A DNA stretch of 63,674 nt, counting the filler, from Vezdaea acicularis (lineage: Eukaryota), in the NCBI GenBank assembly GCA_026025075.1. It is 11 parts of 11 records of this genome, joined end to end, with 100 filler letters (N's around TTAATTAATTAA, not from the genome) between each part and the next. Parts side by side here need not be neighbours in the genome. Positions count along the whole stretch, not along the records: positions 24,916 to 30,812 come from JAPEUI010000292.1; 10 more parts are not named here. One strand, 5' to 3'. The first letter of the stretch is position 1; each line of letters opens with the position of its first letter. The notes below the pieces were generated by a model, which saw nothing but the letters and a program-made list of their open reading frames with translations, was not told the DNA's origin and did not search any database. The position numbers were made by a program, and so were the translations under genes. Shown in pieces: positions 1 through 63,674 of this stretch.

Positions 1-1607
1 CCTCACCCCTCTTCATCTCCCCCAGCGGCGTCGCCGCCGACGACAACGACGAACCAACGCCCCGCCCACCCCCCCGCACCCGAAAACGCTCCCCCAGCCC
101 CGCCCCCTCCTTCTCCGACTCCTCCTTACACCCCAGCGCCGCCGAGAACGAACCAGGAAGCCCCCCCCGGCCCAAACGCGCCAAACACACCAAACCCCCA
201 CTCGCCTCCCAAGCCAGCCCTAACACCCGCCGCCGCCTCGACGACCGCCGCCACGCCGCTACGGACTTGATGGAGTACTCCGACCCGCCCCCGCTCACAA
301 GCCGGCCCGGACGACCCCATGCTCGACGGCCCTATGATCGCCACCGTGCCCTCCCCGCGCTTGCGGATAGAGAGCTTGCTGGGGAGGTGGATGAGGATGA
401 TAGCGACGATGCGTATGACTCTGCTGCCGCGCGCATGGCTGCGACGCCGCCGAAGCGCGGGCCCGGCCGTCCTCGTAAGGATGGGTTGCCCCCCCAGAAA
501 CGCCGCGTGGTGCAGTATGTAGAGGCGCGGGTGGAGGGCGGGGATGTGGTTGGGCTTTTTCCTCCTCCTTCTAGGCCGTCACAGCAGGGGCAACAGCAGC
601 AGGAAAAGAAGAGAGGGCCTGGCAGGCCGAAGGGGAGTAAGAATAAGAAGACTTTGCGGATGAGCGCCGGCGGGTATCTCCCGCAGCCGCAGTTGCGGCT
701 AGAGAAGTGGGAGAAGGAGACGGGGACGTTGGTTGGGCCGGTGAGGAGCTGGCCGGATGGGAGGGGTGAGGAGGAGGATGTTGGTGAGTTATTTTTTTGC
801 TGGGTTCTTTTCATCTCGGGTTCCTCGCTGTGTAGACGCTGGAACACTCTATTCCTTCCCCACCCCCTTTTTTCTTATCCTACCCCAACCAGCCCCCTCA
901 CCACCACCCCTCTAACCTTCTTCCCCTCCCAGAACTCGCCTACGCCGGCACCTCGATCGACCTACGCAGCGTTGCCGACCTCTCCTTCCGCTACGCCAAA
1001 ATCCTCTCCACGCCCTTCTTCGGGTGCGGCCTGGTCGAATTGCCCGCCGGCGCCGTCAAACGCACCAAGAACGCACGCAAGATGCAGATGTGTTTCTTCG
1101 TCAGCGAGGGTAAAGTCTTGGTCGATGTCGCGGGGAGTGAGTTCAGGATTAGTAGGGGCGGGGTGTGGGTTGTGCCGAGAGGTGAGTTTTGCGTCTGCGG
1201 GCTTTTGGTAGGGGGGGAGGGGGTTAAATTGGTGGTTTGGCTGATGGGTGGAATTAGGCAATACATACAGCATAACAAACGACTACGACCTCCCCGCCCG
1301 CATCTTCTTCGCGCAAGGATGCGAGGTCGAAGCCCCACCGCCGCCTCCTGCTCCCTCTCTTGACGAAGACGAAGAAGAGGCCGCATCCCCCGAAAAGCCG
1401 GCCCCGCGCTTGGAGTCGCTGGGTACGAAGGAACGAGATCGTGACCGTGATCGTGACCGAAGAGGACAGGGGGAAGGACACCGGAATCGTCAGCAAATCA
1501 GAAGCAGGCATGAAAGAGAAGAGAGTACGATGGAGCAATCGCGGCGGGGGGAGAGTATGGCGGATTCTTCGGATGAGGAGGGGGAGCGGCGGCAGCGGCA
1601 GCGGTAG
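1..1607 (+). CDS. CENP-C/Mif2-type C-terminal cupin protein with two AT-hook motifs (5' partial)
   Basis: Frame open from nt 3. Introns 784-932 (GTGAGT..CTAAC..CAG) and 1182-1257 join EKWEKETGTLVGPVRSW..DV|ELAYA..FRYAKILSTPFFGCGLVELPAGAVKRTKNARKMQMCFFV..VWVVPR|GNTYSITN..RIFFAQGC, which matches the fungal Mif2/Cnp3 cupin. AT-hooks KRGPGRPRK and KRGPGRPKGSKNK. Confidence 0.8.
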
Positions 1608-2547
1608 TGGTAGTGGCTGCGGTAGTGGCTGAGGTAATGACAGAGGTAGTAAAGCGGGAGGAGGGGTAGTGGAGGGGATGAGAATGTTGTGCTGTGCAAG
1701 AGTTTACTGGGCTGGGCCGGGTCATGGTATATTCTGCGGCCTTTTCTCTAGTTCTGGGGGGGAGGGCGGGCGGGGGCTTGGCAGATGATAAATGAGGATG
1801 AAGGCGGGGTGTGAGAAGACGCCGAGAAGACCGATCTGCCCGTTCCAAGCGAGAGATATGTTGTGGCAGTCTGGGGAATCCACCCCGCTGGGAAACTTTG
1901 CCGGCAAAAGCGATGGAAGCCGGGATGGAACGGAGTGGAATCTGATAGGTTAGGATAGGTTAGGTTATGATCAGGAAAGTTATATGACGCGATACATTTG
2001 ATCAATTTGGAATATCTTGGAATATCTCGGAATATGAGAGTACTGGGGCTGTATCTATGAACGTGAGAGTCGAAGCAAGCGGGCAGAGTTCAAGTGCAAG
2101 AAAGTCTAAGTTCGGATGGGAAGTCCAAGTGCAAGAAAGTCCAAGGCGAAAGGTCGAAGGTGAAGTACAAGGGTGAAGTTCAAGGCGAAAGTTCGAAGGT
2201 GAAGTATAACCCTAAAGCCTAGACATATACACATCTGCGCTGGGGGATGAGCCGGGGTGCGGGCGTGTGTGTGTCTGTGTGTGCTAGGGAGAGCTTCGGA
2301 GCTTGGCGAGTTTGTAGGGTTTTAAATCATAGTGTGAGCTGGGTTGCGCGTGTTTTGGTGAGATACACTGGTTGTGGTGGTGGTGGTGGTGATGATGTAT
2401 ACTGGTGGTCTGGGATGAGATGTATTTTTTTCTCATCTACTTCGCGAGCAAATACTCCGCCTCAGCGCCATTCTTTAAGGACTTATATCCTTACCCCTTT
2501 CCCTTCCTCCTTCCCCATATCCCCATTCCCCTTTCCCCCTTTCCCCC

Positions 2548-3484
2548 TCAAATCTCCTCCTCCTCCTCCTCCACCTCCTCTTCCGTCCCGAGCCCCAACA
2601 CCGGCCACTCTCCTACCTCAACCCGTTCCGGGCGGACAAAAACCCCGTGTTTAGCCCCACAAACAAAATACCTCTTCCCACCTTCGCCGAACCCCCCATC
2701 ATTCCTACCCACCGGCTCATCCAGCTCGACACCAACCCAATACCCGCCGCCTTTCTCGCCTTCTCGCGCCGCAATTTCTGGTACGTCGCCGAGGAAGCGG
2801 ATCGTGCCGCGTCTACCTTCCATCTTATCCTTCTCTCCACTGCCACCTGTGCTGCCAGTACTAACACGACAGCGCAGACCAGGTTTCAAGCCCTTGGAAA
2901 GAGCAATGTCGGTGTGTTTCTGGGCGAGAGCGGCGGGGGAAGGCGCGTCAGGATCGAAGCGGCCGAGCTTCTGGGCGCGTTTCCAGGCGAGCACGCTGTC
3001 TGGCAGCGCGGCGTATTGGGAGGAGGGCATTTCGTATTTGGGCACGGAGGAGGGGTCGGTGAGGTTTGGGCGGGCAGTGGGGGGGCGAGTGTCTTGGACC
3101 TGTTGATGGGTTCAGGGGGTGTGAGCTTTTAGTTAGAGGGGGGGGGATGGAGGTGATGAGGGCAGGAGGAGGAGAAGGAGGAGGTTTATGGTGCGGTATT
3201 GAAAGACTGAAACGTACAACAAGCTCCCCACCCCTCCGTAGCGGCCATTCCCCTACAACACAGCTCTCCTCATCCTCCGCCTCGATAACTCTATCCCCCC
3301 CATCTACACCGTCTCCGCCTCCTCCAACGCCTTTCAGCAGCAACCGCTGACTACCCGGCGGGATCCCCGTCACGCTCTCGAGTTTAGTCTTTAGATGCGC
3401 GATTGTCCAGCTGGGCGTGATGCGTCGCTCGCTACTGGCGTTCGGAGAGATGATTTGGAGGGGGATGTCGTGGGGGGTGGTCAT
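2548..3484 (-). CDS. alf1: Tubulin-folding cofactor B (Ubl + CAP-Gly)
   Basis: ATG at 3484. SSERRITPSWTIAHLKTKLESVTGIPP (Ubl), intron 3100-3217, then YWVGVELDEPVGRNDG..YFVC..HGVFVRP (CAP-Gly) and acidic EEEI tail. Confidence 0.93.
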
Positions 3485-6244
3485 TGTGGTGGGGTTTTGG
3501 AGGGGAGAGGAGGAGAGGTGAGGGGTGACGTGGGGTGTGGGGTGAGCTGGTGGGAGTGAGATATGAGGCTGGGTGGGTGTGGGTAGTGGGGTGAGTGTTT
3601 CGAGATGAGTTGAGAGAGTGGACGCGTGTGTGTGTGTATATGTTGAATACGTGAGATCCGTACTGTAGCGGGCGGAGGAGGGGAAAAAAGCGGACGCTGC
3701 CAGACTTTCTTCTCCGCGAAAACACCAAGCGACGCACCCTTCCACTCTACCGAGGCGAATAATCCACTACCCTAACCCCATCCCTTCTCCCTCAGCCGAA
3801 CAGCCGCTGCCGCCGAGCAAAACGCAAGTCAGCCAGCACAGCACAGCATAGCCAGGCGTGCGTTTGCGTGGTCATCTGGATGAAGGGTTGGAGGGTTGTG
3901 AGGTTCTCGAGGGAGAAAGGGGGGAGAAAAGAGGGGAGAAGCCGCGGGATGAAGAGGAGCTCCAGTAGCACGGAGAGACTACAGAAAAATACTCGAGGGC
4001 GAGGACCGGCCGGGGCTAGGTGGGGTAATGGGAGGGGTTAGGGTCAGGGACAGCACTTGAGATTCTGCACGGAGCAAAAAGGCGACAAGCGTGCGAGAAG
4101 GCGGATTCGGCCCGTCTCATACGTTGCGCACACGCTCGACTCAGCTCATGCAGTCCATACGGCTTGTTCAAGAAAGGCGAGTTATGGGGTTACAACGAGT
4201 TTCCCTCACCCCGACGTCCTTTCTTGGTGAACAAGAGAAGCGCTGGGGAAGGCCAACAACACGAACGCAATATTGGCGGGGGGCTCAAACCGAGGCAAAT
4301 GCTCGCAGCAAGGGGGTGGCGATCAACAGACTACCCCTTCCGGCAAGGATCTGCCGATTCCATGTAACCCCCTTTTCGTGCTGTGCCTTCCCGCGATATC
4401 CTCCACCTGCTCACCTTCCCTCTGCCCATGTCTCAGCCAGAGCAATCGTGTCCCCGCGCCACAAATTCGATATCAGTAGCGTATCGCCGTAGTGTCGTAT
4501 CGTATCGACCTCCATACGAGGTTCGTCAGGAGAACGGCTGTAAGACCGATGCGAGGAGTAGGCAGTCGGTCGTATATCATTCAGCTCACCAGCCGCCATC
4601 CATATCGCTTCCCCTCCTCCAAAACCTTATTTAAAATTTTGATGAAATCGTTCCGGCCGGGGGAAATTCAGTGGTGTGCAGATATTGAATATTGGGAAAA
4701 GAGGAAGGAGGCTCTCCATGCTGCTTTTGGCCGCAACAAGTAATGATGAGACGGATGATCCCGGCCCCACCAACACCTCGCGCGGCATGCCGAAAACAAT
4801 CCATGACAAGAGAAAGCCGCCACGGATTCGGTTCCGCTCCTCAGGGCTAGGACAGAGGGAGAGAGAGAGAGGGGTGGAGATGACATGATCGCCCGATGCG
4901 CTCGAGACGCGCTCATGCGATAGTGAATTGGGGTGCTCCGGGGTGGGCGCGGTACTTTCCGTTCCCAACAGTCATGTCGCTTGCATTTTGACGTTTCCCG
5001 GAAATCCAGCATGTCACTACCACTCTCCTGCCCCGACATAGGACCAGAAGACAGTCCGATCCAATGTCCGAAACCCTGAAAAGAGAGACGAACCATCAAA
5101 GTATGATTACCTCACCGTCGGACCCGATCGGGGCCAGGAAAGCTGGTGGGGCAGCTGAGCACCATCTGAAGGATCGGACGGATGTCGTTCGTGCGCGCCT
5201 ATTGGCCGTTCGTGACGATTCCGGGCGGACAAACGCTGTTCGTTTCGGCATGGCCTCGATGCTGGGGGGAAGACTAAAGTCGGGAGAGCTGCAAAGGCAG
5301 GTCGGTCGCCCTTCAGCCTCTTGCTCCCCACCCCGTTCGCCCAGACCGGGATCGTGAGAGTTTGCTGCAGCCTTTTTTTCTCATGGGGCACGGAGGGAAC
5401 TGGTCCAAAAAGCAACGAACACACGCCGCCGCATCACTGCACCACTGCACCATTGCACAGACCCCGAACGGTGCGTGCACATTGCCCCCGGCCCATCATC
5501 CATCATCGTCACAAGCATGGCCGTTCCTCCCTTGGCGTGGCGAACAACAACAGCACGAGGGAGAGAGCGGATGTCAAAAGCAACTGTCAAGAAGGTGGTT
5601 GCTATCGGCAGGGGCCGGCGTTTGACGTTCACCGCTTCGAGCCGACTTGTCCCCTTTGGGCGCCCTGCTGCGTCGTAGCGCCTCACTCGCCCTGCACCCG
5701 GGGAGACTTGCCCGCCAAAGCCTCCTCCCTCTTCTGTCTGGACGCTGTGCACGGGAACCATGTGCTCTAGTTGCTTGCCCGCTTTCTGGTCTTCCCTTGT
5801 CCTCGGACTCCTCTCTTGATGGCCGACTCGAGTGCCAGCATCGCAGAGGAGGATGGGAAAGTATAGTGACCCGACCGCGGTTCCATCACCTCGGTGGATG
5901 TCGTCGCTGGGCCCTAAACCAACCCCCCCGCCCTTCCCAACGGTATATGGCCGACGGTAAAGGAAGAGGACGAATCAATAACGTGGAGCGCAAGGGTTTT
6001 ATAACTTCCTCAAGCGCTGCATCATTTCACCGCTCACCAATGTTCATGTCCCCCCCAAGGCCCTAAATGACTTTTGCTTGGCTCCAGCCTTTCCTGCTCC
6101 CAGACCATTGGTTTTTACGTGCTGCTGCTTCTGCTGGAAGCCAGGATACCGTTGATTGCTGGAACGATGGGGGAGAATGCTTGGAAGTAGCCCACCACGC
6201 TTAACCGATGTGGGAAACCTTCACCTGAGCGCCAGAGCCCGGCC

Positions 6245-6344
6245 NNNNNNNNNNNNNNNNNNNNNNNNNNNNNNNNNNNNNNNNNNNNTTAATTAATTAA
6301 NNNNNNNNNNNNNNNNNNNNNNNNNNNNNNNNNNNNNNNNNNNN
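6245..6344. other. Artificial contig linker
   Basis: N44-TTAATTAATTAA-N44, stops in all six frames. Confidence 0.99.
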
Positions 6345-7400
6345 TAATAGGTACGAACAAGTACCAGATTCAAGCTTCGAAATGTGACTTACATATTGTG
6401 AGCGAGAGGTTTTTGTAAGGTATACAACCTCTGGCTTTTTGCGCACGACCACTTCTGCCAAACAATACTCGGGTATTTCATCTTCGATATCATCCCATGC
6501 GTCTTCTTCAAGGGAATCAGAAGGATCCATAAGAGGCCCGCCATTCAGATCCGTAAAAGGCATCATCAACGGTGTGCGTGGTAGCTCTGATAGCTCGTCG
6601 AAATCTGCTGCATTGAATGCTGTACCCTCAAAATCGTTGCAAACCTCCGGCGGACTGCTACTGGAGATACTGATATTCGGTTCGCTAAAACTTATATCCG
6701 TCAGTGTTGTTGCGATGTCATCCTCATAATCACTGAATATGCAAATTTCTTCGCAGGGCTCCCCTGGTGGAGAACAAGGACAATTTACGGTGTTCTCAAT
6801 TGGACATGGGGTCGATTGTGGTGAGCCCTGCGAGCACCGTGGATCCCTTTGCTCCATACCAATTACTCCTGATCCAAGGTCTTTCGTTCCAGCATCAACT
6901 TGCGGGTTCTTGGAGCCAATAGACTTCATTGGTGGGGCTGTAATGACTGGAACGGGCATGGCGCCAACGATGTCATCTACAATGGGAACATCTCTGCCTT
7001 TACTTGAAAACGAAGGGAGCGACTGTACCCGACTACGACGTCTGGGCTTCTCTGAAGAGTTGGTCGATGAACGCGGCAAGAGAAGTTTAAACAACTCTCT
7101 CATACCCACCACAGATCTTGGAGGAGGTGAAAGTGACCTAAGACTTTGATGCTCGACCTTGCTGATGGGTCGAAAGCCAGAGATATCGGAAGACCACACT
7201 GATTGGGATATTTGGGTTTGTCGTTCGGGCCTTGAAGAGAACGATCTTCGAGGCGCTGTTAGGACCTCTTCATACACCGTTGGAAGCTGCGATAATGACG
7301 AGTGTCGATAATGAGGTTTTTGGGAAGAATCGTTGAAGGGTGGGCTCTGTAAGCACGAGTGCCATGGTAAGGGGGCGGAGCCTGAGATTCTGGGATCCAT
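6345..7400 (-). CDS. Hypothetical Ser/Pro-rich, acidic protein (3' partial)
   Basis: ATG-initiated ORF of about 350 aa running to the contig end; no recognisable domain. Confidence 0.55.
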
Positions 7401-8270
7401 TCAGACTTGTTGGACTGAGTCAGTGTTGTTTTACAAAGCCTAGCTTTCAATGCCTAGGGACAAGCTTGGAGACAAATGATCCGACGAGGGCAGTTGGAAT
7501 CAATACTTGGACCGTACTGGAAGGGCAAGAAAAAGCTCATATATGAATGAAGAGACGCCATGGCTATGCATGGCGCAAACCACCTCTAAACGGATCTCAC
7601 GTTCAACCTTGCAGTTGCCTTAAAACAGACCTACATAGAGAGGTAGCACCCGACTTGAAGCCCTGATGACCTTGCATTAGAGTGAAGAAGACCACTGCGG
7701 AGTGCCATACGTCCCTTGATACGCGAACAGGGTCCTGACCGTGGTTAAGTGGATAATTCACGTGTGCTCGTCACGTCCGAAGGAGGCGGAGGGGCAGGCA
7801 AACGCGGAAAACAGGAGAGCGATTCCTTTACGGATCTACTAAGGTAGGTTACGATCAAGAGCGAGAAAGGTAAGGGCTGTGACAATGCATATAGTACGAC
7901 CGATAAGTTGAGTAGGAGTAAGGGAAACCGTGCAAGGCTTGGGGTCTCCTTGCTTCCACAGGAGAAAGGTCCGATTAACCATATCCAATCGCCAATACTC
8001 CTGCGAAGGGAGGTGTAGAGCTCCAATGGTGGAGAAACTCATTGTCAGCAGCGAGGCCCATTGAATTATCGAGTAGATTGTGAGTTGTGATAGGTCGTTT
8101 TGTGACTCAGATTACCCCGGCGGTTGTTATAAATGCAGGGGTAGGCCAAGCTTATTGAACAAAGCAAACTCATTTCAGTGCTGGGGTGAACTCGGAAAAC
8201 CTTTTGTCGATCGGTCGAGTCCGCCCCTACTACAACCCCACCAAACGCTCTAAGTTGAGCGAATACTGAG

Positions 8271-9903
8271 ATGCTTTCCGAGCCCTTGGTAATATCCACT
8301 TTTGATCCTTCGAAATCTGTAGCTTCCAAACCTAGCTCCAAAGATGCCAGCATCTGTATCTATCATCAATCTACGACAACGCCTCAGTCGACTTTCAAGA
8401 AGAGTTCTACCAAACCAAGATGCCTTGCCGTGAGTAAGTCGCACATATTTGCTGCGCAAGCGGAAAAGGCTGCCATCCATGTTTATTCTCGAGAGCGGGG
8501 CAATCTTGAGGCCCTTGTACCATTTACTGAGAGGATATCCTGCATAACCTTCTCAGGTTCAGACAGCGGTGGTGGAGTGGGAGTGCTCATCATTGGTACT
8601 GAAGGTGGGAGACTCATACTATGGGAGGTCCGTCTTGCCATGTAAAGCTCACTTTCACTGAATACTAATCCTTACCAAGGTAGCAACCGGTCGGCAAATC
8701 ATCACTTCCGAAGTACATCTTGACCCCATAACAACTCTTGCAGTGTCCTCTACAAGAACACATCTCCTTTCTGGCTCCGAAGACTCGGATATACACGTTT
8801 GGTCATTGACCAAACTTCTGTCATTCAGTCAAGAAAGATCCGACAGCTTGACTAGATCTTCTCTGAGCTCCTTCAATCGCCATCGTTCTGGTATTACTTC
8901 CCTAATTGTAGGGCACTCCTTCACTTCGAGCAATATTGCAATATCTGCATCCACTGATAGCCTCTGCATGATCTGGGACTATCACACTGGACAACTCCTA
9001 CGAACAATCATACTTCCGTCTATGGCAGTCGCTTTGGCTCTTGATCCTGCAGATCGAGCATTTTACGCTGGCTACAGCGATGGCACCGTCCAGACAGTCA
9101 GTTTGGGGCATGAATCCTTTTCAGAGAGTCTTTACACTGGCTCTTCTGCTCCCTTTGAACCTCCGAAGGACAGTCGCTGGAGGTTACCCTTTGAGAATGC
9201 TGGCGCCTTACATGCACTGGCCGTTTCTTACGACGGTACGACCCTACTATCATCGCACGCTTCAGGGCATGTATTGCAATGGAATGTTGGTTGCGGAAAG
9301 GATGTTCCCTCTATAGTCCTTTCACTAGAGCACCCCATCACAAATCTGATAACGCTTTTACCTACGGAAATACAACCGTCAGAGTCCCTATTAACGAAAC
9401 TCCACGCCGTGACGAAGCCGCGATTCGACGCGACCTTCGATGCGGCAACGACAAACGGAGTCATTCCAAATACTTACAATCTGCACGCACAGCTTCTCAA
9501 CGACCTCTCAAAAGGAGCCACAATACTCAATCAACAACAATTTTCAGAGCCATCATTTGCTACATGTCTGGCACATCCATCTTTCCCAGCATCAATGCTT
9601 CACTTTGCACCTATTGCGAAAGCTGGGCGAGATGAGAACACCAATGGTAGCGAAAATCGCATGCAGATGGAAATGGAGCTAGAGACACTCGATGGGACCA
9701 CTGAAAAGGTAGCGAGGGTTCCTATAGCATCCATAGAGTCTCTTACTGCCGAGCTTGCAGAATCGAGGGCACAGCAGAAAAGAAATTGGGACAAGTATTG
9801 TGGGCTCCTGCTGGAGAAGTCTAGATGGCAAGAACAGTACACCATGCGACACAAGAGAGGATTACGCGAGGATAGTTCGTGTAGCGACACCCAACTATCG
9901 TGA
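8271..9903 (+). CDS. ipi3: Pre-rRNA-processing protein Ipi3 (WD40, Rix1 complex)
   Basis: HIFAAQAEKAAIHVYSRERGNLEALVPFTERI, GRLILWE|VATGR, LLSGSEDSDIHVW, LALDPADRAFYAGY; intron 8628-8679; C-terminal coiled coil. Confidence 0.92.
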
Positions 9904-10245
9904 AGTGACTGTCAGGACGACAAAAACGCGTCTGACGGAGCTTTCAGTAGCGTTTGCTAACAGCTGTAGCTCAAGTCGAGAATCAACCGTACCATCTGAA
10001 ACCCTTGTGTACGTATTACTGGCAAAGGATGTTACGCAGATCATTTCCTGCCCCGAGCGTGAGCATAGTGCTACAAGTAGCTTCGAACGAGGCTAATTTA
10101 CTTTTTGAGCACATTTAGATAAAATGCATTAGACATTTAACACACGACTAATAAGCTGGAAGGCCACCGCACTTCGGTGGCTGTTTAGCAACTTCTAGAT
10201 GTTGAAATCACCTTGTTAGAACTTGGGGCCGACTGCCTGTCAAAT

Positions 10246-11850
10246 ATGCCTAACAGCCTTTCCCGACTACGGTTCATTGCACTGAATGTCATTTGGCTGC
10301 CAAGTGTATTCGCGCAAGTCGGAAGCTATGATCGTCCACCAGGCTGGATAGAATCGGTCCCAGTCCCCACTCCGCCAGAGGGAATAGACCCTCGACTTCT
10401 GATTCACTGTGAAGGCGGACCACCTCCATTTGCCTTGCCTCCACCATATCAGATTAGTGACATAATTGGTGATGGCTACAGTTCTATTCAAGAAGTATGT
10501 GCTCTCGAGGAGTTCGGTGGACGTCACAACGCAAATACCGCTGGGTACTGTGCATACTTCATGCCTGAAAACAGTTTTGGCTCTAGGGTAGCGTTTGATC
10601 CTGAGAGAGCTGCTCCCGGAATGTTCGACATCATTCCTAGCAGAGGGCAGTTACAGCTCTACTGCGCAACAAAATGCTCCTGTCGGCCCGATTTGTACCC
10701 TTCTCAGCCGAATCAGAGGCCTTTCCCTATCGGTTTTACCATACGGGCAGAACCTCAATACAACGTTGTTGATTTTGTTGCTCAATGGCGCAGTAGGCCT
10801 ATGGATCAAGACGAATTTTACTACTGTCGACGCAACCCACAACAAGTATTGGTTCCGAACGTCGTGTTCCCCATAAGTAGCCTACGCGGACGTGAGCGCA
10901 TTGTTATGGCCAGTAAGCGTATCACTGGCACCGAGGAAATCACGATCCGTTGTCGTGGTAGGGCACCACTCTTCCCTATTCCGGGACCTTGGACAAACGA
11001 CGTGTTCCGTACGTCGCAGCGGCTCTGCGCCGCAACTGTCAACGGCGGCCGTGGCGCAGGCAACGCTGGGGGGATGTGCTGGCCTTTTGAATCAAATCCA
11101 CTAGATGTTGGCGAACCTTTTGTCAACTTTCTAGAAGAGTTTTCCCATCCGGCTCTCACTTATGAGGTAGGCCAGGGTCTGAATGGCCAGATGATCCTGG
11201 CAACAAGACTCTTTTGCTTTGCACGGTGCTGGTGCACGAAATTTGCGCGCCGACCGCGCCAGAAAGTGCCCTGGCTACGGGACGCGGAGGTGGAACTTCG
11301 TGATGACAGCGTTCTGTTCACTGTGCAGACAGCAGACAACCAATGGACAACTGTCACTCTTTCTGACCCTCCTCATCCACCAAATGCAGTCGTTTTCTTT
11401 GGTTCGCAGGGCAGTTGTAGAGATAGCGGTACTAGGGAGCCGGGATGTGCTCCCACTGCTATAGTTGCACTGCCCATGATACCGAAGAAGGATGAGTTAG
11501 ATACTCTGCTAGGCCCCCCCAACAATGGAATATTATACCCTGGCTTCCCCGATCAAGGAGGAACAAGGAAGTGGATCGGTCAATATAGCTGCTTTGCGGG
11601 CCCTTGTCTGGGCAATGAGGAATGTGGGACATGGGCCGAAGGCTATCGCTGCACAAGATCGCAAAGTGGAGGGTTGAGTGTAGACGGATTCGACGGTGGA
11701 CGACGGAAAGCAGGATTGTGTTTACTCAACTGGAATGCCAATATTGCAGTGAAGCTGGGTGTAAGAACAATTGGGAATGGAGTTGAGTGTTTCTGCAATG
11801 CTACTTTTGTAGATGAGAGATGCTGCACAAATCAGGTGGTCTCCCTTTAG
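10246..11850 (+). CDS. Uncharacterised secreted Cys-rich protein with two tandem 6-Cys domains and a C-terminal Cys-rich module
   Basis: Intronless 534-aa ORF from ATG 10246. Signal-peptide-like MPNSLSRLRFIALNVIWLPSVFA|Q; internal repeat; ends CFCNATFVDERCC. Confidence 0.8.
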   Translation: MPNSLSRLRFIALNVIWLPSVFAQVGSYDRPPGWIESVPVPTPPEGIDPRLLIHCEGGPPPFALPPPYQISDIIGDGYSSIQEVCALEEFGGRHNANTAGYCAYFMPENSFGSRVAFDPERAAPGMFDIIPSRGQLQLYCATKCSCRPDLYPSQPNQRPFPIGFTIRAEPQYNVVDFVAQWRSRPMDQDEFYYCRRNPQQVLVPNVVFPISSLRGRERIVMASKRITGTEEITIRCRGRAPLFPIPGPWTNDVFRTSQRLCAATVNGGRGAGNAGGMCWPFESNPLDVGEPFVNFLEEFSHPALTYEVGQGLNGQMILATRLFCFARCWCTKFARRPRQKVPWLRDAEVELRDDSVLFTVQTADNQWTTVTLSDPPHPPNAVVFFGSQGSCRDSGTREPGCAPTAIVALPMIPKKDELDTLLGPPNNGILYPGFPDQGGTRKWIGQYSCFAGPCLGNEECGTWAEGYRCTRSQSGGLSVDGFDGGRRKAGLCLLNWNANIAVKLGVRTIGNGVECFCNATFVDERCCTNQVVSL

Positions 11851-11877
11851 AAAGCTCCTGTAGAGGATCGATAAATG

Positions 11878-12628
11878 TTAAAGTCTAGAGTTCTCCCATG
11901 CTGGTAAACACAGCTCAGCTCTTCGCCCTGCTCTACATTCCTTTCCCATTGTCTGCGCCTGTGTTGCTCCTTCCCTTCTTCGTCGTCCCGGAACTAATTG
12001 CCCAGATTTCGGAACTGTGATGCTCACTTTTGTAAAAATATCCGGTGTAATAGGCCACGAAACTCCAGCCATCCCCATTCCTATATCTGTCAAAGGGTAC
12101 AAACGTCTTTGGGGGATTTCCTTCTTCCGTGGTCTATGATCACGACTCCTCGGACCTGCCTCTACGGCAATCTGCACTTCCTCTCCAGGTCTTGGTGGTG
12201 GGTCCCTTTGGGGTGTAACTAGACACCAGCAGCTGTTCAAACAGTAATCTAATAGTTCACTATCATATTGGACTCGGTTGCCGGGAGGGTCTTCACAGAT
12301 TATGTCCGTACTAACCCCAGGCCATACACAGCGGCAGCCAAGATTAGGTAGTGAAGAGCGGTGAGAGCACAGGGTCCAGAGGGTGGGATACATGCTAGGG
12401 CCGTAAGGCCGTGGCCATTCGAGACTTGGAGTATTAAAGGGTTTTTCGTTGATGTAGTCCGCTGGGGGATCGAACTCCGAAGGAAGAGTGTCGCTACCGG
12501 GCAACTCGAGAGATTGGTCGCCAGCTGATTGTGAGCCATGCTCAGAGCCATCCTCGGAGTAGCCGTCAGCGTCTAGCGGGCTAGTGTCGTAAAGTTGATC
12601 GTCTTGGGATCGATGCAACGGCACTGGA
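11878..12628 (-). CDS. Uncharacterised Cys-rich protein related to its neighbour (5' partial)
   Basis: ORF open to the contig end. WPRPY..YPTLWTLC..NLGCRC..IIC..LLDYCLNSCWC resembles the neighbour's repeat. The 3' end is uncertain. Confidence 0.65.
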
Positions 12629-12728
12629 NNNNNNNNNNNNNNNNNNNNNNNNNNNNNNNNNNNNNNNNNNNNTTAATTAATTAANNNNNNNNNNNNNNNN
12701 NNNNNNNNNNNNNNNNNNNNNNNNNNNN
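12629..12728. other. Artificial contig linker
   Basis: N44-TTAATTAATTAA-N44. Confidence 0.99.
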
Positions 12729-14313
<1,585 letters not shown>

Positions 14314-14616
14314 GCTCTTGTTGTTGGTGTCGGGCATAGTGTGTAGCTCCGAGAGCTGAGAGGAGTGCGGGCTTGACAAGAGAAGAAGGGGGGGGGGGGA
14401 AGGGGAGGTTGTCGGGATTTTGCTAGAACTGGAAGATGGGTAGTGGGCGCTCTGGCGTCTTTATCGGGTTTCGGAGGGGGGGATGTTTCTAGCTCTCGGG
14501 GTGTAGTGAGGGCGAGATTGTTTGATGAGGCGTGGTGAGGAGGGCTGAGCATAGAAGCTTAATGATACACCCGTGCATGGATCGGTCTATACCAGGGTTA
14601 TAGGGATTAATTCCTG

Positions 14617-14663
14617 TCTCTCTCTCTCTCTCTCTGTGTGTGTGTATGTGTGGGTGTGTGTGT
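14617..14663. repeat. Compound (TC)n(TG)n microsatellite
   Basis: tctctctc..tgtgtgtg tract between convergent 3' ends. Confidence 0.8.
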
Positions 14664-14998
14664 CTATGAAGACCATTACTGCTCGCACCCACCCACCCAC
14701 GCATACAAACATGCATCGCACACTTCCTTCCTTCCTTCCGTGGCCCACATCCATCGATACGACGAGTCGAATCTCTGCCGCAGGAAAAGTCTAGCAAGAA
14801 GAAGAATTACAACACCCCTCTTCCTTCCGTCCCTCGATGTCCTGAATGCCGCAGGGGGGAGGGATATAGTACATACAACAACGACCAACCACGAACCACT
14901 CCTCACTCCCCACTCCACGCCTCACGCCCTCCACAAAGGCCCCGGGCACACCCTCATTACCATATCAGTCCTGCACGACTGTCCACCACCGCATCGCT

Positions 14999-15689
14999 CT
15001 AAAGGCCCCTACTCTTCCGATCCGCGGCGGCTCGCATGAACTGCCACGCCGTATACGCGACGCACACGCCCAGCAGCGCGAAGATGTAGAGACCGACCGC
15101 CGCGCCGTTCGTCTTGGGGCCCACGCGCAGGCCGTCGCCTGAGCTGGTCGAGGTGGTTTTGGGGGTGGGGTCGCCTGGCTGAGTGGTGGGATGGATTTAT
15201 TAGCTTTGGGGAGGTTGGGGGATGGGAGAGGTGGGGGGGGAAGGAGTAAGAGGGGGCTTTGGATGGAAGGAAGGGGACGTACGAGGCGTTTGAGAGCGCC
15301 GATTTTCATGCCGTCGAGTATTTCGCGCGCTTCGTCGCTATGGCCGACGTCTTCGAAGGCTTCGGTTGCGTCTTGCCCGCCGACGTCTAAGAGGACTTCT
15401 TCGCCGCCACTAGGAGAGACACCTGACTTAGCATTGTTGTTGTGGGTATTCTTGCCATAGGGATCGGATAAGGGAGAGAATGGTTGGAAGGAGAAGGAGA
15501 TGAGTAGGATTGGCGGTTGAATGATATTGATAACTGAGGTAGTAGATAAAGGAGAGAAAGGTATGCTGCGACTTACGGATGCTCGTCCACGAACGAGGAG
15601 GCATTATACACGGTATCATGCACGACGATAAAAAGGTCCTTCTTCGAGCTATGCTCCGCGACCTCTGCATACGTCAGTTCCTTCGCCAT
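14999..15689 (-). CDS. cyb5: Cytochrome b5 (tail-anchored)
   Basis: [63 protein letters not shown] (HPGG heme motif); introns 15410-15576 and 15179-15282; C-terminal TM helix. Confidence 0.96.
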
Positions 15690-16438
15690 CTTAATCTCTC
15701 TCTCTCTCTCAATCCGTCCTTCAAGTCAACAGCTCCTCTCAACCAATAACCTCTTTTCCCTATCTATCTATCGCCAAAAACTTGCCCCCTGTCGTGGTAT
15801 AACGAACGTGAAAAGCTCCGTGCCTTCGCCAAGAGGAGGTGTAATTGAGGTAAGCGGGATCGAGATGGTTTGACTGAGGTGGGTTGGAAGCTGTTGGGGA
15901 AGTGTATGGGTATGAATTTTTTGTGGGGGGGATTCTTTGCGAGATGTGATGTCGAGATCTAGGTTCTAATCTTTTTTTTCGGCTCGGTTAGCGGGTCGGC
16001 CTGGAGAAGGAAAGAAACGAAAGCGTGGGGGATGTTTTCGCCTGTTTTGGCGAGGGCGGTGGTCTGATATTCTGGGGAATGGATGAGGGTGTCATCGTTT
16101 GGTGATGCGATTTTACTTCCAGGAGAGCTTGAATGTACGGTATTTGGAGTTTTGAAACGTCAACATGGAGCTATCCTTGTATTTTGGTTCGATTTTGATG
16201 AGAAATCACCAATCTCCTTCAAGAGTTCTCAACACCATGAGATCATAGGAGCACCTATGTGACCAAGTTCTGAAATACGAAATTGGCGGATTGAGGCTCT
16301 ATAGAATCAAATATCATGCAAGATTGACGTGTGGTCATGTCCACCGTGAAGGAAACAGCGGCAAGTCTCGTCTGCTTCACATTTCTCTGGGAAATAGCCC
16401 TTCGGGCGAAAACATATAACCCTTGAGGTCCTCCCCCA

Positions 16439-17526
16439 CTACCGTGTGCGTCCGCCGCCAATGTCTTGTCCCAACTTATACCCCGATATCTTCTCCCACT
16501 CAACCTTCTGCCTCGTCACCGGTAACTGCCGCCGTAGCCCCTTGAAAGCCCCCTCGCTCAAGTCGTTGAACCCCCTGTTGAGATCCTCTTGGTACTTCTT
16601 CTCGATCGTACCAATCTCCTTGACCACAGCGGACGCTGCCGCCGAAGCCGAGACAGGCTTGTTGGTGGACAGACGGACATTGCCATCTTCGTAGTAATGC
16701 ACGTCGACCTTGATCTCCCCTGAGAGCGAGTCGTCTTCGTAGCGGTAGCAGGAGCGCCATCGGCCGTTCCAGAAGTTATTCGGGGAGTACTTGTTGGCGA
16801 CGATGATGATCACGAGGGCATTGTCTTTGGAATAGGCGGAGTATGATGCTGAAGGGAAGTATTCTGACACATACTTGGAGAGCGACTTCAAGGTGGACTC
16901 TCTGCAGAGGAGGTAAGTCAGCTAGAAGCTTCAAAGACACCGCCTGACCCCTACCACGGGTATAACTAACATCAATGCAGCTTGAGGTCCTTCGTGAGCA
17001 TATGACTGGGTAGCAGATGCTTTCTGTTCAGTTGAAAGTTAGCAAGACGGGTATTCTAGGGATGATGGGCCATGTATTACCCCTGTGGCATGGTCGAAGG
17101 CGAAGGACGTCTTGCTTTCAGGGTCGTAGTAACGCCCGTCATCCAGTGAATTATAGCTGCTTACGATAACCTTTGCCAATTCATCAGCCGATACATTTCC
17201 TAATAGCAGGCATTTTTGGTAATTCCTACGGGTTGGCTAGCTCCTGGTAGCTTGACTGTCGTGTACTGTTCATGGTTATATTTCTTGAAGGCAGGACCTA
17301 AAGAAGCCACTAGCGAGGGCTCGATGGCTTGGATATCTGACGGAATTGTCAAATCAGATTGGTCCCCTTTCTTCTGGGCGCTCAAAGCATGGGCTCACCT
17401 GCCACGACATCGGCGAGCTGTCCCACGTCAGCTTCCGTGAAAGATCAGCTGAGGCAGCAATAGCAGACGGACCTCTCCAGGTGGGGCATTCTCGACAAAG
17501 GCCGCCCCAATGGCGCTCTTCGACAT
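16439..17526 (-). CDS. cap1: F-actin capping protein alpha subunit
   Basis: ATG 17526 MSKSAIGAAFVENAPPGE|LADVVA|DI; five GT-AG introns; NKYSPNNFWNGRWRS, VDVHYYEDGNVRL, FKGLRRQLPVTRQKVEW. Confidence 0.96.
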
Positions 17527-18752
17527 TGACGGCGTGTTTCTGGGAGCAGCAGGCTTTCCCAGTCTACTGATAGATTCGGTTCGGGCTAGAAGCAGGGAGC
17601 AGACTTATCTCTTTGGCTTTCCTGTCGCTCTCAATTGCTCTTCGATTTCATTCGGAACCCATGTGGAGGATGGAAGACGATCTCGCTTCGGCTGCGAATC
17701 ATATCGCATCGAGTTCCGACCTCAAAATCACCTGAACTTCTATGGCAGAGGGCTCTGCCAGAGACTTCATAATGCATGGACTTGCAGAAGGATATCGCGC
17801 ATGAGTGAGTATTCGTTGATATCTATGACCATCCTTTTAATAGCCGAGATATTGTAAGTTGACTACTGAGCCTTCTGATCCGAAATGCTTCTTAGGAATG
17901 AAGTCACAGCACATTGAATCAGCGACAAAAGTCTGACGGGGGAATACCACAAGTGCTTCATAATCGACCACGCCAAGCTCACACGATCTGACACATTCAA
18001 TGCTGCCCAGATAAATAAGCCCAAATACGTCGAAAGCTCTAGCGAATTACTTTGGAGTTGCCAAGGCAGGTTGAAGCTGTCTCATCGAGTTCCGAAGGTG
18101 GAATATTCCTGCCATCGTGCGCGAATGGACCACAGAAACCTGAAACCAAGCCATCATCGTGGGTCAGCCCGCCAAGAGCTGTCCACATGCAGGATCAAGG
18201 CGCTCGACTCTGCGGGATACGGCGCAGACGTTTGAACATCGTATCTCTTTCTTATTGTGCTGTCATCGACTTTATCTCGCAGCTCCTCTCCCCCTCACCA
18301 CCCGCAGCTCCACCTATATTGTGGTGGAGGAGAAAGTAAGCACGTCTCACCTCGATTTCTGCCCACGACCAGACAGGAGGGCCTAGACGACGCGTGTTTA
18401 GCCGCATCCTGACCTGGAGCATTCCACGGCGGATGATTCCTTGGAGCCCGCCACGGGCTGAACGACCAGACGTGTTATTCCAACATATTTCGATGCATCA
18501 GGAATCCGGCGGCTTCGCAGGAAACGGCGTGGTGGCGCGCGATGGATCCCAAAGCGGCGTGCCTAGGGACGAGCCCTGGTCCTGGTCCAATAAACAGGCC
18601 GGCCGCCGCGGATGGCTCCGAATGGGGGCCGGCGCCGCTTTGGTCGTGCAGCTCCCTGCACCCGACTCCCACGCCGGACCCTTTTTTCTCGTTGGGACGC
18701 AGCTGAGTCTGGTGCAGTCGCGGCAATCTGGACCTCGCCGCCAAGCCCCGCG

Positions 18753-18852
18753 NNNNNNNNNNNNNNNNNNNNNNNNNNNNNNNNNNNNNNNNNNNNTTAA
18801 TTAATTAANNNNNNNNNNNNNNNNNNNNNNNNNNNNNNNNNNNNNNNNNNNN
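18753..18852. other. Artificial contig linker
   Basis: N44-TTAATTAATTAA-N44. Confidence 0.99.
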
Positions 18853-20959
18853 GTGAGAGCGAGCAGAATGCCATTCTGCAGAATACGAGGATGAGAGATT
18901 CACGAACGGCACCACGACAGGACGTAGCACCCGTTTGATAGCTCCCAGTCGTCCTTTGGTTCGGGAGGTGTGTGACTGTGAATCCGGCGGACACAATGTC
19001 CTCCGCCGCTTCAATTCTGGCTGGTGGCGAGGAAATCTCTGCTCACGGCGAAAATAGCAGCTCGATCCAGAGCTTGCTCATGATCATGAAGACCTTATCG
19101 CACATTAATGCTCCACATTCTCCCGCTCTTCCGGCGTTTCTTGATTCTCAGGGTGCTGAGCTCTGCACCGCTCTGGCTTTCGAGATTGCTATGCAACGTC
19201 AGCTGGAATCGGGAAGGGCCGATTGTCTCTCCAAACGCGCAGATAGCTGTTCATAGCCAATGATCATGCAACGTGCGATCGCTTGACCAGAACAGGCGAT
19301 GCGTGCCGAAGCCAGGACTCAACCGCAAGCCAGCAGCCAGAACGCACGGCGTAAGGGAAGATGGTCGAGGGCAAAGAGCAAAGGGCAAAGGATGGCGACC
19401 GCAAGACGAAGCGAAGGGGAGCAGGAATTTGCTTCTTTGTCGCTTGAAGGCGGGATGTGGGATATGAGGATGCGGTTCGTTCGCCGTTCGAAGATGGCCG
19501 CAACATATGGCGATCTCCACGGCGGTGGCGTGCAGGCCCAAAAGAAAATGCGAATCTTGCGGGTTAGGCCCTTGTCCGTCCGTCCGCGCTGACGTCGAGG
19601 GAGGGCAGGACTCGGTGCCGGCGGCGACTCCACTTGCGCTTATGCTCTGACCGACAGGTCACATCGACGGCCGACGTCCTCAACTGATGTGAAAATGCGC
19701 AACCTACTCTCTGCTGTAGTGAAGGCTTCATCGTCTCGTGTCGTGCGGAATGGCATCAAGCTCCCACAGAAGCAGACCTCAGGCAAGTCACGGAGAACCG
19801 CGTGTCGGCGCGGTGGAGCTGGTCTTCAGCCAGCCGCTCCCCCGTATATAGCTATACGAGGGCTATTGATTGATAGACGGTCGAGCATCTGTGCCAATGG
19901 TCCACGCACTTCGGTTCCCAGGGCCGCGGGCAGCACCGTGGGATTGTGCATACGAACGACGCACGCACAACCAGAACGAGCAGGACGGTGGGACCACGAA
20001 AGTGTCAGTAAGGTCGGGGCCGGAGTCACGCTTCTTGGATCGTGGCTGAGTCGAGTCGAGTGGAGTCGCGCGCGGGCGGGGGCCATCAAAGAAGGGGCAG
20101 GAAGGGACAGGACAAAGGGCAGGAAGGGGAAGGGAGCACATGTCAGGTGGGATGGCCGCCGTCGCCAGCGTTCCTTCCCGCGGCACGAACAGAGAAAAGC
20201 ACGACGACGCGGCTTGCAGAATTTCGAGCGACGCCGCCCTGGGTGATGCGCATATCGCCGGCATTTGCATCTGCGCGGGTACGGCCAACTTACCCAAATC
20301 ATCGGCCTCATCGCGCTTATCGTGCTGGACCCGTTCCCCGCGCGCAAGCTCCGTTGGGAGCAGGTGGGGGGGAACAGCCAGAGACAAGTCGGAGCGGGTC
20401 GATGGGAGGGGGCGCAGTTTGATGAGATGGCCAGAGTCGACCCGTCGAGATTCGCGATGTCGAAAGCGTCGAGACGAGGTGGGATAGGGCACATGCTCAA
20501 GCTCAAGGGCAAGCTCCCACTCCAGCTTCGTCGCCGGTGCTACGCATGCGGCATTTATGCCTCCTCCAATTGCGACGATCGGCCGCCGCGCGAGGCCGCA
20601 GCCGTTAAGCGCCGCCGGACTGCTGCACGACCGACACAAAGGCGAGCGAGCACGACACGGCCGTCTGGAGACGAGCGGCGTAGGCGAGTGAGCGCACCGG
20701 CTGAATGGGCAGTCTCTTCCAGGTCGGGCGGGGGGCCCCTCGACGCAAATCGCTCTTGCTCCTTCCCAGCAGAGCGCCGATGCCCCCACTAACGACCAGC
20801 TAAGGCACGGACCCGGCCCAAGCGAGAAAGGCAAAAATGTGCCATGTGCAACGTGAGAAAACCGATGGGGGGATGGGGGGGGGCGACGGCATTGCAACCA
20901 CGTCCAGTCTGGTCCGGCCTGGTCGGGCTGGCCGCGGTGATGGCGAGCGCGCCTTTGTG

Positions 20960-20965
20960 TATAAA
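20960..20965 (+). promoter_or_regulatory. Putative TATA box of the HAK transporter gene
   Basis: TATAAA followed by a CT-rich tract, about 160 nt upstream of the ATG. Confidence 0.5.
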
Positions 20966-21123
20966 TTCTCCCTTCCGCTCGAGCTCAGAACCTTTCGAAT
21001 TTATTCTTCTCTTCACCTCACCTTCGTCGGCCCGTCTCTGCTTCCCTGTGCTCCCACGCCCTCCGCCGCTCTCGCTCGGTTGAGACCCGCTGCCCTAGGG
21101 CAAGCGAAATCCTGACCGCAGGG

Positions 21124-23786
21124 ATGGCGACTGAAGCCACCCACATCACCTTCGCCGAGGATGCCATCCACCGCGTTGGTTCGAACGGCCGCCCCAGCAG
21201 CTACAAGGCCGCCTCCATCAAGGAGAAGGAGGCCGGCTTGGATGTCGAGGATGGGGTGCGCGAGGGCGAGATGAAGCAGAAGCAGGTATGTTTGGATCGG
21301 ACCCCCACCAAAGCGACGGGCGTCGGCTGACACTCGTGATGTGAAGGAATTCAAAGGTGTCATTCTGCTATGGTAGCTTGACAACTCTTGCGCAGTGTGC
21401 ATGGCGGGCATGTTTTCTAACATGTCCAAAGGCTTGCCTACCAATCCATCGGTGTCATCTATGGAGACATCGGCACCAGTCCGCTCTACGTCTACTCGTC
21501 CACCTTTAGCTCCGAGCCGTCTTACCTCGACCTCCTCGGCGCCCTTTCCCTCATCATCTGGACGATCACGTTGATGGTCACCATCAAGTATGTGGTCATC
21601 GTTCTCCAGGCTGATGATGAGGGCGAGGGAGGGACCTTTGCCCTGTATGCCCTGCTCGCGCGCTTCGTAAGTTTTCTCCTGATGGCTCGACGAGGTGGGA
21701 AACCCCCTTTGCTCACAACGCTCTTGCAGGCCAATATCACGCAGCGAGATCCAAAGGAACAGGGACTCATCAAGATGGAGAGGCATCGCACCAATGACAT
21801 GAAGCTCGGCAACAGGAGCTTCCGAGCCGCGATTGAGAACAGCAAAGTGGCCAAGTTGGCGCTCAAAGTCGTCGGCGTCTTTGGTGTCTCGCTCGTCATG
21901 GCAGGTGAGCGATGAGGCACCTCGCTGATCGGCAATGTGCAGGACTGATCTCCGGTCGTAGATGGCGTACTCACTCCAGCCCAATCCGTCTTGGGTGCCA
22001 TCCAGGGTCTGGAGGTCGTCCACCCGAACATCACCTCCAGTCAGATCATCGGCACTTCTTGCGGTATCCTCGTCGTTCTCTTCATCATCCAGCCGCTGGG
22101 CACGTCGAAGATTGCATCCGCCTTCGCTCCCATCGTGATCATCTGGCTACTCTTCAACCTCGTCTTTGGCATCTACAACTTGGCCCTCCACGACCACAGC
22201 GTCCTCAAAGCCTTCTCCCCCTTCTTCGCGGGCGACTACCTCGTCCGGAACAAGACGGAGGGTTGGAAATCCCTCGGAGGTATCCTACTCTGCTTCACGG
22301 GCGTGGAAGCTCTGTTCGCCGATCTTGGGGCATTCAGCAAGAGGTATTGCTCGGGTCCCCTAACCTTATTTCGCCCTCATGACAATGCTAATCCTCCTCC
22401 GACAGGGCCATCCAACTCTCTTGGCTTTGCTTCGCTTACCCGTGCCTGCTCATGGCCTACATTGGCCAGGCGGCCTACATCAGCGTCGACCCAAGCGCCT
22501 ACAACAACCCGTTCTTCAAGACCGTCCCTCCGGGCACCATCTACCCCAGCCTGGTGATCTCCGTCCTCGCTTCCTTTGTCGCGTCCCAGGCCATGGTCAC
22601 TTCGAGCTTCCAGCTCCTTTCCCAGGTCATGAAGCTGTCCTACTTCCCCCATATCAAGCTCGTGCACACGTCCTCGAAGTTCTACGGCCAGATTTACATT
22701 CCCATGGCAAACTGGCTCCTCATGATCGGCACCGTAATCGTCACGGCCGTCTACAGCAACACCACGCGCCTCGGCAACGCCTACGGCGTCTGTGTCATCC
22801 TTGTCACCTTCATCACCACCTGCATGGTCTCCACCGTCGCGCTCGTCGTCTGGCGCTTGCACTTCCTCATCGTGCTCGCCGGCTTCCTCGTCTTCGGCGC
22901 CCTCGACGGCGCGTACCTCTCCGCTGCTCTAACGAAGGTTCCCACCGGCGCTTGGTTCACGCTTGCCCTCGCCATCATCCTCTCCTCCATCTTCATTCTC
23001 TGGCGTTACGGCAAGGAGAAGCAGTGGGGCGCCGAGCGCGAAGGCCGCCTCTCCCCCACCGAGCACTTTGTCGTCTCGCCTGCCGACAGCTCCCTCTCAC
23101 TCTCCCAGGCCTTGGGCGGCGCCCGGCTGACCCAGACGAAGGGCATGGGCATCTTCTTCGACAAGAGCGGCTCCGGCTCCATCCCGACCGTCTTCTCGCA
23201 GTTCACGCGCAAGTTCGAGGCCTACCCGGAGATCATGGTGTTCTTCCACATGCGGCCGCTGCAGATCCCCGCCGCGGCGCCCGAGGACCGCTACACCATC
23301 CTGCGCACCAGCATCCCGAACGCATACCGCGTCATCATCCGACACGGCTACACCGAGGAGGTCATCACCCCGAACCTCGCCCTTCTGCTCTACTCGCGCC
23401 TCGAAGCCTTCATCCAGGAGCAGCCGTACAGCCTTCCCGCCGCCGGCCCCGCCTTTAACTCTCCTGCAAACCAACCCCAAACCCTCGACAGCAAACTCCA
23501 CCACAACCCCTCAGCAACCGTCACGACCTCCCCGCCCTCCCTCACCACCTCCTCCCTCACCTCCACCCGCCCCGACGAGCTCGACGTCCTCCGCCGCGCC
23601 TTCGACGCCCAGGTCGTCTACATCGTCGGCAAAGAGCAGATGCGCATCTCCGACAAAACCAACCTCGCCAAGCGAATCGTCCTCGCCACCTTCCTCTGGA
23701 TCCGGGAGAATACCCGCGGCAAAGTCGCCGAGATGCGCATTCCGATCGACCGTCTGGTCGAGGTCGGCTTTATTCGGGAGTTGTGA
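21124..23786 (+). CDS. hak1: High-affinity K+ transporter, HAK/KUP/KT family
   Basis: [81 protein letters not shown]; five GT-AG introns. Confidence 0.96.
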
Positions 23787-24092
23787 TTAAGGGTAAGGAG
23801 CTGTGATGCTTAGAAAGCCTAGTTAGGTAGGGGAGGGGACTTTTGGGTGGGAGGATTTTTTTTTTCCTTGGTGGTTTGGTTCTGAAGCGTGGAGGTTTTT
23901 TTCCTGATCAGTCCCCCTTGGTTCTTTCTTACTCTTGCGCTCCCTCGCTTGTTAGATTTGAGAGACACTCCTCCGGTTAGGGGCAAAGGGGGGTGGTATA
24001 TAGATTCTTGTGGCCTGCAATGAAATGTATAGATTCTTGTCGATCATTTGATGTGCACACTCTTATAACCACCAGTGCCATCACTCCTACTA

Positions 24093-24778
24093 CAGTGTGG
24101 GGGGGAGGAGGAGGGGAGTGCCGCAAAAATCCGAATCCACCTCATCCTCGCCGCTCCTCGCGCCGAACCGTATCCCGCCTTCTGCTCCCCCACCACTATA
24201 GCAAAACCACCACCCTCCCAAGCCAGGATCCCAACTCCGCCATCTCCATCGCGTACGTACATCCTCAGGATCCATCCAGGACCAAAGCCTCCAGCCCCAA
24301 GAGAAAGAAAAAGAGAAAACCCAGTCACGTCTAGAATCTTCTAGTAGCACCCACTCTATCTGGAAGCGCATGTCCCGCTGTAGAAGAGGTAGCTAAAGGG
24401 GGCTTTCAGCGCGGGTTCTATGTTGCGATGAAAGGGAGTTATTTACTAAGGAAAAGAAAAGGAATAAAAAGGGGATGTTGTGAGTGTGAGATAGATCTTG
24501 TCGATCTTCTCACAGTTCCTCGCTACGTACTGTCTGTCGCCTCCGCTGCTGGGGATGGTAATTATTTCTTTTGGAAATGCGGTAAGTTACACTTACTTCT
24601 CGATATCTAATCATCAGATGTGAACGACACAATGTATTGGAATGTCGACTTTCCTGCCCCGCCTTCTCGTCTTTCTTTCGTACACCGCCGGGGGGGGGGG
24701 GGGCAAAGATGTCGGAATACACTTCGGCGCGTGCGTGAAGCGGGGTTGAGGTGGATTCGGACTTTTGGCCCCGCACTG
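24093..24778. mobile_element. Non-autonomous Tc1/impala-like MITE (mimp-like), 686 bp
   Basis: TA on both sides (24091-24092, 24779-24780). Right end reads CAGTGCGGGGCCAAAAGTCCGAATCCACC inward; left end reads CAGTGTGGG..CAAAAATCCGAATCCACC. Inverted similarity continues for about 70 bp. No transposase. Confidence 0.72.
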
Positions 24779-24815
24779 TACCAGTGCCAGCTTATGCGCT
24801 CACTTCCGGCAATGA

Positions 24816-24915
24816 NNNNNNNNNNNNNNNNNNNNNNNNNNNNNNNNNNNNNNNNNNNNTTAATTAATTAANNNNNNNNNNNNNNNNNNNNNNNNNNNNN
24901 NNNNNNNNNNNNNNN
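24816..24915. other. Artificial contig linker
   Basis: N44-TTAATTAATTAA-N44. Confidence 0.99.
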
Positions 24916-25257
24916 TCCAGCGGGCCAGCGGCAACTATCTACGGGCAGATCCCCTTGACGAGAAAGCTTACAGAGGTATACAATAACGGCGGTATCCCAG
25001 ACCTGGAGCCTGAGTCTGTCACCGCTTATCTACTGGATAACCTCGAATGGCGTGTCCAGAGGTACGATGACTCTCAAGTGGACATTGGAGATCTGACTTC
25101 CCTGAAGATCTATGTCACGAATACACTGGTCACGCCGCCAGTAGATAAGTCGAAGGACTTTCCGACGTATGGCGATTACTCGGCATTTTTGAACTCTACG
25201 CAGGGCAAACCGGGCGCGATATCTGACCCGGACGATCTGACGGGGCCCACATCGTAG
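24916..25257 (+). CDS. Tyrosinase C-terminal domain (5' partial)
   Basis: IYGQIPLTRKL..DLEPESVTAYLLDNLEWRVQR..SLKIYV..FPTYG..TQGKPGA, typical of the fungal tyrosinase C-terminal shielding domain. Confidence 0.8.
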   Translation, partial: SSGPAATIYGQIPLTRKLTEVYNNGGIPDLEPESVTAYLLDNLEWRVQRYDDSQVDIGDLTSLKIYVTNTLVTPPVDKSKDFPTYGDYSAFLNSTQGKPGAISDPDDLTGPTS

Positions 25258-26474
25258 GAAGCTGGAATGGCGTCTGCATGTTGAGGCTGTTACGCCTCGG
25301 ATATGGATAATTGTGATTTAATGCATACTGCTTAGCGTTACTTGGCATTATAGGGTTATTTGGGGTTCAATCATAGCATATAGCGAAGCATCAAGTTATC
25401 GGTGGGGAATGTCACATTACCAACAACTACCAATCAGCGTACAGCGAGCCCTAGAGCTCTATGTTTCGGAAAGACTGAGTGACATATCTGTCCGCCGAGA
25501 CCTTTACGGCATCATTCATTAAACCCCATCATCGGTTCTTGGTGTGTAAATTTGCAAAACGGGCGACCTCCCAAGACTGCACATTCTGCGCTCACCTGAT
25601 GCCCTTTGGTCCTCTCACTATCCCCGAAGTTACAAATACTCCTACGCAACAATGTCTGACAACAAATGTCGGCAGTAATAGGAACCGCCATGAAAAACGC
25701 CGCTCTCGCCCGTCACTACGGTAGACCGGCAAACCAGAGCAGTTTTTCGACTGACGATGCCCAGGTGCTAGGCGAACCCCGCAACGGCGCTCACCTCGCC
25801 ATCCGCATAATCCACGAGTATAGCAAATCGTCGTCATTGAACTTCTCATCTTCAATTCCTCGACCTTTCTTTGGTGGTAAATGATCTGCAGTTGGGTCGA
25901 TTGGACTAAACAGTTCAAGCACGGCCGCGGGCAACTCGTGGCGTGCTTTAGGCAGGGGTAAGGTAGAGTGGAGGGACCCTTATCCTATCCATCGGCTATG
26001 GAAAACGCAATCCCTGAATAGCACGGTTTGCGCAGACCGGACGTTCTCCGGAAGAGGGCGAGACGAGCCTTTGATAAACATGGACTAGACCCCACTGAGC
26101 CAAGCGGGCACGGATGGTGGGCTCCAAGCATCCCTATGGCCGCAACCTCCAAAATATCATGGACCCTGCAGCACAGGTGATGGCTCCGTCGCTGCCGTAT
26201 GGGCCCGCAAAGTCCCCGCTTCAGCTTTGTTCAAGCAGTCACCGCTACGAACCGCGATGAGAGCTTCGAGATCTTCATCTCGAAAACCGGCCGTGGCCGC
26301 CAGTGGCGGAGTATGCCAGCCACCGATGCTGTGGGAGGTGAACTAAGTAGAGCGCTTTCCCAATAGCACGGGCACGGTCTCTCCGCTGGGCCCAGTTCTT
26401 GCTGTTTGCATCTCATCATGGAACAGACGGCCCGTCGACAATTGTGCAGGTGGGGCCTGCGGACTGTGAATGGG

Positions 26475-26480
26475 TATAAA
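26475..26480 (+). promoter_or_regulatory. Putative TATA box of adh1
   Basis: TATAAA about 140 nt upstream of ATG 26619. Confidence 0.55.
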
Positions 26481-26618
26481 TGTCGGCCTGTGTCTGCAAC
26501 TCCGTTCATACCTCGAAACATAAAAACTTCAAATCCTAGATCCTACACTACCCTGCCAGTATACAAGCAACAGCCTAACACTACACACAACACTCCTCCA
26601 CACAGAATATCCTCAGCC

Positions 26619-27900
26619 ATGGTTAACATTCCCAAGGATCAGATGGCTCAGGTCATCACGAAGACGGGAGGCCGTACATCCCCTTCCGCCCTGACTACTG
26701 TCCTCTTTGGTTAACAGCATGGGCAGCCATCGAATTTAAGAGAATACCCGTCCCAAAGCCGGCATCGGACGAGGTACTTGTCAACGTCAAGTTCAGCGGA
26801 GTCTGCCATACGTAAGATTGCACCCTAGCTATCAATGCTGAAGCCATTACCACTGACAGTCTGAACAGAGATCTGCACGCATGGATGGGTGACTGGCCTC
26901 TGGACACCAAAATGCCTCTCGTCGGCGGGCATGAGGGTGCGGGAGTAGTCGTCTCGAGGGGCGAACTTGTCAAGGATGTTCAGATCGGAGAGCATGTTGG
27001 GATCAAGGTCAGCTGACTTACCGCAAACTACCGAAGAGAAAATGTCCAACTGACTTTCTACGTGCAGTGGATCAATGGCAGCTGTCTCTCCTGTGACTTC
27101 TGTCAACAGGCGGACGAGCCTCTTTGTAGCAAGGCTACCATGTCTGGCTACACTGTTGACGGAACATTCCAACAGTACGCGGTAGCGAAAGCTGCACATG
27201 TAGCGCATCTCGACAAATCCATCCCGCTCGACAAGGTTGCCCCCATTCTCTGCGCTGGCATCACTGTATACAAGGGCTTGAAGGAGTCAGGTGCCCGGCC
27301 GGGCCAAACGGTCGCAATCGTCGGAGCCGGCGGGGGCTTAGGTTCCGTGGCCGTCCAATATGCCAAGGCCATGGGCCTAGAAGTCCTCGGAATCGACACT
27401 GGTGATGAGAAAAAGAAGCTATTCAAGAAGCTCGGAGGCACCACCTTCATCGACTTTGCCCAGTCAAAGGACCTCATCAAAGACGTCAAGGCTGCAACGC
27501 ACAACAACGAGGGGCCCCACGCCGTCCTCCTCGTTGCCGCAAACGAGAAGCCGTTCCAGCAGATAAGTACCCCGAGTCCTTTTTAGGTACGACCAGCCAA
27601 AAGCTAACAATGCAGCACGCAGCCGAGTACGTCCGCTCAAGAGGCACCGTTGTAGCAATGGGCCTCCCCGCCGACGCCTACCTCAAAGCCCCCGTCTTCG
27701 GCTCCGTCATCCGCATGGTCACCATCAAGGGCAGTTACGTCGGCAACCGCCGCGACACCGCCGAGGCCCTCGAGTTCTTCCAGCGTGGCCTCATCGAGTG
27801 CCCCATCAAGATCGTCGGCCTCAGCGAGCTGCCCATGGTTTATGAGAAGATGAAGGCTGGCGCGATCGCGGGGCGGTATGTCGTTGATACGAGCAAATAA
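26619..27900 (+). CDS. adh1: Zinc-type alcohol dehydrogenase 1
   Basis: [48 protein letters not shown]; three GT-AG introns plus a fourth, non-canonical one (about 27563-27618). Confidence 0.96.
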
Positions 27901-28309
27901 GCTCTGTAAGGATTGAATGCAATGCTTTCGTTGGGAAAGGCTTTTGGGGCAACGGGATATGGCTCGGGACCAGGCGTTTTTAGCGGCTTATCATTGGTAG
28001 TAATTGAATAGAGACTCTTAAACACTTGGAAGCATGCTTTGGCCTCGGGGAATGAGTGGTTTGACGCGCAGTAACAAAGTATAGAACATCAAAAGAAGGG
28101 GTTTATGTGGAGTAGAGGATAAGTAGTGCCATCAACCGACTGCGTGTATGAGCATTCTCGCAACCTGAGCACCGTGCGAAATTTTAAACCCTCAGAAACG
28201 CAGCAATTTGACAATCAGAGGCGCTTGCCATTCACAGAGGAATTAACTGATATGCTGTTTCAAGTGTCATGGTGGTGATTGGGCCGGTAAGGTTATGGCT
28301 CCCATACTG

Positions 28310-28630
28310 TGATACCGATCTTAGTAGCCGCACCACCGCCTCGTATCCTCCCTGAGCTGCCCCATTCAGGGCCGTCTTTTCCTCGTTGTCCTTGGCCTCG
28401 ATATCGACTGCTTCTCTCCTTCAGCAGCCGTGCTATAGCCTCGTGCCTTGCCCCAGCTGCCAAGTCCAAGGCCGTCCAATCACAGCTGCGCTTGGCCTCG
28501 ATGTCGACCCCCTTTTCTCCTTCAGCAGCTGGACTATGTCCTCGTGCCGCGAATTGGACATTCCCATTTCGGAGCCGTACAATAAACCTCTTTCTTGCTT
28601 CTCTATTTTCGTTTCCGGTAGGAACATAAT
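28310..28630 (-). pseudogene. Degenerate ankyrin-repeat fragment
   Basis: About three ankyrin units in different frames: ..HEDIVQLLKEK / GVDIEAK..WTALDLAAGARHEAIARLLKE / VDIEAKDN..TALNGAAQGGYEAVVRLL, separated by frameshifts. Confidence 0.7.
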
Positions 28631-28883
28631 TTGGCACTCAAACCCTTCTTCATCTGGAATATAATGAGGATCATCATCACAATCACCTCGTAAGGCTCGA
28701 CTTCAACCATCAATCTCTTGCATCTCCTCACCGTTGTATGCAATGGGAGGGCTCTCCTATCACGGCAGGAGTAGTACTCTTGCAACCGCGAACTCCCTTT
28801 CTGGGGCAGTGATACAGAGTGTGAATTCTCCGCACGATGCTCTTGGCACAATTGAGGGTCAGCAATTCAACAATTTCCTCTGT

Positions 28884-30812
28884 TTAACTCGGATCTCTAA
28901 ATTTCAACACACCAGCTGCACTCCAAAACATAGAAAGAAACAGTCCAACGGTGGTCAAAGGGACAACTGCATTCTGCGGATCGGTAGGTCGCACGGTTTG
29001 CCACCAGATCCAGACTGCTAACGGTCCCGCGCATATGAAAAAGTGATATACGACCACTCTGATCGCTGAGATATCGTGCTGTGCATGTAGTCCCCAGGCC
29101 AGCTCCATTCTGCTTGTTCTTAACTCCAACGCACTTTTTCTTTTAGGAATACGATCTATTGCCGACTTGCCAATGGGCGGTTCGAGGCAATCATGGAAAC
29201 TAGAAAATATGCACCGGGTGCTACATGGCCTGAGTGCCAACTCGAACTCGTGGCGAGTGATTGGAGGACATCTTGCGTGAGGAGCCCGGGGATTATACAC
29301 ATAATGACTGTCGGTTGGTATCTCTTCTCCAGCATTAATCACTCGGTTTGCTCTTATTTTTTCAAACTGACCGCTGTTAGCTCTGGCCGCATATGACTAG
29401 TTACGCAGACATTAGCATACCTTGATGAAATTGCAATGGGTAAGTTGCCAAACTGAGAACCGGTATCTCCAATATCCTCGGTATTCTCTATAACTTCGTT
29501 GGAGGTTACAAAAGAAGGCGCTATCTTCATCATCTTCTTTTATGTCAATTTGGGCTAGATCTATTGTACGGCGTGTTCCCTTAACCCCAAATAATACAAA
29601 CAGTTGAGTTATTGACGGCATCTCGATGCTTTTCTCGTCTGCTTGGTCATCTGGTGATGATCTTTGAGGTGATAGAAGGGTAGTATTGGTTGGACTTGCC
29701 CCCTTTACAACCTTTGTCTCTTTTTTTTGTGACGAATCCCCTGCCGAGCTTCCCGATGATTGGGACGGGTGATTTGCATTGGACGCAAAGCCAGCGGTTT
29801 GAAGTATGCTACTAAACAGGTTGACACTGGGTGCTTTACGTCTTCTCATTCGACATAAATGGGGGTACTGAGATATATCGCCCCTTTGCTCCAGGACAAG
29901 TTCATAAAGTCTGGCGTTTCTTGTAGATAGCTCTGACCAAAGATGCTGGCCACAATGCTGTGGTTTGTTAGAAAGCTTTGATGCACCAATTGATATGAGG
30001 GATAGACTGACACATTGCCAATGTAAACGTGTTTGATCCTTCTTCAATCTGCGCATGCTCGGTCGTAGAGGCCACCAGTTCCAGCTTTCCTCGGTGAGAT
30101 CTTCCATGAATAATTTCATCCTGTTCAGAAGAGAGACATCGTCTTTTGTTGAGAACCATATGCGGTTGCGAGGAATCGACATTATTTCCTGGGTAAGAGA
30201 ATCGAGGGAGTTTGGTAAAAGAAAGAGACCAAGTTTAATTGAAAGTGCCTGGAATGAAGTGCCTCCAATTAAAAAAGCTTCAGCCCCAGCTATATTTGGT
30301 AGAATACTTGATTTTCTGTCGTTTTCGCCATCATTATCTTCCTCACTGCTTGAGTTTTCAAGGTTTGCATTTTCCCATGTTGGCGGCACAAACAAATCGG
30401 TAGGCGGCGTAAAGCCCCTATTTCTTACAATCCAGCCCTCTATGTCCGGCTCTTTTCTTTTCGTGTCCTGGACAAATCGTTCCATCTTTAATCGAGCTTC
30501 CTCGTGCTCCGGAGTAATTGTGTTGACAACAATTTGCGCGATTCTTTTTCTTGTTGCGTTGCTTCTCAGCAGGTGGACTGTAGCCTGCTCAAGGTTTGTT
30601 TTTGTCTCTCGCAAGAGATCCAGGTAATATTGCTTCAACAGTTTTTGGAAGTTCCGGATAAATCGGTCTTTCCCTATCTTCGTCAATGCTTCCTCGTATA
30701 ATGGTGTCAATTTCTTGTTTTGTGCGAGCAAAACTCCCAAGCTGTTTTCAGCAATTATCTCCTCTTTTGTTTTCTTCATCAATATCTGCGATTTGATATC
30801 TTCCTGGTTAGA
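28884..30812 (-). CDS. Uncharacterised fungal protein with two C-terminal TM helices (5' partial)
   Basis: Long ORF open to the contig end; GT-AG introns 29958-30011 (in-frame) and 29367-29420; WNWWPL, HWQC|HCG, YWRYRFSVWQL; hydrophobic C-terminal pair. Confidence 0.75.
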
Positions 30813-30912
30813 NNNNNNNNNNNNNNNNNNNNNNNNNNNNNNNNNNNNNNNNNNNNTTAATTAATTAANNNNNNNNNNNNNNNNNNNNNNNNNNNNNNNN
30901 NNNNNNNNNNNN
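30813..30912. other. Artificial contig linker
   Basis: N44-TTAATTAATTAA-N44. Confidence 0.99.
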
Positions 30913-31404
30913 GGGGGGGGGGGGAGACTGGAGAGCTGTGGACTCAGAGTGAACTTACATCAGGTGGAGTGGTAGGGATGAGAAACACAGGATCCACCAA
31001 AGACTGACGCGGGTCCAACTTATTCCTCGTAAGTTCCTCAAACTTGGTACACCAATATCTAGATCCTTGAATTGGGCGTGCGCCCTGTCGACGTCTTGCC
31101 GGGTTGGCGCGGAGAGACATTGCATGCAATAGTTACTTCCACTTAACAATACGCTGCTCAAAACGTTGATACCCAAGTGAATCCAGAAATTAAGCCTTGA
31201 GGTTTCCTTACAGCTGATATTATCCAAGAGAAGACCAATCCCATCCGAGAATTTAAAATGCTTCTTGATCCAGATTAACACTATAACATTGATCAGTAGT
31301 GACACGGCGGCAAAACCTGCACTGGCAAGGACGCCGGCTCGGTATCCTGTGTAAGCTATCTGTAATTTCTCAAAGAAGTTCCAGATCTTGAAAACCGGGA
31401 CCAT
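30913..31404 (-). CDS. DUF6536-type membrane protein (3' partial, start uncertain)
   Basis: WIHLGINVLSSVLLSGSNYCMQCLSAPTRQDVDRAHA..LDIGVPSLRNL..SSLPLHLM, followed by a GTAAGT donor. Confidence 0.8.
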
Positions 31405-32741
31405 TAATTTTGGAAGCGATGTTTTGTTCCGTAAGGGACTTTGTACGTTGTAAGATCTGAGGCTCCTTGCATAGGTATGAACGGGCCATGCATTTGACTG
31501 CTGCTTAGCCCTATGATTCTATTAAACAAACGACCTCCATCTACCAAAATGGAAACTGACTCATCTGGAGCTTTATTGTGGATCGAGCTGAATTCGATAG
31601 ACTCCCCTAGAGGCTTGAAAGACATCATTTATAGATTAGGACAGCTTGCTACGCTTCGTATCTTTTTATATTCTTGTGGTCAATAACGATTTGGATAAAT
31701 GAAAGCGAGGATGACAAAACTGTTGGTATGTTTGTCATTGCGTCGATATGTTATGCTGACTAGATGTAGGTTCACTACGTATTGACTGCGAAGAATGGAG
31801 CTCAATTTGGAATTGATATTCACCAAACCATCAAATCATGCTTTCGTCAACTTATATATCTCATGATATGTACCTTCGCACTGCCTTCCAGAATCACCCT
31901 GTTTTGGGGCAGTGCAAAGAGTCTTCAAAAGACCAAGTAGACGAGTGATTTTGAGAGAAAAAGTAGACCGTGCGCCTGTTGAGACCTTCCTTTTCTGCCT
32001 GGGGCCGCATTGTTTGCTGAATGGCCTTTAGGCATCCTCATGTTCAGTCGCATCCTCCTTTCCGTGACGTGATACAAAATGTATCATTCGGATCAGATCA
32101 TGCCACGGGCTCTCGATGTAGTTGTTACGAGATTACGACCAACATGATATAGGTCCTTGCTTCATCAACCCGGACCCCTTGCACAGAGATCTCGTCACGC
32201 TCGCGATATCCTGCGCATGATGTGCCTTGAGACCAAGGCATTCCTGAGTCAAACAAAGCCCGTGCACTATGAAGAACAAGGCTTAGCTGGTAGCTGCTAG
32301 CCTGTGTTTTTTCGATACTGCGAGCATTTGAGTTGGATGAATCGATCAGGATCAAGGAACGGAGGACCACAGTGGGCGGCTAACCTAGGGTATTTAAGAC
32401 CGTGTCGCATAAAGCACCCGTCTAAGGCTCAAAGGAAAGAACGAGGAAATCTACTATGACTAGGACGCTGCTACTCAGTTTTGTAGCTTCTTAAGGTTCG
32501 GTTGTCTGTAGAGTACGTGATGATTTTATGTATATCCATGTATTGTACCTTGTATTAAAGACCAGGTACGGCCTCTTGATAAATTAAGGCACATGCTGGA
32601 TCGGCTTTACGCCTATCAAAGATGAGCTTGATGCATAGAAAAAGGCTCGTTCGACATTTCGCTGCTGGAGATCCAGAATCTCGCTAACCTTACCCCGGAT
32701 TCAAGAAAACGGCACGAGAAATCACGGCGCCATTTTAGCCT

Positions 32742-33920
32742 CGAGGCGGTGTTCAAAAGTCTCGCATACGCAAAATCGCAATCCACACATTGAATTCTTG
32801 CACTACGATGGAACCACCAAGCAGTCCTCGTGAAGTTGCCGGCGGTGAATTGCATACGCCTGTTAAAGCCCGTATACGAGGTTACGGTGAAATTGGTATG
32901 GGTCAGCGCCAAATAAGCCGTATAACTGAAGTTCAACAGCCTACCATTTCTCGCATTTTGCGCTACCAAACAAGCCGTTGCAATAGATTAACTCGCACAG
33001 GCCGGCCTCCCAAGATCACTTAAGACTCTTTTCAAAGAATAATTCAATCTTTAGAAGGGCATTATAGCCAACGCAATAAGCCCTGGAGTCAATTGGCTAG
33101 CTCCTTTAACCTTGACTGCAGTGAACAAACTGTTGATAGAGCCATGAATAAAGCAGGCTATTACAAGTGCAAGGCTTGTCAAAAGAGTTATTTAACACTA
33201 TGGGATAAGATTAGACGTATGGATTTTGCTGAATCTGTTCAAAACTACAAAATGGATGATTGGGCAAAGGTTAAATTCAGTGATGAGGTACATTTTAAGG
33301 TTAATGATTGCAATACCGACTGGGTTATACGTACAAGAGGAGAGTGCTATCACAACAATTGTATACAACATGTCCGGCCCAAGGGCAAGATCTGCCTCTC
33401 TATATGGGCTATGTGTGGTCTTAATTATAAGGGACCACTTGTTGTCTACACAAAGAATGGACCTCGAGGTGGCCTCACACAAGACAACTATATACAAAGC
33501 ATTTTGAAGCCACACGTACTACCAATGGCATAAGCTATCCCTGACTTTGTGCTACAAGAAGATAATGATAGTGCACATGGCACTCATATAGGTATTAATC
33601 CTGTCTATGAGTGGAAAAAAACACACGGTATCCAAATGCTCTGGCCATGGCCCCCACACTAGCCTGACTTATCTCCAATTGAGAATGTGTGGAAAATCTT
33701 GAAAGCTCTGGTAAAGCGACGTAAATGCACCACACAACAAGCTTTGATCGAGGCAGTCTACGAGGAATGGGACTTAATCACGATAGCAGAGATTAACAAA
33801 TGCTTTTCTACGCTACCTAAACGCATGCAGCAGTGCGTGGAGCGCAATGGGCTTTCAACGGAATTTTGATGTACATAGTCGCTTATTTTTGCGTATGCGA
33901 GACTTTTGAACACCGCCTCG
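32742..33920 (+). mobile_element. Full-length Tc1/mariner DNA transposon (1179 bp), inactivated
   Basis: Perfect 34-bp TIRs CGAGGCGGTGTTCAAAAGTCTCGCATACGCAAAA at 32742-32775 and 33887-33920, enclosing a transposase. Confidence 0.95.
32808..33869 (+). pseudogene. Tc1-like DDE transposase pseudogene
   Basis: Single frame: HTH (RQISRITEVQQPTISRIL), GRPPKIT, FSDEVHF, LQEDNDSAHG, WPPH*PDLSPIENVW; in-frame stops at 33021, 33531 and 33660. Confidence 0.92.
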
Positions 33921-34470
33921 CCTGGAGCTATGCGATGGGATGACGCTACATCCACGCCCACGTCCCGTGTACTGGACCGCGCTTAGAACGCCCATGTGGC
34001 TGTGACCTTGACCTGTAATAGATGATCAATACCTGGAATTGATTGACATCGGGCTTGTTTTGGGCGTACTCTTTCCATATCACGATTTGCTCTACCTCAA
34101 TAAGATCCTTACCGCTTAAAACGCTTATGATATTCATAACAGTTAATCTAGTCGACATTTAAGTTGACCCTTTTCAATTTGCCTCTGAGGTAAAGCCATT
34201 ACGAGGAAGGGTTAATAGACGCGACAGGATGACGGGAATCTTTACACCGAGCGGAGCGATAAAAGCGCCATTCTTGAAATAGCTTAGAACTACAGTAGCG
34301 GCCGCTTTATGGGCAGTCATGATTCACGCTGTCAGCGCTCGTCTAACTCCAAGGAAGGGAGAACGTAAAGACAGAATCATTGTTAGTGGCGGAAATGTGA
34401 AAGATACCCAACGTCGCACGAATGATTAAGGTGGAAGAGATTAGGGGGATAGCGCAAGGAGTTTACTAAG

Positions 34471-35288
34471 TCAAGTGACATGGTCCATTGCTTTCCATAT
34501 GACCTCGTTTCGTACCTTGCAACCACCGCCTGGTTTGCCTACACAACCAGATTCAAGTGCTTGAGAAACCACATCCAATTTCTCTTCTGAGATGGCGAAT
34601 CGCATTAACATAGCATGCGCTTTTGAACACTCGACTCCTCCATCATCTTGCTCGTCGGTGGTGTCGCTAGTGTCAAGGGCTTGGGTGATATCTGCGCTTG
34701 GATCTTCAGCTAGTCGGGTGAGGACTTTGCACGATGGTAGAGGCTTTATTAATGTTGCGGAACTGTTGGAAGATGGTGCAATCTCGACCGGCCGACTATC
34801 GCATTTGTATTGACAATGGTTTTGAGCAAGTGACCAGTCTTCTGAGGGAGGAGTATCTAATTGAATAAGGGTTTGGGGGAGTGCTGGTAGCCCTTTATGA
34901 TGTATGTTGACCTCCCGATCCTGTTGTGATTAGTCGCGAACATTATCTCCGGAAACGTACGACCTACTAGCTTATCACTATGTTTGCTTCTTGCGACTCC
35001 TGTCCTTTCGCCACTGGAAAGTTCCTGTGGTGATTGCTCGATAGCGTCAGGCGTCCAAGTCTCAATCATATAATCATTCACCCCAACATATCGAAGCAAG
35101 GCTTTCAGCCGCATATTGTCTTCCACAACTCTTCTTGCACTCTGCTGGACTTCCTTCGTTGCTTGAACCCCTTGAGCCTGTAGCTCATTCAATCTGGCTG
35201 CCAGACTGGCAGTGTAGTCTTTCTGCTTCTGTCTGTTTCGTCGCTTGTTGTCTCGAAGTCGAGCAGCACGTTGGCATTCCTGCAACAT
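34471..35288 (-). CDS. bZIP-like transcription factor with Cys-containing C-terminal domain
   Basis: Basic region RLRDNKRRNRQKQKDY plus zipper; intron 34921-34967; exon 2 PSCKVL..GVECSKAH..LESGCV..GGGCKV; 256 aa. Confidence 0.82.
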
Positions 35289-36072
35289 CTTGCATATTTT
35301 AATTGAGTTCTCAATCCTGAGTGTAATGTAGATCAGAAAGAAATAACTTCACATACGTTTGGGACAATTTTTTCCTGTATAGACGACTCCATCTCCCGCG
35401 ATTGCTAGGGAATGATGATAATGAAGGCTGGGAGCACTCCATGATGGCTAACGTGAAGTTGGACGTGCGTTGCACGGCCCCTGCAGTCTTGGCGCTTTTA
35501 CCTTGGCTCAATGTCAGTGTAAGCCACCATCGAAGATGTGGTCAAAATTGATGGCGCATTAAACGGGGGTTCCCCCATAGCTAAATGCTTCACGCTCGAA
35601 AGCGGGAAATGGCCCTGCCAGGCCGCGGATATAATCTAGGGTATAAGAATCTAACAAGAGTAATGGCGTGGTACTATTGAGTTAATACTAAGAATAATCA
35701 TCATTGATTGCCAACGATCTCAGAACTGCTGAAAGTCACGCATGCCGATGGGTAAACATGCCCACTATTCGCTTATGCGCCATCAATTTTGTCCCCCGCT
35801 TCGCATGCACTTTAGGGGAAGTGTCAGCCAATTAGGTCTTGTCTGTCTGTCCCTCCCTCTGCCACCGTCGCAAGCCACTATGTACCATAGAAAAAGCATC
35901 AACCAATCATATCTTGCCTGTCCGTCCCTCTACCGTTCATTGAATTCGTTTACTTATGTCAAGACATATATAGTCACTTGTGCAACTTTACAAGCTGATT
36001 ATGATATGTTCATTGCTAAACTGCTTTATAAGTGAAGACCTTACATGGCTAAAAACACATTAAAATTCCGAG

Positions 36073-36769
36073 ATGGCTACTCCCTTAGCATCCACAGCCA
36101 AACCAATTGGTATAACGCAGGCCTCCAAAAGCCTAAACGATTTGACTGCTCCGAAGGACCAGCGAGATATTGAGACGCAAAATCCTATTGAGCAGGAAGA
36201 ACCAAACCCCTTATCAACAGATGTTGCAGAAGACGCCATATCTGGTCTCGAAGACAACTCTAAAGTCCCTCATCTTCCCCTCCTTAAACTCTTCTGGTTC
36301 TTCTTCTACAATTTTGGACTTTTCGCTTGGGGTGGCCCAGTCGCCCAAATCGCCCTCATCAAAGAACGACTTGTCATTCAAGATCAATGGATAAGTCTCG
36401 AACGGTTCCAACGCGTATTCGCGGTTTATCAGATTCTTCCTGGTCCAGAAGCGGCAGAACTGTGTATGTTCTTTGGATGCTTGTCCGCAGGACGACTTGG
36501 CGGCATTGTTGCTGGATTGGCGTTTATCCTGCCAGGGTTCACGTTGATGTTGTTGGCGAGTTATCTATATTCCTTAGCCGGGCTCGAGAATAAATATTTC
36601 AACGCATCGTTCAAGGCGTTACAACCTATTGTTGCTGCAATGGTATGATTCATACATCCTGCTGAACCCTGGATCTTGGGCTGATGAAGATGCAGATTTT
36701 GAAAGCTGTGCACAAGATAGCGGATCATTCGCTTCTCAGCCAGAGAACGAAGAAGATCGACGTATTCCT
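36073..36769 (+). CDS. chrA: Chromate ion transporter, CHR family (3' partial)
   Basis: FGLFAWGGPVAQIALIKERLV..WIS..FAVYQILPGPEAAELC..GGIVAGLAFILPGF; intron starting at 36643. Confidence 0.9.
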
Positions 36770-36869
36770 NNNNNNNNNNNNNNNNNNNNNNNNNNNNNNN
36801 NNNNNNNNNNNNNTTAATTAATTAANNNNNNNNNNNNNNNNNNNNNNNNNNNNNNNNNNNNNNNNNNNN
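36770..36869. other. Artificial contig linker
   Basis: N44-TTAATTAATTAA-N44. Confidence 0.99.
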
Positions 36870-37396
36870 CCCCCACCCCTCCCCCCGGGCCGCGACTCCG
36901 GCTACGTCTCCAGCAGCAGCGCCGGCGCCGCCCTTCCAAAACCCTCCGGCGGCAAAGAAGACGTCCTCGCATCCATCCGCGCAACGGGCGGGATCGGCGG
37001 GCTGAAGAAGGTTGACCCAGCCTTGAAGCGCGATCGGAGCGAGGCTTTGGTCGCCGCTGACGCCGCTGGCGGGAGCGGAGCGGCTGCGGGTGCGAGTGGG
37101 CCTTCTGGCGCGGCCGCGGGAGAAGGAGGGATGATGGGTGCGCTTGCCGTGGCGCTCGCGGCGCGGAATAAGAAAGTTAGTCGCGCGGATAGCGGTATGT
37201 TTCTTCTCCCCATCTCATTCTTCCTACCTATGTTTTTTTCCCCACTCCTTTTCTTGGAGAATACCGTGTTTCGTGAAGGCTAGGAAGTCACAGCGGCTAA
37301 CGCTTTCTTGGTCATTGCTTGTCAGACGATGAAGAGGAAGACGACGATGATTGGGATGAAACCCCGAAAGCGAAGAGTAAGCTGCATCATCGCTAG
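36870..37396 (+). CDS. las17: WASP/Las17 homolog C-terminus (WH2-central-acidic; 5' partial)
   Basis: GKEDVLASIRATGGIGGLKKV (WH2), MGALAVALAARNKKVS (central), intron 37195-37325, DDEEEDDDDWD (acidic Trp). Confidence 0.88.
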
Positions 37397-38838
37397 CGCC
37401 ATGAGAGCGTTATGAGAGGGGGCCCAAGTGCGTTGATAAAGCGAGATGAAGCACGTGAGGAGATGACGGATTCGAAAATCTCGAGGGGTATGGGAGGTGT
37501 GGGTTGTTGTGAGGTTGGAACGGCGGGTGAGGGTTTTGTGTCTTCTTGCTTGGTGCGGCTTGGCTTGGCTACCTGCTGCTTGCTTCTGCTGCTATTGTAT
37601 CCAGCTCGGGCGTAGATGGGGATAGCGATGGCTATATTCGAGAACGAGAGAATGAGAGAATGAGATGGAGCTCCAGGCTGTAAATACCTCCCTCATTCCC
37701 GAGAGAAGGCTTGAGAAGTGGGGACTACGAAGCTGTCGATGGTAATTGCAAGGCAACGAACGCATATTTCAATCCCCTTGACCGCCCCCTTCCACGGCGT
37801 GAAGGTTTACGTATGCAAAAGAGCAAGTCACTCCACGCCGTCTGAGCACCTCGTTTAAATCCATTCCATTTCCATTTCCATTCCGATGAAATTATATAAT
37901 ACACCCGCACATGCCATCACATCGCTGCCCATCACATCCGCATCCACATCCCCCATCCCATGCCAATCCCCGCCGAAAAAGGGAAAGAAGAAAGAAGAAA
38001 AAAATGTAGAGACGAGCTGGTCAGGAAAAGAGAAAAACGCCCCTTTGCACCCTCCCCAACCCCACACCTTACGGGCTTGTGGAAAGAGAAGGATGCTCGA
38101 CGGCAGTAGCAGCAGCAGCAGCAGTCAGCAACGGACAAGGGGGAAGGGAAAGGGAACATATCCATCGAACCTGTGCAAACGAAATGCCCGAGAAGAACCG
38201 AGGAAGAGGGGATGAGAGGGAGAAAAGGAAAGGAGAGGAAAAGAAAGAACCCCTGATTCGTGCCTTCTGTCGGTTTCTCGCTCGCGCTCCGCTACCCTTT
38301 TCGTCCGTTCAGCTCCAATCAATTTTGTTCCGTCCTCCCTACTTCCACACTCCCTTCCATCTCGTAGCAAGCAAGCAGGCAAGGTGAAGAGGGAAGAAAC
38401 GGCCGCTTCATCGTGATGCAGTTGACGAAACAAGGTTGTTCGAGATTCCTCCGTAAGTGGGCGATCCATCAAGTAGGTATGTTTTTCGGGTAAATGCCGC
38501 TCACTTGGAAGATTGTGGTAAAGCGATGCAAGCAAGGCGGCATGGGAGTATTACAAGACATGGGAGTGTCAAGTTTCGTGCATGCGCTCGCAGGGAATGA
38601 GATTGGGGGGGAAAGTATCAGAAAAAAAGGAAAACCATCGCCCGGAACACCATTTCGTCTATACAGACACCGAATCCAGCTGGCAGAGAAGAGCTTGCAT
38701 GCCAAGTTCGGGGCTTGCTTTTTCTTCCACAAGAAGTAGGCAACGCAATTTCGAGCATTTAAGAGACTTAAAGCACTGCCCAGGCTCCAGAAACCCCCGC
38801 GGCAATAGCGTCGGACCCAGCGAGCAAACTAAGGACAT

Positions 38839-39657
38839 TTATGCTTGGGGTTGATTATGTTGCTGGCCCATGGTGTAGGGGCTTCGCTGGGTGAGTTGTT
38901 GCTGCTGCGCTTGCTGAGCCTGCTGAGCCATGTAATTTTGGTAGGCCAGCTGCTGTTGTTGTTGGTCTTGAGGCATGTATGGTTGATGCATCGTGCTTCG
39001 TGATGGGATGGCGTTGGGATGTTGTGAGATTTGTGGGTGAGGGGGTTCTTCGGGAGACTCGAGGGGAGGCTCGACCGGTTCGATTCCATTTTCGTTGGCA
39101 GAAGCTGGTTCCGGTGCATTCAGGCACGCCTAATAATATTTGTTAGCTAGTCCAAGCAACGATAGCAGGATTGCGAAACCTACTTGGATCAGGTTCTTTC
39201 CCTCGGCTTTAGTCACTAGGGGTTGCAGTTTGGGGGTGGTGAAGGTGTAGACCAGGCCCGTCTCCGAGACGACCAAAAGTAGGACTTGAGTGCCGGTGAG
39301 GACAGATAGTTCGTAGGCCTAGAATGAACGGTCTTCGTCAGAATGATTCGCGGAATACATGGTCACGATGTTACGAAATCGGTGATATGCAGGGCGTACC
39401 TTCTTCATGATGCCAGCCTTTCGCTTTGAGAAGGTGATGTGACGGCGGGACTTGTCTTGGATAAATTTGATCTCAATCTTTCTTCTTTCACGACCGGGCT
39501 TATCGTCATCGTCGTCATCATCATCGGCGGCCGCACTGGGACGCGGTCGTTTGACTCCACGGCTCTCCGCCCCAGTGTCAGCACCATTGCTGGCGCCGAC
39601 ACCATCGTCGAGCGCGGAGGGCGAAGTCTTGTGGTCGAGATCGGTGACTTCGGCCAT
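38839..39657 (-). CDS. mcm1: MADS-box transcription factor Mcm1 (SRF type)
   Basis: RRKIEIKFIQDKSRRHITFSKRKAGIMKK|AYELSVLTGTQVLLLVVSETGLVYTFTTPKLQPLV; introns 39319-39399 and 39130-39183; Gln-rich tail. Confidence 0.97.
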
Positions 39658-40452
39658 CGTGCACACACAAATTGAGGTCGGATTCGAATGCGGAGTCGCT
39701 GGATTAATTCGTGGCGATCTGGTGAATGCAGGACGAATTTGAGGTCGCGACTTGCTGTTTTTGGATCAAGATGCTGAAAGAGGAGTAGCTGGCAGGAATC
39801 CGTCTGACCTCTCGCGAGCGACGTCCGCCGATCGAGTTAAGCGGCGAGCTTGGGGGGGGGGGTGGGAGAACACACTAGGGCGAGCGGGTTGACAGGCGGA
39901 CGCGGTGGAATTTGCAGGTTCGCAAGCAGCCCGCGACAAGGCCAGAGCAATCAGCGGTCGTTTCCCTTGGATGTGCGTGAATGCCTTCGCCTGAAGAGGT
40001 TACAAGAACGACGAGGTTGCTGCTCTGGGGATGGGCTGAGTTGGGTTGATCGGAATCAGGTCGGCCACGGCTGCGTTGGGAGACGGGCGGGACGGGGTGC
40101 AAGGACTGGCGCCTTTGAGGGGAAGCGCCGCCTGCAGTGAGACTCGACGAGCGGGTGCGCCCAGCGTTCCACACCCACAACGCCCCAAGTTGAATTGGGG
40201 AAGGATTGCTCGGGAGCGCTGCGAGAAATGCCTGGATCGAGCGGGCTCGAAAGCTTAAAGCTGATAATGGCCCGCCGGGGCGACGCTGCGACTCGAGGCG
40301 ACTGTGAACTTAAAGATGAGATATTTCGTGAGAATGTCGAATCTGTATTCTGCAGGTCAGCTCGAATACCCCCCACTTACTGGATCCCGACGAGTTGCTG
40401 GTGGTGGAATGGAAGGGGGGAAGAGACAGAGAAAGAGAGAAGTGGGTGCGGA

Positions 40453-40456
<4 letters not shown>

Positions 40457-40490
<34 letters not shown>
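40457..40490. repeat. (GT)n microsatellite
   Basis: Uninterrupted GT tract in the mcm1/malate synthase intergenic region. Confidence 0.9.
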
Positions 40491-40491
<1 letters not shown>

Positions 40492-42366
40492 GGCGGGCGA
40501 CGGAAGGGGGTTGCTCCCACAACCCAGCGAGTGGTGGCATACCGCCCTGCCGCCTGCTGCAATCGGCGGCAGGCGGCAGCACCGTTGCGACTTCCGATTG
40601 CAGCAAATTGCGGCCATCTCGTCGGTCGACCGGTCGCAATGATTGAGTGACGGAGTAATGCCTTCCCCTCTAGGCCTTAGACGCGCATGCAAAAAGCAAA
40701 GGAAGAAGGGACCGGACGACAGGGGGGCTAGTCCGGAGGGTGGAAGTTGCTACGTCAGGCAAGAGCGAGGGCGGAGGGAAGGAGCGGAAGAGAGAGAGAG
40801 CGCACACTCACGACAGTCCAAGGGTTCGGCGACGGAGGAAGTGGCGTGCTTTGCCTTGAATGAATGCCACCTCCACGCAGCACGGTCGGGATCGGTGAGG
40901 TTGAAGCGGAGTCTGATATCAACCGTCTGGCGCGGTCCTGATAGAAGTTGAAGCTCAAGAAGGGGCCTTTGGTGGGGGGGGCAGTTTGGTCTCCAGCAGC
41001 GCACGAAAGAGGTAAAGATCCGAAATGTGCGGATTGGCGAGGGACGCTGTCCTTTTGTAGGCCTAGCGCCCACCGCCCCTCCCCCCCGACCCCCCCGAAG
41101 TTGCGCGCCGACCGGGGGCCCGAACTGCTCCCCCCGGCTCGGCTCCCCTTGCGGTGCTTTCGTCGGACCCCCGTCGCACCTGCTCCCTTTCGCACTTCCG
41201 CACGCGTAATTGGGGCGCCGATGATGCATCTGAGGTGACTCCCGTCCACTCACGCTGCGTTGCTTTCCGTCGATCGCTCCCATCGGCTCGTCCACCTCTC
41301 CTTCTCTCTCTCTCTCTTTCTCCTCCCGGACTCACACTGCAACGACAGTAACGCAAGGCGCGCTTCTCCCTTTGTCCCCCCTCTGCTTACGTTTGATTGT
41401 GTCTTCGATCTTGGGATTCGGTGGCGTCCGGATCGTAGGGAGAACTCCATGTTTGTGCGCACTCGGCGGCGCCCGCTGCGTCAATGTCGCACCCTTGACC
41501 TCGATATCACTGCACACCCTATTACAATACCACGATCAGAGCGATCAAACAATTCGGATATGACGAGAAGATCTCCCCCTCTTGTAGAGTGGATATGATC
41601 ATCTCTTAAGCAGAATATAGTAGTCACGTGCAGACTCAAACATTCGTCGGCCGGCGTATTCGAAGGCCTTCATCCTCGCGTTGCGCCTGCACGATCACCA
41701 TGCACTGGGCCTTATTACCGTGCCAGAGAAACTACAAGATGATGATCGATTCGACAACGCTTGCGTGTGGGGAAAATCCCGTGATGTGTTCCTGCATCCC
41801 CCCACCGCAAGAGCCCGCCGTAGTACGCATCGGGCGAATCCGGGCGCGTCGCTACTCGCCGAGGTAAAATCTTTTCGCTTGTGCATCATCGGGATTCATG
41901 AGCTTCGACGCGACAAGCAATTGAGCGGTAGAAAGGCAAGAGCAAATTGACGGCGATGTCTAGTAGCTTGCAAATTCTCATTGGGGCCAGGATGTAGCGT
42001 CACGAATGTTTCTGCATCGTTATTTTTGAAGCATTGCGGCAGCTTTCGATTACGTACCATGACGACGGGTCTCTAGCGGAATTTCCCCACATGCTCGACG
42101 AACTCCCCCTCGCCCGAGCAGGGCCGATAGATCGCGGCCATGTGAACATGTGGCAAGCCCTCTTCATCCGAATAATTACTGGCGTCCTCCCCAATCCGTA
42201 GACAAACAACGCCCTTCCACGTTTTTTGCCGTAAGTTTCCTAACCCTCGAATACTGGTCCTGGTCCAACCCTTTCTCATATCAGGCAGATCCACGGCTCC
42301 GTCCGCTTTCGTCTGATTTGAAGTCACACGACCTACATATCCCACATCTCTGCGCATGCGGCCGAC

Positions 42367-42593
42367 ATGGCATCAATCGACAGCATTCTTGATGACGTGC
42401 GTGTGTACGGCAAACTCAACGATCAGACACGCAAGATTCTGAGCAAAGAAGCAACAGCATTCCTCGCATTACTACACAGGTCCTTCAATCCTACAAGAAA
42501 GGCCCTCTTGCAACGACGAGCCATACGCCAGGCAGAATTAGACAAGGGAAGTGTCCCGGACTTCTTGCCCGAGACGAGACATATCCGAGAGAA
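42367..42593 (+). CDS. acuE: Malate synthase (3' partial)
   Basis: [50 protein letters not shown]. Confidence 0.92.
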
Positions 42594-42693
42594 NNNNNNN
42601 NNNNNNNNNNNNNNNNNNNNNNNNNNNNNNNNNNNNNTTAATTAATTAANNNNNNNNNNNNNNNNNNNNNNNNNNNNNNNNNNNNNNNNNNNN
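42594..42693. other. Artificial contig linker
   Basis: N44-TTAATTAATTAA-N44. Confidence 0.99.
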
Positions 42694-42888
42694 ATGCCTG
42701 GCTTCTCGAGGTCGGGCTCCAAGAAAGTCCAGCCCTTGTATGAACCGGCGGTGCAGCAAAGTCCCGTTGAGGCGGATGGCAGAGAGACCCAGCCGGCTAG
42801 GTATGAGTTGTTGGGCAGTACAAGGCAAGAGCAGCATCAGCAACGGCAGGAGAATGAGCAGCTGCGGTATGAGCCTGGGTTTTCGTGA
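42694..42888 (+). CDS. Possible C-terminal fragment of an unknown protein
   Basis: Frame open from the contig start to TGA 42888; ends with RYEL/RYEP-type motifs; no family recognised. Confidence 0.35.
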   Translation: MPGFSRSGSKKVQPLYEPAVQQSPVEADGRETQPARYELLGSTRQEQHQQRQENEQLRYEPGFS

Positions 42889-43487
42889 TCTCCGGAGCGG
42901 AGGGGGTGTGGAGAGTAATGGGATGGGGCGTTGTAGAGCGGAAATGGAGTATTGGATGCATGGATGGGATGATTGGTTAGGACGGGAACGCGGGTTCTAG
43001 CGCTTGGATATTCCGGCCGTTTCTTGTATTGATTTAGATACCACCTCCAACCGTCGTTTTCATTGCATGTCTTCTTGGACAGCTCGCTCATAGATCAAGG
43101 GGGGGCGCGCTTGTGCGACACCAAAGGGAGCGTCCTTCTAAATGTACGTCGCTCACAGAAAGGAGATTTCTTGCATGGGATGTGCCTTTGGTCATGAAAT
43201 TGCATGATGATTTGTAGATATGATAAGGGGACTACTGGAGGATGAAATGCTCTAGTCACTTAGAACGGAGGCGTCCGCTTACGGAACAGGAGGGCGCTCG
43301 TATATTAGAAGGTCGCCTATATAACGGAAGGACTTATATACAACCAAATATCTCCCCTACCCCCAGAAGTCGGCCGTACCACAACGATTTCCCCACGTAC
43401 CAGAAACCGCTCTCAACATCCCCTAAATTTATAAGCCCCCACAATCGTCCAACACCCCCTTGTTTTCATTTTAGGTGCAAGTGTTGT

Positions 43488-44659
43488 CTAAGCAGCGCCG
43501 GAAGCGGTGACGCGCGACCGCTCGCTGGCGCCTTTGATGATGTGGGAGAGATCGCCGACGGGGAGACTGAAGGGCATGTCGACGCTGGTGAGCATGATGG
43601 CGGCGAAGAGGTACCAGCCGGTGACGGAGACGACGAAGCCGAATGCACCGCCAGCCTTGGGGAGGTGGGGGAGGTTAGCTTCGGGGATTACGGTGAAGAC
43701 TCGGATGAAGGAGAAAGGAGGAGTTGGAGGGTAGATTACCTTCTGGCATTTCATAGCTCTACTCAAAGAGGCCGCATTCTCAGGATTCTCGTACACGAGC
43801 GCAAGATTCCAATAGGCACCAGCCAGGCACGCAAAGGCGCAGACGAGCGAGAGGAAGATGACGACGAAGGCGATGTTGGTGCGCAGGGAGCAGATCAGGT
43901 AGATGAAGCAGAGCAGGCCCATGAAGACGAGGAAGAAGCCGAAGGAGGCGTTGTAGGAGGGCGTGGCGAGACCGGCGGGGTTGCCCGGGTTGCTGCCCCA
44001 GGCGGAGACGAGTTTGGGGTCCGTTGCGTAGGCGCCGTAGGTGTTGAACCAGGGGATCAGGGTGCTAGCCAGGGCGAGCCAGAAGGCACCTTGGTTGGGA
44101 TTGGTTAGGGACGTGTGGAGTGGGTTGATAAGGGATGAGAGGGCTTACCAAAGGAGCCGAAGACGACGAAGGGGAATGTGTTGCCGAGGATGAATTCACC
44201 GAACGAGCCGGCTAACATGAGCACACCGCCGAACCAGATGAAGGAGCCGCTGGGGGTTTATTGGCATTTACCTCCAATAAGTAAACGAAGGATAGAGTGC
44301 TTACGTTGAAGCGGCACCGTTCCCACCTGCCCCACGCCATCCCATGAGGTCGCATGACAGGGGTGTCAGACTCAAGAGGAAGCCGAGGAGAGCCCTTATT
44401 TAGGTTAGGAAATGGAAGGAAATAAAGTGTGATGTTATGGTAATCCCTACAAAGGCGTTGGGTTCGCAAAGGTCTTCCGGAGGTCTCCTGACACCCGATT
44501 CTGGGGAGCGAGATAGATCTTCTCGAATAGTTCCGGCGAGATGGATATGCTGCCTGCCGTGCGGATACGGCGAAGTGCGCCATCTCGATCGTCTCCATCG
44601 AGGTGCTCGTTGTGGTGTGAGAAGTCTTTCTCCAAGGAGTCGCCGTTGGTGGTAGTCAT
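43488..44659 (-). CDS. GPR1/FUN34/YaaH-family (AlcS-like) membrane protein
   Basis: SISPELFEKIYLAP..LRKTFANPTPL, GEFILGNTFPFVVFGSF|GAFW, CSLRTNIAF, LPVGDLS; four GT-AG introns. Confidence 0.92.
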
Positions 44660-46034
44660 AGCTTTAACGTCAGGAGATAGTGCTGATGATTACTTATTTT
44701 GCGGCGCAATGAATGGTAAGCTTGTGTCAGACTCCAATGTTGAAGGTTGCTATGCGGTAGAGACCCTGGGGTTCAGTAATCCACGTGGGTCTTTCGATGT
44801 TAAATAGAAACACCCTCGGTTGATGCTCTTCCGAGCCAGGCATAGCTCAAATGTCCCGTTTGGACGGCCGAATTGCCATCAGAAGATCACGGCACTTCAT
44901 TGAGCGAAGTTCGGGATCGAGACTAGCCATGAGGAACACTGTTAGAGTAGACGATACAGCTAGCTTTAGCCCACAATTCCAGAAGGGAGGAGTATGGCTG
45001 CCCGCTATCACCGGATCATGTTCTTGGTGCCTGCTAGGGGTCCGGTGGGAACCCGAGAACGGCAAGTGATGATCGTGACTAGTCATAGGCCATGAGTCTA
45101 GACGAAACAATGCCTAAGGAATAGGTAAGTTTTAAGAAAGGAACGTGTATGACGTCTGCCCTGTCTGCGGGGTTACCCATGGTAACACTCGATTGAAAGG
45201 AAAGAAATGGCTACTCGGCTCTATCCAGAACGCGACCTGCGTTCTGGAGACTCTGCCAGCTAGTATGTCCTATGGAACAAGAAAAGCCCGCTACAGTAAA
45301 ACGCTTTCTATACTCTGGACCTCGGGCTAGGAGAGTCCGGTCAATAGAGTTGACCGGACAAAGCTACCCCAGGTTGCGCTAGTCCAAGCGTGCATTGTCG
45401 AAAATGTGGGGAAGACGTTTCGCCAGTGAACCCCAGCCAATTGGGCAGAGATGAGAGACTGCCGAAGTGGGGCCTTTGCCTCGGTCCTGGAATGGCACCC
45501 AGGGTGAAGTATCGTGAACCTTCCGATCCTTGTAGGTGGATGTACGGAAGCACTAAGAGCCGATCTAAGAAACATGCTCTTCTGTTGGATGAACTTGCTC
45601 TGAGGTCATCTGCGTGTCCGATGGCACTTAAAGAACAAACATGCTGCCCAACATTCCAGCCAACTAAAGGCTCCAGGAGTGAACAAATAACCATTAGAAA
45701 TGGCGCTGAAATACCTTATGATAAATGCTCGAGAGTCAAAATCTGCTCCCAAAGCTGAAGTATGGAGTCATCCGTTCGCACGTGACTCTACCTGAGCCAC
45801 AACGGAATTGATTGAAGCAACAAAAGATGCGTGCACTCTGACTGAAACGCAAAGTCTGCTCGCATTTTCAAGATTTCCGAGTTTGTGGTATCACTTGCTG
45901 ACAGAAGACTCATTGCTTATGCATACTGCTCGACAGAGAGTCCAGCTGAACGTAAACATCTATATTTCTTCCACTCAAAGTATCTGCGAGGTCTTTGGAC
46001 CCTGAAGAACCTGTTGCCAGCAGTATATCACAGG

Positions 46035-47004
46035 ATGTCCTCTCGTGGTCGTGGTCGTGGTCGAGGTCGAGGAGGCCAGGGCCGGTCAGGCCCAATGCCA
46101 CGAGCCGTGCAAGTATCCAAACAATTCTCATGGCTCCTTCGGCACGGCGCAACAAAGGAGGGGATACTCCTGAACGAGAGCGGATATGCAAAGGTCTCCG
46201 ACGTAGTCAGTACAGCCGATTGGCTAGCACGGCACTCTTCTCCAGCTTAACTCTAACGTGTCATAGCTGTCATGGAAGCGAATGCGCGACCTTGGTGTGT
46301 CTTTCGAGGAGCTTCAAGAGCTTGTGCAGAGCAACGACAAACAGCGCTTCCACCTTCTGTGTATAGATGAGTCGACCAAGACCCTGCCAGAAGCATGGCT
46401 CATACGTGCTTCGCAAGGGCATTCCATTCCGACCATCACATCGACTGCTCTAGCCCTGACGCCCGTCACGGCCGAGAACGCGCCGCAGATGATTGTGCAT
46501 GGCACCTACTACAGCGCCTGGCCGCTGATACTGCAGAGTGGAGGCTTAAAGCCGATGACCAGAGGCCATGTGCATTTTGCCGCCGGGTTGCCGGAGAAAG
46601 TCAGGGTTGCGGCAGCAAAAGCTGCAAAGAGGAAGGTAGGAACGGGAGCTACGGGGGGGGATGATGTAGAAAGAGGAGACGAGGCGGCAGAGGAGGGGGG
46701 GGAGGAGATAGTCAATGATGCTGGGCGGGAAGAGGTCATCTCGGGCTGGCGGCTCTCGTCACAGCTGCTTATATACATCAACGTCTCCAAGGCGTTAGAG
46801 CGTGAAGACCTGAAGTGGTGGCGGAGTGCGAATGGAGTGATCTTGAGTGAGGGGAACGAGCAAGGGTTGGTGCCATTAGACGTCTTTGAAAGGGTTGTGG
46901 ATCGAAAGGGCGCGCTGGGGATTATTTGGGAAAACGGCCAGGCGTTAAAGGAGGTGCCGACGAAGGGTAGTAAGGGGAACAAAGGAGGGGAAAAGGCGAA
47001 GTAG
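46035..47004 (+). CDS. tpt1: tRNA 2'-phosphotransferase
   Basis: VSKQFSWLLRHGA, NDKQRF, IRASQGHSI, VHGTY, GGLKPMTRGHVHF, SANGVILSEG; intron 46206-46266. Confidence 0.95.
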
Positions 47005-47220
47005 AACAGCTTAGCCGGAAACCATATACATCATTAGATTGTAAAATTATATGGCAATAGATTACTGTATGTGACCAAAATTACAGTACGACGCAGCGAA
47101 TTCAACAATCTCAATTCGAATGGGGTACCGATGAAGCAACCAACCGCCATATCAAGGTAACGCCAGCCTAAACTCCCCATGTTATATTCACTCTAACATG
47201 CAGCCCATCCAATCCGCCTT

Positions 47221-47685
47221 TCATGTCTGAACATTGTTCTTCCGACCATGCACAGCTTTTTCAGGGGGTGCTAGTCCACTATCCACCAGCTTACTGACCT
47301 CCTCCCTCAGCCTCTGCCGCTCCGCTTCCGCGCGCTTAATTTCGCTCGAACTCTTTGATTTATTGTCTGCCTGATAATTCCCCACGCCACCCCGACCCAC
47401 CGGTCCTTTCGTGAGAGGAACGGCCGGAATGGCTGACGCCGTGCCGTCCACGGAGCTGCTGAATGTGCCCGCAGCAGAAGGTTTGAAGGTATTTCCGGCC
47501 CCGCCTCGGCCCATGTGGGCGACTGAGTTGTGGGAAGAAGGCGTCGGAGTGGTGGTCTGATCGACAGGTTCTTCGACTGGTATTTGGGCTTCGATATCGG
47601 ACACGACGCGAGAGCTGGTGTTCGTGACGTCGGTCGGTTTGAGGAAGTTGCCAGCACCGCCGCGGCCAACTTTCTGGGAGGCCAT
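47221..47685 (-). CDS. DUF3602 (GRGGAGN-repeat, Par32-like) protein
   Basis: ATG 47685; three GRGG(A/V)GN motifs. Confidence 0.8.
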   Translation of the reverse strand: MASQKVGRGGAGNFLKPTDVTNTSSRVVSDIEAQIPVEEPVDQTTTPTPSSHNSVAHMGRGGAGNTFKPSAAGTFSSSVDGTASAIPAVPLTKGPVGRGGVGNYQADNKSKSSSEIKRAEAERQRLREEVSKLVDSGLAPPEKAVHGRKNNVQT

Positions 47686-48098
47686 TGTAAGGGCTGGGAG
47701 ACGTGTGAGAGATAATTGCAGCTGATATAGAGAGAATGAGGTTTGATTGATGGAGCTCTTAGTTTCTATCTTCAAGCTTCAGATCTTATCAAGAAAGGAT
47801 CTGATTTCTTTCTGAAAGCTTGCTTTTGATGACTGAAGGTGGAATGCGAAGAAGTAAAAAAACCGGCAGTGGAGAATAGCGTTTATAGCTATCCATTATC
47901 GCATTGCTTGGCATCTGTATTTACTGCCGCTCGTGAGATCTCGATAAATAACCGAACGAGGGCTGAGACCTCTGAGTGGTTGACGTACGCATGCACAGGA
48001 TTTTTTTCTTAGGCGAGCGAAAGGCTGCTTCCTTTTACTTGAGAGAAACTGCAACGATGCAGCGCCAAGAATTAATTGGCACTTAACGTGTTTCCACC

Positions 48099-48198
48099 NN
48101 NNNNNNNNNNNNNNNNNNNNNNNNNNNNNNNNNNNNNNNNNNTTAATTAATTAANNNNNNNNNNNNNNNNNNNNNNNNNNNNNNNNNNNNNNNNNNNN
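48099..48198. other. Artificial contig linker
   Basis: N44-TTAATTAATTAA-N44. Confidence 0.99.
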
Positions 48199-48254
48199 AA
48201 TAAAACGCCCAACCCGCTCACTCACCAAACCCAAACAAAGCGTTTCACACACAG

Positions 48255-51200
48255 CTACGCCGCCGCCTGGACCGCTTCTTGTCCGCGCTCCAACCGCTCT
48301 ACCCCATCTCCATCCTCTAGCTCCTTCTCAGATTCACCCGTCTTTTCCACTGCCGCTGCCGCTGCAGTCTTCGCTTTCAACGCATTCGTAGCGCTCTCCT
48401 CTTTCCCTTGCCTCTCGGCATAGAGCTCCTCCCTCGCGGTTTGGGCCTGGCTCAAGGAATCGATATACTTGCCAAACTTGACGATCTCGCGGAGGAGGTA
48501 ACTGCTCTTGCGTTCCCAGTTAGCCATAGCCTTGGCGGCGTTGTGGTGGCGCGGGCTGAAGGCGAGGAGCATGGGCGCGCGCAGCTCGTTGTGCGTGCTG
48601 AGCTCGCGCTCGATGGAGGAGACGTAGGATTGTAGTGCCTGTGATTTTGGTTTAGTTAGGAGGTTGGGTTTTGGGAGGAGTCATGGGGGCGGGAAAGGAG
48701 AGGAGGGGGGGAGGGTAGAGGCTCTTAGCAAGTACGTAGATGGAAATGCTTACCTTCAGCTGATCCACCTCCATCAGTTGGCTTGCCATCATGCTCTGGC
48801 CGGGCGGATGCCAGTCGCTGATCATGACGCGATCGCCAGGCAACTTCGCGCGCAGGCTGCCGCCCTGGTCGAAACTGCCGGCACTCCTGATACTGCTCTG
48901 GATGCTCGGCCTTGCACTCCCCGTCCGAGATGGCATGCTGTCGACGCCCAAGAGCGCAGAGTTGATAATGTCGTTGCTCCAGCCGTACTCGATGTTGCTG
49001 ATGCCGCCTACGAGGGGCTCCTTCGAGAGGCGCGCAGACCAGTAGTTGGCCGTCGACACGAACTCCTTCACAATGTCGGGCGTGCCCACTTGAAAGAGGT
49101 GCACGGCGCCGGTGGGCAGCGAGAGGGCCCAGACGTGCGGGCGCGACTTGGAGTAGCCGGGAGGTGGAAGCACGGAGGCGATGGTCTGGCGTAGCAGGAA
49201 CGAGCCCAGGGTTTCCGCACTTTCCATCCAGTTGCCGCCACCAACAATGCCGCCGCTCACATTGCGGCTCTTGTTACGGGAGCGCATGGACGATGACTTC
49301 GACGAGAAGGAGAAGAGACGCATCCATCCCTTTTCAATAACGGCGAAGCACTCGTTCCAGGTGCGGTCCTTGGACTTCTTGTCGACGGCTTCGAGGTGGT
49401 GCTTATGCTTCAGAATGCCCTCTTTCGCCCACGGAGCGCCTGCGAGCTCGAGGGTCTCGTCTTCGAGCAGAGCAGCTATGCGTTCGGGCGGGTCGGCGCT
49501 GTTGCTAGCTTCTTCGCGAATGATGGCTTGACTAAGAGCATTGGCAAAACCGATGCTCTGTTGATAATCGGACTGGTGGTAGCTGGATCCGAAAGACTCA
49601 ACGGACATGGAGGTTTGCGTCTTGCCGAGGGAGTGCTTGCTCCAGGTACTGGATGCCGATGGACTCCAGACGGAAGACTGATCGTCGAAGCTCGTGCGAC
49701 TCGATGCAACAGCCGAGTTCGGGTAGACTCTCGGTCGAGAGCGGGTCTTGGACGACCACCTCCCAGTCCCGAGCCTCGCCGCTTCGGGTCGGCCCCTGAA
49801 GCTCATAGTCTCCGACGGCGATTTACTAAGCACACTCGGTGTCCGACCAACAGCGCCACTTGAAACAGCCAAGCTGTTCGAGCTCTTCTGATCGCTGAAA
49901 TCTTCGATCGGAGCTCCATGTAACGGTAGACGCTGGTTCTTGATGGAGGTGAAGAAGGACTTGAGCACCGTCTCCAACTGGACCTCCCATGACTTCCACG
50001 ATCCGTTGAAAGGCGCTCTAACGAGTGGACCACAATTCTCTGTGTTCGTATCAAAATCTATTGGGGCTGGCGAGGCCAGCGGAGAATCATCAAAGCCAAA
50101 CAGAATCGACGGTCGAGCGGACATCCTCGACGGCCTATCCAGATCTAACGACGATCGCCCTTCGCGTGCAGGCCCAAGTGGAGATTTAATCAAAGGAGAA
50201 AGAGGCTCAGGACCGAGAGTGGAAGAGCGATTTGCAAGGATGGACGCACGCGGGTTCTCGACCGACTCTGGCGCAGCGTCCATGGCAACACGCCGTATCG
50301 TTGGCATGGTATTCTTCACGAACTGACTTCGAGTCATCTTCTGATCGATATCCGCAAGATGCAGGTCGGTATTTAGCAGAAGCAAGGAGTAGCAGATGGT
50401 GTGTACGACATCTGCGAGTATTAGCATTGTGATCGACCACAAAAACAGGGGATGCACTCACCGAGAGCCTTGAAGCCGTGGTTCGGGTTGCACTGGCACC
50501 ACCGGCTCGCGAACGAATCCAAGATCCGATCCACCTGCTGCGTCTCGCCCTTGAGGATCAACTGCCCACAGAGGCTCCGCAAGCCAGCAAGAATGCTCAA
50601 ATTCGACCAATCGAACAGCTCCATGTATGCCCTTCTCGTGCGCTCGCTGGCTGGCGATGACTCGCCCAACCACGCGGCAGCCTTCCCCTTGACGATGAAA
50701 TGCTCCTCTCCGTCGAAGATACCTTGAGCTTGCTCCCGTTCTTCTGCCGTCGGTGACTGCTCATCCAGCTCTGCTGGCTCCTCAACGATTGGGATCTCCG
50801 TCTGCGCTTCGACAAAGACATCGTTCGGAGTGGTGACCTCGCCATCATCGACCTGAACAATTGGAAGGCTAGTGGCCGACTTGTAGTCGCTCGCATCCGA
50901 CTCGCGGACGGAGTCTTGCGCGGTGCTTACGGGCAGGGAAAGACTGCTATCTTGAGCGGCCTGGTTCCTCTCGATGGGAGATGATGGTCTCTTCTTCAGA
51001 GAGAGGCTCGGAGACCCAGCTGGAGAATCAGGTGAATCAACCTGGTCATCGGCAGTGTTGAAGGGCTGCTCCCGAGCCCTCTCATCCTCCTTGATCATGG
51101 CATCCTTGTCCGTCGATATGGACAGAACAGCCTTATGATTCCGAGCTTTCTTGGAACCGGCCGATTCCTCTGGAGCTGGCGAGGCGAGCACGGGACTCGC

Positions 51201-53318
51201 AAGATTCGAGCTCGCTAACGTCTTTGGCTCTGGAGGCGGCCGCGTTGGCATTTCCTGCTTCATTAGGCCAACCGCCATCTTCCTCGAAGCCCAACTCGAC
51301 GTCACGGTTGGGTAGGTGACTGATCTTTCAGGGCCGTCCTTGTGCGGAGCATGCCCGGCATCATCTCGCCGTGGGTCTATCCGGTCGTTGCCGCGCTCTT
51401 GTATGGTCGTTCCTTCCCGGATCTGCTTACTCCAGTTGGCCCTTGCACTAGGCGAGGCGGCATTTATACCAGCAGCCTGCGCGAGGTTGCCGATGGTCTT
51501 GGGCTCGACATCCGCCGAGTCGAGCGAGGAGAAGCGTCGCACTGTCCGAGCTGTGGATGCCGATTCGGGGAAATAGCCTCGAGCGTGGGGTGACGCCTTC
51601 GGGCTATCAATCTCGTCTGGAGTGTAGAAATGTTCGTTCGTGTCAAAGTACGTCTCCGGACTGCCCGCCTGTTGCTCGAGGAAGGGGTTCATGACCTTCC
51701 TAAGGCTGCTCACAGGGCTGGTTTGCGGCAGTGAAGTGTCGGGCCCTCTCTCCAACCGCAGTTGTGGAGGTAATGCTGGTGGTGGCATAGCCTCAGATAC
51801 TGACTTCTTCCGTCTCCGGAAGAAGCCTGATGGTTTTTTGTTCAAAGGTGCGGGAATCGGCTGAGGCTCAGGCGGCTCTCGCAGGGTCAAGCTGGGACCA
51901 GAGCCGATTCGCTGCGGTGTGCTCTGCCCGGATGCTTGCCTCTGTCGTGCTTCTCGAAGCCATGACTCGGGCTCTCCTGGAGCCAGCGGGTCTCGACCAA
52001 AGTCCTGATTGGCCGGTTGCTTGGACGATGAAAACATACGTCTAAAGAAGCCTGGCCGTTCTTTCGAAGGGGGTACGAACTCCGGTGTGGCGACTGGAAG
52101 GGGTTTGCCATATGGTACGGTTGGACTAGGCGCGGAAGGGTTATCGAATAGTGGCACGGGAGGTATCTCTCGAGGGTCACCAAAGTAAGCAATGTCATCG
52201 GGCCGGCTTTTGTTCCCTCCCAGGCCCATGAATCTGCCTTTCTTGTTGTGGTGGCTCTTCGACGACCGAGTACTCCTCTTCCGCTCGAGCGCAGGTGCTT
52301 CAGGAGGAGGGTGAGACGGCGGTGGTGGATATGCGGAGGGCGGAGGAGGCGACGGTCTTCTCGAAGGGCCGCCACGAACGGTTGGTGTAGGTGCCGCGTC
52401 GTCGTAACTGTATTCCAGCGTTTGTGTAGGAATCTGAACCGCGAGCGGGTTCGAGTACGCAGGTGAGCTGTGGATGACACGATCGCCGTAGTCCTGATCG
52501 AAGCTCATCGGGCGTTGCTCCATCATGGTCGCCCAGGCCTTCATTCCAGCTCGCTGTGTTGAGCCCAGGTCGACGCTCGAATAGCCGCTCCCCTTGCTTC
52601 CCAGACTGCCACGCCCACGCGAGTGTGCCCTCCTGTGTTCCACCGGCGGAGCCGCTCGCTGTGACTCGATCCGCCCACGTCCGTTGATCCTCTCGATATT
52701 CTTCAGACTCGACTGGTGTGTGGAAGTGCTGTCGTTGTTTCTCCCATGTGACGGATTGCCAGAGTATGAACTCGCTTGCTCCCCAACGAATTCCGACGAC
52801 TGCGAGGACGACTGCGTGTGCCGTCTCCGGCCGCCCTTGAACAGACTGAATCGCAGACTCGTGGGAGGAGGAGACGTCGGTTCGTCTCGCAGAGTGGTAT
52901 AGTAGGGTCGCTCATCTTCCATCATCGCCAATGGCAGGGCCGATTGCACGGGCTGTTGCACCGCGAATTGGTCCAGGGACAACAGCATATTGTCGACGAG
53001 GGCATCATTGGGGTCCCCTCGCTGCGAGTACGTCAGGTCGTGCGAATCCCGCTCCGGACTCACCGACGTGGCTCTGTTCATCTGGTCCATCGCGTCGTGA
53101 CGACCGCGTTCCGAAACACGGCCGTCCAGCGCTCGCACCGCGCCGTTCATCTCTGGAGTTCGAGGAGGAGGAGGAAGAGAAAGAGGCCCGTCCAGCGGTG
53201 TATGTGGAGATGATGGAATGGAAGAGGGAAGAGTATCGTGCTCTTTCCGTCCACTTGAGGTCTGGTGCGACGCGCGCCTCTCAGACGTCCTCCGCCCGTT
53301 CTCCTCATTGAGGGGCAT
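48255..53318 (-). CDS. syt1: Sec7 + PH domain Arf guanine-nucleotide exchange factor (Syt1-like)
   Basis: LKGETQQVDRILDSFASRWCQCNP..|DVVHTICYSLLLLNTDLH (Sec7); WAKEGILKHK..TANYWSARLSKEPL (PH); introns 50412-50461 and 48639-48753. Confidence 0.92.
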
Positions 53319-53413
53319 CTTTTTCTGAGCGTCTCACGGCTCGAGATCGAACGCGCGCCCGGATCTCGCCCTCGAATGTTTTAGGTTTCGCTCAATGGTC
53401 TGAGGATGCTTCC

Positions 53414-53513
53414 NNNNNNNNNNNNNNNNNNNNNNNNNNNNNNNNNNNNNNNNNNNNTTAATTAATTAANNNNNNNNNNNNNNNNNNNNNNNNNNNNNNN
53501 NNNNNNNNNNNNN
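53414..53513. other. Artificial contig linker
   Basis: N44-TTAATTAATTAA-N44. Confidence 0.99.
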
Positions 53514-54860
53514 CCCATGAAGATCTCTGCGTAGTATTCATCGAGGGCACGTTTGTTGTCACCGACGGCTGGCATGTATTTGATGACGACAGTATGGTCT
53601 GGATGTTCACCTTTCTTGTAAAGAACGGTGTTGGCCTCGACCATGTCGTCGACAACGTTAGACTTGGAAATCTCCTTAGACCGGAACTGCTTCTGGGAGC
53701 TCAAGTTCATTCCGTCATTGTTTCCGAGGTGATTGTAACTCGCGATAGACGTAAGCTTGATGCCGGCGTTGATGAGGAAATCCACGAGCGCAGACTTCAT
53801 CTTAGTCTGACCAGACTTGAAGTCATCGCCTCCAATGAAAGCCTGATTTGTCTCGGCAAGTTCTATGGCGCCTGGAACGAAGGTATTTTGAGGAGAGCCG
53901 TTAATGAAAGGAGCGCCTTCCAGAATACAAGCAACTGCAAATACAGTCGAAGGAGCAACTTCAGCGTGACCATTCTCGATTGATTTAAGCAGATTGTCGG
54001 CAGTATCGTTCACTCCTTCAATGAGATCAGCGTAGCGTTCAGTATTGGCGGTCCATTGGACGATAACACTGTCGAGACCATTTTCTTGCTTAAAGGTTCT
54101 TTAAAAGCACGATCAGCACTTGGCCTAGGAGCAGCTCAAGCATGGATGCTTACCGAATATCTTTACGTATCCGATCAACGTGGGCCATAGACGCCTTGGA
54201 GCCTTCGAGGATATTATCGGCACGTTTTTCTTGATTGGCTGCAATGAAGTCGGGATAGTAGATACTTGGGAGCGGCTTCATCTCGGCCATCTGTTTCCTT
54301 ACTAGGTTTTTCAAAGAGGGCTCAAGAACTGCAGCACGATCCATAGCATCGGCAAGATTCATTCCACTAATATCCCATCCCCCAATGACAAGGTCATTGG
54401 GGTGAACCATCGGCAGGACATCGTGGAACGGGATGTTGACCTCCTTACCAGTCTCAGAGTCAGTGCCAAGTTTCATGGTAGAGGCCATGACTACAGAGCC
54501 ATAGTAATTGGCCGCACGTTTGCCTTCACGAGTCTCCCATTCCAATTTATCGCGGTTTGCGATAATGCCCGCAGTGACTGTTGAGCCGTTGTTGCCGCCC
54601 CAGCCGACAAGCATCATTCCTGTCTTACCGACTTTGCGATCAACCTTGAAGTCATAGAGCGTCTCCTTCGGTGAAGCAATGTACTTGCCATCAGAGACTT
54701 GGGTAACCGATGTCGTACGGTAGGTGTACGTGCTTCTAATTTCATTGTCGGTATACGCTACATTTGGTGAGTTCACCGTGAAGAGATCTTTGTTTCCTGC
54801 AGGGTTCGAGTGTCCATCCCCGTTCGCGTGGCCATTACTAATCTCAGCGTGAGGTGCCAT
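53514..54860 (-). CDS. ino1: myo-Inositol-1-phosphate synthase (3' partial)
   Basis: [38 protein letters not shown]; intron 54099-54153. Confidence 0.98.
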
Positions 54861-55000
54861 ACTAGGTCAAGCACGGTTGTGTCCGACACAGGCAATATTC
54901 TTGAATGCTTAACGTGGATTGAGTTTATCTGGTTTGCACAGAATCCGACGTGCCTCCTGGAGCGGAAGAGCGGCGGCCACCGGCGAACGGGTGATGGGAA

Positions 55001-55075
55001 CTAGAAGGGAATCACGTTAGCCTCAACTCCTTCTAGAAGGTTCTTCTTTGGGCAGGAACGAGCCGGGTCACGTAC
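55001..55075 (-). other. Putative 5'-leader intron of ino1
   Basis: Minus strand GTACGT..GCTAAC..CTAG, 75 nt, 140 nt upstream of the ATG. Confidence 0.7.
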
Positions 55076-57406
55076 GAGTTGAGAAGATTTGAAAACGTCT
55101 TGATAGATTTGGTGATCGCAGCTTAACGCGCGATCAGCAAGTTTGGTGGTGGTTGAGTTGGTAACGGAGTTGCGGCGAAGAAGTCACGTCTTGTGGACAC
55201 AAAGTTCTGGATGTCTGGAGTTTTTAGGTGAATGGGGTGTGGGTTGACGTTATCGTGACAGCAGACAGCACTAATATAGTGAAGGAAACACACGATCTCG
55301 TCAACCCCGCTAAGGTCCAATTTAGCTTCACTTCTCACTTCACTCCTTCGATAGGCCCTCGCCTAATTTTAAACTAACAGCATGCAGAGCGATAAGATGG
55401 CTGAAGTTTCTTCTAAGTCTAATTGAATTGGCGCATACCTTTCGCCCCGTACTCTGTCTACCTCTGACAAAGCATAATGACTTTGCTAGACCCAGAACAA
55501 AAGGCCTTCAGTGAACGTGTCCGTAAGCTACAGGCTTCTATCATGGCGCTAATACAATCCTCGTGGCCCGGGCTTATGCGATATCGGCTCACAATGTTCA
55601 AAATCATCTCTTCAACATCATTAAAGAGCCTTTCAAAGAGCGGTGACGGACCGCCAGGATATATGGTAGGACGTCCCAAACAAAGCTTGAGGGAGCATAG
55701 CTCTTCATCAGCCCATACATGTCTTCCCTCACTCGTAGAGACTTACGTTTTACCACCACCTCAAGAAGAATGTATGAAACTACTGGGTGGAACTGCTGCC
55801 AAAACAGATTCTCATCCGCCCTACACAGTAATCCAGAGGGACGAGGTTGCGATCTCGGAACGAGGGGCAAATGGATCACGTGCAAAGATGCATTTCTCGC
55901 CTGTTCGTCACATGGAATCTGGTGGGGCAAAGCTGATCCAAGCGCTTTGCTTGGACATCCTGCAAGGTTGCACACTAACATACGAAAGATAGTCAAGTTC
56001 TAGATTCACGTTGTCCAGTGATCAATCTCAACTGTATATCCATGCGATGCCGGCCATGATCTAACGGCGCAGAAGCCGGCGGCTTTGTCGTGGGAATTGA
56101 AGGGAGGCGTCGGAGCCAGATGATTGAGTCGAGTGAGTGGTTGCTTAGCGGGACGACTCAGGGGTTGCCGCCCTCTGAGTGGTCGCTTTAGGGCCCCTAA
56201 TTTCCCACCGCCACCATCCCTGTCGCTCTTTATGCATGTCATTGGCACGACCTCAACCTCCGAACACCACAATCTTGCACGTAGAAAGGTCTGCTCGTGC
56301 CAAGTCGACCGACAGCATCACGTCTGCTTCGTTCGGGGGCCATGATGATCGATCGTGGAAGGTTACAAAGCTATGGACCTCCAATAGCTAGGCTATGCTG
56401 AAGCCGAAACGGAAGATGTGAAAGCACCGATTGGCTGGGCCCGGTACCCTTTCATCATGCATTTACTGCAGAGGGAGATTGATATGCGCAGCTTGCCACT
56501 CTGTAACACATCTGGACCTCGGGCTTCACGTTGTCTCGCCTTATCGCTGTACTCACAGTGGAATCGGTGTATGAGATATCCAATATTGCCGTCGTAACGC
56601 CCGGAGATCAGCAGTTTCAGTAGCCGTGGTACCGAAAGAGGGTACCGGCCGATGCTTCTGCTTGAGAGCGTCTGAGAGAGAGGCGTGATCGTTACTCACA
56701 TCTCTTGCAGTCACAATTAACAATATCCATGTCATGAAATACGCACTGAATAGAAGTAGAGGGGTCAGAGAATAATGAAGCACGGAGTAGGAGCGGGCCA
56801 TCATGTGTCTCGTTCCTTTACTATGTAGCTCACTTATCAACCGTGCGCGGTACCGTCCCGTACCGTAATTTTGGCGTCGCTGCACATCGTTCGGAGCAGC
56901 GCCGTGCTCTTTCCCACTAAACCCTGACGCGAGGTCTAGGGACTTCTGCGACCACCCATATACAACCTCTCGCCCTATCTTCCCTTGCACACTCTATCCT
57001 TACAACTGTACTCTTCCCTGACATCGAAGCGCTCCTGGTGAGCTTCACCTAACTGCATTCATCTCGACCGCGTCGGCTTGCCCTGCTTCGTGCCTCCTTT
57101 CTCAGACTGACCATTTGCCCTCATTCGCACTTGATCTTATCATTACCAACCGCTCTGAACAACAGCAGAGCTTGGCGTTGCTCGAAGCTTTGTGACCTCC
57201 GTTCACTGAACCGCATACTTCTATTTGCTTTCGATTTCACGCTCCCACAATCTCTGGAGAGTTTGCGATACCGGTCTAGAACTGGCGACATAAAGAATCC
57301 AAAGCAGTCTTTGGAACGGGGGTTCTTTAATGATTACACACGCGGAGCAATCGGAGGGAGTTGGTCGAGCATACAGGCGGGTAATACCTAGAGCTATTGC
57401 GCCATC

Positions 57407-58590
57407 ATGGCGGACTTCAACCGGCCGGCAAGCTTTCTGCCGACCATCAAATGCTCTAACTGCAATGAAGAGATTGAGATCTCTATGATGGGGGAACACG
57501 TGTGCTCGGGTGCCCCTTCTGGTACGCTTTGTCACGGATCGACGGGATATTGAGATGAAATCTTTGCTAACAACGAACAGCCAGGGCACCTACTGAGCCG
57601 ACCACACGAGTCGAGCGAGCAGACCCGCCACCTCCTAGAGGCTATGAAACCAGCGCATCAGGTTTCTTGAAGCCCGGACGGAAAGAGGCGCCACGCATAG
57701 ATTCTTCGGCTGCCAGTGCGTTCAATTGCCTTATAATTCATGAAGATCGCGCTGATCATTCGCTACAGATCGTTCGTTCGCTCGACAAGACCTCCTCACA
57801 CCATCTAGTGGCGCGAGTAGTCCTCGAAACTTTCCTCAAGATGGCCGCATTTCGCCATATGGCTCTACCTTTGCAAAGCATAGACCCGCCACACCTCCGA
57901 CGCCGGCAAGAACTAATCTTGATTGCGCCTTTCCTCCGTTTCCTGTCGCCTCATCTATGGGACCGAAAAGCCACCGAGAAGACCTTATCCACCCTGACTC
58001 AAATCCTAACCAACCTCTTCCTAGTCCGAGATTCGAAGCGGCTGGAAATGCCCTTAAAAGAATGAATACAATTGCGCCAGGGCCATTTGGATTGAAAGGT
58101 AGACCCAGAGAAGGAACCTTGGAGAGTGAAGGTGGAGGGGGAAGTCTGCAACGAAATGCAACAACAAAGGACTACACGAGAGCACCAAGTGGGGGTGGAA
58201 AAAGCCATTTCCAGAAACCGTCTGGCGGATCAGATCTTTCAGGGTCCAGCGGCTCTGGGAGCAATAGAAGTACGCTAGCGCGCCAGATGTCCGATCCAAG
58301 AGCAAATAACCACGCAAGGACCGACCGAGCTGGTGGTTATGGTGGGCTGGGGGCGCAACCACCCTTAGAAGAGCACGAGCTGCAAGCTGAAGCGATAAGA
58401 CAGGAAGATTGGTCACAGACCTACCCTACGATTGAAGACGGGCACTCGACGACCAATGGCCGTTCTGGTCCACTTCCAAGGCGACCTTCAGAACCCTCCA
58501 GAAGAAGGCCAACAATGGAAGCGCCTGAAATGCCGTACGATCAAAACAGGTCCGTGGAGCCGTCTGGTACGATAGACCGGCAACCTCCAG
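57407..58590 (+). CDS. Paxillin-like LIM protein N-terminus (3' partial)
   Basis: SFLPTIKCSNCNEEIEISMMGEHVC, NLDCAFPPFP, RMNTIAPGPF; introns 57522-57580 and 57716-57768. The LIM domains would lie beyond the contig end. Confidence 0.75.
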
Positions 58591-58690
58591 NNNNNNNNNN
58601 NNNNNNNNNNNNNNNNNNNNNNNNNNNNNNNNNNTTAATTAATTAANNNNNNNNNNNNNNNNNNNNNNNNNNNNNNNNNNNNNNNNNNNN
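58591..58690. other. Artificial contig linker
   Basis: N44-TTAATTAATTAA-N44. Confidence 0.99.
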
Positions 58691-59873
58691 GACAGGATCC
58701 CCCATGGCAAGGACGCCGTTTCTGAGTGAGGCGTTGCCATTGCACTCGTCAGCTGCTTTTAAAATCGACTGACCAGGCTCTACAGCTACTTTACCCGTTT
58801 TGAGGGCCATCAGGATTGCGGTCTCGCCTCCACAAACGTGTACACACCACCGCCCGGTACCCTCTCCGACGGCGACCGCGCCGGCGCCTTTTGCAAGAAC
58901 CGTGCCACCTTGCTCAAAGCCGTTTCTGGCGGCGGCCGCCACGGCTTCGACGAACCGTTTTACCCTAAAGGTACGTTCTACTCTCAACCCATCCTCAGTT
59001 GAAAAAGCTAACACCCGCAGGCTGCCACTACCGCTGGTACTCCACAGCACAGATCTGTCACATCTTAAGCCGCTTCGACGGGCTCGCCTTTGTAGGCGAC
59101 GAGCTGATGCTCAGCATCTACAAAGGCTTCACCATCCTGCTCCGGGAAAACATAGCGCTCGGCGCCCTGAAACAATGGGACATGTCCGAGAAGCAGCTCG
59201 CGGCCTGCCGGTGCGAGAATCAATTTATCACGGCAGAGTGTCTGGGCTTTGCTGTGACCAACTCATATGAGATGCGAGAGAAAGACGCAGGAAGTGCTCA
59301 CAAGAGCCCGTATATTTGTGACAGTACGCGAGAAAGCCCCAGATATACATAATTAGACATAGCCTCACGCTCTGCAAAAACCCGAACCGACTGACTGGAT
59401 GAATAGGAACACCGCACATGTATATCCCCATCACCGGCCCGGCCACCGAAAACGACAAGGCCCGCTACCGCAGCCTCTTCGACCCCGACCCCAACGCCTG
59501 GAAACCCGTCCCGCTCCTCCACAGCCTCGGCCTGTCCACCTCCCTCTCCTGGCCCACCGGCACAAACAGCCTCGACGAATGGGCTTCTCTTGCAGACAGC
59601 ACGCTACGCGCAACGCCAATGCTAGCCTTAGGCCCCAATGCCGCAGGACACCTCAAGCCCCCAGGCCAGATCCTGAGCGAGGGCAATAACGCCCTCTGGC
59701 ATTATACCATTGAGATGGGAAAGGAGGCTGAGGCGAGGGGTATCGAGTGGGTCGGGCTGTACAATATGACACTGCAGGCTAGCAGCTGGGACGGCAGTGC
59801 CTACGGGCTCAGGGTCGCGGTGACGCAGGCAATGATCGTGATTAACTGGCTAGCACGGCTGGAGAGCTCGTGA
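58691..59873 (+). CDS. Conserved fungal protein, possibly SGNH/PC-esterase-like (5' partial)
   Basis: Introns 58726-58785, 58971-59020 and 59324-59406 give one frame: GGGRHGFDEPF..GCHYRWYS..FVGDE..CRCENQF..SWDGSAYG..INWLARL. Confidence 0.75.
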
Positions 59874-60824
59874 GGTAGTCGGCAGGGGAGACTTGACAGC
59901 GTCGGGTCTGGTCGTGTGGGCTTCCTTTGCATTACTGCTCGGCGAGAAAGGGATGGACAGCGGAGCGACGATGAGGATTGCTCTCTCTGTGTGTACTCGC
60001 TTTGCACCCCCCCTCATCTAGACCGCTGCTAAAGCTGAACACGAAGCACCTGACCGCATAAAATGTCTTTTCTGTCGAAGTCCGTCGGTTCTCTCGTCAT
60101 CCTCCACTCCCCCCCTCTCTCATTACTATACTCCCCTTTAAAAGCAATCTATAAATCCCCCGCAATTCAGGAAACCTACCCCACCCCACCATCTCCATCA
60201 GTACTTATCCCATCCATCCACCCCCACCCACCCCCCCTCCACGCATACCCGAGCACTAGCTCAGTCACTCCATCACATGTACAAAACGGAATCATACATC
60301 ATAGATAAAGGCAGAAGTAGCGGAGTTCCCCCGCCTGATATCTCAGACTCTAGAAGGTGTGAAAAGCGGTTCATCCTAGACCACCCTCTGCGGAAGAAAA
60401 AGCCTAAGGACTGTGTCTCGAGAGAGTGGTAGGTGGGGTGCCTTTCCTAATATTATCTTCGTTATGCTTTGAGTATCGAGGGGGATCGAGTGTGTCGGAT
60501 TTTCTGGGTAGGAGATATAGTGAGAGGACGGTTCCTGATGAAGGGGGGCTGGGGAGAATGGCGCGAGGCGTGAAGCGCCGGGGAAATAAGGGGGGTGGTA
60601 GTTTGGGGTATTACGTCCGCTAGGGAGGTTCACTTCGCGATGAGCCGGATGAGTAAAACCGCATCATCGACCGCACGACGCTAGGGATAGCCGAATTTCA
60701 TATCTCCTACGCCGTACTCCCCAAAGACATATATATACACGCCCCCCCCCCCCTCCTTCCCCTCCAACAGAAAAAGCCAAGCCGCACCCCCCCAACCCCA
60801 ACCCCAACGCCAACCCCCACCCCT

Positions 60825-62135
60825 CTACCCAAGCGGATGCGGCGTAGCCGGCACCTGAGAGAGCTCGGCCCTCCCCCTCGCAAAAACTTGATACGCCCTC
60901 GCCGTTCCCTGGTCCAGGACGGGGGGGGGACTAGCAGCTGGATCTGGGAGTCCAGTAGGGTCCAGTGTCGCGTCCGCATGGTGATGGCTGTCGAGGCCTG
61001 CGCTGTGGGGAGGGAAGGTCATGTTTGGGTTTGGAGTGTCGTTGTTGGTGAAGGCTTGGGAAGGGGGGTATGGTTGTTGCGGCTGCTGCCGATGCTGTTG
61101 TTGTTGTTGGGGATGCTGATGTTGGGGATCCCAGTATCCCCCAGACGCATATGGCGAGCCCTGCGCGAACTGCGGTGAGGGAATATACGGCGCGGCTTGT
61201 CCCTGCGGGGAGTACGGCCCGGCGAGGTACGGAGAGGTTTGGTCTTGCGGCGGGCCGTACGCGGAGTTGTGCAGTGTTGACATGTGAGGCGAGGTCGTCG
61301 TGTGCGGAGAAGTGGGGCCGAGCATGGGAGCTGCTTCGGTGGTGCGTTTCTTCATGCCGTGGCGGCGGAAGAGGAAGAAGATGGCTAGAGCGGCGAGGAC
61401 ACAGAAGATAGGGATGCCGATGCCGAGGCCGGCTTTGGCGCCGGTCGACAGGCCGTGGGAACTACTCGAGGTGGGAGAGGTTGTCGCGTGGCTCGTTGAA
61501 GATGTGGTCGATGAGGAGGTCTGGCTCGAGCTGGTCGAGGTCTTGGTCGTCAGGGCGGGCAAGACGCTCAGGTCGGAGCTCTGGTAGAAGATATCGATGC
61601 CCCAGGCCAAGACCGTCATCGAGGAGCTCCCTGGCGTTGTCAAGAAGGTGCCGAATCCGGTGCCAACATCGATGCCCCACACCGAGGTCGTCGAGTTGAG
61701 CACGCTGTAGCACGTTCGCACCGTCCCCGCGTTCTCGCTGATGTCGTTGAGAGTCTGGTATCCACTGCGAAGGGTGTTACTCCCCAGCGACGCTTGAATA
61801 TGCTGGCTTGATGCAGCGATGACGACTTACTTTGGGCAGCAGGCAAATGCGGATTCTCCCGCCGAAAGTGTCAGATTCAAGATGCCATAGCTAAGGTCGT
61901 GATTCTGTAACGTGGCACTGGTCCCATAGCCCTGCGGACAGACCCCGGGGGAATAGCCGTCGGCCATTCTCCAGTTGACTGGGAAGCACCCCAGGTCAAT
62001 CCCCTGCCGTAAGACGCTGTCCGTGAAAGAGCTGGTCAGTGAGAAGCATGTAGGAGCTGGAGTGAAAACGGTTGTAAGAGGAAAAATCGCAGTAGGCACC
62101 GAGTCCGTAGAAGAGGCCAGGGCTGTGAGTGCCAT
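60825..62135 (-). CDS. Single-pass cell-surface protein (Cys-rich N-terminus, Ser/Thr stalk, Mid2-like TM)
   Basis: PLTTVFTPAPTC..CFP..YSPGVCPQGY..ACCP, intron 61765-61830, S/T tract, GLSTGAKAGLGIGIP..FFLFRR; 3' end uncertain. Confidence 0.8.
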
Positions 62136-63674
62136 CTTGAGCTATCAAGCTTCGATCGATAGACAGGACAAGCCTAATGCCACAAAGCACAAACTATGCA
62201 GATTAGAACCTTTCATTCTAATATAAAATCAGAAGTGCAAAGACGAGCAGCTATAGATAAATATTCCCGGGCTGTGCAAGCAAATGCCACGAACTCCCAA
62301 GGCCGAACTGCAGCTCTCTGTACGGGGATCATCTCTTTCGACAGCCGTTGCGGGATCAGCGCCAAGGAGACGATAAGAGCGACGCCGCAGCAAATCGGAG
62401 AGAAACATGCTGGTACCCCTCGCGATTGTGCCGCGTGGAGAAGGGGGGGGGCCCACCGGGGCTGGGGATGGAAGTGAATGTAGACGAGCGGCAAAGCAAC
62501 GAGGCTGCGAAGCTCTCACGGCTTAATCCTTTGCGGGCGAGGCCAAGCATGTAGAGGAAAGCGAAACAGCTTTCGACGATCTCGTCGAGAGGAACTGCAG
62601 GTGACCAATCAATGAAACGGACGAAGCAAGCTTGTGGTTGGGCTTTAAGCTTGTTTTTTTAGCTCTTGGAGCGCTCTAAAGATACGCGGCAGCAGTCAAC
62701 AGAGCAAGCTCGTCGACAAAAGGCGCAGCATCAAAGTGCGAAAGGAACGGGGAGAATCTTGCACGACTGAATGACCCATCGCCGTTAGAGCTGGCTAATG
62801 GAACAGACGTAAAAGCCAGAACATCTCAGAAAAATCAACGCATCAGTGCTCTCAGCCGGGGTGATGACTTGCGTATCTCCTCGTTCTGTTGAACAGTGGC
62901 TCCAGCAGACAGCATAGACAGCGGCTAAACTGCCACCGCTACAATTTCGAAATGTGAAAACTTGAGCATCGAAAATTTGGTGGTGGTCGATAAATAACGG
63001 ACAGTATAACCCGCACACCGTCGCTCACTATCCCGAGCACTCGTAAATCGTTGACATCGCACGAACTCAGCAACAAGCAAAGGGACCTCTCCAGCAGCAG
63101 TAGCAGCAGCATCAAGCATTCAATCACGGCACAAGCAAACGGGAGCTACTCTGAAACAACCTGCACCAGCACGCCACGATCGTAGTTATCCGATACGCAG
63201 ACAACAACTAATGGCCGTCCCGACAAGAAAGATGCAGTTGTGGAACAGGTCGCTAATGCAGTCGATCTAATGAATTATGGTTCGAGGGACTGAACCATTT
63301 TTCGATTTCTATAGATCTACAACCCTCCTCCGATTCAAACGACACAGATCACGAGGACTAAAAAAGCGAGTCGGGGGGGGGGAACAGAATCCCCCATCCG
63401 ATATTAAAGAAGCTAAGAATGTTTCATGCCCCGGGCCCCCACAACCATTTTCGAAGAAAAGAAGAAGAAGAAAGGGAAAAAAACGCTTTCGCCGACATGC
63501 ACATGCACGCGAACGGAGGGTTTATTAATAGACGAAGCGCACCCCCACCGACCCAGCCTTTTCGCCGAAAAAGCCGACTGACTGACTACAGGCCGAGTGC
63601 CAAGACGAGCACACCCGCGATGCCGGCCGCACCGGCCATGAGCGCACCAGTCGGCTTCGCCGCCGGGCCGGAGA

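Follow-up and report, generated by a model that had tools for sequence, protein, structure and literature searches.

A probable U2-type AT-AC intron at a displaced position in the adh1 gene of Vezdaea acicularis

The window analyzed here is a 63,674-nt stretch of Vezdaea acicularis DNA (GenBank assembly GCA_026025075.1), filler included, in which small contigs are joined by N runs; the assembly is metagenome-assembled, comprises 315 contigs (18.9 Mb), and may be incomplete. An adh1 gene lies on the plus strand of the window, on contig G000:C215, which is the single DNA match to this gene in the assembly. When spliced with an AT-AC fourth intron, five exons give a 351-aa protein with one terminal stop: exon 1 (26619–26673, with the ATG at 26619), exon 2 (26727–26811, containing GVCHT, the start of the catalytic Zn motif), exon 3 (26869–27007, with the GHEG motif), exon 4 (27068–27562, 165 codons, ending in KPFQQ with the last two codons CAG CAG), and exon 5 (27619–27900, AAEY to TSK and the stop). 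The first three introns are GT-AG introns of 53 nt (26674–26726, donor GTACAT), 57 nt (26812–26868), and 60 nt (27008–27067, between the codons for K and W), and intron 4 (27563–27618) is a 56-nt phase 0 intron. A TATAAA sequence is present at 26475–26480, 139–144 nt upstream of the start codon.

The predicted protein contains the GVCHTD, GHEG, structural-Zn, and GAGGGLG motifs as well as the ADH_N and ADH_zinc_N Pfam domains, and has the features of a fungal Zn-dependent Adh1 of the MDR family. A search made with its homologue P0011 found yeast ADHs as the nearest solved structures. Within the genome, the next-best Adh1 matches show 33–43% identity, and no other close copy was found.

The top protein match, P0001 (99% identity), is the deposited model of the same gene. 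It lacks 14 aa after intron 3, including the structural-Zn cysteines (window 27008–27109), because its intron 3 is overlong; taking the canonical AG at 27066–27067 as the intron end restores these residues. Since P0001 is wrong at intron 3, it carries little weight as an independent witness for the structure of intron 4. The position of intron 3 is common to 24 of the 39 orthologue loci that could be scored. The positions of introns 1 and 2 are rarely matched in metagenome loci (2/50 under a strict pattern, 1/41 of the scorable loci), suggesting frequent intron turnover in this gene.

Intron 4 begins with ATAAGT and finishes with GCAGCAC. Three in-frame readings of the region were compared. 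Excision of 27563–27618 yields a 14-residue junction sequence containing QQAAEY and leaves the frame open to the stop; excision of 27567–27622 (GT..AG, also 56 nt, donor GTACCC) yields QQITEY; and excision of 27563–27615 (AT..AG, 53 nt) yields QQHAAEY. If the intron is retained, the unspliced frame reaches a TAG at 27584–27586 after seven extra residues. These coordinates, the three readings, the TAG, and the GCTAAC at 27603–27608 were all part of the original prediction, and each of them held when the sequence was read again.

Other structures were considered for this region. The sequence TTTTTAG/GTACGA (27580–27592) inside intron 4 looks like an acceptor directly followed by a donor. Its use in a recursive or twin intron was rejected: its pieces would be 20–41 nt, which is too short, and the in-frame TAG stays unless a 20–24-nt intron is excised. 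A donor at 27576 was rejected as well, as it gives a 3-residue insertion and scores -4.1 bits. A tandem-duplication origin was examined by eye; of 8 intron bases, only the last 6 agree with the end of the upstream exon, which is insufficient.

A count of AG/ATAAGT..CTRAC..AC across the genome gave 8 occurrences against 20 in a reversed control, and further counts of AT-AC motifs gave 148 against 152 and 78 against 86, with no excess over chance in any of them. The motif class being unenriched in the genome, the case for intron 4 rests on protein register: what distinguishes it from a chance match is the exact register of its ends with a conserved protein.

To compare the readings at the protein level, we searched for homologues of Adh1 and obtained 1368 matches, 120 of which were listed. 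The residue after PFQQ is Ala in 119/119 of the other homologues listed, and Ile (as ITE) occurs only in P0001. Across 97 full-length homologues, 109 columns, position 259 included, do not vary; the AT-AC protein alters none of these columns, whereas the GT-AG reading 27567–27622 puts Ile into the invariant Ala column, its sole break among the 109. We also selected 150 diverse representatives, 118 of which covered the site; after removal of six gapped rows, the remaining 112 had A in 87, S in 14, G in 6, T in 2, L, V, and W in 1 each, and I in none. The spacing between PFQQ and Y[VIL]R is three residues in 117/117 of the listed homologues in which both motifs were matched. Whole-protein HMM scores separate the readings only slightly, with 676.0 bits for AT-AC, 672.5 for GT-AG, and 670.3 for AT-AG, and an HMM built on the diverse set gives the same order (456.1, 453.9, and 449.4 bits).

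The main competitor is the canonical GT-AG intron at 27567–27622, shifted by 4 nt, with ATA as an exonic Ile codon and an enzyme that truly reads QQITEY as deposited in P0001. Its ends are canonical, it is in frame and equal in length, it lies just 3.5 bits behind in the whole-protein HMM, and Thr is frequent at the second of the two altered positions (ATE in 17/120 listed homologues). The lineage is also fast-evolving, and the Adh1 of the window alters 4 of 154 near-invariant columns and sits on a long branch (0.34) in the tree. Against this stand the Ile in a column that holds Ala in 119/119 homologues and no Ile in 112 diverse rows, and the error that the deposited model also contains at intron 3. 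The splice signals, examined below, weigh further against it.

As a comparison set for donor and branch sites, we used 77 distinct GT-AG introns from orthologous adh1 loci; these introns come from one gene family in other species, so that the scores are rough. Over positions +3 to +6, ATAAGT scores +5.0 bits and GTACCC -3.6 bits, the latter being below all 77 introns, 90% of which have G at +5. The AT site (CAG/ATAAGTA, 27560–27569) pairs with the U1 5' end at 8/11 positions, with a mismatch at +1, and the GT site pairs at 4/11. Weak donors do occur elsewhere, such as GTACAT and GTCAGC within the adh1 gene of the window and GTACCA in one orthologue intron.

The branch site GCTAAC (27603–27608) has its branch A at 27607. 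In 63 of the 73 comparison introns with a called branch site, the branch A lies 10–14 nt from the last base. The AC end (CAC, 27616–27618) is at 11 nt, the modal distance, whereas the upstream AG is at 8 nt (2/73) and the downstream AG at 15 nt (4/73). To use the downstream AG, the GT-AG intron has to pass over a CAG located 8 nt after the branch A, and the comparison set contains no intron that skips a YAG so placed; joining the GT donor to that CAG, at 27615, would leave a 49-nt intron and a frameshift. The same reading also makes the perfect TAAGT and the in-register AC coincidental, and a YAC at that offset is found in 1/50 orthologue introns. Taken together, we consider the GT-AG intron improbable.

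The third reading joins the AT donor to the nearer AG at 27615, either as the sole product or together with the AC one, or supposes that step 1 often ends in release, as it does in Aspergillus telomerase RNA. The competing CAG (27613–27615), three bases upstream of the AC end, is the first YAG after the branch site and is in frame, CAR is kept in a second genotype (see below), and AT-AG introns exist among U12-type introns (PMC1557818). However, its extra His would be an insertion at a site where no homologue has one (the 3-residue spacing held in all 117 scorable of the 120 listed); it has the lowest HMM score, few introns end 8 nt after their branch A, and in the U2 system an A at +1 prevents step 2, as described for a telomerase RNA (PMC4299874). 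This reading is very improbable.

A region search revealed a sole candidate for a second genotype, P0121, from an ENA contig, whose exon part differs from the window at 2/165 residues. It reads KPFQQ-ISTP and then diverges, with a 16-residue stretch in place of the ISTP-SPF-stop of the window; the intron read-through contains three changes relative to the window. Another ENA sequence, P0136, is identical to the MQH-AAEY frame of the window and was taken to be from the same contig as P0121, the longest contig being 3547 nt for both. The second genotype, known as protein only, has thus retained A-T at +1/+2 and a terminal CA(Y) around a changed interior. The GT-AG model would preserve the Ile just as well, however, and the His could be encoded by CAT or by CAC. 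On intron retention, the second genotype stops at the same codon. The exon-4 pattern specific to this lineage matched no stretch in metagenome_contigs, where very near genomes may be missing.

These data bear on the suggestion that A at 27563 results from an assembly error, or that a GT intron has suffered a private damaging mutation there, the gene being mis-assembled or decaying. The gene does lie on a 5.9-kb contig of a metagenome-assembled genome, but an Ile codon, which requires A-T, likewise follows QQ in an independent contig of a different genotype. Even with G at +1, AC would remain in register, and the open reading frame is complete with its Zn and NAD motifs in the only close Adh1 copy found. 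Because the independent genotype keeps A at +1 and CA(Y), a base-call error at 27563, raised as an alternative in the original prediction, is unlikely, and we give this whole explanation hardly any probability.

We then asked which spliceosome could process intron 4. Neither the U12-type 5' site (ATATCC; RTATCC(T)) nor the U12-type branch site (CCTTRAY) is present in intron 4, whose donor hexamer and branch site are U2-type. Searches of the possibly incomplete 315-contig assembly with Rfam models identified U2 and U6 snRNA genes over the cut-offs and two U1 gene copies with canonical 5' ends (E about 1e-13, under Rfam's cut-off), but no match to U11 or U12 and no U6atac over the cut-off. The U1 genes, L005:1501–1645 (G000:C9) and L006 (G000:C247), are near-identical, and no variant suited to A at +1 was seen. 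The U6 gene (L007:1480–1532, G000:C284, plus strand) has an apparent 53-nt GT-AG intron with a CTAAT branch site 5' of the ACAGAGA box, and Rfam properly matches its 3' part only; U6 introns in fungi are already known.

The AT-AC ends would also fit a U12-type intron processed by remnants of a minor spliceosome, and the assembly may be incomplete. This account has to contend with the U2-type signals and with snRNAs of the major spliceosome that were found where those of the minor one were not; Ascomycota are also described as having no convincing minor introns (PMC10639083). It is extremely improbable. The comparison therefore agrees with the proposal that this is a major-spliceosome AT-AC intron, and the search for U11/U12 genes suggested along with that proposal came out on the same side.

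Considering protein register, splice signals and their presence in a second genotype, and snRNA inventory, we conclude that 27563–27618 is very likely the fourth intron of a working adh1 gene, a U2-type ('type II') AT-AC intron that would be removed by the major spliceosome, with a predicted mRNA junction of 27562/27619. By its testable features, it appears to belong to the U2-type AT-AC class. In a possible mechanism, U1 would pair with CAG/ATAAGTA around the +1 mismatch, G at +5 and T at +6 would suit the U6 ACAGAGA box, and U2 would take GCTAAC. After branching, A at +1 would lack the usual first-to-last G.G pair, so that the AG three bases earlier may be disfavored, and the AC, located 11 nt past the branch A, may dock through an A.C equivalent; both the AG block and the A.C docking are drawn from published work. 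The product would be normal Adh1 (QQAAEY). A lower splicing efficiency of intron 4 is plausible, and nothing was found in favor of the idea that the intron is possibly regulatory.

A second AT-AC intron was found in the same genome. We screened introns of about 40–80 nt after exon ends AG or GG, taking all sites of the 78 AG/AT matches and about 17 of the 70 GG/AT matches, the latter chosen by eye; 87 donor sites were examined and 32 passed an open-frame filter. Among these 32 candidates, only adh1 and a Fet3-like ferroxidase gene were recognizable as protein, as judged by eye. The Fet3-like intron (49 nt, G000:C46:46361–46409; L082:1503–1551, plus strand) has the same donor hexamer ATAAGT, ends in AC 10 nt beyond its branch A, and lies shortly upstream of the HCH copper motif. 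Joining its AT-AC ends restores ADNP-G-VWLFHCH; the exons on its two sides match residues 334–456 and 458–528 of yeast Fet3p, with the join supplying Gly457 (Pfam positions 110 and 112). The first AG is 45 nt beyond the AC, so no canonical alternative keeps this motif. AT-AC splicing by the major spliceosome therefore very probably takes place in V. acicularis.

To investigate the origin of intron 4, we analyzed 73 metagenome adh1 loci (50 distinct) with an intron between KPFQQ and YVR, identified by a pattern that allows the intron at any point between these motifs, in which some codons are fixed and the intron is 43–73 nt long, and which possibly does not cover the nearest genomes. In all 73, the intron is a GT-AG intron between the E and Y codons, after AA(E/D), ATE, or SAE, and none lies directly after QQ. 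Intron 4 thus sits 9 nt upstream of a widespread intron site, and this usual site (AAE/Y, between 27627 and 27628) is empty in the window. The 9-nt offset was absent from the earlier description of this intron. As for that description's call to look for the same intron in orthologues, none of the 73 loci, all distant, has an intron at the site, and its ends are kept, at the protein level, in one close genotype.

Deposited proteins of the nearest genera read QQAA normally. Among the 120 listed matches to the last exon, about 22 (by eye) show Q directly before YVRP via acceptor read-through, three read D-VRP, which corresponds to a site shifted by 1 nt, and P0136 is the only one with foreign sequence immediately upstream of AAEY. 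The read-through frames of P0196, P0205, and P0230 start with D-VRPRG, indicating that in some fungi the adh1 intron lies 1 nt into the Tyr codon. In a tree of 36 of the 50 distinct loci and 19 named proteins (one skipped), the window protein groups with Thelocarpon and Sclerophora at 87/92 (not starred, long branch), and the loci with the E/Y intron are spread among proteins of several classes.

Because all 73 loci have a GT-AG intron 9 nt downstream and none directly after QQ, intron 4 looks lineage-specific and does not look like the remnant of a U12 intron; a recent origin is possible. Its displaced position would be compatible with sliding, or with gain of intron 4 plus loss of the old intron. 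The paired changes of G to A and G to C at the two ends, as first suggested, are a reasonable reading, but no GT-AG version was found at this position. We tentatively propose a history that we regard as possible, though not yet as probable: a young U2-type AT-AC intron, born or moved in a lineage without minor spliceosome, 9 nt from a lost ancestral GT-AG intron, would have reached AT-AC from GT-AG in single steps via in-frame fallbacks. Such fallbacks might have been the CAG 3 nt upstream, which costs one additional His, and the 4-nt-shifted GT-AG intron, which costs two substitutions. The rival splice sites would then be leftover scaffolding, and may still give minor isoforms. The adh1 locus is small enough for a minigene test of whether tandem or shifted sites can bridge a double change.

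If intron 4 is what it appears to be, the deposited protein is probably wrong at the junction (Ile-Thr for Ala-Ala) in addition to lacking the 14 aa after intron 3, and gene finders restricted to GT-AG will repeat the junction error. AT-AC splice sites make up 0.019% of annotated fungal splice sites (PMC7072748), and likely U2-processed AT-AC introns were detected in Caenorhabditis elegans by automated alignment (PMC3033335). We found no published AT-AC intron for fungal adh1, multicopper oxidase, or Vezdaea in the open-licence literature. AT-AC II introns have been hypothesized in xylanase genes of filamentous fungi (as cited in PMC1557818); they belong to the same class as intron 4 and occur in the same kind of organism, but in a different gene. 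With these and the Fet3-like case, the rarity ascribed to intron 4 in the original prediction was overstated.

The closest parallel for the donor is the Aspergillus telomerase RNA, whose AUA(A/C)GU site includes the identical AUAAGU and undergoes step 1 in the major spliceosome (Kannan et al. 2015, PMC4299874). In the A. niger RNA, tested in Schizosaccharomyces pombe, step 1 proceeds and step 2 is blocked at AUAAGU, and A1G restores splicing, which suggests that AC is favored over the nearer AG in intron 4. There, the cleaved RNA is the product, whereas in intron 4 the in-register AC should let step 2 finish. Such pairing of ends has been studied in yeast suppression experiments and in the P-complex structure: 3' site recognition involves a non-Watson–Crick pair between the first and last intron bases, for which AU..AC appears tolerable with a modelled A.C pair (10.1101/212811), and a G-to-A change at +1 is rescued, less efficiently, by a G-to-C change at the last base (PMC1557818; first/last-nucleotide suppression, Parker and Siliciano 1993, as cited in later work). 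Intron 4 would share this tolerated +1/-1 A.C pair, but the published cases are engineered mutants and a modelled pair, whereas intron 4 would be a natural case.

Regarding position, the stwintron route described in Pezizomycotina (PMC5587772) also leads to discordant nearby intron positions among orthologues. It explains shifts of 1 nt, however, while the adh1 offset is 9 nt and introns of 56–65 nt are too short for two nested introns.

U2-type AT-AC introns as a class are already known, from human SCN4A/SCN5A and TAF2 and from 24 cases in five species (Sheth et al. 2006, PMC1557818). Intron 4 resembles them in its AT..AC ends, in a donor that is otherwise a strong U2-type site, and in being mis-modelled by a canonical shift. 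The class was called a relic by Sheth et al., and Lin et al. (PMC2831892) regard it as derived from U12-to-U2 conversion and trapped, since both ends would have to change at once for a switch. An ascomycete AT-AC intron whose site is lineage-specific points instead to an origin within the major-spliceosome system, and if the tentative history above is true, a young AT-AC intron would be a counter-example to the view of such introns as relics or U12 descendants. Members of the class, as described in these sources, are old and conserved, relics or U12-derived, whereas intron 4 is 56 nt long and has a site that is empty in 73/73 loci; what is particular to it is this displaced, lineage-specific position.
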